Source: Octopus vulgaris (lineage: Eukaryota). From it: a stretch of 64,000 bases of DNA. Each line of letters opens with the position of its first letter. The first letter of the stretch is position 1. The stretch is taken from contig OX597818.1 of NCBI GenBank assembly GCA_951406725.2, positions 35,526,001-35,590,000 of the forward strand, given 5' to 3'. The position numbers and the translations under genes are program-made. Shown piece by piece: positions 1-64,000 of this stretch. The notes beneath the pieces were generated by a model. It did not search any database. It saw only the letters and a program-made list of their open reading frames with translations, and was not told where the DNA came from.

Positions 1-249
1 AATAAAGATAAACTTTTTTTCTATTCCAAAGAAAAACGATTTTGTTCACACAAATATGCAATCGTAGAGTTTAAAGTACCAGTAATGATAAGGCTGTTGA
101 CTGGGAGAGCACAAACATGGTTTAAACGGTAAGCTTGGCAGGAAAGAAACGTACCTTAAAGCAGTACAAAAACAACAAAGAATGGAAGGTGTAGTTATGT
201 ACAGGTGGACGGAAGAAAAGCAGGACAAAAATGGCTTTATTGATCGCAT

Positions 250-404
250 TCTCACCTGGATTTTTGTAATTTTTTCAAGACTTATACACGCCCTGATACC
301 GTCTGCATCTACGTATCAAATTTGAGTGCAACCGGATGGAGGATGCCCGAGATCCTAGAAGACACACAGAGACAGACAGAACGGATTTTATATAAGAGAC
401 TAGA
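250..404 (+). mobile_element. Possible 3' end of a non-autonomous Helitron-like repeat
   Basis: caaatttgagtgcaaccgg motif, then a (GACA)-like tract, ending ...tttatataagagactag. This layout resembles invertebrate non-autonomous Helitron ends; no coding support. Confidence 0.25.
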
Positions 405-1547
405 TTAATAGTGTTCCAGCTGACCTATTGACAAACTCACTCCGGCTTTGGAATCCAATGTTTCGTTAAAATACAGTATATGTAAGACTACTTTATCTTA
501 TACACCATTCTATTTTAACATCATAATATGTAGTAAACAAATGATTTGGTTGTTATTGTTAACAGATCGAGTGGCCACATTAAAGCTTCCTTGCTGGTTT
601 GAACTTCATGATACCTGCTTCACCAGAGAAGTCAGTCGGATCATTTTAAGTGTTTGTCTGCAAGGCATCGAGTTTTGTAGACTTAATACAATTCTTGAAT
701 CGAGTCAGGACTTTTTCAATCAGCTTCGACCCTCTCATATCACTAATATTGACTGTAAAATTTATCGTTAATTTTTTTTACATCGATATCTGGATTAATG
801 CCGAAATATTTCACAGTTATTGCCTCAAAGTTAAACTTATACTTATCAAAGCAGAATTATATATGTGATTGCTTGTAAATTATACGTTCTTGATCTATGA
901 TGTGAAAAAATTAATCACATAGAATCTAACACATGGGTATTTGCTGGTTTATTAAACGATTACTAGTTGGTATATAATTGCAGTATGCATATGGATACAG
1001 TTGGTTTTACAAGTGTATTTGTTGGACATTGTTGATTTTTTTTTTAATCAATAGTACTGCACTTATTTTACAGCTATATCATGTAGGCTGCTATTATTGT
1101 TGCTGGTTGGTAAATTTTCTTACAATATAGATTTATGCAGAGAGGTAACCAAATAAGTAAGAAATACCATCGATGTTTCTGGTCTTTCCAATCGGGGGTC
1201 CTATCCAATATCGGTCTTAACTTTTATCACATAAGTTTATAACTCAAAATGTGCTAGTGGAATTTCTTTGAAAGTCGGTTGACGTTTTTGTCGTGGTGAT
1301 GTCAAACTTCCGGTACAAGTCTATCACCAAAGACAACGAAAGACAACCATCCATTTTTAGAAGGCATCCTCTTGCCAAAGAAATAGGATGACATTTGATG
1401 GAGATAAGGTTGTTTTTTTTTCCTAGCAGGTTGAATGAATATATATGTATACAAACTGTTTCGATAACGGTTTGTATCCTGAATCAGTCACTAGGACAAA
1501 GATTTTAAAAGTAATTTATTCGGCTGTCACAGTTTGCAGAGGAAAGC

Positions 1548-1604
<57 letters not shown>

Positions 1605-2319
1605 CACACACGCACATATATATATATATATGTATATACACACATAGGTAAAATACCTCTGGATGAATAATGTACTCCATACAGTAAAACGTAAAAAAAC
1701 TGCTATAGTTAATTGTAACATAAATAAACATTTTAAAACCATCATTCAACTGCAATACCAGTAGAGGTGATTATAAGATCAGAATTCAATTTGAGTTTAA
1801 AAAAATAACGCTATCACCTTCAACTGGATATCAACGAGGGAGCTTGCTTGAATTGTCGTAAGTGATGGACACTTGATGAAATTGCAGCGACTAGGATGCA
1901 TAATTCCATACAGAGCAATGTACAGTTGCTGCACTAGAAACATATATGTTGGTCATTGTTATATATGCTGCTGAAAACTTTTCAATAAATATGTTTTGGA
2001 TGTGTATAAATCTCCACTTTCCTCTTGATTTTCAATTATACAACACCTACGGTTAAACTCAACAGTCTTGTTTACATTTTTACCGTTTTGAAAATCAGCA
2101 TTTGTTTTCAACAGTTTTTCTTATAAGACTGACAGAGGAAGCTGACTTTAACCATAGGCGTTAAGAGTCGTTGATGAGGATTAAGATGGTCTACATCAAA
2201 ATCCGAAATCGCAATACAACTATGTACGCTAGGGACTTACCTCCCTTTGTCAGTCATTGTAACAGTGCTTCTTGAGTTGTTTTAACTCTTATACATATAC
2301 ATATATAATATATGTATGC

Positions 2320-2361
<42 letters not shown>

Positions 2362-2471
2362 ATATATATTATGTATGAATATATAAATGCATATATATAC
2401 ATATATGTATGTATATATATATACATATATATAAATACAAACATATGTGTATGTATGCATGCATGTATATG

Positions 2472-2502
<31 letters not shown>

Positions 2503-4591
2503 ACACAGGCTCACATACAATTTGCTAGACATTATAGTCCTCTTCCACATTTTAATTCATGGATGAATAGAAATTAATAGAAAGATAACTCCCCACTTTA
2601 TGAGTTGGCCTAAAACAAGCTTTTGTTTCTCAACAAATACTAAACATGCATTTATTTAACCCCTTGATGGGAATTCGTATAAAGTCGGTATAAGTGTCAC
2701 CGGACTTATTTATCCGACGCTCGTAAAATTAGGGATTGTATGTCACAATTCTTCATAGTATTGTTATTGACAATATTTGAAAATATCATTTACTTCCGCG
2801 TAAATATACAACTTACTTAAGGAAAATGAGATGATCATTCATTGTTACATTTACCATAATGGAACTCAATTATAGCTTGTAAATGATAAGAATCGAACCA
2901 GAGTTTATTGTTTGAATATAAACAAATAAGTATGCAATTAAACAGGTATATAATTACTGATATTTTAAATTATAGAACGTTAAGCGTGTATCTGTGCGCC
3001 TGCGTGAAATTCGTTTTTAGAAGACATTTGGCACAGACGTACAGCCTTGTCAATATAATTTACTCTCTCTCTCTATATATATATATATGATCAACTTCAT
3101 CCTTCTACAGTCAGTAAAATAAATATCAATCAAGTACTCCAAAATGTGTGGTCTTGCGCCAGACATCTCTTTGTTAAAATCAATTTTCTCTACAATGTAA
3201 CAATTAACTTCTGTATTGAAACTTAAATTTACTGAAGGAAATAGGAGAAACAGGAAACTCGGCGGAATTAAGCCGTGTTTATTCATTGAATAGTACATAT
3301 GAAAACGGAGAGAAGTGTGAATTTTTAAATAGACTAAGACGCAAATGTTGTTGTTGTGGTTGCTTTTGTTGTTGTTGTTGTTTAACCCCAGGTCAGCTTG
3401 ATTAAGTAATAATGTGATCAAAAGCATTCATGTTGAGGTTATACTGTCTAGACAGTCTCTAGAGAAACATTAGGTAATGCATTTTTCTATATTTTTTTAA
3501 AGTCAGTCGGGGTGTGGTATGAGGAAGGTTTGATTGCTATTTCTAGAAGTACGAGCAAACACGTCCAATAAAATCCATCCTGTTTTAACAGAATAAAATA
3601 GTATAAAATCAAGTCTAATGGATAACTTCCTGCCGTATATATAACAATACTGTCTCAAATGAGTCATAGTCGGCCGAGTGTTTATAATGCTAGTCCACCA
3701 GCGCAATGTGTCTGTGCTACCCGATCACTGGTACTAAGCTGTGTCCTTGGATAGCATTAAATCTTTCATGTAGCAACTTTGTAGGGAAGCTAGCATAAAT
3801 TAAGTTGGCAGTAAAAACTAGCCTTATCACTTTATCCCTGATGAGAGGTCTTGCTAGTCACCTATGCTGTGTAGAAAGCTTTTTAGGAATATACAGTATA
3901 TTCCTTTTCAGAAGGTCTTAATGCAGCTTTCTTTACAATTATTACCATTTTTGCTGCCATTCATATTCTGTTCAACGATGAACTAGTGAATCATATGTTG
4001 CCGATGAAGAAATTGAGGTTGATTTGTGTCAAAGTTGCCTTAGTTGTTACATGTTTTTATAGTACCCTTTATAGTTAGTACAGGCATCAATTCCTTAGAT
4101 ATGTATTAAGATATATATTGAAACAAGTATAGTTATTGACAAATCCATAATTAGTTTTAGATTCTTAGAAAATGTTTCAGTAAGTAATATATCTAAGATG
4201 TGCATGTGTATTTAAGCGATATTGATATAGACGATGGTGTAAGCTTTCATGAGCATAATAATCAGCGGGCTGATTTCAATAATTTGAAACTTGTCATATT
4301 ACGTAAGTGACTAATGCCCCTAATAAAAGCATGTTCATCACACAACAGCATCTCATGAGGCTGTAAAGGTATGATCATATGCTAACCTAAACGATCAATG
4401 TCTCCACTGATTAAATCTAAATGTGTACAGAGTCTATAGATCTACATATACGTATTGTTATGTAAGACTTGTAAAGAGTAACATACATGCAGTGTGAAAG
4501 ACTGTAAACCATATTTGATAAAGGACTCTATACGTTGGGCAGTTTGAACAGATACAACTTTGTATCAAAAGTTGATGGAGTATGAGTGAAT

Positions 4592-4750
4592 GCGCGTAGC
4601 TTTGTGGTTAGGGGTATTCGACTTACGATCGTAACGTCTTGAGTTCGAAAACTGGCGGTGCGATATGTACTTTGGCAAGACATTTTATTTCTCGTTGCTA
4701 GCAAAAATGTGTTGTATCTGTAATTTAAGGGGCCAACCTCGTGGCCGACG
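4592..4750 (+). mobile_element. Old tRNA-derived SINE head
   Basis: A-box-like tagctttgtggttag and B-box-like gagttcgaaaac, followed by ggcaagacattttatttctcgttgct as in the copies at 41.5 kb and 55.2 kb. Confidence 0.55.
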
Positions 4751-4827
4751 GAGTACCAGTTTGATACACTATTCTGAATTCTACACTTGGCTGTTCAAGT
4801 TTGACGGGAAAGTTCAACGGCAGAAAT

Positions 4828-4894
<67 letters not shown>

Positions 4895-5118
4895 ACATAC
4901 AGACGCAAAATTCATATATGCATACATATGCACATAGAAAACATAGCCTGTTATCCTCCATCCTTTGGTTATATTATCATTGTACACACACACGCACACA
5001 CGCTCACGCGTACATATACGCACACACGTGTGTGTGTGTGATCAGTAAGAAACTTGCTTCTCATCTACATGGTTCCAGGTCCAATCCCACTGGCAGATTG
5101 TATATATTTATATATATA

Positions 5119-5378
5119 TTATAATTAGGGTTCAGCAAAGATTTGCTTCACCACATACCGAAGTTTAGAAATAGCAGTCAAAAAATCTTAGCTATTCCTT
5201 CTACTTTAAAAGGGAATCCCAGAAAAATCAAAATACTTGAAAACAAGTGTTTTCAAGAGTTTTCAAGTATTTCGATTTTTCTGGGAGCCTCTTTTAAAGT
5301 AGAAGGAATAGCTAAGAAATTTTGACTTCTAAACTTCGGTATGTGGTGAAGCAAATCTTTGCTGAACCCTAATTATAA
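5119..5378. repeat. ~260 bp fold-back inverted duplication between (TA)n tracts
   Basis: ttataattagggttcagcaaagatttgcttcaccacataccgaagtttagaa... is mirrored by ...ttctaaacttcggtatgtggtgaagcaaatctttgctgaaccctaattataa; short spacer near 5245-5260. Confidence 0.92.
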
Positions 5379-5441
5379 AGTATTACTTAAGTTTACCATG
5401 AAATGGTCTTTCATGCCGAATTCTACTTGGTGAAATTACTG

Positions 5442-5497
<56 letters not shown>

Positions 5498-5565
5498 AAC
5501 TTAGATAAACTTAGATATGTTTCGACCAATGATTGGTCCAGGCCATGTCTAACTTAATAGCACCA

Positions 5566-5613
<48 letters not shown>

Positions 5614-5863
5614 TAAATATATACTTATATGTACACCGACACATATACATACTACATAAATGTGAATGTGAAAGTGTGTGTGTGTAAGTATGTTTATGAA
5701 GTTCTCTTTACAATCATAAGTTCCCGCCTTCGTTACCATAGCACGTTATATTAGTATATTTACCTATTTACATGTATATGTCTAAATGTCTATATATGTA
5801 TGTATACGTGCACACATCTTTCTACTTGTCTAACTTTTGATGTAGGTATGTATGTAAGCATGC

Positions 5864-5934
<71 letters not shown>

Positions 5935-5965
5935 AATCTATCTATCTATATACACACACACACAT

Positions 5966-6042
<77 letters not shown>

Positions 6043-6802
6043 AATATCCATACATACAGCCATATAGACACATACACCCATACATACACACCTCATACAC
6101 ATATACGTGCTGTAATAAATTGCTGGCAGATTGTAAATTTTTCCATTAAAATTGAAAGCAGTAAAGTATTAAATGCTGTACTTCTAGAGGCAATAATTAA
6201 TCTTCAATTTATCTCATCCGTTCTAAAATATACATCTATTTTCCGATACGTCACCAAAATACAATCTGGCTAATTATTCTGTACCACCTTGTTCTTTATA
6301 GCGTTTCATATGCAGAAGTCGTTGACATGTTTTTCTCGTTCGTATGTCATTGAAATTTTTTATAACTGTTTAGGCAGCCATTTTAACATTTTTATAGCCA
6401 CGCAAACACGAACACTCACACACATATACACACAGACGAAAATACAACCAGGATTCTCTTCGTTGTTTGTGGAATTTGTTAGACGATAGCTTGAAAGTTA
6501 CCCTCAGTCACATCACGTCTTTAAACTGTGAATGCAGATTAGATAAGTTAGTTCTATATCCAGAAAACAAGTTCGCGTGTTCACGGAAGTAATGGTTTTG
6601 GTTATAGAACTCTTCGCTCGGGTTTGATCTGGGAGTTGACAACAATAACAAAACAACTCGTTTGTTTCATGTCGACTATACACAGTTATAAATGTCATTC
6701 AAAAGTTTCAGCAAGGATGGGTACAATATCTGACATTTCTCCTTTATTAACATATTTCTTTCTTTCTGTCTGTCTGTCTGTCTATCTGTCTATCTATCTA
6801 TC

Positions 6803-6869
<67 letters not shown>

Positions 6870-6880
6870 AATCAATCTAT

Positions 6881-7345
<465 letters not shown>

Positions 7346-7363
7346 ACGCGAGATTAAAAAAAT

Positions 7364-7441
7364 CTATCTATCTATCTACCTACCTATCTATCCATCCATC
7401 CATCCATCCATCCATCCATCCATCCATCCATCCATCCATCC

Positions 7442-7496
<55 letters not shown>

Positions 7497-7573
7497 CATC
7501 CATCCATCCATCCATCCATCCATCCATCTATCTATTTATCCATCCATCCATCCATCCATCCATCCATCCATCC

Positions 7574-7624
<51 letters not shown>

Positions 7625-7692
7625 CATCCATCCATCCATCTATCTATCTATCCATCCATCCATCCATCCATCCATCTATCCATCCATCCATC

Positions 7693-7788
<96 letters not shown>

Positions 7789-7790
7789 GT
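7364..7790. repeat. Compound (ATCT)n/(ATCC)n microsatellite
   Basis: Directly visible tetranucleotide arrays. Confidence 0.95.
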
Positions 7791-8544
7791 ATGTCTATCA
7801 GTCTATCTGTATGTATACCTATCTACAAGGTATAGTGTCTGTGAGAAACATTGATTCATACTTACACTGTCTAAACATATGATTGAATCTCTGTCAATGT
7901 CTGCATCACCTTTCTTTCTTTATTATTCTGTTTTTCATTCATTCATTTATTCATTCATTCATTCATTCATTCATTCTTTACTTATTTATTTATTTCCTTG
8001 TTTGTTTATTTGTTTCTTTCTCCCACCCCCCCTTCACACACTCGCGCGCTCAATCACACGCCCGCTCACTCACTCACATCATAGGCGTTCACGCATGCAC
8101 GCATGCGCACACACACACACACACACACTCACTCACTCACACATGTATACGCTTTCTTTTAATCAATTTATTTTCATCGTTTCCACCGCACGAAATTTCT
8201 TTCAATTGAGGTACCAAAATTGACACACTTCATGCATGAATGCGTCTAAAAGTTCCTGAATAGTCAGTAGTTGAATCATACTGTAACCGTATGTTATCTC
8301 CAATTCCAAAAATGTTTCGTTTTGTTTAGGTGCCCTTGGAATAAATTCCACGGAACAATCAATACCATACTTCCCTGCACTAGTAATAAAAAGTTATCAA
8401 TTTTCAGTTAGAAACAGATTTAGAGGTTACCATAAATAGATGTTTAGACCTTATTACTGTTTAGCCTTAGTTCAGTTCTGATCGTGTGTTTGACTTCTTT
8501 CGTCGTGGTCGATGGTATTGCAGTGACAGTAACTATACACCTCG

Positions 8545-9397
8545 AGGCGGCGAGCTGGCAGAAACGTTAGCACGCCGGGTGAAATGCTTAGCGGTATTTC
8601 CGTCTGCCGTTACGTTCTGAGTTCAAATTCCGCCGAAGCTGACTTTGCCTTTCATCCTTTCGGGGTCGATTAAATAAGTACTAGTTACCCTCTGGGGTCG
8701 ATATAATCGACTTAATCCGTTTGTCTGTCCTTGTTTGTCCCCTCTGTGTGCAGCCCATTGTGGACAGTAAAGAAATAAGAAACGTTAGAACGCCGGGTGA
8801 AATGCTTTGCGGTATTTCGTCTGCCGTTACGTTCTGAGTTCAAATTCCGCCGAAGCTGACTTTGCCTTTCATCCTTTCGGGGTCGATTAAATAAGTACTA
8901 GTTACCCTCTGGGGTCGATATAATCGACTGGATCCGTTTGTCTGTCCTTGTTTATTCCCTCTGTGTTTAGCCCCTTGTGGGTAGTAAAGAAATAGGTATT
9001 TCACCTGGCGCTACGTTCTGAGTTCAAATTTCGCCGAGGTCAACTTTGCCTTTCATCCTTTCGGGGTCGATAAATTAAGTACCAGTTACGCACTGGAGTT
9101 GATGTAATCGACTTAATCCCTTTGTCTGTCCTTGTTTGTCCCCTCTGTGTGCAGCCCCTTGTGGGGAGTAAAGAAATAAGACACGTTAGCACGCCGGGCG
9201 AAATGCGTAGCCTTATTTCGTCTGCTGTTACGTTGTGAGTTCAAATTCCGCCGAGGTCAACTTTGCCTTTCATCCTTTCGGGGTCGATAAATTAAGGACA
9301 AGTTACGCAGTGGGGTTGATGTAATCGACTTCATCCCTTTGTCTGTCCTTGTTTGCCTCCTCTATGTTTAGCCCCTTGTGTGCAATAGAGAAATAAG
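8545..9397 (+). mobile_element. Head-to-tail array of four family B SINE units (Nin/Deu-like central domain)
   Basis: Four ~185-235 bp units each containing gagttcaaattccgccga...ctttgcctttcatcctttcggggtcgat...aagtac; only unit 1 keeps the aggcggcgagctggcagaa 5' end. Confidence 0.88.
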
Positions 9398-9917
9398 TAA
9401 CTTTACCACCTCCGCTATGCCAGGGCTGTTTCTAGTAGCAGATGCATAGCTCTAAATACACTTACCACCTCTTCCTCCGCTCATGGATATACCACGAAGG
9501 AAAGACAAATCAACATGGCCACATTATTTACGAAATTAGAGAGGATGTCGAACTTTGATTAAGCGTAGTCCAGTGAAAAAATGGATTGAAGCTGCACTGT
9601 CTCATGTACTTCTGATATTCTGTATTATGCCATAGCTTTCATTATCAGATTTTCTTTCTATTTTCTATTTGAAAATGGTACATTTAAAAAAAAATACTAG
9701 GAAGATTTCGATGATGTCTTGTAGCATGAAAACCGATGTTGCTATGATAAAGTTGAGTCTAGGGATAAAAATCATGTTCGTTGTGATGCTTGAAGTCTCC
9801 TCAGCAACATCAAGAGAAAAAGTAAACACAATCCGTTAAAATCATGTGACTTGCTGTACAGATATTCACAGTGATTCAGAAACAGTGACGGTGAAACACA
9901 AAGCAAACACAAATATC

Positions 9918-9953
<36 letters not shown>

Positions 9954-9994
9954 ACGCACACGCACATCCACACACATACACTCACACACGTACC

Positions 9995-10890
<896 letters not shown>

Positions 10891-11384
10891 TGAACTTCAA
10901 TAAACTTAGATATGTTTTACTGAAAGATTGGCCCATGTGATTGTCTAACTTAATGGCACCACCTGACTTGATCTGTTACGTAATTTTTAGGTCAATTTTT
11001 TTTTTGTGTGTAATATGGCTCATTCATGTACGTAGTCGTTGTTGACTGTGATATATCCAGGTATGGGTAGCTTTTCAGGTATATTTTAAAAAAAATTTTC
11101 AGGTATTGTTTGGAGGTGATGGTATCATTTTCTTCTTTGCTTTCTTTGGGGGGATAATGTTAAATACAGCATGCATGTTCTGTTGAGGAAAAGAAATTAT
11201 GTTGCCGTGTATTTTGCTGTTGTGAGTCTGAACTGAGTTGGGGGCGTACGGCACTTGGCCTCAAACTTTGCTGAATTATGAATTTGATGTTAAGGTTGTT
11301 TGGGTGCTGATGGTATAGTCGCTACACTGTGCGAATGATGTGTCGCTTTCGGTGGTATTGGAGAGAATAATGTTTCAATGTTTT

Positions 11385-11615
11385 AAGGCGGTCCCAATAA
11401 TCAAAATCAGTCATGCCTTTTATTCTTTGAGTAATTGCCTTCTGAGTTGACTCTGAGTTGGCTCTATCCTCGCAATGTTTAGTCTCATGCTGGGAGACCA
11501 CGTGGGATGGGCAGCAGTATTCTAGGTATGGCCGTACAAAGAAAGAGAAATGGACCAGAACGTTTTGAGCATCCAGGACTCATACTGCGTGCCATATCTA
11601 CTTTATTGCATACCT
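11385..11615 (-). mobile_element. Degenerate CR1/L2-group LINE RT C-terminal fragment
   Basis: Minus-strand translation includes FFVRPYLEYCCP followed by a frameshifted WSP, matching the VRPHLEYC.PVWSP motif of CR1-group ORF2. Confidence 0.65.
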
Positions 11616-11955
11616 ACTTTATTTTCCAACCCTTGCCTTTTCAAATATCCCGAAGTAGTTGATATAGACCCGGAATATAAATAAAAGGTAAAACTGCAAC
11701 TTTGTTTTGTTTTGATTAATTTTCCATTTGTAGTTTTTTTTGTACCTTCGCACATTGTTCTGGCCTTACACAACAAATCCTATTAACATATACAGTACAC
11801 ACACACACACACGCACACGTAGTATCTTCCATGATGCGACTACATGTATATCCATGCGACAATGTAACCTTTAATTTAATCAAGATATCCTTGGCCTGAA
11901 GAGTAACCGGGGTATACACCTCGCTTGGATTTTTACCACTTCTAAGGTTCCGCTC

Positions 11956-12370
<415 letters not shown>

Positions 12371-13522
12371 ACTAAGTAGTCAATGTTGAACATTATATAA
12401 TATCATTCCTGCTGTGGTTACTGCCTTGAAGTAATAATAGATTGGAGTTTAACGCCATGTTAACTAATTGAGCTCTTGAATGCTGTGGCTATATATTTTC
12501 AGTGCACAAGTACTTACTTTCAATTCGTAGGACATGAGAAAATACATACATATATATATATATGTGTGTGTGCGTGTCTGAGTGTGTACATATATATATT
12601 TATACATGTACATACATACATGTATGTATTTATCTATGTACCTTCGGTACAGAGAGAGGGAGAGGTATCTGCTACGGAACTTTTGCTCTAACTTATTGAT
12701 TCAAAACTGAATCCTGTGTTTCAAGGAGATATTATTAACCTTAAAGTTCGGTCGATGTCTTGCTTGTCGTTTTAAGTTGTCACAACTTTCAGTCAACAAG
12801 ATCAACGTTTATTGGAATTTTTGTGTATCGCCTTTTTTGTGTTTTTTTTTTAATTCCAACTTGTTTCAAATTTATAAAACACATCAAAATAAGTCAAATA
12901 TTCTAGCAGTAAATTTTCCTCTCTGAAAACGCAAAAAAAAAAAAACCCCTAAAAATTGTCATATCCGTTATATGTTTTCAGTAAATTTTATCTCTCAGAA
13001 ATGCACTGTCATCTTCCCATTAGTTACTCATCAAACTATGACATTTTATTTCAGCCACTTAATATATTAAGATTTAAAATGAAAAAACGAAAAGAAGTTG
13101 AAAAAATTGAGGTGGACAGATTTTACAAATTTTACATCGCGTCCTTTTGTCTGAATATACGTCAAATAAACAATGCGATGAATACTCTTTTTCCCTATTG
13201 AAAAAATTCTATTTAAAAATAAATATATAGAAAAATAAACATTTTCACATTCCTAATCCAATTGCCACAATTATTTCATGCTCCTTATTGATTTCTTTAG
13301 AAATCTTATACACATCTGTGTCCCACCCATTTAAATCCGTTACTGTGCAGATATTCGTAAGCAGTAACACTTGAAGTGTGGTGACCCGAAATAAATTGTC
13401 GACTAAAGCTTCCGATATTTTTCCTTCTAACACTTTCCTAGAGTGATCGGAAGTTATTTCAAGCAAGATGGCGCTAACGTTTATTTTTGATTTGAATCCC
13501 ACACACATATACATACATACAA

Positions 13523-13590
<68 letters not shown>

Positions 13591-13978
13591 CGTATGTGCA
13601 TTTATGTATACACACACACATACAAACACACACACACACACACAAACATATACATACATACATACGTATATCAGTTTGGCAGTACAAAATGGATGAATAC
13701 AACTCAAAACATTAGTATGTATATATATTTTTCGAAATTTTTAATCGGCAGAAGTTGCAAAATGATTCAAATGGTGAGGGCTTCGTGCAAACCACGTATT
13801 TGTTTTGGTAAGTGCCAAGCATGAAATTCCCGGCACTCGAGTCACTTTTTAAGTTCTACAGATTAACGTACGATACATGCACACACACACATACACACAC
13901 ACATACACACACGTACATACACACAGATATACATATATGTATGTATATTTATAATTATATTTACATGTATAGATATAT

Positions 13979-14244
13979 AACAGTTGGAGCGTGGAAGGTG
14001 TTTATAAGCCATTTAAGAAACACACAAAAACCGTTTGATGCACTTCAACATTTAAATATAATTTGCCAAAATATTTTCGTGGCTTTGAGATCGCAACCTG
14101 TTCACCGACAAAATTCTGCGAACAGGCCACGGTCTCAAAGCGACGAAAATGTTTTGACAAATTATATTTAAATGTTGAAGTGAATCTAACGGTTTTTGTG
14201 TGTTTCTCAAATGGCTTATAAACACCTTCCATGCTGCAATTGTT
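13979..14244. repeat. ~265 bp fold-back inverted duplication with a hammerhead-like motif on each arm
   Basis: tggaaggtgtttataagccattt... is mirrored by ...aaatggcttataaacaccttcca; ~12 nt spacer near 14106-14117; right arm runs on ~55 bp to (TA)n. Confidence 0.92.
14062..14112 (-). ncRNA. Hammerhead-like motif with G3-C8 core variant
   Basis: Minus strand TTTGTCG GTGAACA gGTTGC gatctcaaa GCCAC GAAA ATAT T T TGGCAAA: 7-bp helix I (two wobbles), core GUGAACA, palindromic helix III AATATT. The mirrored copy at 14118-14161 (+) supplies GCGAC and TGACAAA. Confidence 0.62.
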
Positions 14245-14299
14245 TTCATTCCAGCACACGATCTCAGATCAGGTCAATTGCTATGCAAGTACATCTCCG

Positions 14300-14350
<51 letters not shown>

Positions 14351-14544
14351 TATATAGATATACATACATACATACATACATACATATAAGCACATATATA
14401 TATTTACAGATACTATTTACAGTTATATATGTATGTGTGTGTGTTTGTGTGTGTATGTATAGATACATACATAAATAGTTATGGATAGATGGATAGATGA
14501 ATCTGCATATATATTGTATATACATATATGTATATTTGTATGTC

Positions 14545-14588
<44 letters not shown>

Positions 14589-14626
14589 CATACATACATA
14601 CATACATACATACATACATACATACA

Positions 14627-14662
<36 letters not shown>

Positions 14663-15624
14663 TATGTATGTTTATACATACATGTTCATATATGTATACA
14701 TGTATGGATATGGAATTTCAACTTTACAGCTATATAAATGAAACATAAATCTAACCTAGAAGACGAAGACAGAAAATTTCAAGGTTGTCATGAATATTAA
14801 AGAACGAAGAATATGTACTCTCTTAGTGAATTTTAACTCTAATTAGTTGTTCTGTAGGCTGATTTCGTACAATTTAGACAAAATTGATAGCGCTGCAGGG
14901 ATGCATTTGTATGAGTTATTTGGTAATTACTGTCTTTGATGTTGCATAACTCCCGCTGTGGTCTTATCAATAGACTTATGACCTATTCCATTGTTGGTCA
15001 TTATACCACTTCGTATATCCAATAGTGTTATTATCCAGCTTGACATTCCCTGTTAGGGCCTGTTTAAAGATTTGAGTGCTATTTCTGGTAGATTGAACGG
15101 TCACATAGAGACTTACTTGTTTGCTCATAATTACGTGGTTTGAAAATGTGTGCTCCTGAATGTATGTGCTTGCACGCTTGTTCGTGATCTGTATGTGTGC
15201 GCATGTACAGACCTGTGTGTGTCAGTGTTTTTGTGTGCTTATGTGTATGTGCGCGCGCGTGTGTTTGCTTGCCTTATTTATCATTTACTGATTCTTTTTT
15301 GTCTGACGCATCAAGTCGTCAAGATATTTGGAAATGACAAGATTCATACTGTGAACCCTGGTTCAGCTTCTTTAGCGATGACTTGCAGCCGATATTTTAT
15401 TCGACGGAATTGTCAGAGGCAGAACGTCAAATATTTATACAGTGATGAAAGATTCTGTAACACTAAAACATTTTTTTCATGCCTGCAGCGCTGATGTACA
15501 AGAACGGAAATGACTTCAACTAGAAAGCAGATTATGAACATAGTTCAATAGGCAAGGCAAATTTCCGACGTCTAACGATTTTTATCAATTTTTCACCATC
15601 AATGATTCCATAATGATTTCTGAC

Positions 15625-15835
15625 ATTAGCAACCACATCAAAAATAAGCGATGGAGAATGCCTAATTTTCACAATTTGAATCGGTATATTATGGATAGAC
15701 AGATAAGAAACAAACAACGCATAAATTAAAATTGGAACAATTAAAGACACTATATCATGGATAGTCAGAATAAAAATAAACAATGGAAAATGTCTAATTA
15801 AAACAAGTAAAACCAATAAATTATGGATGATCGGG
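15625..15835. repeat. Cryptic diverged tandem repeat with 66-bp period
   Basis: atggat recurs at 15691, 15757 and 15823; aaaaataa.c.atgga.aatg.ctaatt recurs 132 bp apart. Confidence 0.65.
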
Positions 15836-18070
15836 TAGGACACAAGGTAGAGGTCTAATTGTGAGAATTATAATCAGTAGATGTTTAATTACGGCAATGA
15901 AAACCAGTATATTATGCATGCTTAACTACGAACCACGAATAATATTTGACCTAGTGTCCGTATAAGAAATAATTAGCATTATACATAGAGACAGAATACT
16001 ATACATTGGGACAAAATTTGTAGGGAGCTTAACCTTGCCATATTTAGAAACAATCCTGAAAATAATACGTTCTGTTCGAGTAAAGGGTGACTTTGCCTTT
16101 TAGTAAAATGAGAAGTTTAACTGTGATAATAAAAACCCAGTAATTTACGGAACATCGGATCAGAAATAAGTGAGATAGAAGCTGTAATTGCTTCAATTAA
16201 AATCACTATATTATAGATGGCCATTTTGTTGTCCTCGCGACCTGCAACTGGATGGCTGAACTAAATACTACAAAGAACTCTAACGTTGTTTGAATGTAGG
16301 GAATTTGGATAATTTAATATACCTTGGTAACAAAAATCCTGATTAGAAATTTTGACTCTCCTTCCACATACGAACCAGTCCGCATTTGTGTAATTTTAAA
16401 TAGTACTTTCTGCCGACGCATCACCACTAGGTTTTTAATACTCCGGTGTTTATTAGACATATTAAATGTTGTATGGAATGTAACGCGACCCTTTATGGTT
16501 CTGTCAGAGGTATGAACCATTTCAGGTCAATTGGAAGAGTCGTTCTAACATCAGATAAATTACTTTAAGTTCATCTTTCCGACTCTCTACATGATACGCT
16601 TTATCCTCTCGGGGTCAATAAAAAAAGATGCTTGCACGGTACTGAGATTGATTTTCCTAATTCTTTCCTTCTTCTCTTCCTGTCTCTGCTATCCCGCAAG
16701 AAATCGGATGTGGCCAGACTTGGTCTAAAACAGCTCATGACATACTACATATCATGCTAGCTCCCTTACCATTCCACCAAAAAGTAGAGACTCCAAGCCA
16801 AGTCTTTCCCCACTTTAAAAATGCAAACGAATATTTTATATCGCATGCTGTCAAACATGTTACGTTCATTTGATAAGCAATGTTATTTCACAAAGCATGG
16901 AAAACGAAAAATGATTATAAAATCGTAAACGAAAAGTTCTTTAACTTACCAGCCACTAAAATGTACATCTGACGTAAAATGAACAATCCAGTTAGGCCAA
17001 ATTTTGACACATTCAACATTGTGATAGAAATTAGATTTGTTATCGCTCCTAGAGATTTGATTTCGCTCCTATGATTTCAATTTTTTTCTTTTTCTATGAG
17101 TGTTAAACTGAAATCAAAGTGTCCAAGTTCTTGACAGTTTCAAGCAAACTGTCCTAAATTTGTTTGAGTAAAAATACTTTCCCATGATTCGTACAACAAT
17201 ATTTACGCTGAAATTTCCGTGCTATTTCCTTGTACAGTATCCATAAATTTCTCGTTTCTTCCAATATTACTTCAATGGTTAATACTTTCGGTTGTCATGT
17301 GAGCTGAAATAAAATAGAAATAGAAGTTTATTATTAATAGCCAAATACAACGATCTACTTCTCTTGCACTCTCACTCTCTCTTTCTATCTCACTCTCTCT
17401 TTCTCTCTGTTTCTCTCTGTCTCTCTCTCATTTTCTCTGTACATAACTTAAAACATTTATAAACATTTTCTATGCGATGAAATGAATACATGAAGTGGTG
17501 TTATAGACAAACTTGACATAACGAAAAAAAAAATCAATTAACTGTGTTCATAGCTGTTGTAGCTGCTATATTGTCCTGCTGATAAATAATTCTCGAATCA
17601 GGTGAGGATGAAACCTGTCTGTTCTAGATATTTATATATATAGAATGAATAATGCCTTTGTTTCGAAAGGTATACAAAATGAAGGACACTATCAGTAAAA
17701 TACTGTCCTTAACAGTGAAAGGACACTTTAGAGCACTTCGAATTTGTGTATCAAGAAGCGCTTTATAAATGATGAGGGAACATTTACGACAAGTATATCA
17801 GATGGTATTGGGCACAGTTTCAAATACAAACCTGTCATAGGCAAGGGCTTACCAGGAAACTAACAACATTCCGAAGCTTGCCCAATGAAATTCTTTGAAT
17901 GCTAGATAAGTTGTTGCATTTGTATTTCTCTTATGTTTTTTCTCTTCTAAACATGAAATGCATTAGCACCTGAAATACTATCAAAATAAATGATGGAATT
18001 ATGCATTTTCTGTAATGATGCACTACATAAGCTGCACACACAAACCTATGCGTGCACGAACATTATATAC

Positions 18071-18139
<69 letters not shown>

Positions 18140-18252
18140 GTATATGTGCATGTGTATATAGATCATATACACCTATATTTGCGTCTATGTATATATAAGA
18201 ATTTATGGCGTAATGAGATAAAAAAAAACAAGGCTGTATAGATAGAACATTT

Positions 18253-18397
18253 GAAGCATTTACGTACGTCACAAGTGTCTTTAAGAAAGGTATGTGGCGA
18301 TATATTCCTATCATTTGCATCTACATCCCTTTATATCTGGAGTCAAGTGTCTAGATATCTATCTATATCTATATCTATCTCTCTCTCTATCTCTCTC

Positions 18398-18428
<31 letters not shown>

Positions 18429-18562
18429 CTCTCTCTCTCTCTCTCTCTCTACTACATATATATATATATATACATACATACATACATATATATGTATGTA
18501 TATATCCATACATACATACATATGCAAATCTCTTCTATCTATCTATCTAGCTTGCTACCCAG

Positions 18563-18622
<60 letters not shown>

Positions 18623-19279
18623 ATATACGTACATGTATACATATATCTATGTCTATATATATATACACACATATATAATACACACATGTGTGCGTAATAC
18701 ATGCATTATATAACATTCTTATCCGTTGCTCTACCGATTTTTTTATGAACCGTCAAGTAAGAACAAAGACAATTTCCTCCATTTTTAAAATGCATGAAAC
18801 ACGTTCAGTTTAAGTTGGTGTTTGTCATCAATCAAGATTATAAAACATTGAAGTAATAAAGAAATAATGTCGTAATAAAGTAGAAAATTAGGAAACAGGT
18901 GTATCATAGAAAAACAGCCACGGATATGAAATTACATGTATTACTATTTGGTTGCGCGGATTCGCATTAAAGCTAATCTGAACTAAACAAAAGAGAGGAG
19001 ACACAAAGTTCATTATTCTATAAAGGATGAAACGTTAACAATAACGCTAGCTAATGTCAGCAAAAATAACAATAATGCTTCGTTATAAGGGATAATTTTC
19101 TGGGGACGTTTTCCTTAGGATGGGGCAATTTTCTGAGGAGTTGAATTTATGATTTAGTTTTCGTATTTATACGAAGCATTTACGTACGTCACAAATGTCT
19201 TTAAGAAAGGTATATGGCGAAATTTTCCTATCAATCGCTTCTACATCCCCTTTATATCTGGAGTCACGTGTCTAGATAT
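18253..19279 (+). repeat. ~106 bp direct repeat pair (18253-18358 and 19173-19279)
   Basis: gaagcatttacgtacgtcacaa.tgtctttaagaaaggtat.tggcga...tttatatctggagtca.gtgtctagatat occurs twice, 920 bp apart. Confidence 0.88.
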
Positions 19280-19650
19280 AAGAAACCAATGTAAAAGATT
19301 GCGCATTGTCTTCAAGGTTAGTCTATTATGTTTCGTTATGAGCATCAAATTACGCTATTTTGAAATCTGTGACTCGGAGCTATTTATCTTAAGTTGGGAT
19401 TAAATAGAAGATCAAAAATGTTATTTATGTGTGTGTGTGTGTGATAATTTTATTACTGTTTATATATCCTCGTTATTGAATTACTTCTGTGTTAGTGAAT
19501 GAGCTAGATCCAAACTATTTTAGAGATTCACCTACACTATACTTAGAAGAACTTCTTCTTTCGCATCATCAGTCACACAATCCTTGAAAATGATCTTGAT
19601 TCTTCCTCGCAAAATGTAATTTCAGTATAAGATGAGGCATAAGCATTTTT

Positions 19651-20054
19651 GAATCTTTTTGGTTTGAACGGCAGTTTTTAAAAATAATTTCCACGTAACT
19701 AAACACTCTTAAACTACGTATACTGGTAGAATGTGTTTATAAAACATCGTTTTCTCTTGGCTTTATTGAGAAAATTCTATGGTTTCTAAGATATTTGTTG
19801 TTTTTACTTCAATTTCTGCAATTTCAACCAATCATCGACGTCTATTGAGGTGAAAACATTCTGTGCCGTATGAATATGTCCCTCGTTTAAGAAACAGATT
19901 GGGTTTATTTACATTTCTGAAGAAAAAAAGATACACTTCTCCCCACCCCTAACCCAAACTAATCCTAACCCTAAAACAGATTAGGGTCATAATTATGGGT
20001 GATAATTTCATATGACACCGCTAGAAAAAACTGCAGTTCAAACCGAAAAGATCC
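19651..20054. mobile_element. MITE with ~30 bp TIRs and 8-bp TSD (Merlin-like; hAT not excluded)
   Basis: TIRs gaatctttttggtttgaacggcagttttt / aaaaactgcagttcaaaccgaaaagatcc; flanking duplication gcattttt at 19643-19650 and 20055-20062; the right TIR reads GG at its terminus. Confidence 0.8.
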
Positions 20055-20109
20055 GCATTTTTTCCGGGCAAAATACTTAGCAGTATTTCATCCGTCGTTC
20101 TGAATTCTA

Positions 20110-20927
20110 TCTGTGAATATATTGCCGTCCAAATTATGCAAAAATGAAAATAACACTGACATCTCACTTTACTAGATATATTTACCAAAATTACATAAAA
20201 ATATATTGAAATACTGTGAGTAAATTTATTCAATAAAATCGCTATTAGCTTCAGCCACGGCTTCCAGACGACTTCGGAACCTCCTGCAACTCTTTTGGAC
20301 GGCCACTTTGATTAAATTGGTGAATGCTGCCATAATTCTTGCCTTCAGTTCATCTTTGGCGTTACATGGAGTTTTGTTGGTCTCCACTGCGCTCCACATG
20401 TAATAATCAAAGGGGTTGCAGTTTGGGGAGTTAGGTGGCCAGATGTTGGGAGTGATGTAGTTGCAGAAATTGTCAGACAGCCATGACAGGGTTCTCCTGC
20501 TTGTGTGACAGGGTGCAGAATCCTGTCGCCAGACGTAGGGTCTTCTAGCAGCCACCCTCTTGACCCAGGGCAGCATGGGTCAAGAGGGTGGCATAACGTC
20601 ATCATCGCTTGGTGATGAATCGAAACACGATGATGTTGAGCGGGTGTTTGATTTTTATGACTCTCGGTACATGTCCTCAGATTGACATTCAAGCACTCTG
20701 AAATGTCCGTATTGGAGCTTCCGGCGCGAATGCCAAGCGGTAGAGCATGTCATTTCCAAATTTCTGGCTGAGTGAATTGCATTATAGTATTGTTTTTTTT
20801 CTGTCATAGACGGTGCTCAAGTGAACCTACTAAAGTGTGTAGTGGACAGAATAACAATAACAAAAGAAAAAATGCGCATGCGCAGAGTTGAAAGTATAAA
20901 TGGCGACAATTTACCCATCGCACACTG
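20110..20927 (-). mobile_element. maT-type DNA transposon relic
   Basis: Terminus cagtgtgcgatgggtaaattgtcgccattt (minus) abuts TA at 20928-20929; the other end is degenerate near 20110. Confidence 0.7.
20226..20782 (-). pseudogene. Internally deleted Tc1/mariner-superfamily transposase, DD37D (maT) type
   Basis: QDSAPCH...WPPNSPNCNPFDY with 37 residues between the last two catalytic D; N-terminal HTH-like IRAGSSNTDISECLNVNLRT; stops and deletions present. Confidence 0.88.
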
Positions 20928-20956
20928 TATATATACATTAACACACACACACAAAC

Positions 20957-20993
<37 letters not shown>

Positions 20994-21147
20994 TAGACAC
21001 ACACACTTATATATATATGTGCATATACCTTAATCTATTAAACGGCTGAAAATTGACAAATGTGACACAGAGATCGAGGTTTCGTGAACAACACTTATGC
21101 ACGAAACTGTCGGCCATCCCTTCCTATCATTTTGTAACGTTTCTGTC

Positions 21148-21222
<75 letters not shown>

Positions 21223-21360
21223 TGTGAGTGGTGTGTGTGTGTGTATGTGCATATATACACTTATATATTGAGTTCTATAAAATATTGCTTCCTTCATCCG
21301 CCCCTCTGTCTTTTTCTTTCCCTCCCTCTCTAATAATATATACCTAGATTCATAAGTTTG

Positions 21361-21412
<52 letters not shown>

Positions 21413-22034
21413 AACTTCTAAATCTCTACACACATATACATTTATGCACAGACGTACACTCACTCACTTAGAATTACATACATATTCCAGCAATGTATTC
21501 ATGCTATTTGCAGAGATTGATGCCATAGCAGAAAATACTTATTCATGCATAACTACAAACAGTGAAATAGATATATCACGCTCGCTCTGTACATGTGTGC
21601 GCATATGAATGTGTGTGTGTGTATGTATGTGTTTGTTTGTGTGTGTATGTGTGTGTATATAAGTCTTTCAATGTCGAGTCCGTATTGCAAAGCCGGTTTT
21701 GTTTCCTGACCGCTGTCAAATCACATCACCTGTGGCCTTGAGAAAACTTTCAATTGCTCACGACTTTATTCCTCTCAATAAGAAATCGAATTACATGTTC
21801 ATGTATACGCACGCACGCACGCATGCATGCATTCAAGCACGTACACACAGAGGCGTGCGCACGCACAAATATACATTTGCACATACATGCATAACCTCCG
21901 TCATACACAAAGTGTAAGTGTGTATGTGTATGTGCATGTATGTGTGCGTGCGTGCGTGTGCGCGTGTATGCATAAGTGTGTGTGTGTGTGTGTGTGTACG
22001 TATATATATATGGTCATATCTGGTATATGTATAG

Positions 22035-22146
22035 GCGCAGGAGTGGCTGTGTGGTAAGTAGCTGGCTTACCAACCACATGGTTCCGGGTTCGGGCCGGCC
22101 AAAGTTTTGTGGGTGGATTTGGTACACGGAAACTAAAAGAAACCCG

Positions 22147-22148
<2 letters not shown>
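22035..22148 (+). mobile_element. Family A SINE 5' part with internal deletion
   Basis: ggcgcaggagtggctgtgtggtaagtagctggcttaccaaccacatggttccgggttc. Confidence 0.8.
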
Positions 22149-23404
<1,256 letters not shown>

Positions 23405-23622
23405 CTGCGTGTCGTGTATGTCACGCACATACGGATGCGCTTATGCATGTGTGCGTGGTATGCTTGTGAAACCGAAATAAAGAAAATTGGATTGAAAGTT
23501 TCCCGATGAAAACACCAAATTATTATTCACTAGCCATACTTCACTGAATCTTATTTCCACTAATAAACAAACAACATCTTTATTGAAATTGCTTCCATAT
23601 ACTCATTCTCTATATTTAGTAG

Positions 23623-23686
<64 letters not shown>

Positions 23687-24141
23687 CATTCAGTATTCGT
23701 GCAAGAAATAACATCATATCCTATTAATGATCGCGATGACTGCCACAGGTTTGTGCAAGGCGTCAACAATATATCATGCCGCCACGCAGTTAAATAAATA
23801 GGATTCGTGGACTTTATAACCCGGTAATATCCTTTTGTGAAATTTATATTATTATTGTTTCAGTTAACTGCTAATGTGCTTGTTTAATGAAAAGAGAATA
23901 AGAAATCGTTTATTCTTTGGTAATAATAATAATAATAATAATAAGAAGAAGAATGATGATGATAATGATGATGATGAAGATGATGATGATAATAATAATA
24001 GTTCAGCTGTAATTCTGTAAGCAGATTATAGACAAGTGTTATTTTCATTCATATGTTACGACATAACAGCTATGTTAAAATGCTGGCCTGTGCGGGCCGT
24101 TATTTACACATCATCTCTATGTATATGTGTGTGTGTATGTA

Positions 24142-24223
<82 letters not shown>

Positions 24224-25732
24224 TACGTATATATTCTCTGGGTGAATCGGAAAGCAAACGTTTCTTTTTTATTTATTACTTCAGAAAGACAAACAATTTC
24301 TATATCTTTAACTAAAAGCCCGCGATAAACTGACTCAAGAGAATAGTATCTGTATTTAAGATGTTATATGCTGCAACAGAGGGAATAAGCTATTATTAAC
24401 ACGTTTCGGTTCTATCCACGCCATCCCTCGATTTGCCGAAAATAATAGCTAAATACATGAATTTAGCTATTAAATTTATCGTATCGACTTTCAAAAAAAA
24501 AAAAAAGACTAAAAAAACAGGCACTTAATATGTAACCTTAAAATGCCTAAAAATATTTGATAACCACATCTGGAATAACTTTCATTATAGACCTGTGTTA
24601 AACAGGCTCAATGTCTTGTTATTGCTAATTCAATGTCCGTTTTGGTTGATTTGACTCCTTTATACTTAATACTGTAATATACAGATTTCGATTTCACCTA
24701 AAAATATTGGGTTTTGTGCCTAGACAAAAGAAACTGAATATTCAGGAATTTTTTCTATTTATCCATTTCGAATTTCAAGAAAAGGCTAACCAATTTTAAC
24801 CATTTTGGAATTTGCATTATTCATTCTTGCAGAAGCACAAAATTGGAGCACAATAAATTATGACACGGAAAGCCTGTCAAAAGAAGTTATTTCAGCAGAT
24901 AGTATGTAGAAAGAAGAATGGCGAATAGTAGAGTAAAGATATGCAACAGTGATCGACGAATAAATGAAGATTGGGCTGAAAAATAGTTGAAAATGATAGA
25001 TATATGCATGATCAACAGTAGTCAGACGGCTTTGATTTACAAGTTGTAAACTACTAAGAGGCTAGAAAAAAAGAAAATAAAAAAGAAAGAGAGAGAGAGA
25101 GATAGAAGGAGAAAATAAAATAAGATCTTTAACCAATCAGCTATCGCATTCAGGAAAAGTTGTTTATAACGTATATCGTATTCGATATCAGCCATTGAGT
25201 TGTTTTTGAAACCTTTCCATAAATAGAATTTTATTACTTGTTACTATTGCCGTTTGTGAAGATGGTGCATGTTACTTGGTGTCAGAGTAAATCATTTGCA
25301 TTATCTTGTTTAGAATCTCACTTTTTTTCCTGAATTCAAATGAGATCTTGCCTTCCTTTTCTCATGTGTTGGGTATATAAATGCCGCGAATACGCATGAA
25401 GAGATTCAATTGATTGTATATTCTTTCCTTATTGTATTCAATATATTTGCTGTTCACCCTAATCGAAAGTAATTGTTATAATTGTTTTTCGTTGTTTTCT
25501 TCACAGATGCGAATTTGCGCGGTTACATTTCACCATGCAAAAAAACAAAACAAAAAAAAAAACAAAAAAGAAACAAAAACAAAAATAGAACGGAAGATGA
25601 AACGTATTGTTCGTATCAATACTTTTCAACGCCTCAAAACCTTAAGCTACAAGGTTATGCAAGACCCTCCTCCTCATACTACTCCCTCTCCACTTTCTCC
25701 AACCCCTCCTTCTCTCCCTCCTCTTCCCCTCC

Positions 25733-25734
<2 letters not shown>

Positions 25735-25763
<29 letters not shown>

Positions 25764-25826
25764 CTTCTTCTTCTTCTTCTTCTTCTTCTTCTTCTTTTCC
25801 TTCGTGGTCTTGCATTATTATCATTG

Positions 25827-25860
<34 letters not shown>

Positions 25861-25900
25861 ATTATTATTATTATTATTATTATTATTGCATTATTATCAT
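25735..25900. repeat. (TTC)n and (ATT)n microsatellites
   Basis: Directly visible. Confidence 0.95.
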
Positions 25901-25902
25901 TA

Positions 25903-26309
25903 AAGGCGAGCTGGCAGAATCGTAACCCTACAAGACAAAATGTCAGGCAGTGTTCCACCTGTCTTTACGTTCTTCGCTCAAGTGCCGCTGAGTCGATCTT
26001 TCCTTTGAGCATTGGGATCAATGTAATCGGCCTCTCTCTCCCACCAAATCCCTGGTCTTGTGCCTATAGTAGCAAGGATAATTATGAAGGCGGTGGGCTA
26101 GCAGATTCGTTAGCACGCAAGGCAAAAATGCTCAGCGGCATTTCGTCTGTCTTTACGTTCTGAGTTCAAATTCTGTTGGGGCCGACTTTGTCTTTCATCA
26201 TTTCGGGTTCGATAAATTAAGAACTAGTGAAACACTGGGGTCGATGTAATCGACTAGACCCATCCTCAATATTTCAGGCCTCGTACTTATTGTAGAAAGG
26301 ATTATTATT
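25903..26309 (+). mobile_element. Two diverged family B SINE copies in tandem
   Basis: aggcgagctggcagaatcgt... at 25903 and aggcggtgggctagcagattcgttagcacg...gagttcaaattc...ctttcatcatttcggg at ~26088. Confidence 0.75.
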
Positions 26310-26560
26310 GCCCGGTCGCCCTCCTTTAATCGGGCAGGCAAGGCAGTTTTCCTTTGGCTGGTGGTTGTGGTTAAAGAGGTTGTCTGGTGGACGAGGCTGA
26401 CAGGCATGAGGGCACATACATTCCGCTTTGATAGAGGTCTCATTGACGTGTTCAAGTTTCGCTTGAAATGGAAATTGAGGGCGGAGAGAGAAGTGCTGTT
26501 GTCGAATGAGTTCATTGAAAGGGGTTGGGAGTTGCGAAAATGGCAAGAGTGGATGGTGTC
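26310..26560 (+). mobile_element. Tx1/L1-clade ORF2 C-terminal fragment
   Basis: AVFLWLVVVVKEVVWWTRLTG...LIDVFKFRLKWKLRAEREVLLSNEFIERGW resembles the K..IW..R ... F...L...R.E...F...W tail of Tx1-type ORF2; GC-richer than flanks. Confidence 0.6.
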
Positions 26561-27049
26561 ATCATCGTCATTATGATAGTAATAATAACTCCTTCACCAT
26601 CAAAAACACATACTTGTTCATGAAGTGTGTGAGGCGTCATCCTTTGCGTTTGTAGAATCACATTTATACGCTGCTTCAGTTTTGCTGCATTTGCGTGTAG
26701 AGGGTTTGTTAAGTAGTTGGCTTATGGTGATATTTTAGTGTTTGAAAGCTGCATTATTCTGTTTTGTGATATTTGATTTTTCGTTCGTACTGTGTGTTTC
26801 AGGGCGAAGTTACTTTAACGTATGTGACATGTGGCGTGTGATATTAACAAGCGACAACTGAGTAAATTATGAGGTGTGTGTGTTTTTCTTGTGTTAGAGC
26901 CAAGCACTGAGTATATAACAATTTACATTAATTTGATATAACTTGAATCTAGCATAATTTTTCGTTATTTTATATTTATAATCGTATTAGTGTATTATTT
27001 AATTGGATGGGGTTTAATATAGTATAGGTTACGTACTGAGCAGAGAGTG

Positions 27050-27300
27050 TACTGTGTCAATTACAATATGGGCTGTGTCCATCAGGGCAATTGCTTGTTT
27101 TTTCCTAAAATGTGTAACTTTGTGTGCCCAGTGTGTCGATAAATGATTTCTTTCACCACACCTGTTACTCTAGTTATAATTGGTGTTGTATTCATAGTCA
27201 TGCCCCATATCTCGCTTATTTCAGTTTCAAAATCCTTATGCTTTGACAGTATCTTCACCTCCTTCTGAGTAATGTTAATTCTTGACAGATAACAGTGACA
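27050..27300 (-). mobile_element. Old R4/Dong LINE 3' coding fragment
   Basis: Minus translation NITQKEVKILSKHKDFETEISEIWGMTMNTTPIITRVTG and QAIALMDTAHIV align with the 40156 ORF. Confidence 0.7.
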
Positions 27301-28657
27301 TTGGTTCGAACAATTCTAACTGTATGGTTGACAACAGCAATGTACACGTAAACACTCTATTTCTTTCAAAATTAAGTTAAGAAATGAAAAATGCTGCAAA
27401 GTTTCTTTCACTACTTCTGCAGTAATAAAGAGATGCTAAATGTGAACCATCTGACCAAGTAAAAAATTTGGTAGATAACTACGTGACTAGAAACAAATGT
27501 GGTTTTGCCGGAGTCTTCCATTCAAGAATAAAAAAGCAAGGTTTAATATATCGACATCGCCTAGAGCAGAGAGCAATTTTCAGTATTTTCTTAGAAGAAA
27601 TGGAGATGGTCCTAGCCATTCTGTTAAGCGATATCCTCTTGAAATTACGTCGTTATCTCGACTTGCCGAGTATCGGCTTCTTCTTTCTGTTTGAAACCAT
27701 ACGATTGCATAAGTAGATATAGTGATTAGTGTCGAGAGTTTTGTATAATTCATGAGTTAATTGGACGATTTAAGTGAAATTGGATTAAAATCTAAGCGAT
27801 GTGAATTTTAACAAAGGTCAAGGTTGAATAACTCATGCATAGCGATGTAGTTAATTACAATAGCCATATTATTACCATTGATCCACTTTTATCCTTATTA
27901 AGTATGATATTTCATTCTACACTACACTGACCTTGTTCCAACTGATATGCTCCATTTACCTCATTTATATTGTTCTCCCTCTATTTCTGTTGCAATTTAC
28001 ACTTGCTTAAATTTCTCTGACAATATAAATCCTCGTAACTGGTTTTATTTAACGTCACATAAGCATCTTGGTTCCATTTCTGCTACCGGTGTCAAAAACA
28101 GTATTTTACTACAATTATTTTCCACAAGATTTATAATTAATTTTAGATATTTGGTTGGGCTTCCTTCTAAATAGTAAGAAAGCCCGACCACTTGTTACAC
28201 TACTAGTTCCACTATTAGGACTAATTAAAAGTTATATTGTTTACATATTTAAATATGACCTAAAATACATTTAAAAAGCTTTCTTATCGATTAGCTAAAT
28301 ACAGAAGTAATACGATGTAACATAACTGCTGCTTATTGACAATCCTTAATTTCTATCCTTTAGAAAGCTGTTATTTGGATAGTTGCACCTATCTAAACTT
28401 CTAAATTTAACTATTCCACTGGGTAACGTTACTCAACTAGCAAGCGCTTGTCGTGTCTATTGAGTAAAACATAGAAATTGATATATATAATTCAGTGACA
28501 AAACTTGTAAGAAGTTAAATAAGATCTAGTTAGTAATGCTCCCGCAGACCAGTCTCCAAACACTACATATGTTATACGAATATAAGAAGAGTGCCTGTTT
28601 TAGAAGATGATGAACCACCGGACGGTTTTCTTTGCGAGCTAGCTTACAACTTTTTAA

Positions 28658-29043
28658 GTGGAGGCGCAATGGCCCAGTGGTTAGGGCAGCGGACTCGCGG
28701 TCGTAGGATCGCGGTTTCGATTCCCAGACCGGGCGTTGTGAGTGTTTATTGAGCGAAAACGCCTAAAGCTCCACGAGGCTCCGGCAGGGATGGTGGTGAT
28801 CCCTGCTGTACTCTTTCAGCACAACTTTCTCTCACTCTTACTTCCTGTTTCTGTTGTACCTGTATTTCAAAGGGCCGGCCTTGTCACTCTCTGTGTCACG
28901 CTGAATATCCCCGAGAACTACGTTAAGGGTACTCGTGTCTGTGGAGTGCTCAGCCACTTACACGTTAATTTCACGAGCAGGCTGTTCCGTTGATCGGATC
29001 AACCGGAACCCTCGTCGTCGTAACCGACGGAGTACTTCCATCC
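28658..29043 (+). mobile_element. tRNA(Arg)-like SINE (family C, OR-like), tail type 1
   Basis: gtggaggcgcaatggcccagtggttagggcagcggactcgcggtcgtaggatcgcggtttcgattcccagacc: A and B boxes, TCG anticodon-like loop; near-TSD aca(a/g)cttttta. Confidence 0.88.
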
Positions 29044-30266
29044 ACAGCTTTTTATTCACATTCCTAATATTGTTGTGGTATTTGGTGTCTGTGGTGTTTA
29101 GTCGTAGATCATTACTGACCAAGTAGAAACCTATTGTCAAAAGTATCCCAGTTGTGACCATTCTATCATTTAGGAATGCCTAAGACCACATTATTCAGTG
29201 TCATTGTTTAACACAGTGAGCTAGGATTGGAGATAGTTTGTCAGTTACTGCTAGTAGATTGAGCATCTTCGTTGATCCGTAGCATTGTTATTCTTGGGAA
29301 AGGCATAACCATCACAACACTAATTTCATTATTTCCTCAAACTAATAAAGCATCAATCCAATCTAAACAGACAATTCACACATTTCATGTTTGATTTTAA
29401 TTAAAAATGTTTATTGTTTATTATTATTTCCATTGTAGCCCGTATATGTTATGAGTTCGAATTCGATTACTAATTTCAGATCAATCTATTTCAGTGAGTT
29501 TGCTTTTAGTAAAAACAAACAAAACAACAACAAGAAATATTGTAATTCATATTAACGTTATACATTCCATAGCCATGCGTTTTATAGGATTCATTAATTT
29601 AAAATACCGCCCAGTGTTAAATGCTATTTTTGACGCGTTTTAGATTCACGTTTGCGATCGATTAAAATATTTTCCATATTGCCTTCATGTCTTTTCCACG
29701 CTCTAAACCTTCCGTTTCCTTTTAGACACAATTCTATAGATTTATTTCTTAATTCAACAAATTTAGGCGAGCCAATAACAGAAGCTGCTACGTTATTGGT
29801 CGCTTGATCTGATAAAAAACAAAAAAGACCAAAACTTTTTCAAATGATATCGGACTATATTCAATAAGGAAAAATAATGTAATTGAAGATACACTATGCT
29901 TTAAAATAAAGTAGTTTAATCTTATCTGGCTATGCCTAAACCACCTTTCATCGACCAGTGCAGACCAGGGGCTAAGCAACAGCTGTAACAATTTAGAAAA
30001 AAATTAAAATTCACTCATTACTGAAAGGCATCTCTCATCGTCTTCGATTAGTTTTTGTTTTGATATATTAGGAAGTAAAAGACATGCTTTTTTTTCTTTG
30101 GTGGAGTAGAAGTGCCTAGGAGATAAACGAGTGATAAGCTTAATTATTACTGATTTTTTAAAATATGGAAGACCAGATTCCTGGGAAAACAACAATCTAT
30201 GAGACTAAAAAAATGTGCTGACATCAACCACCCACATTCTCAGGATGTTTCTCTCTATCTAATATC

Positions 30267-30350
30267 CAGTAACCCCTCGAGTATCGCGGGTGTTACGTTC
30301 TACCCCGCCCTACACAATAGGTGAAAATCCGTGAAGTATAAACAGTAGTG
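30267..30350. mobile_element. Single pogo/Tigger-like terminus
   Basis: cagtaacccctcgagtatcgcgggtgttacgttc resembles Tigger-type TIRs; no partner end found. Confidence 0.4.
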
Positions 30351-30591
30351 TACTCTTACTCTCTCTCTTTACTCTTTTACATGTTTTAGTCATTTGACTG
30401 CGGCCATGCTGGAGCACCGCCTTTAATCGAGCAACTCGACCCCGGGACTTATTCTTTTGTAAGCCCAGTACTTATTCTATCGGTCTCTTTTGCCGAACCG
30501 CTAAATGACGGGGACGTAAACACACCAGCATCGGATGTCAAGCAATGCTAGGGGTACAAACACAGACACACAAACACATACACATACATAC

Positions 30592-30623
<32 letters not shown>

Positions 30624-30785
30624 GACAGGCTTCTTTCAGTTTCCGTCTACCAAATCCACTCACAAGGCATTGGTCGGCCCGGGGCTATAGCAGAAGACAC
30701 TTGCCCAAGATGCCACGCAGTGGGACTGAACCCGGAACCATGTGGTTGGTTAGCAAGCTACTTACCACACAGCCACTCCTGCGCC
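30351..30785 (-). mobile_element. Full-length family A SINE
   Basis: Complete head (ggcgcaggagtggctgtgtggtaag on minus) to (gagtaaaa)-like tail. Confidence 0.92.
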
Positions 30786-30989
30786 TATATATATTTAAAA
30801 AAATTATTTTTATAATTTGTATATATTTATTTTATTATAAATGCAAAACGGAGGGATCGATATAAGCTTAGATAATAAACCGTGATATGGCGAGGGATTA
30901 CTGTATACGTACTTTAGGTCTCTGATTGAGACCCGGTCGGAAAATGAACTAACATGCAATTCAATCAGAAAATGATAACAATAATAATG

Positions 30990-31205
30990 ATAATTCCTTC
31001 TACTAAAGACACAAGGCCTGAAATTTGTGGGGAGGCGACTAGTCATTAACATCGACCTCAGTATTTCACTGGTACTTAATTTATCAACCCCGAAAGGATG
31101 ACTGGCAAATTCGACCTCGCAGGGATATGTATTCAGAACCTTAAAATGGACGAAAAGTCGCTAAGCATTTCTTCCGGTGTTCTTACTATTTATTCCACTG
31201 CCCTA
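30990..31205 (-). mobile_element. Family B SINE
   Basis: ggtacttaatttatcaaccccgaaaggatga...tcgacctcg is the reverse complement of the family B core. Confidence 0.75.
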
Positions 31206-31339
31206 ATGGTAAGGTTAATAAAGAAGCAAAATTAGGAGAATTAAATAAAGTCGGGAGTAATGCTAAATAAATAGTACGTAAAATTTCTATTATAGATTTT
31301 ATAAAACTTAAATGCTTTGCAATATTTGCGACCCAATAG

Positions 31340-31980
<641 letters not shown>

Positions 31981-32435
31981 ATAAAGAAGCAAATATAAAT
32001 AAGGGAAATTGAAAGCTTCTTTCAATATGCCTAATTAATTAATTTTCTTTATTAGGACGAGGAATAACAAAACAGAATGCAATAACAACTTGATTTGATT
32101 GTGTTGTGACGTAATGAAATGCGGTGGAAGATCACTATTGATAAATCCTCTTATACCATTAAGTCCTGAACATAAACGTCTCTAACAACCCGGGTAGACA
32201 AGTAATTATGCGTTCAAAGCTAAGCAGTTATGTACTTAATGCTATTGAGTACTTAATGTAGTTACCTACTTAATGTATTTGCATATTTAACATTCAAGTT
32301 AATTAAAAACATTCATAGTATATATATTAACTAGGTCTTATATATGTGTGTGTGTGTGTGCGTATGTGTGAGTGTGTGTATGTATGTATGTCTGTATGTA
32401 TGTATACATATATATGAATATATATATATATGTAT

Positions 32436-32494
<59 letters not shown>

Positions 32495-32613
32495 ATATAT
32501 ATATATATATATATATATACACGCCACGCACATATGCATACACATATATACATGCATTCATATACATATATATATATATTACTTGTATTATGTACACATG
32601 TATGTATGTATAC

Positions 32614-32659
<46 letters not shown>

Positions 32660-33250
32660 CTATCTATCTATCTATCTATCTATCATCTATATATATATAT
32701 ATATATGCATATATACGTATACGCACGCACACATACATATATGCATATATACACAGAGACACAGACACACATACGTGCACACACGTGCGCACACAGATAG
32801 ACAGACACACACACAAACCTATAATGAAACGGGATCTATGGTGACTGTATATCCTCATTTCTTTTATATTGCAACTTTGAGATACAACATTTTCTATCAG
32901 CTATATTTTCTTTTTAACATCCAGTGGACGATTTTAAACAGTTGAAAGCAGATACAGTAGAAGACCGGACTAAATTTTTACATGGTCTTTTCTTTTCTTT
33001 TTTTTTCCGTAATATCTAGAATCTCGTCCAGGGATGCTTTTTAATAAAATAAACATATTGATCTACAGACAGCTTGTTATGGTCTAGAGTAAGAAGTAGT
33101 GGAACATAAACGGTTCGAAATTGGAATAAACAGATTTCCCGTGAAAACGAAGAAATGGCAAACAATTCCAGCAGTACAACTTGTCAGAATGTGATGTATT
33201 CTGCTTGAAACGAATCTGAATCTATTTATTTGGTACTATCGATAGCATCA

Positions 33251-33283
33251 CCCTCTGATGAGGGTGCTGCCGAAAGCGTTAGC
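33251..33283 (+). ncRNA. Candidate minimal hammerhead motif
   Basis: ccCT CTGATGA GG gtgctg CC GAAA GCG TT AG: intact core, but helices I and II are only 2 bp. Confidence 0.4.
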
Positions 33284-33330
33284 TATCTTCTGTTCATCAT
33301 GGCAAATCAATTCATTCTATTATTCTAGTA

Positions 33331-33817
33331 CCGTAAATCCTCGAGTATAATCCGCATTTTCTTCCCAAAATTTAAAGGTCAAAATCCCTAGTGCGAACTA
33401 TATACGTGGTTAAAAATGAAAATTATTTTCTAAGCAATGTCCGAATCTCTATTTGCTATCCGGCAATGTTTATTCAGACGCTTTTTGTGATGTCGAGCAC
33501 GAAAATACCTTAAGCTAAGCCTGAAAGCAATGAAGAATCATCCATAACTTGCAGTAAGCAACATTTATGAAACGTTATTACTGTTAATACTGTTATTTCT
33601 TTATTTTCTGCGAACAAAATGCACAAAAAATCTACACGTTTGCATTATCTTATATGTACAATAATAATAAAGGACGTTACCGTATACATTTTTACAACCC
33701 AAGGACGTTATATAGACCTCTTTGACTCAAGTTAAAGAAGGGGTGCGTATTATACACAAGGTATTATACTCAAGGGCGCATTATACTCAAGGGCGGACTA
33801 TACTCGAGGATTTACGG
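33331..33817. mobile_element. Tc2/pogo-like MITE with TA TSD
   Basis: TA|ccgtaaatcctcgagtataatccgc ... gcggactatactcgaggatttacgg|TA, with repeated subterminal tatactc.agg motifs. Confidence 0.88.
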
Positions 33818-35739
33818 TACTTATAATCGGGAAATTGGCGGAGTCGTTTGAGAGTCGGACTGAGGACTCTCGGTATTTGTCCCTTTACTCTGGATTCAAA
33901 TCCCAGCGGTGTTAATTTCGTCTTATTGTTTTTCAGAGTCGATAGGAAATGTACTAAATCCAGGGTGGTGGTCTGGCGGAGAGCTGAACTGATGCCCTGC
34001 GGCATTTGTTCTGATTTTGTACGTTTTTGGTTCAAGTCTCGCCATGACCTACTTGGAGTATAGACGTAATTATTTCATGGAGTTAACGCCATCAGCTAGC
34101 ACCTTGGCTGCCTTTTGCGCAGTCCACTCTGTTGTAAGTTTTCAGGCCAGTATTCTGGTTTCAGAATGTCATCCTTCCACCAAATCTGGAAGTTCTGTAA
34201 AGGGCACTGTTTTTTTACCTCTGGAATATATGAAAAAGAAACTTTTTTATTTTGTTTTTGGATTTGGTTTGCAAGATTCTTTATGTGAGTTCGTGTGTTG
34301 AAGCATATTCTGTTGTGTCTGGGGAGAGTCATTCTCTTTTGTTGCCTTATAATTTAAAACACTCACCGGTAAAATTTCCACATATTTCTTTGTCCATAGA
34401 TCAAATTCTAACAACACATTGCACACTAAGTCGATACAATCGACTTATCCCTTCATTTGCAACAGATGGTTTTGTCAGATGCAATTGTAATGTATATATA
34501 TATTACAGACTCACGATATCAAGTTTATAGGAAAGTTGAAATTAATTCGTGTAACATCCTGGACTGCTTTTCTGGAAGTAATTATGTGCTTAATTAAAAC
34601 AGAGGTACAACAATCTTGATTCGAAACCTAATTGCAACATCTTGCTGTCAGAAGTTGATCTCAATGATATATATACAATGAGATAACAGAAACATATGTA
34701 TGATATATCATACTGAGATAATGGAATAGAAATATTGAAATCGGATACATGTATAAAGCATAAAAATTTTAAAATATAATGAATAAAAGAAGTGAGAAAG
34801 AAAATACACTGCCAATATGCTGTCATAAGATAGCGGGATCGTTTTTTTCCTTTTTTTTTAATCAATGTCTTTGAAAGAGAACACACCATCTGCATCGGAA
34901 AACTGCATTAATATTTATATCTGTCCTGTCCTACTTGAACTCGAAAATGAGTGTTTGATTACTCAGTAATCTAGCAAACGATTTAATCAGCAGATTATCG
35001 ACAATATATATTCAATAGAGCCTTGTTTGGTTTGAGTCCGGTGACAGTGTACACATGTAAACGGACAACAAAGGCAAATGCCGTTTAAGTTGAACTACAA
35101 TAATAATGAACAAAAGGAAAAACGGTACTAAGCATGCTACAATATTAACAAAGCTCTTGAATTGGTTGGAGATAATGTTTAGTGTTTCTATGAAGTTGAA
35201 AGTGATAAAATGACTTCTACTAGTCTGAATAAGTGAAAACTGAAAACAGAATAGACATTAATAGATAAATGAAGTTTATATTGATTTCTTCTAACAAATT
35301 GACTCAAATACCAGGTTTTGCATATGCTATATCTTGCTTGATATCAACGAGGGCGATAACAACAATAACAACTATAAGCAGAAAGAAAGGCAAATGCAAA
35401 TCAAAACATAGAAAATGTAGCTAGTGAACTCTTATGAAAAAAAAAAACGGAGATGCGAAATAAGTACTTTTATACACGGCGATATTATCACGTATACGCC
35501 ATCGTTTTTGCTATCTTATCCTACACAATATCCTCCACCTCCTCCTCCTCCTCCTCATCATCATCATCATACCTCCACCACCACCACCACCACCACCACC
35601 ACCACCACTACCACCGCCACCGCCGCCACTACCACCATTTGGTTATATAATACCTTTTTATGACAAACTCTACCGAATACAGAAAAAATAATAACACTCT
35701 ATGCTTTTCGGCATAGTGCGATTCTTTAAATAGTGTATT

Positions 35740-36100
35740 CAAGTGGTTTGTAACCATTTTTTTTATCTATGAACCCCTTGTTTACTAGCTTATTCTGGTG
35801 GACACCAGATGTATACGATGTTTTGCAGATACTTGTTTCAAAATTTCTATTTTGCTTTTCACACATCCACTTTTGTAGATTTGCAATAGTTCTCCCCGAG
35901 AGAACGTCTCAGTGACTGGAAACACGTTAAGCTTTGAAACCTAGCTGTTTCTGGAAATAAATACAAGGTGAGCAAAATTGTTTTATGGACCCTTAAAATA
36001 CTACTATGGATCTTCAATTTACTATTTTGCGGGCGTGCCCACCCTGCCCAATCTTATATCGACCACCAGTGGTCATATGGCTTCCAGTAGAGAACCACTG
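35740..36100. mobile_element. Degenerate hAT-like MITE
   Basis: caagtggtttgtaacc ... agagaaccactg imperfect TIRs with internal atggaccc-like motifs; no TSD resolved. Confidence 0.35.
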
Positions 36101-37519
36101 ATGTAGTCTTAGATTAATGAAGTGTTAGAATATAAGTTAATAGGAAGGAAATTAAATTATTTTCGGTCATAGATCAACTCAGTCAGGTCTAACCTGGAGA
36201 TAAGTAATGTAAGAATGAATATTCTAATGAAGACAAAAATAAAAATGAAAACTTCAGTTACGTAGTTCACTACGCCATACCTTCAGCTCGAAATATCTTG
36301 TAGAAAAATTTATTGTTAAGTCAACAAAAATATCTCGCTGTTTTAAAAAAAAATTCTATTTTTTATATTACTTCGAGAAATGTGTTCATGCGATAATGTT
36401 TATTTTGAAAATTGACTTTTTATTATTAGCCAGAAAAAAAAATAGAAGAAATATTTCGAATGATTTTAGTAAGATGAAGCCATAAATATAGTGTACTGCA
36501 AAATATATTTGGAAAATTTTCCCGTCGTTCTTCAGCTATGAGCAAAATTATTTCAAATGTGATCATTAAATCTTTTTTTCATTTCTACATCTAGGACTAC
36601 AAGGCTCAGAATACCCAGTTTTTTCTAATATGGTAGAAAATAATTTAAGGAAAATATAGTGTTATTTCTTGTAAATCAAGCTACCATGTAGAAGAGAGCC
36701 AACGAGAACAAAAATAATGATATCTCACACGGGTGCAAATTCGAAAATATTCAGAAGACTGTTATAACTATTTGAAAAGTTAATATTGCATTACGAGTAT
36801 TATTCTGACGAGTAATATCAATACTGTACGACATTAATCAGCACTTTACTATTTAAGCTACCACCACAATATGCAAGATCCATCATGGTTTCCCATAGTC
36901 CTTGGGCGGGGAATTCTCAACAGCAAAATACGTTACAAATAACACAAAGCAATGTGAGTTATGAATCAAGTTTGGCTTTTTGTTTTATAAAGGTTCTCTC
37001 TTTGATTTGGCAGGGATAATTTTGATGAAAACGTGTGGGTTGTTGAGGTTTTGGAGGCATTATTCCTGTTGATGGAAGATATGACTATGAGTTATTTTAT
37101 GCCGATCATGGTGAAGAGGAATATGATGGCAAGTATGACGTCTTCTGTTTGTTGAAAGCAACATACAGATATACATATGTGTGTGTGTGTATGTATACAT
37201 ATACGTAGATATAATATATTACATATATAGGTACGTGTGTATGGGGCGGGGGAGTGAAAAACCTATCAACAGGGAATAAGATATAAAAAAATACGTGGAC
37301 AGGAAAGGAAGTAGAAAGAGACAAGAAATCAATGAAGGCAATATGATGCATATAAATGTGCGTATATATGTGTGAGTGTATGTGTGTATGTATGTGTGTG
37401 TGTCCACACGCGTGCGCACACACATACATGCCCATGAAATATCAGACTGTTTTTCTTCTTATCTCAATCTTTTTATCTTCTAACTCACCAACTGATACTG
37501 TCTTACGTTTTAACACTTC

Positions 37520-37591
<72 letters not shown>

Positions 37592-37597
37592 ACATAC

Positions 37598-37644
<47 letters not shown>

Positions 37645-37957
37645 ATCTAATCTAATGTAATCTAATGTAATCTATTCCGTTTGTGTGTCTATCTACTTAT
37701 CTATATTTATCCAACTAGCTACCTATACGTCTGAGAATCTCTTTTCCCCAGCCTTGTCTTTCTCTCTCGGTCGCAATTAGACACATCAGGGACGAAATCT
37801 ATAGATATTTTTTTTTTTTTCTGTTTAAACACAAAATAGAATTCTACATTAGTCTCATAGTTTTCTGATTACAGACTGCAGAACTTAAGACCAATTAACT
37901 ACTTCCACTTTAGTGTTCGATTCAAAGATTTACGAGCAAGGAGTTAACTTCAATCAC

Positions 37958-38100
37958 TTGTCCAGGTCGTGCTTATTTTCTCACAAGATATCTCCACGTC
38001 GTTTTGTCTAGATAAAAGCGCTCTCCACGAAATGACGAGAAAACGTAAAGCCGACAACAATGGCCGAGAACTTCTGGATGATAAGAATATTAGCGAAGGA
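37958..38100 (+). mobile_element. Very old R4/Dong RT fragment
   Basis: VLIFSQDISTSFCLDKSALHEMTRKRKADNNGRELLDDKNI resembles the FS.DI.M.FGLDKCA motif of R4-clade RT. Confidence 0.55.
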
Positions 38101-38346
38101 CAAGTCAAAAGACAAGATCACGTCGAAGTACGTTTGTTGAGTGGAGATGCTCTGTTGATCTGAACTGAATGGAGGCAAACTGAAGGCGGGAGATAGGATA
38201 CTATCTAATGGAAGCAGCTAAGGAGAAACTTCAATGTCGTTATAAACCTCTCCATCGTTTACATAAAAAGAAGATTCATGCACACAAACACACACACACG
38301 CACACACTTAGAGAGAGAGAGAGAGATATGTATATGCGTATGTATG

Positions 38347-38380
<34 letters not shown>

Positions 38381-38471
38381 TGTATGTATGTATGTATGTA
38401 TGTATGTATGTATGTATGTATGTATATAATGTGTGCATGTATGTGTGTGTATGTATATATGTATGTACACG

Positions 38472-38865
38472 CGGGAGTGGCTGTGTGGTAAGTAGCTTGC
38501 TTACCATGGTTCTGGGTTCAGTCCCACTACGTGGCACCATGGGCAAGTGTCTTCTACTATAGCCTCGGGCCGACCAAAGCCTTGCGAGTGGATTTGGTAG
38601 ACGAAACCGAAAGAAACCTGTCGTATATACGTATATATATATATGTATGTGTGTATATGTTTGTGTCTGTGTGTTTGTCACTCCAACATCGCTTGACAAC
38701 CGATGCTGGTGTGTTTACGTCCCAGTAACTTAGCGGTTCGGCAAGAGAGAACGATAGAATAAGTACTAGGCTTACAAGGAATAAGTCCTCAGGTCGATTT
38801 GCTCGACTAAAGGCGATGCTCCAGCATGGCCCCAGTCAAATGACTGAAACAAATAAAAGAGTAAA
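38472..38865 (+). mobile_element. Family A SINE
   Basis: Head, short internal microsatellite and tail all present. Confidence 0.9.
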
Positions 38866-39975
38866 AAAGTTAAAATATGTACACACTCACACATAAATAT
38901 ATACATATAGTTATATATGTATGTATACACACACGCACACATATATATTAAATATCGTTGTCTGTGAGTCTTTTGACATACCCAACCCAAAAAAATTGGT
39001 GCTTTTGATTCTCTGTGAAGACATCGTTCAGTGCGCTCCTCTCTGCAATTATCTCATTTCGAATTTGATCTCGTAATGATATTCCCGGCATGATATTCCC
39101 AGCATAGATCTTTCCATGGCCGTTTGTGTCGTGGGCTATCGATGTTCAATCCTCTTCCAAGTAGCTCACGTCTCGCTTACATATAAAAAGCGCAAACAGG
39201 TTGCTACTATTGAAGAGTCTGGCTTGTATGATATTGTCTATATGTATATATATATATATATATATGTATATGGGGGGGATACAATCAAATTTCTCTACTA
39301 CCCTCACCCACCAAAGATCCACTGGAATAACTCAAAACTAATGTATTTTAACTTAACGGAATTCTCGCTTATAAGAAATATTCAGTTGAAGACAAACTGA
39401 CATATTAATTCAACAACATGGCGACAGTATTGATTTGACTGTTTTAGGGATTTCAGCCACTTGGTCACGACCATGGTGACTCACATACGTTTTCCTAAAC
39501 ACGTACATGAACTTCCACATTCACATTTAATATGGTACAAATTTCGAGTTGAATTCCTTCCTACTAAAACAGCAAACTCTCTAATAATCTTCCGACGTCA
39601 TTTGCCGTTTAGACGCCGACGCCTAATGGCAGCTATACATTCATAAATTTGTTTCATTGGAATACATGACACTGTAGGGATGCGCTACATTAATTCAGTT
39701 TGCTTGATTTCAGATTCATGCGAATGTTTATACAATTAGAATACCATTTTTAAAAGATATGTGGAATGTTACACGTCATGAAGCGTCATTTTGAATTTCT
39801 TCTTTCGCTGCATGAAACCTGTCTTCGATTTTTGGAGTCACAGAGGTGGTAATGGATAATTATTTGAAAATAACGTGCTTATGAATCAGTAAAGTTATTT
39901 AGAGTGTTGAGGGTCTACCTTTTTTTATCATTAGGTCCTCTTTGATAGCAATAATAATAATAATAATAATAATAA

Positions 39976-40061
<86 letters not shown>

Positions 40062-40087
40062 TAATAATAATGATGATGATGATGATG

Positions 40088-40154
<67 letters not shown>

Positions 40155-40155
<1 letters not shown>

Positions 40156-40496
40156 GTGTCTCTAAAAGAAATGGAGAAACTCTCAAAATACAAAGACCTG
40201 GAAATAGAGGTAACTAGAATGTGGAATCTGAAAACAGAAACAATTCCTATCATAGTAGGTGCATTAGGCATGATAAAAAAATATTCAGACAAATACATAA
40301 CAAAAACACCAGGACTTACAAACACATACAACATACAGAAAATTGCACTACTAGGCACTGCACACATCCTACGCAGAACACTTTCCATACAATAACCATC
40401 AGAGCATCACAACAAATCACAGCACATACCCAAGGCACACAGAGCTGCGCTCGGTAGTGAAGTGAAAGCACCATATAAAAAATATACTACTGAAAA
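40155..40496 (+). mobile_element. 5'-truncated R4/Dong non-LTR retrotransposon inside (AAT)n
   Basis: Uninterrupted ORF end KEMEKLSKYKDLEIEVTRMWNLKTETIPIIVGALG...QKIALLGTAHILRRTL* (C-terminus of the restriction-like endonuclease) plus ~100 bp 3' UTR; (AAT)n on both sides (39950-40154, 40497-40786). Confidence 0.9.
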
Positions 40497-40564
40497 ATAA
40501 TAATAATAAAAGTAATAATAATAATAATAATAAAAGTAATAATAATAATAATAATAATAATAGC

Positions 40565-40701
<137 letters not shown>

Positions 40702-40741
40702 TAATAATAATAATAATAATAACAATAATAATAATAATAAC

Positions 40742-40787
<46 letters not shown>

Positions 40788-41506
40788 GGATTAAATCTGT
40801 GGTTATCGCAACACAAAATTTAAGAAACTGCAAAGAAATGAAGAAAAAATGCTCCTTATTGTAAGTAATTTCAGGGCGCCGAAATTTTTCTCTCCTATAT
40901 GAAACATATTCGCTGCCGGGCATGTAGTCTCTGCAAAGCACGTGTGTAAGAATGTAAACAACACGTGGAGATGCGATATACTTATATAGCAAGTTAAACA
41001 ACACGCGAAAATACGATCTCCCTATAAAAAATCTGTTAGTACAAATATTAATCTCATATGGGTTCTCATTTCTAAACATATACACATAACTGTAATGTTT
41101 ATACTGTTCACACACGTCACGTACAGCCTTTCACAACATAGAACACCCAGAGTTCAAACAACATAAAAGAGAGAAATGATAATAAATATAAACTGTAACA
41201 CGTCTCATTTTAATTGGAGAGAAAAAAGCAGATGTGTTCGGTAATAAAACTATCAAAAGAAATAGATGTGAACTTCGATCTGTGAGTCTTGAGCCCTCAC
41301 GATACGAAGGAAGTTTCAAATACTTCCAGAGACGGTGTTCTGTTAAAAAGTCAACGCTGAACTGACAGATACCTCACTTGATGACACTGCCTAAGCGAAA
41401 AATAAAACAAAAAGAGGACGATGGACAGATGACGACTACATTGGAGTACTATGTGCAGTCTACACTGCAAAATTATACCCAAAACACACAGAGATAATAA
41501 AAGTAA

Positions 41507-41842
41507 GGGTAAAGACCCCCTTCTGTCATGAATGACCATGGGATTGCACCTAGAAAGTTACCCTCCTAGACACAAGTCCGGGCAAGGTTGTTTATGGAAG
41601 ACCAGCAGTCGCCCACGCATACCAGCCTCCCCTCTCCACGCCACCAGTGTTATCCAAGGGAAAGACAAAGGTCGATACAGCTTGGCACCTGTGACGTCGC
41701 AACTCATTTCTACAGCTGAGTGAACTGGAGCAACGTGAAAAAAAGTGCCTTGCTCAAGAACACAACACGCAGCCCGGTCCGGGATTCGAGCTCACAACCT
41801 CACAATCGTAAGCTCGACGCTCTAACCACTGAGCCATGCACC
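41507..41842 (-). mobile_element. tRNA-derived SINE (family D) with 12-bp TSD
   Basis: Head ggtgcatggctcagtggttagagcgtcgagcttacgattgtgaggttgtgagctcgaatcccgg on minus; TSD taataaaagtaa at 41495-41506 and 41843-41854. Confidence 0.88.
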
Positions 41843-42514
41843 TAATAAAAGTAACATATGAAATATGGAGGAGAAGAAATATTGAAATTAGGAAAAAACA
41901 TTCGGAAAGCACTCTTTCAAATATCCGGCAATATATTATGTGGGAGGGAAAGGAGCCCAAAAACGAAACAGACAAATTAGTAGAAAAAATACACACTGAA
42001 AATATAACAAAACCTATCAAAACTCAAGACAATGAGCTGCAACAAAGCAAATATAGCTTATCACGCATTATATCTTTGAATTGAAATAAAATCCCACGAA
42101 AGAAAGGAGTACAACAGATGTAACAATGCATACAGTGAATACAAGGCTAAGCGAGAGTAAAATCTTTAAAAAGCTTCATACGTCAGAAATAAATAGTATA
42201 GCACAGGAAACCAACAACACACATAGACAAACAAATACTCAAACACAAAACAACAATAATCAAAATGACAGACACCATGACAAGCGAGCTATGAAATAAC
42301 TCAAAGAAAGCAATCCGCAAATATAAGACTCACTCTATAAAGCAAATATCCAATAAAATAAACAACCACCAACAGGCTTGATACCCAACAGAAGAACACT
42401 ACTTGCATTATACACACAACACAAAATACAAACACTAATACAGCAAAAGATTGCAACCAACATTTCTTTGAATAAAACAAACAGTTCAACTCCAACCCTA
42501 ATTCCACATTTATT

Positions 42515-42713
42515 AGTCCCCTTCCTCATGTGCAGGCGATAAGTGTCTGCACGTGGATGATGGATTCCATACATCGTTAGGAGGCTTTCTTTGCTTCATA
42601 TCTATCTCCTTTAGCTCCTCTTTGTCCACTTCAAGATTCCAGCACCATACCGAACCACTGAAACTGCGCGCGTGTTTATTGCCGAAATTGTTTCTAGCAT
42701 TCAGCTTTGAAGC
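42515..42713 (-). mobile_element. R4/Dong LINE post-RT fragment beside (ATT)n
   Basis: Frameshifted translation SKLNARN...AINTRAVSVVRYGAGILKWTKEELKEIDMK...TMYGIHHPRADTYRLHMRKG. Confidence 0.8.
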
Positions 42714-42715
42714 CA

Positions 42716-42790
42716 ATTATTATTGTTATTGTTATTATTATTATTATTATTATCATTATTATTATCATTATTATTATCATCATCATCATA

Positions 42791-42852
<62 letters not shown>

Positions 42853-43028
42853 ATTGATCCCACTGTTCAACTGGTGCTTATTTCATGGACCCCGAACGAT
42901 GAAAGGTAAAGTCGACCTCGGCAGAATTTGAACTCAGAACGTAGCGACGGGCGAAATTATTATTATTATTATGATGATGATGATACTGATGACGATGGTG
43001 TTGATGATGTTGATGATGATGATGTTGT

Positions 43029-43087
<59 letters not shown>

Positions 43088-43090
43088 ACA
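42716..43090. repeat. (ATT)n/(GAT)n microsatellites with a family B SINE fragment (minus, ~42852-42957)
   Basis: Directly visible arrays and gatgaaaggtaaagtcgacctcggcagaatttgaactcagaacgt. Confidence 0.85.
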
Positions 43091-43552
43091 ACAACACCAG
43101 CACTTACTGAAAACATAAAAGGCTGGCTGAGATAAGCAAAACATAATATCTATGAGACTGATCATTAATATAGGAAGATTAAAATTATTATTATTCACAC
43201 AGAAAGATGAAAACAGTTCAGTTAGATATGATCAAAGGCGTTCTGGGAGTGAAGTAGCTTTTGCTAGACGTATCACTTCCAAAAGAAGACCAGAAGATCA
43301 TATGTTTATATTGAGTAATAATCTGAAATATAAAAATCTGCAAATAGAGATAACCAGAACGTAGGGACTGCAGGTCCAACCATCCACATATATATTTATA
43401 TATGTGTATGTGTATGTTTGTTTGTGTGTGGGTGTGTATGTGTTTGTTTGTGTAAAGACTTGATTTTTATGTCAAGTTATATATAAAAAACATTTAATGA
43501 TATTAACATTAAACTTAAGGATTACGCAAAAGTTTTACAAGGAAACGGTTAG

Positions 43553-43601
43553 CTATGACTTCGAAGTTTCGTGCTTCGGTCTGCCTGCCATCCTCAGACA
43601 A
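43553..43601 (-). ncRNA. Hammerhead motif in a decayed fold-back (~43535-43657)
   Basis: Minus TTGT CTGAGGA ...weak helix II... GAAA CTTCGAAG TC ATAG; perfectly palindromic helix III ACTTCGAAGT, GUC triplet; degenerate mirror copy ctgatag...aaacttcgaaatca on plus. Confidence 0.6.
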
Positions 43602-43875
43602 TCTGATAGCGGCAAGTAAGCCTAAACTTCGAAATCACTTTCACTCTTTTCCATGTAAGAATGATATTGTATACGTGTATGTTTGTTTGTGTATCTACAT
43701 TCACAATACTCTCAAATTTCACAACTTTAAATACATCTAAATGTACATCTTTTAGAACATTGTCATTTTATAAGATTTTGCTGACAAATTCTTAAATAAG
43801 CATAAACATTTCTTTATATGAAAGAAAATTACCGGAGAACTGTCTTCTAATCCTTCCAAATCTTTCGGCTAAAAC

Positions 43876-44194
43876 TGTACTGAAACCGTAAAGTATACTA
43901 GCCATCTCAATATGGCTAACCACTAGGGGTGGGTGTTACTGCAGCTTTTTAGCCCCAGGAGATCATCGTCTCCAGCTGGCTTTAGACACAATTTCTGTGC
44001 CCTTATATTTGCAAAGGGAAGTCCCTTTTCAAATATCATAAGGGCGCAGAAATTGTGTCTAAAGCCAGCTGGAGACGATGATCTCCTGGGGCTAAAAAGC
44101 TGCAGTAACACCCACCCCTAGTGGTTAGCCATATTGAGATGGCTAGTATACTTTACGGTTTCAGTACATCTCGTTCAGAGATTTATTATTGCTT
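43876..44194. mobile_element. Near-perfect 293 bp palindrome (43876-44168) plus 26 bp tail; PLE-pLTR-like family also at 53.8/54.1 kb
   Basis: Arms almost identical (the mirrored 62-aa ORFs in the track reflect this); 2-nt loop at 44020-44021; 12-bp duplication tgtactgaaacc at 43876 and 44195. Confidence 0.9.
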
Positions 44195-44428
44195 TGTACT
44201 GAAACCATTTCTGGGAAAGAGAAAAAACCTCAATAATACAGCACCAAGTGCTTCAAGAGGTCGTACACTACAAGGTTAGCAAGCCAGCACGCTCGCAGCA
44301 TTGCTACGGGCGATGAAGAGGCTAAGACATACTCACTCACATTTATAGCGTGTACACATATTTTTTTCACGTACATCTACTAAACTCTTGACACACATTC
44401 TAACTTTATTCCCCAGTTATGTTTTGAT

Positions 44429-44750
44429 CACGTGATCACGTGATCGACCAGGCCATCAGATGTTGGTACACATGGCTTGTCACAATGCGCTTCGCATTGT
44501 TTTATGGTTAGGGTTAGGGTTCAAATGACGCCACCCCGCTGGCTAAGCGACCAGGCGAACAGAAGAAAGAGTGAGAGAAAGTTGTGGCGAAAGAGTACAG
44601 TAGGGATCGCCAACACCCCTTGCCGGAGCCTCGTGGAACATTATGTGTTTTTCGCTGAATAAACACTCACAACGCTCGGTCTGGGAATCGAAACCGCGAT
44701 CCTACGACCGCGAGTCCGCTGCCCTAACCACAAGGCCATTGTGCTTCCAC
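44429..44750 (-). mobile_element. Family C SINE, tail type 2, 10-bp TSD
   Basis: Same head as 28658; TSD atgttttgat at 44419-44428 and 44751-44760. Confidence 0.9.
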
Positions 44751-45606
44751 ATGTTTTGATACTAAACACATTATTGGAAACGACATTCTGTCTTAATTAC
44801 ACCAGATTCAAGACCACAGTTTGGTATTATTCAGTATCATTGTAGTAGAAAACTAATTAGCATTCGTCTTATCCGAAGATGTGAATTTCTGAGATCTTTC
44901 TTCAACTCAACCTTTAGCATGCACCAAATTAAGTAGGATTCTTCTAAACGACGACTACCTGACAATCCGTGTGGCTATATTTCCATGCCAGGTTTCTTTT
45001 TACGTCTTGGCAAATGATAACATGTTGATTACCAACGACGTCTTAAATACAATTGTTCCAGGAATCTCATTTCATTTTGTACCTTCATATCAGCATCTGG
45101 CTGTGTGAAGTCTTTTGAAAAATTCATCTCTTTCGTGGTCAATCATTTGGGGATTAAAGCGAAAGAAATTGAGTTATCTGTATCTTTTTGTTTTAATCTA
45201 ATCTCATCTCACATCGTTATTTCCTGCCAACTTTATTCGTTTTCTGAAAAGCATTAACTTATTTCCAAGTGAGAACGACTGAGAAGTTATAACGTTCTAA
45301 CACGTTCAAGAGGAACATTTTATTATTCATATATTTTTCTTTTTTTTTAGGTTAGGGCTTATTCTTCTTAGAATCCGATAATAAAATGCTTTGCAAATCG
45401 AAAATTGTCATACAGCAAACGCCTATAAAAACACCTTATTCTAGTTTGTTTTTAAATGAACATGCATGAAACCTGAAATATTTCTAGAGAATGACAACAC
45501 GAGTCACTGGGAGGTGTTGAACTGTTCATCTCAACAACCTTTCAAGTGGTTCCTTCTTTTAGCGGTAGCAGTACATAATACCTGATATATCTGTATATAT
45601 ATATAA

Positions 45607-45672
<66 letters not shown>

Positions 45673-45778
45673 TGGGGGGGGGGCGTGTGTGTGTTTGTCT
45701 TTATGTTCAGTTATAAGAAAGAATTTTACATAAATCTGATGTGTTACTTTTGTAGAATACAAATTTATTATTCTTAGT

Positions 45779-45988
45779 CTTTTCTACTCTAGGAACAAGG
45801 CCCGAAATTTTTGGGGAGAGTGACAATCGATTAGATCGACCCCAGTACGCGACTGGTACTTAGTTTATCGACCCCGAAAGGATGAAAGGCAAAGTCGACC
45901 TCGGCAGAGTTTGAACTAAGAACGTAAAGACAGACCAAATATCGCAAAGCATTTCGCCCGGCGAGCTAACGTTTCTGCCAGCTCGCAG
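45779..45988 (-). mobile_element. Family B SINE, near full length
   Basis: aggctgcgagctggcagaaacgttagctcgccgggcgaaatgc head on minus; core gtcgactttgcctttcatcctttcggggtcgataaa. Confidence 0.85.
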
Positions 45989-47224
45989 CCTGAAATTCAT
46001 TATACTTATACAAGAATAACACACATACACACACACACGCGCGTATATATAAATATATACATTATCCCTAATGATGAAGATTTTATCAATTATATTATTC
46101 CTATCCTTTTGTACCAATTGGAAAATACTCTTACAAAGTGCTACACGAGTTATCATTTCATTCAGGTAAGGAGACCGGTATCTTAGAAAACTTAATGGGA
46201 TTAGAAAGTCTATTCTTCCTTAGCCCATTGGTAAACATGAGGTACTAATACTAATATAAGAAAAGTTTTTAACAGAAAAGTCTTAATTTCAATGTCATCG
46301 TGTCTCTAATTTTACACATTTGAAGGGAAATTATGTCAAAAGTTTCATGAATTTCTTTTTTGTTCTTTCTTAGATAAGAATAATATAACAATTTAAAACA
46401 TCTAAGGGATACTTGTAAAAGAATTAATGAAGTTACCGATCCATTTGAAAGAGTTAAATTTTATATATGGATTATTTTAGCTCGTTACATGCCTGGCCAA
46501 GTTTCCCCAAGTGTAAAATTGACCGTACTTTTGTTAACATGAGAGTATTTAGAAGACCAGACTATATTTTAATCCTATACTTATCACTAAAATTTTTAAA
46601 ATACTTGTTAATTTCAAAAGAAAAAAAAAACGCAAAAAAATTCACGAATCTTGAAATAATTTTTCGTGAATGCCTTCAGATATTTACATTTAAATCCGGA
46701 TCTCATCAACTCAAGATATAACAGAATTTTTGAAGTAGACACTCTTTAATCATAAAAAAAAGATATATACTATATTAAATTAATAAAATTTGATACCGAA
46801 TATAAGAGATAGTTTTTGATTATTCCTGAGAGACAGAGAAAGAGAGAGAGAAAATTTAAAAAAAAGCTTTCTAATAAAGCTTTGCTGTGTTGCACAGAAT
46901 AGTCAATAAAAAGATGAACATATTGTTCCACAAAGGTAATTGAAACTTCTTCAACGATAGGGCTTGTAGAAAATACCGCAGGTACACTCAAACTGGGGTT
47001 TTTATATTGATATAAATATGGATGATACTGAACTAGGCCCAATAGCAAAAGAAACTGATGCAATACAATACCAAGAAGAGTTTGCACTCGCCCAACAACA
47101 AAAAAGAACACATAATGCCGTACACACCTTAGCAACACGGAGGTGTAGCAGCTGATTCAGTAGAAATTTGTCTGAAACTATCAAATGTTGAATAACAACA
47201 ACAATAATAATGATGATAAACCAA

Positions 47225-47860
47225 TAAAGTAAAAGACCAGGAAGTATCATGGAGGTGGCTCAAGAAGGGTGACCTAAAAAATAATACAGAAAGCCTAATC
47301 ATCACTGCCCAGGACCAGGCATTGTATACCAACTCAGTGAAAAAAATATATACCACACAAGTGCAACGAACCTCTGCAGAATGTGTGGGAAGTGGGTCGA
47401 AAGTATTACTCACATTGTTAGTGCTTGTGAAAGTCTTGCGCAGAAAGAGTACAAGGGTAGACACGATAAAGTAGCCCCAAAACTGCCACTGGCTAATATA
47501 CCATAAGTATGGATATGAGGTAACAAATGCTGAATACCAACATTCACCGGAAAAGATAATGGACGAAAAGAGGAAGGCAAGATGCGCTGGGACTTTGAAT
47601 ACTAGACAGACAAGGTGTTAGAGCACCGAAGGCCGGATACGGTAATATTTAGAAGGGGCAAACAAGAGTGCCTACCCCCGGTAGACACAATATCTGCAAT
47701 CAACAACCTCACGATATTGTATATTGTGCGGCGTCTAGGGGGGAGAAACAAGAGTGCCTTATAATCAACGTGGCAATGCCAGGAGATCAACACATCATCA
47801 TGAAAGAAAGAGAAAGTTTGATAAATATGGAGGCCTGAGGATTGAGATCGTTAAGAATGT
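47225..47860 (+). pseudogene. R4/Dong ORF fragment: CCHC knuckle and restriction-like endonuclease
   Basis: SWRWLKKGDLKNNTESLIITAQDQAL...CRMCGKWVESITHIVSAC...YKGRHDKVA...WDFEY*TDKVLEHRRPDTV...CLIINVAMPGD, with frameshifts and a 72-bp insertion. Confidence 0.88.
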
Positions 47861-48062
47861 GTCTGTGTTTATTCCTCCACCACCATTACTTGACAACCGA
47901 TGTTGGTGTGTTTGCGTCCCTGTAACTTAACTGTTCAGTAGAAGCGACTGGTAGTATAAGCACTAGGTTTACAGGGAATAAATCCAGGACTCAATTTCTT
48001 CGACTAAAGCGTAGTGCTCCAGCATGGCCACCGTCAAATGACTGAAACAAGTAACAGTATAA
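47860..48062 (+). mobile_element. Family A SINE 3' half
   Basis: cttgacaaccgatgttggtgtgttt...gtgctccagcatggcc...caaatgactgaaacaagtaa. Confidence 0.8.
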
Positions 48063-48290
48063 AATGATACGAGAAAAACGTTCCGTACCACTAAGCCAAG
48101 AAGGTCCTTTGAGTATGTATTCCAGCCGCCTCCAGAGGAATGGGGAAAAAAAATTATAAAACATCACCGACAAATATTCGAAACGTTTCAATAAGACGGC
48201 GTTACTTGAACGGACAGAGTTCATTTATTACTTATGGAAAGTTGTAAATACAGGAACATTGCTACACACACACACCCACACACACACAAA

Positions 48291-48336
<46 letters not shown>

Positions 48337-48382
48337 TATATATATATATATATAGCGAAAGACGGAGAGTGTGTTACATGCA

Positions 48383-48413
<31 letters not shown>

Positions 48414-49053
48414 GTATGTATGTTTGTATGTATGTATGTATGTATGTATGCATGTATGTATGTATAAATATATAGGGACACACATTTATATTACAATCTT
48501 ACTGTCTCACAGTTTCCATATTTCTCTATCCTTCTCCCTCTCCACAACCCCATCTCTTTATATTAACCTGTTCTTGTGTTCCTGTGTGTGAGCGTGTGTG
48601 AGGGTCTTTCTGTATGCATGTGTATATGTATATATACTGTAGGAGAAATAGATAGAAATAGGTAAAAATGGAATGCTCCAGGGTATTACTCAATTGGTTT
48701 GTCTCATCTAATGTGATTAACACGGAAACAGAATGAAAGTTAACAGAATTTTGCTGAACATACGCGAATAAGCATTAAACAGAATCGCATCAGATCATTA
48801 AACTCCCTCAAGATTTTTTCTATCTTCCTCAAGATTGCTTTACACTCAGGCGCAGGAACATAAGCGTACACGTAGACAGATACATAGACACTTAAAGACA
48901 CACACAACTCACACATATACCTATACACATATATGACCACACTCATATATATATATATATATACACATATGTACGTATATATGTATGCACGTATTTCTTT
49001 CTTTCACTCTCTGTCCCTCTCTTTATATATGTATGTATGAACGAATGTATGTA

Positions 49054-49094
<41 letters not shown>

Positions 49095-49095
49095 G

Positions 49096-49133
<38 letters not shown>

Positions 49134-49226
49134 GGAATACAAATATATATATATACACACATATACGTATTTACATGCACATATATATGCATGTATGTAT
49201 GCCTGTATTATATACACAGAAACAAT

Positions 49227-49520
<294 letters not shown>

Positions 49521-50067
49521 AGGGAATGAAAGACCGCTTTTCAAGTAGTTAGATCACCATTGAATCCGACCAAGAAATGACCTTGAGTGACGAACAATAG
49601 CTTGCAATTTACTTTCAAACTAATGGAGATATTTACTAATAAACATAGCCCTGCCATGCATCATCTTCAATAGCCATTCAGTCACACATGCTCTTACTCT
49701 CATGACATCACACTTTTACATACACAAAATATCAACCCAGATTATACACATTGCCGACGATATGATCGGAGAAGGCAGGACTTGTATTATATTAGAGTCA
49801 ATAATCCGTTACCTATATATTTATATAGATTGAAGTTAAACAACGTTACCAAGTAATCGCCTGCCGTAGTCATGGCGCAAACTTTAATGAAATTCCACAC
49901 ACATATACGTATATACAGACACGGGCACACGTTGGCGCGCAGATATATGTACATATATATATATGTGTGTGTGTGTATTATGTCTGTTTATCATTCTATC
50001 GCTGTTTCTACCAGTCAATCAGTCTCTCTCTTTCTCCCTCCCTCTCTCTTTCCCTCTTTCTCTCCCG

Positions 50068-50154
<87 letters not shown>

Positions 50155-50213
50155 GTTTATAAATCTGACTATCTGTCTGTATGTCTATGTCGGTCTGTTT
50201 GTCTGTCTGTCTG

Positions 50214-50253
<40 letters not shown>

Positions 50254-50340
50254 AATATATATATATGCATATGCATGTATATCAGTATATGTGTATCTTT
50301 GTGTTTGTGCGTGTGTGCATGTGTGTCTGTGTGTGTCTGT

Positions 50341-50385
<45 letters not shown>

Positions 50386-50578
50386 TCATTCTAAACTATA
50401 TATTTCGTTTACACACCTCCGTGCAGCTAATTTTCAATATGTGATACAGGTATACCTGTGGATCGATGAAAAATTCTGTCTCTCTCTTTCTTTCTCTCTC
50501 TCCCACCACGGTTTCTTTCTCTCTCTCTCTCTCTCTTTACATATTCATCTCTTACTTTCACTCTCTCTCTCTCCCTCT

Positions 50579-50609
<31 letters not shown>

Positions 50610-50914
50610 GTGTGTGTACGTGCACACATGCACACACGCACAAAAGCACATACGCACGCTCAAACATCCCATTATATATAATCAAACATAGTCAATACTG
50701 CTATATAAAAGAGAAATACACTTCGGTAAAATAGTATTTTATTTCAGCCATTTTCACTATCGGTTGCAAATGTTTACACATATCCATTTTGCTAGATCGA
50801 CATATGTTTACTCAGCAGTATAGCAGCAAACACATTTCTATACAAATGCATATATATATATATATGAGTGTGTGTGCGTGCGTGTGTGTGTGTGTGTGTG
50901 TGAGTGTGTGTGTG

Positions 50915-51072
50915 TTTTACTTTTTCAGGTATTGTACTGTGGTCATGCTATGGCACCACCTTGAAGGGTTTAACCTAAAAAAAATCGACTCCAGTACTTA
51001 GGTTCTTTCAAAAGCCAGGTACCTATTCTATCAGTCTCACTTGCCGAGCTGCTAGATTACCGGGATGTAACT
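50915..51072 (-). mobile_element. Diverged family A SINE tail
   Basis: actgtggtcatgctatggcaccacc...aatcgactccagtact...tattctatcagtctc. Confidence 0.6.
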
Positions 51073-51074
51073 CG

Positions 51075-51188
<114 letters not shown>

Positions 51189-51333
51189 CATATACATATA
51201 TATATATATATATACATGCATACATATATACATATATATATATATATGTATATATGTGTGTGTGTGTTTTAATTAAATGAGACAACAAAACCAAGGCTGT
51301 AGAATTTATAGGACATTTATAAAGAGAAAGGTA

Positions 51334-51372
51334 GTGTTACAGCTGTTTCGGGGATACCCCTTCATCAGAGAC
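51334..51372 (-). ncRNA. Minimal type I hammerhead motif (same family as the 56.0-56.2 kb palindrome)
   Basis: Minus GTCT CTGATGA a GGGG tat CCCC GAAA CAGCTG TA ACAC: intact core, palindromic helix III ACAGCTGT, one mismatch in helix I. Confidence 0.8.
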
Positions 51373-51551
51373 GATATGATAGAGTTAACTAGAGGAAAAT
51401 AGTAGAGTTCAATAGTTATCTTGGAGCTGCAACTGTAACATCCTATATATATTTTACTTTTATTTTTATTTTTTCTCTTATTTCTCTTTATACTTCCTAT
51501 ATCTATCCTTTTCCAAAATAACTCATTTTATTTAACATATACATGCTCACA

Positions 51552-51667
51552 CAAGACCAGCATTAGACTCCTCACTCGTATTATTATCGAACCGGGAGTC
51601 TAACTACGGTCCTTCCGTAGCACTTACATACCCTTACCTGCCATCTTGGGTCTTCTGGATACCAATA
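51552..51667. repeat. ~115 bp repeat, second copy at 56575-56691
   Basis: caagacc..cattagactcctcactcgtat.attatcgaacc...gagt.taac.acggt...ttacctg...ttgggt.ttct.gataccaat in both places. Confidence 0.75.
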
Positions 51668-51725
51668 CCTCTCGTTAGCACGCGGGCGAAATGCGTAGCC
51701 GTATACATACTTATATATATTGGGG

Positions 51726-51798
<73 letters not shown>

Positions 51799-52929
51799 GT
51801 ATGTATGTATTCTTCAGTAGTTATAGTTAACCCGTTCTAAGCTCGTGTTGATATTTACAGATCGTTTTAACGAGCTGAATGCTACCTACATAAAGTCTCT
51901 TCTTCTCATTACTTTACATATTGTCTGTGTCTTGGAAAGTAATTTAATAGAAACGACTACGTCGAAATAACAACTCTGTCTTCTTGATTCTCGACTGTTC
52001 ATGTAGAAACTTGATTTCTTTACTTCTTAATTAAGACCTCAGTTGTCTTTACTGAATATGTGTTCAACATGGTTCACTAACTCACGCTATTGTCCAATTG
52101 AGACATTTATATACATTTAATGTGAGGCTACATAAAAAGCCAGCCTCTATACATCAATTTAATTAGGGTCACGAATTTCAAAACAAATAACACGAATAAA
52201 ATCTAGATGACCAAAACAACTATCAGAAAGAATTAAACGCTATAATACACTAAAAATTGATTGATTATCGATTAAGGCAACTGTTTTAAGTTTTATTTTC
52301 TTATATTTTTCTAATGTTAAATAGATTCGTCTATTCTTTTAATTTCAGCAAAGTTCAAAACTAAACTGCTAAGAATGTTTAAATTTGTTTGATATGCTGA
52401 AACGGTTTTCAGCAAGATATAAGCTTACATCGAAGCTGGCTATGGTCACGATGAGGTTTCAAATTCAGGTCAAAATAAGGCTTATACGTACACACACACG
52501 CACACTAATGTACTATTATCGTATCTCAACTATATCCATGACAATCGTCACGATAACAATCTTTTCTACTAACTCTACATCTAGCATCACAATCAGCATA
52601 AAAAAAAAATTAGTAAGCATCTCTGCAATCAATGATGATGTCGCCACCAATCAACGCAAATCTCTTAAGGAATCTATTGATAGACACACAAGCTTGTATA
52701 TATGAACTACAAATACTTTGTTTTGTCATATATGCTTGACAAGTTCTCTAAGGACGTTTGGATATCTTTGCTATCTGTTCCATCAGTCACGTAGGAAGCG
52801 TTAGGTTTGCTACAGTATTGAGAACAAATGACAGTCTAATGTTACAGACGCAACATGTGAAATTCTGTAATTTTTTTTGTGTAAATTCATTGTTTTATAT
52901 TTTGGAAATATGTGTTTGTTGGTAGCAGT

Positions 52930-53540
52930 GGTGGTGGTCTTGTTCTTTAATCTCTTGTCAGGCCGTATAAAACAAACATATGATAATCAATGACATTCTG
53001 ACCTTAACCGTCCTGCATTTTCTCTCAAAGTATCGTGTACTTTGTCCACAATATCCAATCTTTGTGGATCTTAAATTATATTTTGAGGCCTCCGTTAGAA
53101 TTGCAGACCTTTTGGCATACACTGCGATGAAAGGTGTGCACATATATATAGGCAAAATAGCTGGTGGAAGTTCGTTTTTGATGGGTCCTCAAATAAGATT
53201 TCAGTCTAGCAAATGAAAGGCATGGTCTGTCACAAACTGTGCACACAAAATGTCGCTCGGATTCACTTTCTCGATCGCAACATTCTCTTTAAAATCTGTC
53301 TTGAGTCTTGTATGTGCTATCCTGCATCCTGAAACGCCTTCACTTCACTTCACACTTTTGTTTGCCATCCAGCTCGACCAGAAACAACGGTTTCAATAGC
53401 CTTTGAATCCATTGCAAGTGACTTTATGGTAGTCATTAAGCCGTCCATTAACCTCCTTTTAGGTTTACACCGATTGCGTTTCCCCTCTGCAAGCTCGCCA
53501 TAAAGCGGGTTTGCAATCTCTTGCATCTGAATTTGACACA
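52930..53540 (-). mobile_element. RTE-clade LINE 3' fragment with two C2H2 zinc-finger relics
   Basis: Minus LYGELAEGKRNRCKPKRRLMDGL..., CTVCDRPCLSFARLKSYLRTH and CSVCQKVCNSNGGLKI*FKIH. Confidence 0.78.
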
Positions 53541-53602
53541 GCTTGTGATGACTTCGGCTTGATGTAATGTTTTAATCTGCGCGTAGTACTGTTTGCAACA
53601 TC

Positions 53603-53738
53603 ATTAAAATCTTCGTTAAGGCCAAGTTACTTCAGGTTATCGACTCTTTCATTTTCTTAGGAAGGTCTGTACTAGATGATGAAAATCTGGACACAGAAAT
53701 ACATCAGCGAATTCAAAGGGTAGCAAATATTCTAAAAC
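53603..53738 (+). mobile_element. RTE RT-thumb fragment in opposite orientation
   Basis: IKIFVKAKLLQVIDSFIFLGRSVLDDENLDTEIHQRIQRVANI matches the V..F.YLGS......D.EI..RI..A motif. Confidence 0.7.
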
Positions 53739-53786
53739 CTTTCACAGCCTTGGATTTTTATCTCATTCTGAAAATTATATATATAT

Positions 53787-54200
53787 AAGCAATAATAAAT
53801 TTCTGAGCGAGGTATAAACAGTAGCTGCACGACACCGTGAAGTATATTTGCTACCTACATGTGGCTAACCCTTAAGGGTTGATGCTACTGTAGCTTGTAG
53901 CCCCAGGAAGACATCACCTTCACATGGCTATTGACACACTTTCTGTGCCCTATCACTATTTGCAAAGAGAAATCATCTTTCCCATCTGCAGCCTGACGTG
54001 ATACATGCGGACCCGAGTTTCTGAGTATTGACACATCATTAGCGTGTAATGGGAAGTGGTTCTCAATGCAAATATTTATATATACTTTTTCCAGTGACGA
54101 AAAGTCACTGATCTCGAAAAAGTGGAAACAAGCAATAATAAATCTCTGAGCGAGGTATAAACAGTAGCTGCACGACTTCGTGAAGTATATTTGCCACCTA
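53787..54200 (-). mobile_element. Partial tandem of a PLE-pLTR-like repeat with a degenerate hammerhead at 54007-54045
   Basis: aagcaataataaat.tctgagcgaggtataaacagtagctgcacgac occurs at ~53787 and ~54130; body homologous to the 43.9 kb palindrome; minus ACG CTAATGA TGTGT caat ACTCA GAAA CTCGGG TC CGC. Confidence 0.72.
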
Positions 54201-54920
54201 ATGAGTTGAATGTATTATGCGTCTATGTATGTTTGCATGAGTAGATTTCAGGCATATCTTTTTAGATACTTTTTATTATTAATCTTGAGATGTTGCGCGT
54301 AGAATAAGACAAGCAAGAATATATTATAATAAACGTTTGAAACATTCCATATAATACTTCAACCTGTCCGTTTTCTATCCACTCAACATAATCGAATTCT
54401 CACATGCGCGCGTGTGTATGTGTATTTACACAAACACACACACGCATGAGCATGTGCGTATAGATGGACAGAGAAGGAGAGATATAAATATACATATACT
54501 CACACACATGTATGACATAGATACACACACATATGTCCGTGGGTGTATTAATAAATGAATGGCAATATAACAGTAGTTACATAATCCAATTCATTAGCAT
54601 ACAGATCTTTCTGCTATCAGTAAATATGCACCTCGAGGTAAGTGACGGTATGACATCTAATGGCTTTATCAGAGCGTTAACAAGAAGTTAGGATTCTGTC
54701 ACTCACCTCTCTGTGTCTATGATTCATTGTAGCGGAAACACTTGTAAGTGAACAAATGTGATTACGTAACTTCTGTTTTCGTTCTTCATTTGCTAATTAA
54801 TATTACGTTCTGTAGCTGAAATGTCTGTGAAATCACGCTGTTTCGCGACTGGAGTTTAAAAATACAGAACATCATAAGCAGAGTTTTAATAACTGGTTTT
54901 TGATAATGCTAAGGCCATGC

Positions 54921-54997
<77 letters not shown>

Positions 54998-55055
54998 AAC
55001 ACACACGTACACACACACATTTATCTATCTATCTATCTATCTATCTATACATGCA

Positions 55056-55091
<36 letters not shown>

Positions 55092-55092
55092 G

Positions 55093-55169
55093 AGGAGGGA
55101 CTCTTAAAGTAAAAACTACCATAATAAACACATTGTATTAAGGTAGTTTTGACTTTAAGAGTCCCTCCT
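55093..55169. repeat. 77 bp hairpin palindrome beside (TA)n
   Basis: aggagggactcttaaagtaaaaactacc ... ggtagttttgactttaagagtccctcct. Confidence 0.88.
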
Positions 55170-55204
55170 AGCGTGAGGAATACATGTATAGTAATGCCCT
55201 TAAT

Positions 55205-55446
55205 TGTGGGGTCCCGTGGCTTAATGGTTAAGGTGTTAGCATCATAATCGTAAGATTGTGGTTTCGATTCCTGTTCTTGAAGAAAACACTTTATTTTACG
55301 TTGCTCCAGTCCACTCAGCTGGTAAAAATGAGTAACGCTGCGATGGACTGGCATCCCGTCCAGCAGGGGAACACATACGCCATAGAAAGCGGGAAACCGG
55401 GCCCATGAGCCTGGCTAGGCTTTAAAAGGGCACATTTATTTTTTTC
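55205..55446 (+). mobile_element. tRNA-derived SINE with 11-bp TSD
   Basis: gtggcttaatggttaagg...ggtttcgattcc head; ctgcgatggactggcatcccgtccag body; TSD atgcccttaat at 55194-55204 and 55447-55457. Confidence 0.85.
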
Positions 55447-56018
55447 ATGCCCTTAATATAAATAAATATATTTAAAGGGAAAAATTATTTTTTTTCCTTA
55501 TGAGGTTTTTCACGCTAACTACTTGATAAATTCTTTTAAAGATTTTATCCTATTTTAAATGGTATATATATATATATATATATATAGTTGAAAATATCGT
55601 TACAGGTATAAATATACCATAAATAATCATATAAAAATGGAGAAAAAGATGTTGCATCAAAATTAGATCTCATACAAATTTGGATTCATTACATACGCGC
55701 GTTTCAAAGGACAATGCAAAATACGTAAGAAAATAGTTATAATCATAGTAATTATAAATATTCTTATTACTTGCTCTGAGTGTTTTTTATGAATATGATG
55801 AATCATTATTAGAAATCATTCTTTCTCTGTTTTTTGGACCTCTCAAAAATATATATATTTGCTCAAAATAAGGAGTAGTAGGACAGTCGACAACTGATGA
55901 AGTTCCGTATTTTATGTTACTTTTCTTGTTTTCCATTTGTTTCTCTCGTTCTTACCACGCAGCCATGCGTGTCTCTACATATATGAATAACTGTGTGTGT
56001 GTGTGTGTGTGTGTGTTT

Positions 56019-56236
56019 GACAGAATGAGATAACTAATCCAAGGCTGTGAGGAGTTTTGAGGACATTTATAATGAAATAGTCTCACAGTTACTTCTAGGA
56101 TATTATGGATATCCCTTCATCAGAGACGCTGTGAGAAAAGGGATATCTATAATATCCCAGAAACAGCTGTATGACTATTTCATTATAAATTACCTGAAAA
56201 CTCCTCACAGCCTTGGATTTGTTATCTCATTCTGTC
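56019..56236. repeat. 218 bp fold-back with hammerhead relics on both arms (56080-56127 minus; 56140-56175 plus)
   Basis: Left arm minus GTCT CTGATGA aGGGATAT ccata ATATCCTa GAAG TAACTG TG AGAC; right arm GGGATAT ctata ATATCCCa GAAA CAGCTG TA TGAC. Confidence 0.85.
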
Positions 56237-56246
56237 TAATATATAT

Positions 56247-56544
56247 CACGTGACCGACCAGACCATCAGATGTTGTTACACATCGCTGGTCACAATGCGT
56301 TCGCATTGTTTTAGCCTTCGAATGACGCCATCCTGCTGGCTAAGCGAGCAGGCCAACAGAAGAAAGAGTGGGAGAAAGAGTGGTGAAAGAGTACAGCAGG
56401 GATCACCACCCCCTGCCGGAGTCTCGTGGAGCTTTTTAGGTGTTTTCGCTCAATAAACACTCACAACGCCCGGTCTGGGAATCGAAACCGCGATCCTGCG
56501 ACCGCGAGTCCGCTGCCCTAACCACTAGGCCATTGCGCCTCCAC
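56247..56544 (-). mobile_element. Family C SINE, tail type 2, 11-bp TSD
   Basis: Colinear with 44429-44750; TSD ctaatatatat. Confidence 0.9.
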
Positions 56545-56845
56545 CTAATATATATATATATATGCATGCTAATACAAGACCCACATTAGACTCCTCACTC
56601 GTATCATTATCGAACCAAGAGTTTAACCACGGTTTATTCATAGAACTTACTTAGCGTTACCTGACACTCTTTGGGTTTTCTAGATACCAATGCCTTTCCT
56701 ATACACCCCCACCATATATATATAATCAAAATAAGCAGATTAGAATCAAAATGATCACCTTATTTTGAAATTGTATGGATAATACCGTACTAAATTCTGG
56801 TTCCTCAACTTAAGCACCATATTCATCTGAATCTAATTTTTTCCA

Positions 56846-56901
<56 letters not shown>

Positions 56902-57289
56902 GTATATATATACATATAATTTGAATGGAGGCAATACGAACGGAAAACTAGAGGAACCTGACCTATTATCCAATAGAATATTCAGTATATATGTGTACTT
57001 TCTTCGACATTAATAAATAAATATAAAGTTCGAAATAATATTAGTATTAAAACAATACAAGCATATAAACATATAAATATTTAATATTTAAAAACACGCA
57101 ACTATTTAAAAATACGTAGGCATTTAAAAAATATATAAACACATAAATAGATACATAAATAAATATAAATGTTACCACTTAAAATCTAGCTTGTTTCTGA
57201 GTATTGTTAATGTTAAAAATCTTTATATAAAATAGTATAATTTAAATATATATATATATATGTATGTATATATATATATATATATATAT

Positions 57290-57711
57290 AAAAAACAATT
57301 CAAAAATAGAAAATTCTAAAATAATTTTATAGTGAACATTTCAGTACCGGTTTCGGCCATTTTGAGACCTTTTCAACTGTAACGATTAAATAATTAAATT
57401 TAGAAAAATTACAAGAAAAGTTTTTTTAAAAGAATATTTCTATAGTAGTGTTCAGATTTAAGTGGCATTCTGCCTTTCTGCCACAACGACCTCCGACACA
57501 CAAGTGCAAACAAGGGAGTCAGAGAAAGGCAGAATGCCACTTAAATCTGAACACTACTATAGAAATATTCTTTTAAAAAAACTTTTCTTCTAATTTTTCT
57601 AAATTTAATTATTTAATCGTTACAGTTGAAAAGGTCTCAAAATGACCGAACCGGTACTGAAATGTTCACTATAAAATTATTTTAGCATTTTCTATTTTTG
57701 ACTTGTTTTTT
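57290..57711. repeat. ~420 bp fold-back (190 bp arms, 43 nt spacer) between (TA)n tracts
   Basis: Arms ending ...gtggcattctgcctttct and starting agaaaggcagaatgccac... are near-exact reverse complements. Confidence 0.93.
57342..57379 (-). ncRNA. Minimal hammerhead motif with U3-A8 core variant
   Basis: Minus CAG TTGAAAA GGTC tcaaaat GGCC GAAA CCGG TA CTG; mirror at 57623-57659 (+) has GGTC/GACC but GAA (one A lost). Confidence 0.75.
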
Positions 57712-57746
57712 CATATATATCAACTCGTGTGTTCCTTTTCACCCTT

Positions 57747-57814
<68 letters not shown>

Positions 57815-57903
57815 GTAAATATCTCCCTGGTTTTTATGTGCTAGGCCACTTGGTGTTAAACTGATGGTATTATTAAATTAATATCTAATTTTTCACCCTC
57901 ATT

Positions 57904-57934
<31 letters not shown>

Positions 57935-58599
57935 TGTAATGAAAATTCAGGTTCAGAATAAATATAATCTTAACTAGATAAACTAATTATCGCGTGAGGT
58001 GGTATGTGTGTGGGTATCATTGTTTAATTAACACACCAAGTCTTCAAGTCTTGATAAGTGATAAAGAAAGACAAAAAAAAAAGATAACTGTTTATTTTTC
58101 TTGAACTTTACTCATTGTAATATAAAAGAAGAAAGTGAACTTGTAAACAGATCTTTCCAAGTATCGAGAGATAAATTCGCTTAAAAAGGTACTTGACACT
58201 GTATAGAGAACAGCCCAGTCTCAATCGAGATGGTGAAAGTTCAGTATCTAAGTATAAAACGACTTTGTATAGATATGGCCACGTACAGCCGTAGACAGAC
58301 AAACGCAAACAGGCACACACATACATACACACACACACACAATCGACCGCACACACACACATGAATATTTACATGCTACGTATTCATAGCATGAATGCGC
58401 ATGTTTACGTTTTTATCTTTGCATGTTTTTAATTTACTGAAGATTTAAATTTAACATCGATTTTACGAGTTTCGAATCGTAGCTGCCATGTAATATATTA
58501 AGACTAAGGATTGACGCTAAGATTAAACGTATATATACGAGTTTTTTTACTCGCACACAAATGTACTAAGATGAACTGCTCGGTTAAGATTGAACCGAT

Positions 58600-58644
<45 letters not shown>

Positions 58645-59315
58645 TGGCGTATTGTGCTTGCTGTACTGGGTGTGCTGCCACACTCGATGTCATCAAATTT
58701 CAAGCAGGGATATAACAAAAATTTTCCATTAAGACTTGCGATTAAATTAAAGAGTAAGGTTAATATTTATAATGAATTTGCCATTTTCGATGGGTGTGAA
58801 GCGCACACCTAGCACGCTGGAATATACGCCCCTGAACAGTGATTTTAAATAACATGTTCTTTTTAATCTACAGTCAATATTGTGTTCATATTTATTAGCA
58901 TTCAAATACACAAACCTATAAAACGGACATGTAACTTCTACATAATAGATACGTAACGTTTTGTTCTGGGGTTTTGAGTAAATGTTGAAATATAATAACT
59001 GTGAACTTTGCATCTGTATATAAATAATTGGTTTTGAATGTGAGCAAGTGTTGCAAGTTTTATCCACCCAAAATTTTATCTTCAAGTCTTGCGTATCCTT
59101 GTCTCCCTGCAATTGTCTTGTGACGATTGCATTGATACTTGTGCCACTGTCTGTTGCAATTTATTTGACTCTTTCTCCAGAGTAATCTGTGAGGAACAGA
59201 ATTGAATCGCAGGACGTGCAGCCGAAACAGCACAAAACATTTCAACCTACTCTCAAAGGATTCTGCATTTATGCCTGAAGTGCAAATCTGAAGCGATTTA
59301 AGTAAGATATATTAT

Positions 59316-59592
59316 GTTTTTGTTTTGTTTGTTTGTTCCTTCCCGAGCCATGCCTGGCTCATAAGGGCCGGTTTCCCGGTCCATCGCAGGTGAGCTGCAA
59401 GATGCAGGAGGAAAGAGTGAGAGAAATTTGTGGCGAAAGAGTCAGCAGAAGTTTCGCCATTACCTTCTGCCGGAGCCGCGTGGAGCTTAGGTGTTTCGCT
59501 CATAAACACACACATCGTCCGGTCTAAGATTCGAACCCACGATCCCTTGACCGCGAGTCCACTGCTCTAACCACTAGGCCATGTTCCTCCAC
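59316..59592 (-). mobile_element. Family C-like SINE, tail type 3, (CAAA)n end, 12-bp TSD
   Basis: Head gtggaggaacatggcctagtggttagagcagtggactcgcggtc on minus; TSD aagatatattat. Confidence 0.88.
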
Positions 59593-60384
59593 AAGATATA
59601 TTATCCGAGAATCTCATAACCCAGTCGATTCGTGACCTCATCATCAAAATTTCTATATTAATGTTAAATGCAGACGAAGTTATCTGTGAAATCAAAATGA
59701 CATCTACTTTTGGTTTTCTTGATAACTTATAGTTCAGTAAGTTAAGAATAGTATCAGCCGTCACCGTGGTTAAGTGCCGTGGAAGAATGGAAATTTCCTT
59801 GATGACGTACATCTCAAACTGCTTTCTATTGCGTGTAGAAGCAGTTTCACTTCATTTACACGATATATATTTTGAGAAAGAAATCATTAGAACACATATT
59901 ATTTTCTCTCCACTATAGATCTTTGATCATACGTCTTAACCCGTGCACAGTTTGTAAGTGCATAAATTTTCTCAATGTACAAAATGAAAAAGTCCTTATA
60001 AACTTATTGGCATTAATGCTATCACATACTGATCATTGGCAGTCATTAGTTAATAAATAGCATGATTTCTTTCAAAAACTGAATACTGTTAATTATCAGT
60101 CTATCTATATTGTGTCTATGCTTCCGTTTCGTCCAGACTGAAGTAATCTATTAAAGATCTGAATTAATTTTGATTAAACCAGTTTAAAAAGTAGATGCAA
60201 GTTTTGCTACGTTTGATAAGTAATGGACTTGATAATCAAGTAATTTATGAAGTTTGGTTCAAGTAAAGTTAACCCAGTTGGTAAACGAACTTTAGAATAA
60301 TGAAGCGTGTATTATCAATTTTATACAGTGGACTCAATGAGAACTGACAAGACAATGCAGTCAAATGAAGATTCACGCTATTAT

Positions 60385-60630
60385 ACTTATTACTATTTTA
60401 CTCCTTTACACGTTTCAGTCATTTGACTGCGGCCATGCTGGAGCACCGCCTTTAGTCGAACAAATCGACCCCAGGATTGATTTTTTGTAAGCCTAGTACT
60501 TTTTTATCGGTCTCTTTTGCCGAACCACTAAGTTTCGGGTACATAAACACACCAACATCGGTTGTCAAGCGATGGTAGAGGGGGGGGGGGGACAAACACA
60601 AACACTAAGTAACACACACATAAATATAAA

Positions 60631-60668
<38 letters not shown>

Positions 60669-60786
60669 CACGACGGGCGTCTTTCAGTTTCCTCTCTACC
60701 AAATCCATTCACAAGGCTTTGGTCGGCTCGAGACTATAGTAGAACACACTTGCCTAAGTTGCCACGCAGTGGGACTGCACCCGGAA
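60385..60786 (-). mobile_element. Family A SINE, head cut at ttccggg
   Basis: Tail and body intact; sequence 5' of ttccgggtgcagtccc is replaced by the adjacent element. Confidence 0.88.
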
Positions 60787-61015
60787 TATTGACCATAAGC
60801 TCTTACACAGAGAAAGGAAGTTGTATGCTGGACGTAGACATAATGTTATATGAAATGAAAATGATGATTAATGGTGGAAAAAACGACGCCCGCCGATCGA
60901 TTTTTTCCCGAGTACATTGATCTCTTGTATATTGTTCATGAGTCAACTAACCTCTACACTGTTCACAATATTTAATAACAAAAGGAACTTTCAATAACAC
61001 AGGCTTTTCAACCTC

Positions 61016-62265
61016 TTATCTATATTCCTCTTCAACATCGCTTGTGCCCGCATCCTCCGCCATCCCCCACGCCTCATTCAAGATCAAAGCGGGTGCCGTG
61101 TCGGCGTCGCCCGGGTACAAGCGATATTTCTCATTGAGTCCCTCCAGCTTAAAGTCACTTCCAACGTTATGACCTCGACAGCTATCTGCAGAGGCCATTC
61201 GGGATCCTGTGTGCAGGCTAAAGGTGGCCCCTTATGGTGCTTTTCTACTACCTTTTCAACCTCTCTGCCTATATAGAAGCAGACCAATAATTCGTCTTCC
61301 TCCGAGGGTGGGATATCCAATTGTACCGTTGGCGGCACAGTTCCTGCCAACGGTGTCTCTCCCCCTGCCGGTGGCACAACCCCAACCGACGTAGTTCCGG
61401 GACATTCTGGTACTATGTTACCGACTGCTGGCAATGTCCCGTTTCTCTTCCGCTTTCTCTTTATTTCTTTTCAACTGAGGTAGTGTGCACCTCCTCCGTG
61501 ACCGGGAGATTCGCCTCCCCTTCCTCATCCATAAGATTCTTCGGTGAGCACCCATTGTTGCTCACCTTCTTCCTCTTGCGGCCCCTCTTTGAGGAGTCCT
61601 CTGCCTCCTCGGCCGCCTTCATTCCCTCTTCTACAGAGGTCTCACTCAACTGCTCCAGGATCTTACTTTGTTCCTGGGGACAGTTTTTCTTTATATGGCC
61701 AGGCTCCAGGCACCGATGACACTGGGGTGGGGTGACCCTCAAGAATCACCGGCTATCTGCACCCAGCCAATTTTAAAAACATCTGGAAAAACCAGATTGG
61801 CTGATTGGGTCCAAAGGTTCAAAAGAGCTTTTGACCCAACGCAATCAGCCGCAGGAAAAACTTTCCCATTAAGGAGCTTGGCTCCGCTGCCACCCAGACC
61901 CTGGCGGATGGTCTCCTCAATCCACTCGGGTTTTATCACGGGTGGCAACCCGCAGAACCAAGCTCTTGTCAACCTCCTCACACAATACGTGGGAAGAAAC
62001 AAAATTTCCTTGCCCTCCTAGGGCTGGCTCGCAAATTCGCGAGCCTCTTCAGGGGTGTCAAATAGTAACCACACCGTTGCGTATTTGACACCACTGGAAA
62101 TGAATTTAATTGTTGGCAAATACTCTGCCAACACCTTTTCAATTATAGACTTTTCGAATAGGGCGATGATGTCGGGTGACATGGAGTAGGTCCTCAACAC
62201 CACCGTCCTATCTTCACGGTCTTTCAACCACTGTTTGGGTGGTATAATTTCCCACTCCAAAACAT
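61016..62265 (-). pseudogene. Gag-like ORF1 of an L1/Tx1-type non-LTR element
   Basis: Five consecutive ORF pieces broken by stops and frameshifts; RRM-like N-terminus, CHRCLEPGHIKKNC (CX2CX4HX4C), basic KRGRKRKK, low-complexity C-terminus; GC-richer than flanks. Confidence 0.8.
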
Positions 62266-62621
62266 TGTTTTTTTTATTCTTTTTTTATAACAGTTCGAAA
62301 ATAGTTCAAAATTAAACTTAAAAAGAGAGAATAAAAAACGAAATCAAAAGAAAGTCACAATAAAATAGAAAGAAGAAAAAGAAAATAATTAACGAAAAAA
62401 GAAAGTAAAAAAAGTTTAGAAGAAAGAAAGTCAATAGTTCAAAAACACAGCAAAGAAAGTCTTCAGCCACAGGGTACTCCCGGCCAAGGTTGAACCCGGA
62501 ACACCACAACTGGATCACAACTTCCACAAAAACTGGTATACAAGTCGTTCAATCTTTGGAGGCAAAGATACTCCCCCAAAACAGCAATTATTTTTAAAAT
62601 TCGCAAAAACTGAACAAATTT

Positions 62622-62765
62622 TTGCTTACCAACCACATGGTTCCGGGTTCAGTCTCACTACGCGGCAACTTGGGCAAGTGTCTTCTACTATAGCCTCGGG
62701 CTGGCCAAAGCCTTGTGAGTGGATCTGGAAGACGGAAACTGAAAGAAGCCCGTCGTATGTATGTA

Positions 62766-62830
<65 letters not shown>

Positions 62831-63040
62831 GTATATGTGTGTGTGTGTGTGTGTTTGTTTGTTTCCACCCCGCCAACATCGCTTGGTAACCGATGCTGGC
62901 ATGTTTACGTCCCCGTAATTTAGCGGTTCGGCAAAAGAAACCGATAGAATAAGTCCTGGGGTCGATTTGCTCGACTAAAGGCGGTGCTCCAGCATGGCCG
63001 CAGTCAAACGACTGAAACAAGTAAAAGAGTAAAAAAGTAT
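62622..63040 (+). mobile_element. Family A SINE, 5'-truncated head
   Basis: Starts ttgcttaccaaccacatggttccgggttcagtc; internal microsatellite and tail present. Confidence 0.88.
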
Positions 63041-64000
63041 ATGTTGAGTTACTTCTATTTTCAATCCTACGTTCCCTTTTATATTAAGTTGTTCACTTTG
63101 CAGGTTTCTCCTGTCGATACTTTATGTTGGTTGTTTGAAGAACTTTCCTTATGTGATTCTATTTCTTTTTGTATTTGTTCAATTCTATATACAAGCAGTT
63201 TTTCTACTTCCCACCTCTCTTGATTCTTTTTCTTGCACTTACGTGTTTTCACAAACAGTTTTCTAGCATCTCATTCACATAGGCTAGCAGTCGCTTCGGG
63301 TTTTTTGCACCTCCTTTTTACGTTACCATTCCCAAAATTCAAGAATATCGGTGGGTATACTTCATCAGCAACACTGCCTCTGAGGACACACGCTATCTGC
63401 ATACAAAACGTTAAGAATCAACAACAAAATTATCGAACCGTCTTAATAATATCAAAAGAAGGCCACGCGTCATGAATTGTTCGATCACTCAACAAATGCT
63501 ACGTCTGGCTTAATATTGATTTCTTTCGTTGGCACAAAGGCGGACTAAATGAGATTGTGTGACAGCCATTCTCTAATAGCATTTACACATCTTAGTATTG
63601 TTAATTTCGATCTGAAGTTACTTTTAAACTGTTTCCATGTATACAAAATAGTTCCCAATTCATACAAGATGTACTAATAACAATATTAGAAAAAAATGTT
63701 TTTCGTGCTGGAGTGACTTTAAATCACATGCTTCAAATTGTTAGTTCACTTCTGCACGATATTATAACCTTTCACTAGTGTTCTGCGAATTATTACAACA
63801 ATATCATTACTATGTTCTTATGAAAATATTCTGGGTTTGCTTTTAGCACGTTATTCATCAGTATGTCTACAACATTTCTTCATCATATTTGCATGATAAT
63901 TTTTTACGAAGTTTATAAAGACAACTCAAACTTTTGTCTTCAACACTAACATTGATTCTCTATGGATGTTTTTACTTGCTTGCAAGGGCATTCGTGTGAG

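Follow-up and report, generated by a model that had tools for sequence, protein, structure and literature searches.

Why does a palindromic repeat in the octopus genome carry a hammerhead-like fold with the core GUGAACA, and does the reversed pair between core positions 3 and 8 reflect selection on a ribozyme? The repeat lies in a 64,000-nucleotide stretch of Octopus vulgaris DNA, which we call the window, and the original prediction read it as a hammerhead in which C3G and G8C had been selected together on both arms. We find that window positions 13979-14303 derive from the pLTR and tail of a Penelope-like retrotransposon, inserted as a tail-out palindrome that is truncated at its 5' end (Table 1). 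The window holds a decayed copy of the hammerhead of this family, which we consider likely to be kept by selection as a slow self-cleaving ribozyme, assisted by dimerization or by a protein.

The centre of the palindrome is a 130-bp inverted repeat (13979-14108 and 14115-14244) with 88% complementarity, flanked on both sides by TA-rich microsatellites. Of the two 3' ends found in the family, the left arm has the shorter. Its minus strand, from 14112 to 14062, reads TTTGTCG GTGAACA G GTTGC GATCTCAAA GCCAC GAAA ATAT TT TGGCAAA, and the GUGAACA, the AATATT and the UUU triplet are thus present as claimed. An extra G between A9 and G10.1, at 14098, had been overlooked. The GCGAACA reported for the right arm does start at 14118; however, this arm matches the family unit only from unit position 23 onwards, and the GCG is therefore junction sequence. 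The seven-base-pair helix I likewise stands for the left arm and fails for the right, where its 5' strand is missing, the 5' strand of helix II is GCCAC and stem III is AATGTT. The helix II that had been reconstructed from the two arms, GTCGC/GCGAC, is indeed the family sequence. Given a 130-bp inverted repeat of 88%, the arms are one element copied twice and not two independent witnesses; with the right arm truncated as well, the appeal to both arms as evidence for covariation has to be given up. The tail contains an ATG (14283-14285), the ORF start in full-length copies.

Table 1. Features of the palindromic insertion, in window coordinates.
Feature	Position	Strand	Remarks
Left arm, inverted pLTR copy	13979..14112	-	Unit positions 14-148; 90% to the unit, 86% to the full-length element L303
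Decayed minimal type I hammerhead motif	14062..14112	-	
Left-arm helix I	14112-14106 with 14068-14062	-	7 pairs, two of them G.U
Core GUGAACA	14099..14105	-	G3 at 14105, C8 at 14100, A9 at 14099
Left-arm helix II	14097-14093 with 14083-14079	-	5 bp, one mismatch
Left-arm GAAA	14078-14075	-	
Left-arm palindromic AATATT	14075-14070	-	
Predicted cleavage site	14068..14069	-	After U17 (14069) of the UUU triplet, as placed by hammerhead numbering
Right-arm hammerhead remnant	14118..14161	+	Helix I without its 5' strand; helix II and stem III mismatched
Right arm, 5'-truncated pLTR and tail	14120..14303	+	Unit positions 23-207; 92% to the unit, 90% to L303
Tail	14245..14303	+	One arm only, then (TA)n

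With both arms damaged, the window copy by itself proves little for the hammerhead motif. Its left arm folds no better than shuffled sequence (z-score +0.53), and it fails the strict descriptor of the family motif, which gave 0 matches in 10 Mb of random 34%-GC sequence searched on both strands. A transcript spanning both arms is modelled as one long hairpin of about -175 kcal/mol, which is predicted to bury the motif. We predict that this copy is inactive. Elsewhere in the window, tandem units of 184-217 nt at 8560-9399 belong to another dispersed repeat, with similar sequence in L094 and L326, and three diverged 66-nt direct repeats lie at 15640-15845.

What is the state of the motif in the family? 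The family motif is a minimal type I hammerhead composed of helix I, GUGAACA, an extra G, helix II, GAAA, a palindromic AAUAUU and a UUU site. The repeat is dispersed, with 2313 candidate copies in the genome and 3427 exact genomic matches to a 26-mer 3' of the motif. When copies are retrieved with a 32-mer that leaves positions 3 and 8 free and fixes the 30 flanking bases, 1111 of 1228 have G3/C8; the genomic alignment proposed as a check of the original prediction thus finds the pair fixed and the motif and helices kept. In a looser context, 0 of 25 copies altered at both sites have C3-G8. We also aligned 79 distinct arms from 60 loci, chosen by motifs 3' of the ribozyme (half of the loci by a tail motif), some of which represent one amplified composite repeat and hence are not independent; G3 occurs in 51 of 52 and C8 in 58 of 58 of the arms covering the respective site, and U4, G5, A6, A9, G12, A13, A14 and A15.1-U16.1 are conserved at 94-100% per column. 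G10.1-C11.1 and the H17 site are likewise kept in the family, and the core is otherwise conserved in 28 young motifs, one of which lacks an A. The common variants within the motif fall in loop II or at CpG sites, or convert a helix I A-U to G.U. At positions 3 and 8 no variant of at least 4% was seen in contigs of runs X2, X9, X12 and X15, which carry four coded organism labels and may come from close relatives. Finally, a young copy and an older copy have fold z-scores of -3.40 and -2.12, respectively, with helices I and II both formed. In the minimum-free-energy model of the monomer, G3 pairs with U17 and extends helix I; this off-pathway state lies 6.8 kcal/mol below the monomer fold as drawn and counts against the ribozyme reading.

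Measured against the usual description of a hammerhead, the family departs from the literal CUGANGA (C3, G8) in having GUGAACA, permits a Watson-Crick pair between positions 3 and 8 in the form G3-C8, and has both a palindromic stem III (AAUAUU) and an NUH site (UUU). As had been foreseen, the swapped core is invisible to CUGANGA searches, since by definition the pattern cannot match. Rfam covariance models gave no match in the window at the gathering threshold and, with E up to 10, none in the best 150 of 160 rows; because the canonical C3-G8 minimal hammerheads of two relatives (L261 and L266) were missed as well, this negative is uninformative.

Copies with a broken pair are also found. In the looser context, 424 copies have G3 with a residue other than C8, and position 8 in the first 100 of these is T in 53, G in 32 and A in 15. 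Both arms carry G8 in two of the three palindromes retrieved with both cores, so a broken core can be copied. We considered a G3/G8 intermediate subfamily and rejected it, as the 20 G8 loci are spread over several subfamilies. For this reason, and because C-to-G exceeds C-to-A at other columns too, we read G8 as a recurrent change.

To which element does the repeat belong? An upstream continuation of the unit, first seen at contig loose ends and in L134, is present in 570 copies, and walking upstream from the motif reaches the end of a GIY-YIG ORF about 1 kb before it. Conversely, 28 of the 30 top GIY-YIG loci for the partner protein have the motif at most 1.5 kb downstream, all 28 with G3/C8; when one of these ORF copies is taken as reference, the others match it at 97.8-99.2% over 633 nt, and the family has therefore spread recently. 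L303, a young copy with a motif at 1235-1284, is a full-length element of 4.26 kb in which each pLTR carries the motif, the two lying 4261 bp apart; the ATG of its RT/GIY-YIG ORF comes 164 nt after G3. The palindrome tail continues into the ORF in L232, L233 and L239, and one copy has 999 open codons after the inversion junction. PF01541 (GIY-YIG) scores above its cut-off at residues 889-979 and is preceded by a linker, CQSNCAVC (CX3CxxC). Pfam gave no RT match in the ORF protein, in which RT motifs were recognised by eye; its closest named homologs are annotated as 'reverse transcriptase domain' proteins. A named protein from Octopus vulgaris matches the genome at 100% over 122 residues, which makes the host this species or a close one.

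A CX2-5CxxC linker before GIY-YIG defines the Neptune/Nematis clade in PMC8557442. Judged by its sequence features against that description, the element classifies as an EN+ Penelope-like element of Neptune or Nematis type. It shares with the elements described there the RT, the linker, the C-terminal GIY-YIG and the pLTRs, present as direct repeats, as well as the inverted 5' copies, the tail formed by the ORF start and the TA-rich, (TA)n targets. The octopus tail is about 60 nt long, in contrast to the 30-40 nt given for EN+ elements in the same source.

The link to this ORF also decides whether the repeat is a MITE or foldback DNA transposon with an accidental likeness to a hammerhead, as a 130-bp inverted repeat and more than 2000 genomic candidates could suggest. 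The marks by which we tested that reading, fixed terminal inverted repeats and the lack of an RT link, are not what we found: the arms are unequal, junctions vary, single-arm copies are common, and the unit is the direct terminal repeat of an RT/GIY-YIG element, which refutes a MITE and leaves this explanation with next to no credibility. Nor does coding constraint account for the motif, which lies upstream of the ATG with in-frame stops; a short upstream ORF switches frame between subfamilies.

Two other candidates for the element were rejected. A 781-codon GIY-YIG family could not be its partner, as it carries a U3-A8 motif of its own, and the inverted pairs 2.8 kb apart in L061 and L062 are a composite repeat in which no RT ORF was seen. 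This composite repeat exceeds 2 kb and contains one palindromic copy; the composite as a whole was amplified and forms large inverted pairs (L061:1043-8490 and L062:2538-6683; the same group includes L033, L040-L042, L049, L053-L056 and L058-L060). Near a copy of the element, L224:3-1370 (minus strand) holds a 456-codon open frame with C2H2 zinc-finger repeats.

How did the reversed pair arise? The closest family in the genome shares 57% amino acid identity with this one and groups as its sister, with support 1.00, in an 18-row FastTree for which the distant 781-codon family served as root. Of the sister family's 29 motifs, which match in layout, 28 carry C3-G8. Its helix II differs by a double change (GUCAC/GUGAC, compared with GUCGC/GCGAC here), and it has C at position 9. 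The sister family retains intact frames of 1311-1312 codons (L301:1656 and 6251, plus strand; L270-L299), and loop III of its hammerhead is non-palindromic. We looked for the motif in nine metagenome relatives. L261 and L266 have C3-G8, and L263 has U3-A8 with C9 (motif at L263:2497). In L264 a U3-A8-like motif has U where G5 is expected and keeps both helices and the palindromic loop intact; this motif, read by eye in a single contig, lies 5' of the ORF at about 280-320 (plus strand). No motif was found in L262 and L265, whose 3' ends pass into repeats, nor in L267-L269, which are partial, with the exception of one weak candidate in L269. The extra nucleotide between A9 and G10.1 is G in this family and likewise in the sister family, L261, L263 and L266. 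A further family in the genome, the abundant 781-codon GIY-YIG family (L300:4566, plus strand; L100-L123), has a U3-A8 minimal hammerhead without the extra nucleotide; the U3-A8 motif is present in 19 of its 30 top GIY-YIG loci.

With C3-G8 in the sister family and either C3-G8 or U3-A8 elsewhere among the relatives, G3-C8 is the derived state, and pairing was maintained through the change. Two transversions, one at each partner of the pair, produced G3-C8 without further change in the core, and it is itself one evolutionary event. These comparisons support reading the double change as covariation between positions 3 and 8, and to this extent the selected covariation first suggested for the locus is borne out, by relatives that keep C3-G8 or U3-A8 in matching architecture. 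In an 8-row alignment the 3-8 pair is CG in three rows, GC in three and UA in two, kept in all eight, and 85% of cells are paired compared with 62% in shuffles and 33-49% in slid controls; as the rows were largely picked by a descriptor requiring the pair and three come from one family, with L262, L264, L265 and L267-L269 left out, the count overstates independence and illustrates more than it tests.

Could the ribozyme have ceased to matter, so that a master copy drifted and the complementarity of its two changes is a coincidence? There was a single event, a complementary outcome is not rare once two changes have occurred, and families expand from few masters, so that thousands of copies are not independent. 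However, both transversions struck partners of one pair while the rest of the core stayed the same, the non-coding sequence around the motif can now be aligned with that of the sister family only by way of the paired fold, and the position of the motif outside the ORF means that coding does not explain it. We therefore think drift very unlikely. The core does drift within the clade, as seen in the C9 of the sister family and L263 and in the G5U-like motif of L264, and hence the pair could be kept without much catalysis.

The ends of the insertions show how the copies form. Among the 79 arms the 3' ends are bimodal, with 27 at unit positions 140-147 and 45 at 203-207, the longer end being favoured by the tail-motif selection of half the loci. 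Of the 79 5' ends, 24 fall at -3 to +1, in a cluster immediately before the motif, and one of 79 arms starts at the predicted cut, a junction that the helix I repeat could explain too. In the absence of a pile-up there, the copies come from uncut RNA. Copies made in vitro likewise come from uncut RNA, according to PMC11167929, which also describes a Penelope-like reverse transcriptase that starts, at AT-rich nicks, from two internal RNA sites, giving rise to the tail signature. A CTAAC...TTTCTCAG sequence precedes the sharp 5' boundary of the octopus family, which may mark either the start of transcription or a splice acceptor at an intron end. Penelope of Drosophila virilis offers an intron precedent for such a boundary. 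A branch-point sequence, a pyrimidine tract and a CAG-like sequence are seen at the boundary in L134, L154-L183 and L303 (just 5' of 1222). A cap-derived G at the 5' end was rejected because a G at position -3, in 9 of 27 junctions, is too weak a signal.

Hammerheads in the catalytically active conformation form the 3-8 pair, as work on engineered mutants has shown. We propose that transcription would start within the pLTR, about 20 nt before G3. The two motifs of the pLTR-ORF-pLTR transcript would pair through their AAUAUU palindromes, supplying stem III, and the G3-C8 pair would hold nucleotide 8 in place, as C3-G8 does. The RNA would be cut slowly after UUU, trimming the transcript ends, and with slow cutting most RNA would be copied uncut. 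Reverse transcription would then begin where TA-rich DNA is nicked, from either of the two sites 3' of the motif, and run to the RNA 5' end, often adding the inverted second arm that would account for the palindrome in the window. Cleavage that depends on the pair is, we think, a good bet for the family motif. In published work, minimal Penelope-like hammerheads, in which A9 is followed by an extra nucleotide and loop III is palindromic, show weak cleavage as dimers (PMC4209133; PMC6765202); G8C slows the reaction 10^5-fold, and adding C3G recovers part of the rate (PMC8495972); and the Anolis Penelope-like hammerhead, whose cleavage requires its protein, loses activity with C3G or G8C and regains part of it in the double mutant (PMC11167929).

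Alternatively, the fold may be selected and no longer cut, serving as a protein-binding or folding element or overlapping a promoter, with G3-C8 keeping the shape only. The missing pile-up at the predicted cut and the C9 of the sister family fit this explanation, as do accounts that cleavage is dispensable for insertion in vitro and that no RNA-seq reads end at the site (PMC11167929), and that hammerhead function in EN+ elements is unclear (PMC8557442). Against it, U4, G5, A6, A9, G10.1-C11.1, G12, A13, A14 and A15.1-U16.1 are kept together with H17, and the engineered swap is partly active in a Penelope-like hammerhead (PMC11167929); we regard a fold that does not cut as unlikely, and slow self-cleavage remains our preferred reading. 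A G3-C8 variant is stated in PMC3884650, as 'data not shown', to be more active with G17 than with C17. The U17 of this clade may thus have eased the swap. More tentatively, and at slightly less than an even chance, no natural hammerhead with G3-C8 in reversed order would have preceded this one, which would be active in an element that has spread recently; inherited U17 would have avoided a G3-C17 trap, and a slower core would tune the escape of RNA.

If an active G3-C8 is confirmed, Penelope hammerheads would be under selection for active-site geometry and searches by core consensus would miss whole families; the clade has sampled C-G, U-A and G-C at 3-8 and A or C at position 9. More generally, that both partners changed and the pair was kept argues for selection on the shape of the active site and bears on whether Penelope hammerheads need to cut in vivo, and descriptors built on CUGANGA overlook thousands of ribozyme-like motifs in a single animal genome.

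How does the octopus motif compare with known hammerheads? With the minimal type I hammerheads that Cervera and de la Pena (2014, PMC4209133) describe in metazoan Penelope-like elements it shares the pLTR location, the extra nucleotide between A9 and G10.1, G10.1-C11.1, the palindromic loop III, pairs on opposite strands 100-700 bp apart and a majority of truncated copies. It differs in having G3-C8 where those have C3-G8 or U3-A8 and in its extra G where the consensus in the supplement gives H; helix I here is 7 bp. The matches listed in supplementary file 2 of that paper had CUGA or UUGA cores. The family is thus a variant of the known Penelope minimal hammerhead, and an earlier natural example of G3-C8 may exist; in the literature searched, mostly papers outside subscription, the G3-C8 cases found were engineered and none was natural. 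Natural U3-A8 hammerheads have been reported (PMC3088659; PMC4209133), and these and the octopus G3-C8 are both natural compensatory changes of the 3-8 pair. However, U3-A8 takes two transitions and keeps the pyrimidine-purine order, whereas G3-C8 takes two transversions and reverses it. The wild-type G3-C8 adds this reversed pair to a natural set of C-G, U-A and G-C, found in related elements and all in one genome. Finally, the engineered C3G/G8C mutants, including that of Anolis Poseidon (PMC11167929; PMC8495972), carry the same swap with partial rescue; what had to be engineered in the Anolis Poseidon hammerhead is the wild type in a recently spreading family of the octopus.

Follow-up and report, generated by a model that had tools for sequence, protein, structure and literature searches.

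The closest described relatives of the motif considered here are the minimal hammerheads of Penelope-like elements (PLEs). Cervera and de la Pena (2014) reported the U3-A8 state of the core in PLE hammerheads, with about 1,300 matches in S. mansoni, and described opposite-strand pairs 100-700 bp apart, weak cutting as dimers, and one truncated PLE whose 5' end bears another hammerhead in opposite orientation (PMC4209133). Of the 56 motifs listed in that paper, two are U3-A8 (with G17 and U17), one is U3-G8 and none is G3-C8; the six with A17 are all C3-G8. PLE hammerheads often come after the end of an intron, which in the D. virilis PLE maps to helix I, and the consensus given in the same paper has a U-rich 5' flank.

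In PLE insertions, an inverted 5'-truncated copy is described as lying beside the 5' end; one of the ends has a tail of 30-40 bp, and microsatellites serve as targets. In the Hydra clade the targets are (TA)n and the hammerhead lies near the 3' end, and Penelope-13_HM has such an inverted copy, with one hammerhead per strand (PMC8557442). PLEs make up 6.83% of the genome in an annotation of O. vulgaris (PMC13282606). The hammerheads of these elements cut poorly, and in one in vitro system insertion did not require cutting. The hammerhead of the Anolis PLE (PAc) cut only with protein present, and insertion in vitro was unaffected by hammerhead mutations (PMC11167929).

Layout of the locus and its motifs

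The window, a stretch of 64,000 nucleotides of Octopus vulgaris (contig OX597818.1, positions 35,526,001 to 35,590,000), is AT-rich animal DNA with abundant microsatellites. The locus lies near its end (Table 1). It is probably the 3' end of a 5'-truncated PLE, or of a non-autonomous derivative, with an inherited U3-A8 hammerhead whose potential for cutting would be confined to the source elements.

Table 1. Features of the palindrome and of other hammerhead-like sites, in window coordinates
Feature	Position	Strand	Remarks
Palindrome	57290-57711		two inverted arms of ~190 bp and a 43-bp spacer; (TA)n on each side
Left arm	57290-57479	-	read as inverted duplicate of the 3' part of the element, joined on where the 5' end is truncated; tail-less
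Spacer (43 bp)	57480-57522	+	read as 5'-most surviving part of the truncated element; high depth in 4/4 runs
Right arm	57523-57711	+	read as the element's 3' part in sense orientation
Extension (34 bp)	57712-57745	+	behind the right arm only; compatible with a 30-40-bp PLE tail
(TA)n target microsatellite, left	57246-57290
(TA)n target microsatellite, right	57746-57813
U-rich tract ending in CAG	57580-57625	+	directly before U3; resembles a 3' splice site
Left hammerhead	57342-57379	-	minimal type I, U3-A8, complete GAAA
Left helix I strands	57379-57377 (CAG), 57344-57342 (CUG)	-
Left core	U3 57376, A8 57371, A9 57370, G12 57354	-
Left cut site	U16.1 57346, A17 57345	-	after CCGG
Left helix II			GGUC/GGCC, one G-U (57357), 7-nt loop
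Right hammerhead copy	57623-57659	+	GAA instead of GAAA (one A deleted)
Right core and helix I end	U3 57626, A8 57631, A17 57656, CUG to 57659	+
Right helix II			GGUC/GACC, the family form; followed by GAA, CCGG, U
C3-G8 cores	51368, 33255	-, +	with helix II and GAAA
Relative of the 51368 site	56123	-	C3-G8
G3-C8 motif	G3 at 14105	-	seen once a helix II mismatch is allowed; inside fold-back 13979-14244

The two arms differ by four substitutions and one 1-base deletion in about 190 columns, a fifth mismatch being the inner boundary column. With so few differences the duplication is recent or homogenised. Two of the five differences fall within the 38-nt hammerhead motif. A sequence-only reading of the window had drawn a U3-A8 hammerhead on each arm, and both were found where it placed them, the right one with GAA. 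The core letters UUGAAAA are common to the two arms. The left core satisfies Y3-U4-G5-A6-N7-R8-A9, G12-A13-A14-A15.1 and U16.1-H17 and has a Watson-Crick 3-8 pair; the right core fails by the missing A, and the right-arm copy is probably dead. No row of the family contigs described below has a deletion at the left-arm places that match this loss. The shared U3 and A8 had also been put forward as an argument against independent decay. Since the arms descend from one copy, this sharing proves nothing; it is one duplication and counts as one observation.

The fold of the motif is modest and not significant (z = -0.44 on the left and -0.87 on the right). The Rfam model Hammerhead_HH9 gives 16.2 bits to the left motif (E 0.31) and 11.9 bits to the right (E 7.6), below the gathering score of 52, and no hammerhead is among the Rfam matches listed for the whole window (150 of 391). 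The C3-G8 site at 51368 has no Rfam hammerhead match either, which indicates that the models of clan CL00010 are insensitive to such minimal motifs; U3-A8 cores are missed by CUGANGA descriptors as well as by Rfam. A strict descriptor matches only 57376 in the window. It finds a match with a Watson-Crick 3-8 state in 7 of 40 approximate dinucleotide shuffles, and the U3-A8 state gave two matches in the 40. A looser descriptor, which allows a helix II mismatch and was tuned after its matches were seen, finds three sites, 57376 (U3-A8), 14105 (G3-C8) and 46816 (U3-U8); at least one Watson-Crick-state match occurs in 25 of 200 shuffles and at least two in 2 of 200. The case for a hammerhead is carried by the family data and the context, not by the fold alone.

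Outside the window, the full motif had no match in metagenomes. A 19-base pattern that leaves positions 3 and 8 free hit 118 metagenome loci. A viral scan gave two loci, which were coding-like and were rejected. In a blastn of all 120 loci the matches were at most 40 bases long, with E of 0.018 or more, and the metagenome loci were rejected as chance.

The tract at 57580-57625 is a putative 3' splice site, judged by its letters. Were splicing to use it as an acceptor, the upstream exon would supply the 5' strand of helix I. No splice-like joint was seen in the contigs of run X17, which is RNA only by guess.

Family copies, folding and predicted cleavage

Contigs of four public runs (three studies; from 24 candidates) were matched to 57292-57522 at 80% likeness and a 3% variant share. 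This reference covers 231 of about 456 bases, namely the left arm and the spacer, and the extension at 57712-57745 lies outside it; contigs less than 80% alike were excluded, and rare variants drop out of contigs. The runs yielded 2499, 1403, 941 and 22 fitting contigs. Such thousands indicate a highly repeated family, the summed contig depth being no copy number. At the 3% share, 13 of the 231 places are variable, and no core base, positions 3 and 8 included, is among them. U3-A8 is thus the state of the family. Random bases at positions 3 and 8 in other copies, which the sequence-only reading had named as evidence against itself, were not seen above 3% in the family contigs, and its claim that U3-A8 is not a local decay product stands for all four runs. 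The lack of such variants in the core is not proof of selection, because the chance of zero variable places among 13 core places is about 0.5 (hand calculation).

The base at 57357 is private to the left arm, with more than 99% of the family depth differing from it in all four runs. Besides this one, the only variable places of the motif are 57369 and 57355, which are each other's partners, 10.1 and 11.1. A subfamily, evident from loose ends behind 57361 (16, 20, 12 and 1 contigs) and from one X17 contig, has A10.1-U11.1 and a shorter loop II, with UUGAAAA unchanged. Its helix II is AGUC/GACU, and the change reads as compensatory in the contig letters. C11.1 and G12 make up a CpG, where the pair-keeping change takes 8.8, 14.6, 4.8 and 30% of the depth, and the change that removes G12 has no row (below 3%). 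Four plus-strand A-to-G differences at 57388-57396 reach 3% only in X17, mostly in one contig of depth 6; they could reflect the editing of dsRNA made by palindromes of this kind, or a divergent copy.

Helices I and II are both present in the minimum-energy fold, with a probability of 0.91-0.98 for the 10.1-11.1 pair. The stretch from A15.1 to U16.1, ACCGGU, is self-complementary. Within a monomer the A15.1-U16.1 pair of helix III has a probability below 0.0001, and forcing it costs about 5 kcal/mol. Between two strands, the 6-bp helix III has a probability of 0.90 and the best fold is a double hammerhead, computed to lie 7.5 kcal/mol below two monomers. The proposal, made from the sequence, that the helix III loop is too short for a monomer and that cleavage would depend on a dimer holds in these computed folds; it is also the published model.

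A pair between U3 and A17 is predicted to extend helix I, with a probability of 0.73 in the monomer and 0.84 in the dimer. To open it would take 2.2 kcal/mol per dimer, or about 1.1 per motif, tertiary energy being left out. The pair is possibly a built-in lock at the cut site, and its predicted stability argues for slow cutting. C3-G17, a pair of the same geometry, has been proposed as a trap that impairs minimal hammerheads, and G17 ribozymes with tertiary contacts still cut (PMC3884650).

An RNA read through the whole palindrome is computed to form a hairpin of -272 or -284 kcal/mol, in which helix II has a probability of ~1e-17. Since such an RNA folds into a long sense/antisense hairpin, the arms cannot be mutual dimer partners. 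The low probability of helix II in it, together with the loss of a core A from the right arm, makes cleavage of 57290-57711 itself unlikely. Cutting, if any, would belong to source elements with two repeats in the same orientation.

The same retroelement might instead carry a hammerhead that is dead throughout the family, C3U and G8A having been fixed in a master copy in which U3 locks A17. The motif would then spread as a passenger or serve as a protein-binding hairpin. As a whole this is an unlikely account. It gains from the predicted U3-A17 pairing (probabilities of 0.73 and 0.84, 2.2 kcal/mol per dimer) and from the published table, where the U3-A8 rows carry G17 and U17 and six of six A17 rows are C3-G8 (56 motifs, PMC4209133), but G17 ribozymes with tertiary contacts do cut (PMC3884650). 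Evidence on the 3-8 pair points in both directions: in one type III hammerhead scanned in depth, only a G-C swap rescued it (PMC9901934), whereas U3-A8 preserves the tertiary Watson-Crick pair and has been described as natural and active in vitro (PMC3088659). Also in favour of this account, PAc hammerhead mutants leave insertion in vitro intact (PMC11167929) and Naiads spread without canonical hammerheads (PMC8557442). The family contigs, however, speak against a dead motif: the A10.1-U11.1 subfamily points to selection on helix II alongside U3-A8, and the pair-keeping CpG change takes 5-30% of the depth against less than 3% for the one that removes G12.

Nature and origin of the element

The assignment to the PLEs is drawn from the layout and not from a protein. 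A 5'-truncated copy, an inverted duplicate and a (TA)n site match the PLE pattern, and the one-sided 34-bp extension may be its tail. From the end of the right-arm motif to the right (TA)n tract there are 86 bases, which places the hammerhead near the 3' end. The extension at 57712-57745 has no second copy within the 64-kb window. No reverse transcriptase or GIY-YIG gene was found in this copy, truncated to ~270 bp, and two frames of the spacer and arm gave no Pfam family. A 37-aa frame matched only two repeat proteins among 1.84 billion proteins. Pfam on 16 chosen frames of the window gave one weak DUF match.

The contigs bear on how the palindrome arose. Through a joint of 57479 to 57522 on opposite strands, 16, 9, 7 and 1 contigs connect the spacer, as its reverse complement, with one arm, and upstream of 57482 the family continues with other sequence in 20, 13, 12 and 2 contigs. 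In all four runs the contigs mark the spacer as family sequence and not a loop of host DNA. The contig depth dips at the fold-back junction, and no piece crosses 57479/57480 among the 32 listed of 4930. This linear continuation on both sides of the junction means that the palindrome is not the repeated unit, and that the window copy is a 5'-truncated unit with an attached inverted duplicate.

We infer the fold-back mechanism and any cleavage in the following form. The truncated 3' end of a highly repeated PLE, or of a non-autonomous derivative, would have inserted into a (TA)n tract, and at insertion an inverted copy of its own 3' sequence would have been added to the truncated 5' end, giving the palindrome. 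U3-A8 would be an inherited family trait of the PLE hammerhead. Transcripts of the source elements would carry two hammerheads in the same orientation, whose ACCGGU segments pair to build helix III. These dimers may cut after GUA, weakly and probably aided by the protein that the element encodes, and the U3-A17 pairing should lower the rate further. The insertion at 57290-57711 would be a by-product that does not itself cut.

If the palindrome were instead a MITE, a fold-back DNA element whose terminal inverted repeats measure 190 bp, and the hammerhead shape were chance, it would also have long, nearly perfect arms, a short spacer and TA-rich surroundings. The frames searched hold no protein gene, and Watson-Crick-state matches turn up in 7 of 40 shuffles with the strict descriptor and in 25 of 200 with the looser one. 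A MITE is nevertheless very improbable, for the contigs lead from the spacer into a single arm and carry on upstream with other sequence, the depth dips at the junction with none of the 32 listed pieces (of 4930) crossing it, the extension is one-sided and the helix II change is compensatory. About as improbable is the idea that the palindrome is a functional unit, either with its arms forming the dimer or with a divergent promoter in the spacer that makes two trans-pairing hammerhead RNAs: the two motifs do face away from the centre and co-fold in silico as a double hammerhead (-26.5 kcal/mol), but a single RNA would hold one sense motif and its antisense, the antisense made first, in the hairpin of -272 or -284 kcal/mol, and the right arm is without one core A, two of the five arm differences lying in the motif.

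Other elements share the window. A young inverted repeat of 131 bp (99%) at 43876-44168, with a diverged single relative at 53787-53974, has no hammerhead that could be seen. The frame at 20226-20579 resembles a piece of a mariner-type transposase and that at 40156-40395 the end of a non-LTR endonuclease; Pfam matched neither.

Other 3-8 pair states and described hammerheads

The window holds a second hammerhead repeat family, in the C3-G8 state, with a palindromic helix III and A17. It makes the same kind of fold-back at 56019-56236 and has single decayed copies at 51276-51379 and 53725-53770. Decayed hammerhead-like cores, CUGAUGA and CUGAGGA, lie at 33255 (+) and 43597 (-) and have no second copy in the window. 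Strict descriptor scans of the window gave no G3-C8 motif. Single matches of type II G3-C8 at 59040 (+; one of 180 cores) and of type I U3-U8 at 46816 (+) are probably chance.

The motif at 14105 lies in a fold-back whose arms are 86% alike. It has a 7-bp helix I (two G-U), GUGAACA, an extra base after A9, a palindromic helix III and U17. Read by eye, the left arm forms four of the five pairs of helix II and the right arm three, the mismatched pairs not being the same ones; G3 and C8 are present in both arms, and the right arm has a C at position 4. With z of 0.31 and 0.55 the fold does not stand out from chance, Rfam gives no hammerhead match at 13979-14244, and neither copy folds as a hammerhead in silico. 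By its letters, the motif is a candidate decayed G3-C8 hammerhead-like sequence and the best lead in the window. Its loop II shares a 9-mer, GGUCUCAAA, with the U3-A8 element. The G3-C8 pattern had no viral match and only short matches in two prokaryotic contigs.

The sequence-only reading had counted three of the four Watson-Crick states of the 3-8 pair within 64 kb. For the motifs this is probably right, with 14105 (-) as the G3-C8 site, which is maybe not the one meant. The three states do not amount to covariation: they sit in separate repeat families, blastn of the U3-A8 element against the window's other hammerhead sites gave no match, and there is thus no covariation within an alignment. 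A wider claim, tentative and on balance rather unlikely, is that a single animal genome contains hammerhead families of PLE type in three 3-8 states, among them a natural G3-C8 one (13979-14244), and a U3-A8/A17 lock opened only by a dimer partner or by the protein of the element. If it were true, the abundant family would directly test whether PLEs need hammerhead cleavage to spread. A family as abundant as this, with U3-A8 and A17, is a natural experiment on the role of the hammerhead in PLEs.

Compared with the minimal hammerheads of PLEs (PMC4209133), the octopus motif is likewise of type I, with short helices I and II, a palindromic helix III that needs a dimer and a U-rich 5' flank, and it shares the core letters UUGAAAA with the PLE-linked hammerhead S. 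mansoni(4). The opposite-strand motifs are about 250 bp apart, within the 100-700 bp of the described pairs. It differs in having no extra base between 9 and 10.1, a 4-bp helix II, the palindrome ACCGGU and, in contrast to the G17 and U17 of the published U3-A8 rows, an A17 able to pair with U3. As the U3-A8 PLE hammerheads, the opposite-strand pairs and the dimer dependence were all published in 2014, the novelty implied by the sequence-only reading does not hold.

The Hydra-clade PLEs, Penelope-13_HM and Hydra-1_Obim among them, share with the octopus element the (TA)n targets, a hammerhead about 100 nt from the 3' end, a longer palindromic helix III, frequent A17, an inverted 5'-truncated copy and maybe a one-sided tail. 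Their hammerhead table differs, with 34 of 34 rows C3-G8, and sequence words of the U3-A8 element were not found in the supplement (PMC8557442). Perreault et al. (2011) described the covariation of C3-G8 to U3-A8 as natural and compatible with activity, and the section on these variants does not link them to PLE fold-backs (PMC3088659). Within the literature searched, mostly non-subscription, no paper on an octopus U3-A8 family or on a natural animal G3-C8 hammerhead was found, and the cephalopod hammerhead literature, under the same limit, gave no report of a U3-A8 family; Lunse et al. (2017) may list them. The non-LTR retrozymes are also non-coding, have a type I hammerhead and are proposed PLE derivatives, but they are head-to-tail tandem repeats, as against the single inverted pair here (bioRxiv 10.64898/2026.07.22.740005). 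Set beside these systems the locus contributes little that is new, since its swapped core, its inverted pair and the dimer model are all in the literature; what merits work at the bench is the possible U3-A17 lock and the G3-C8 motif of the same window.
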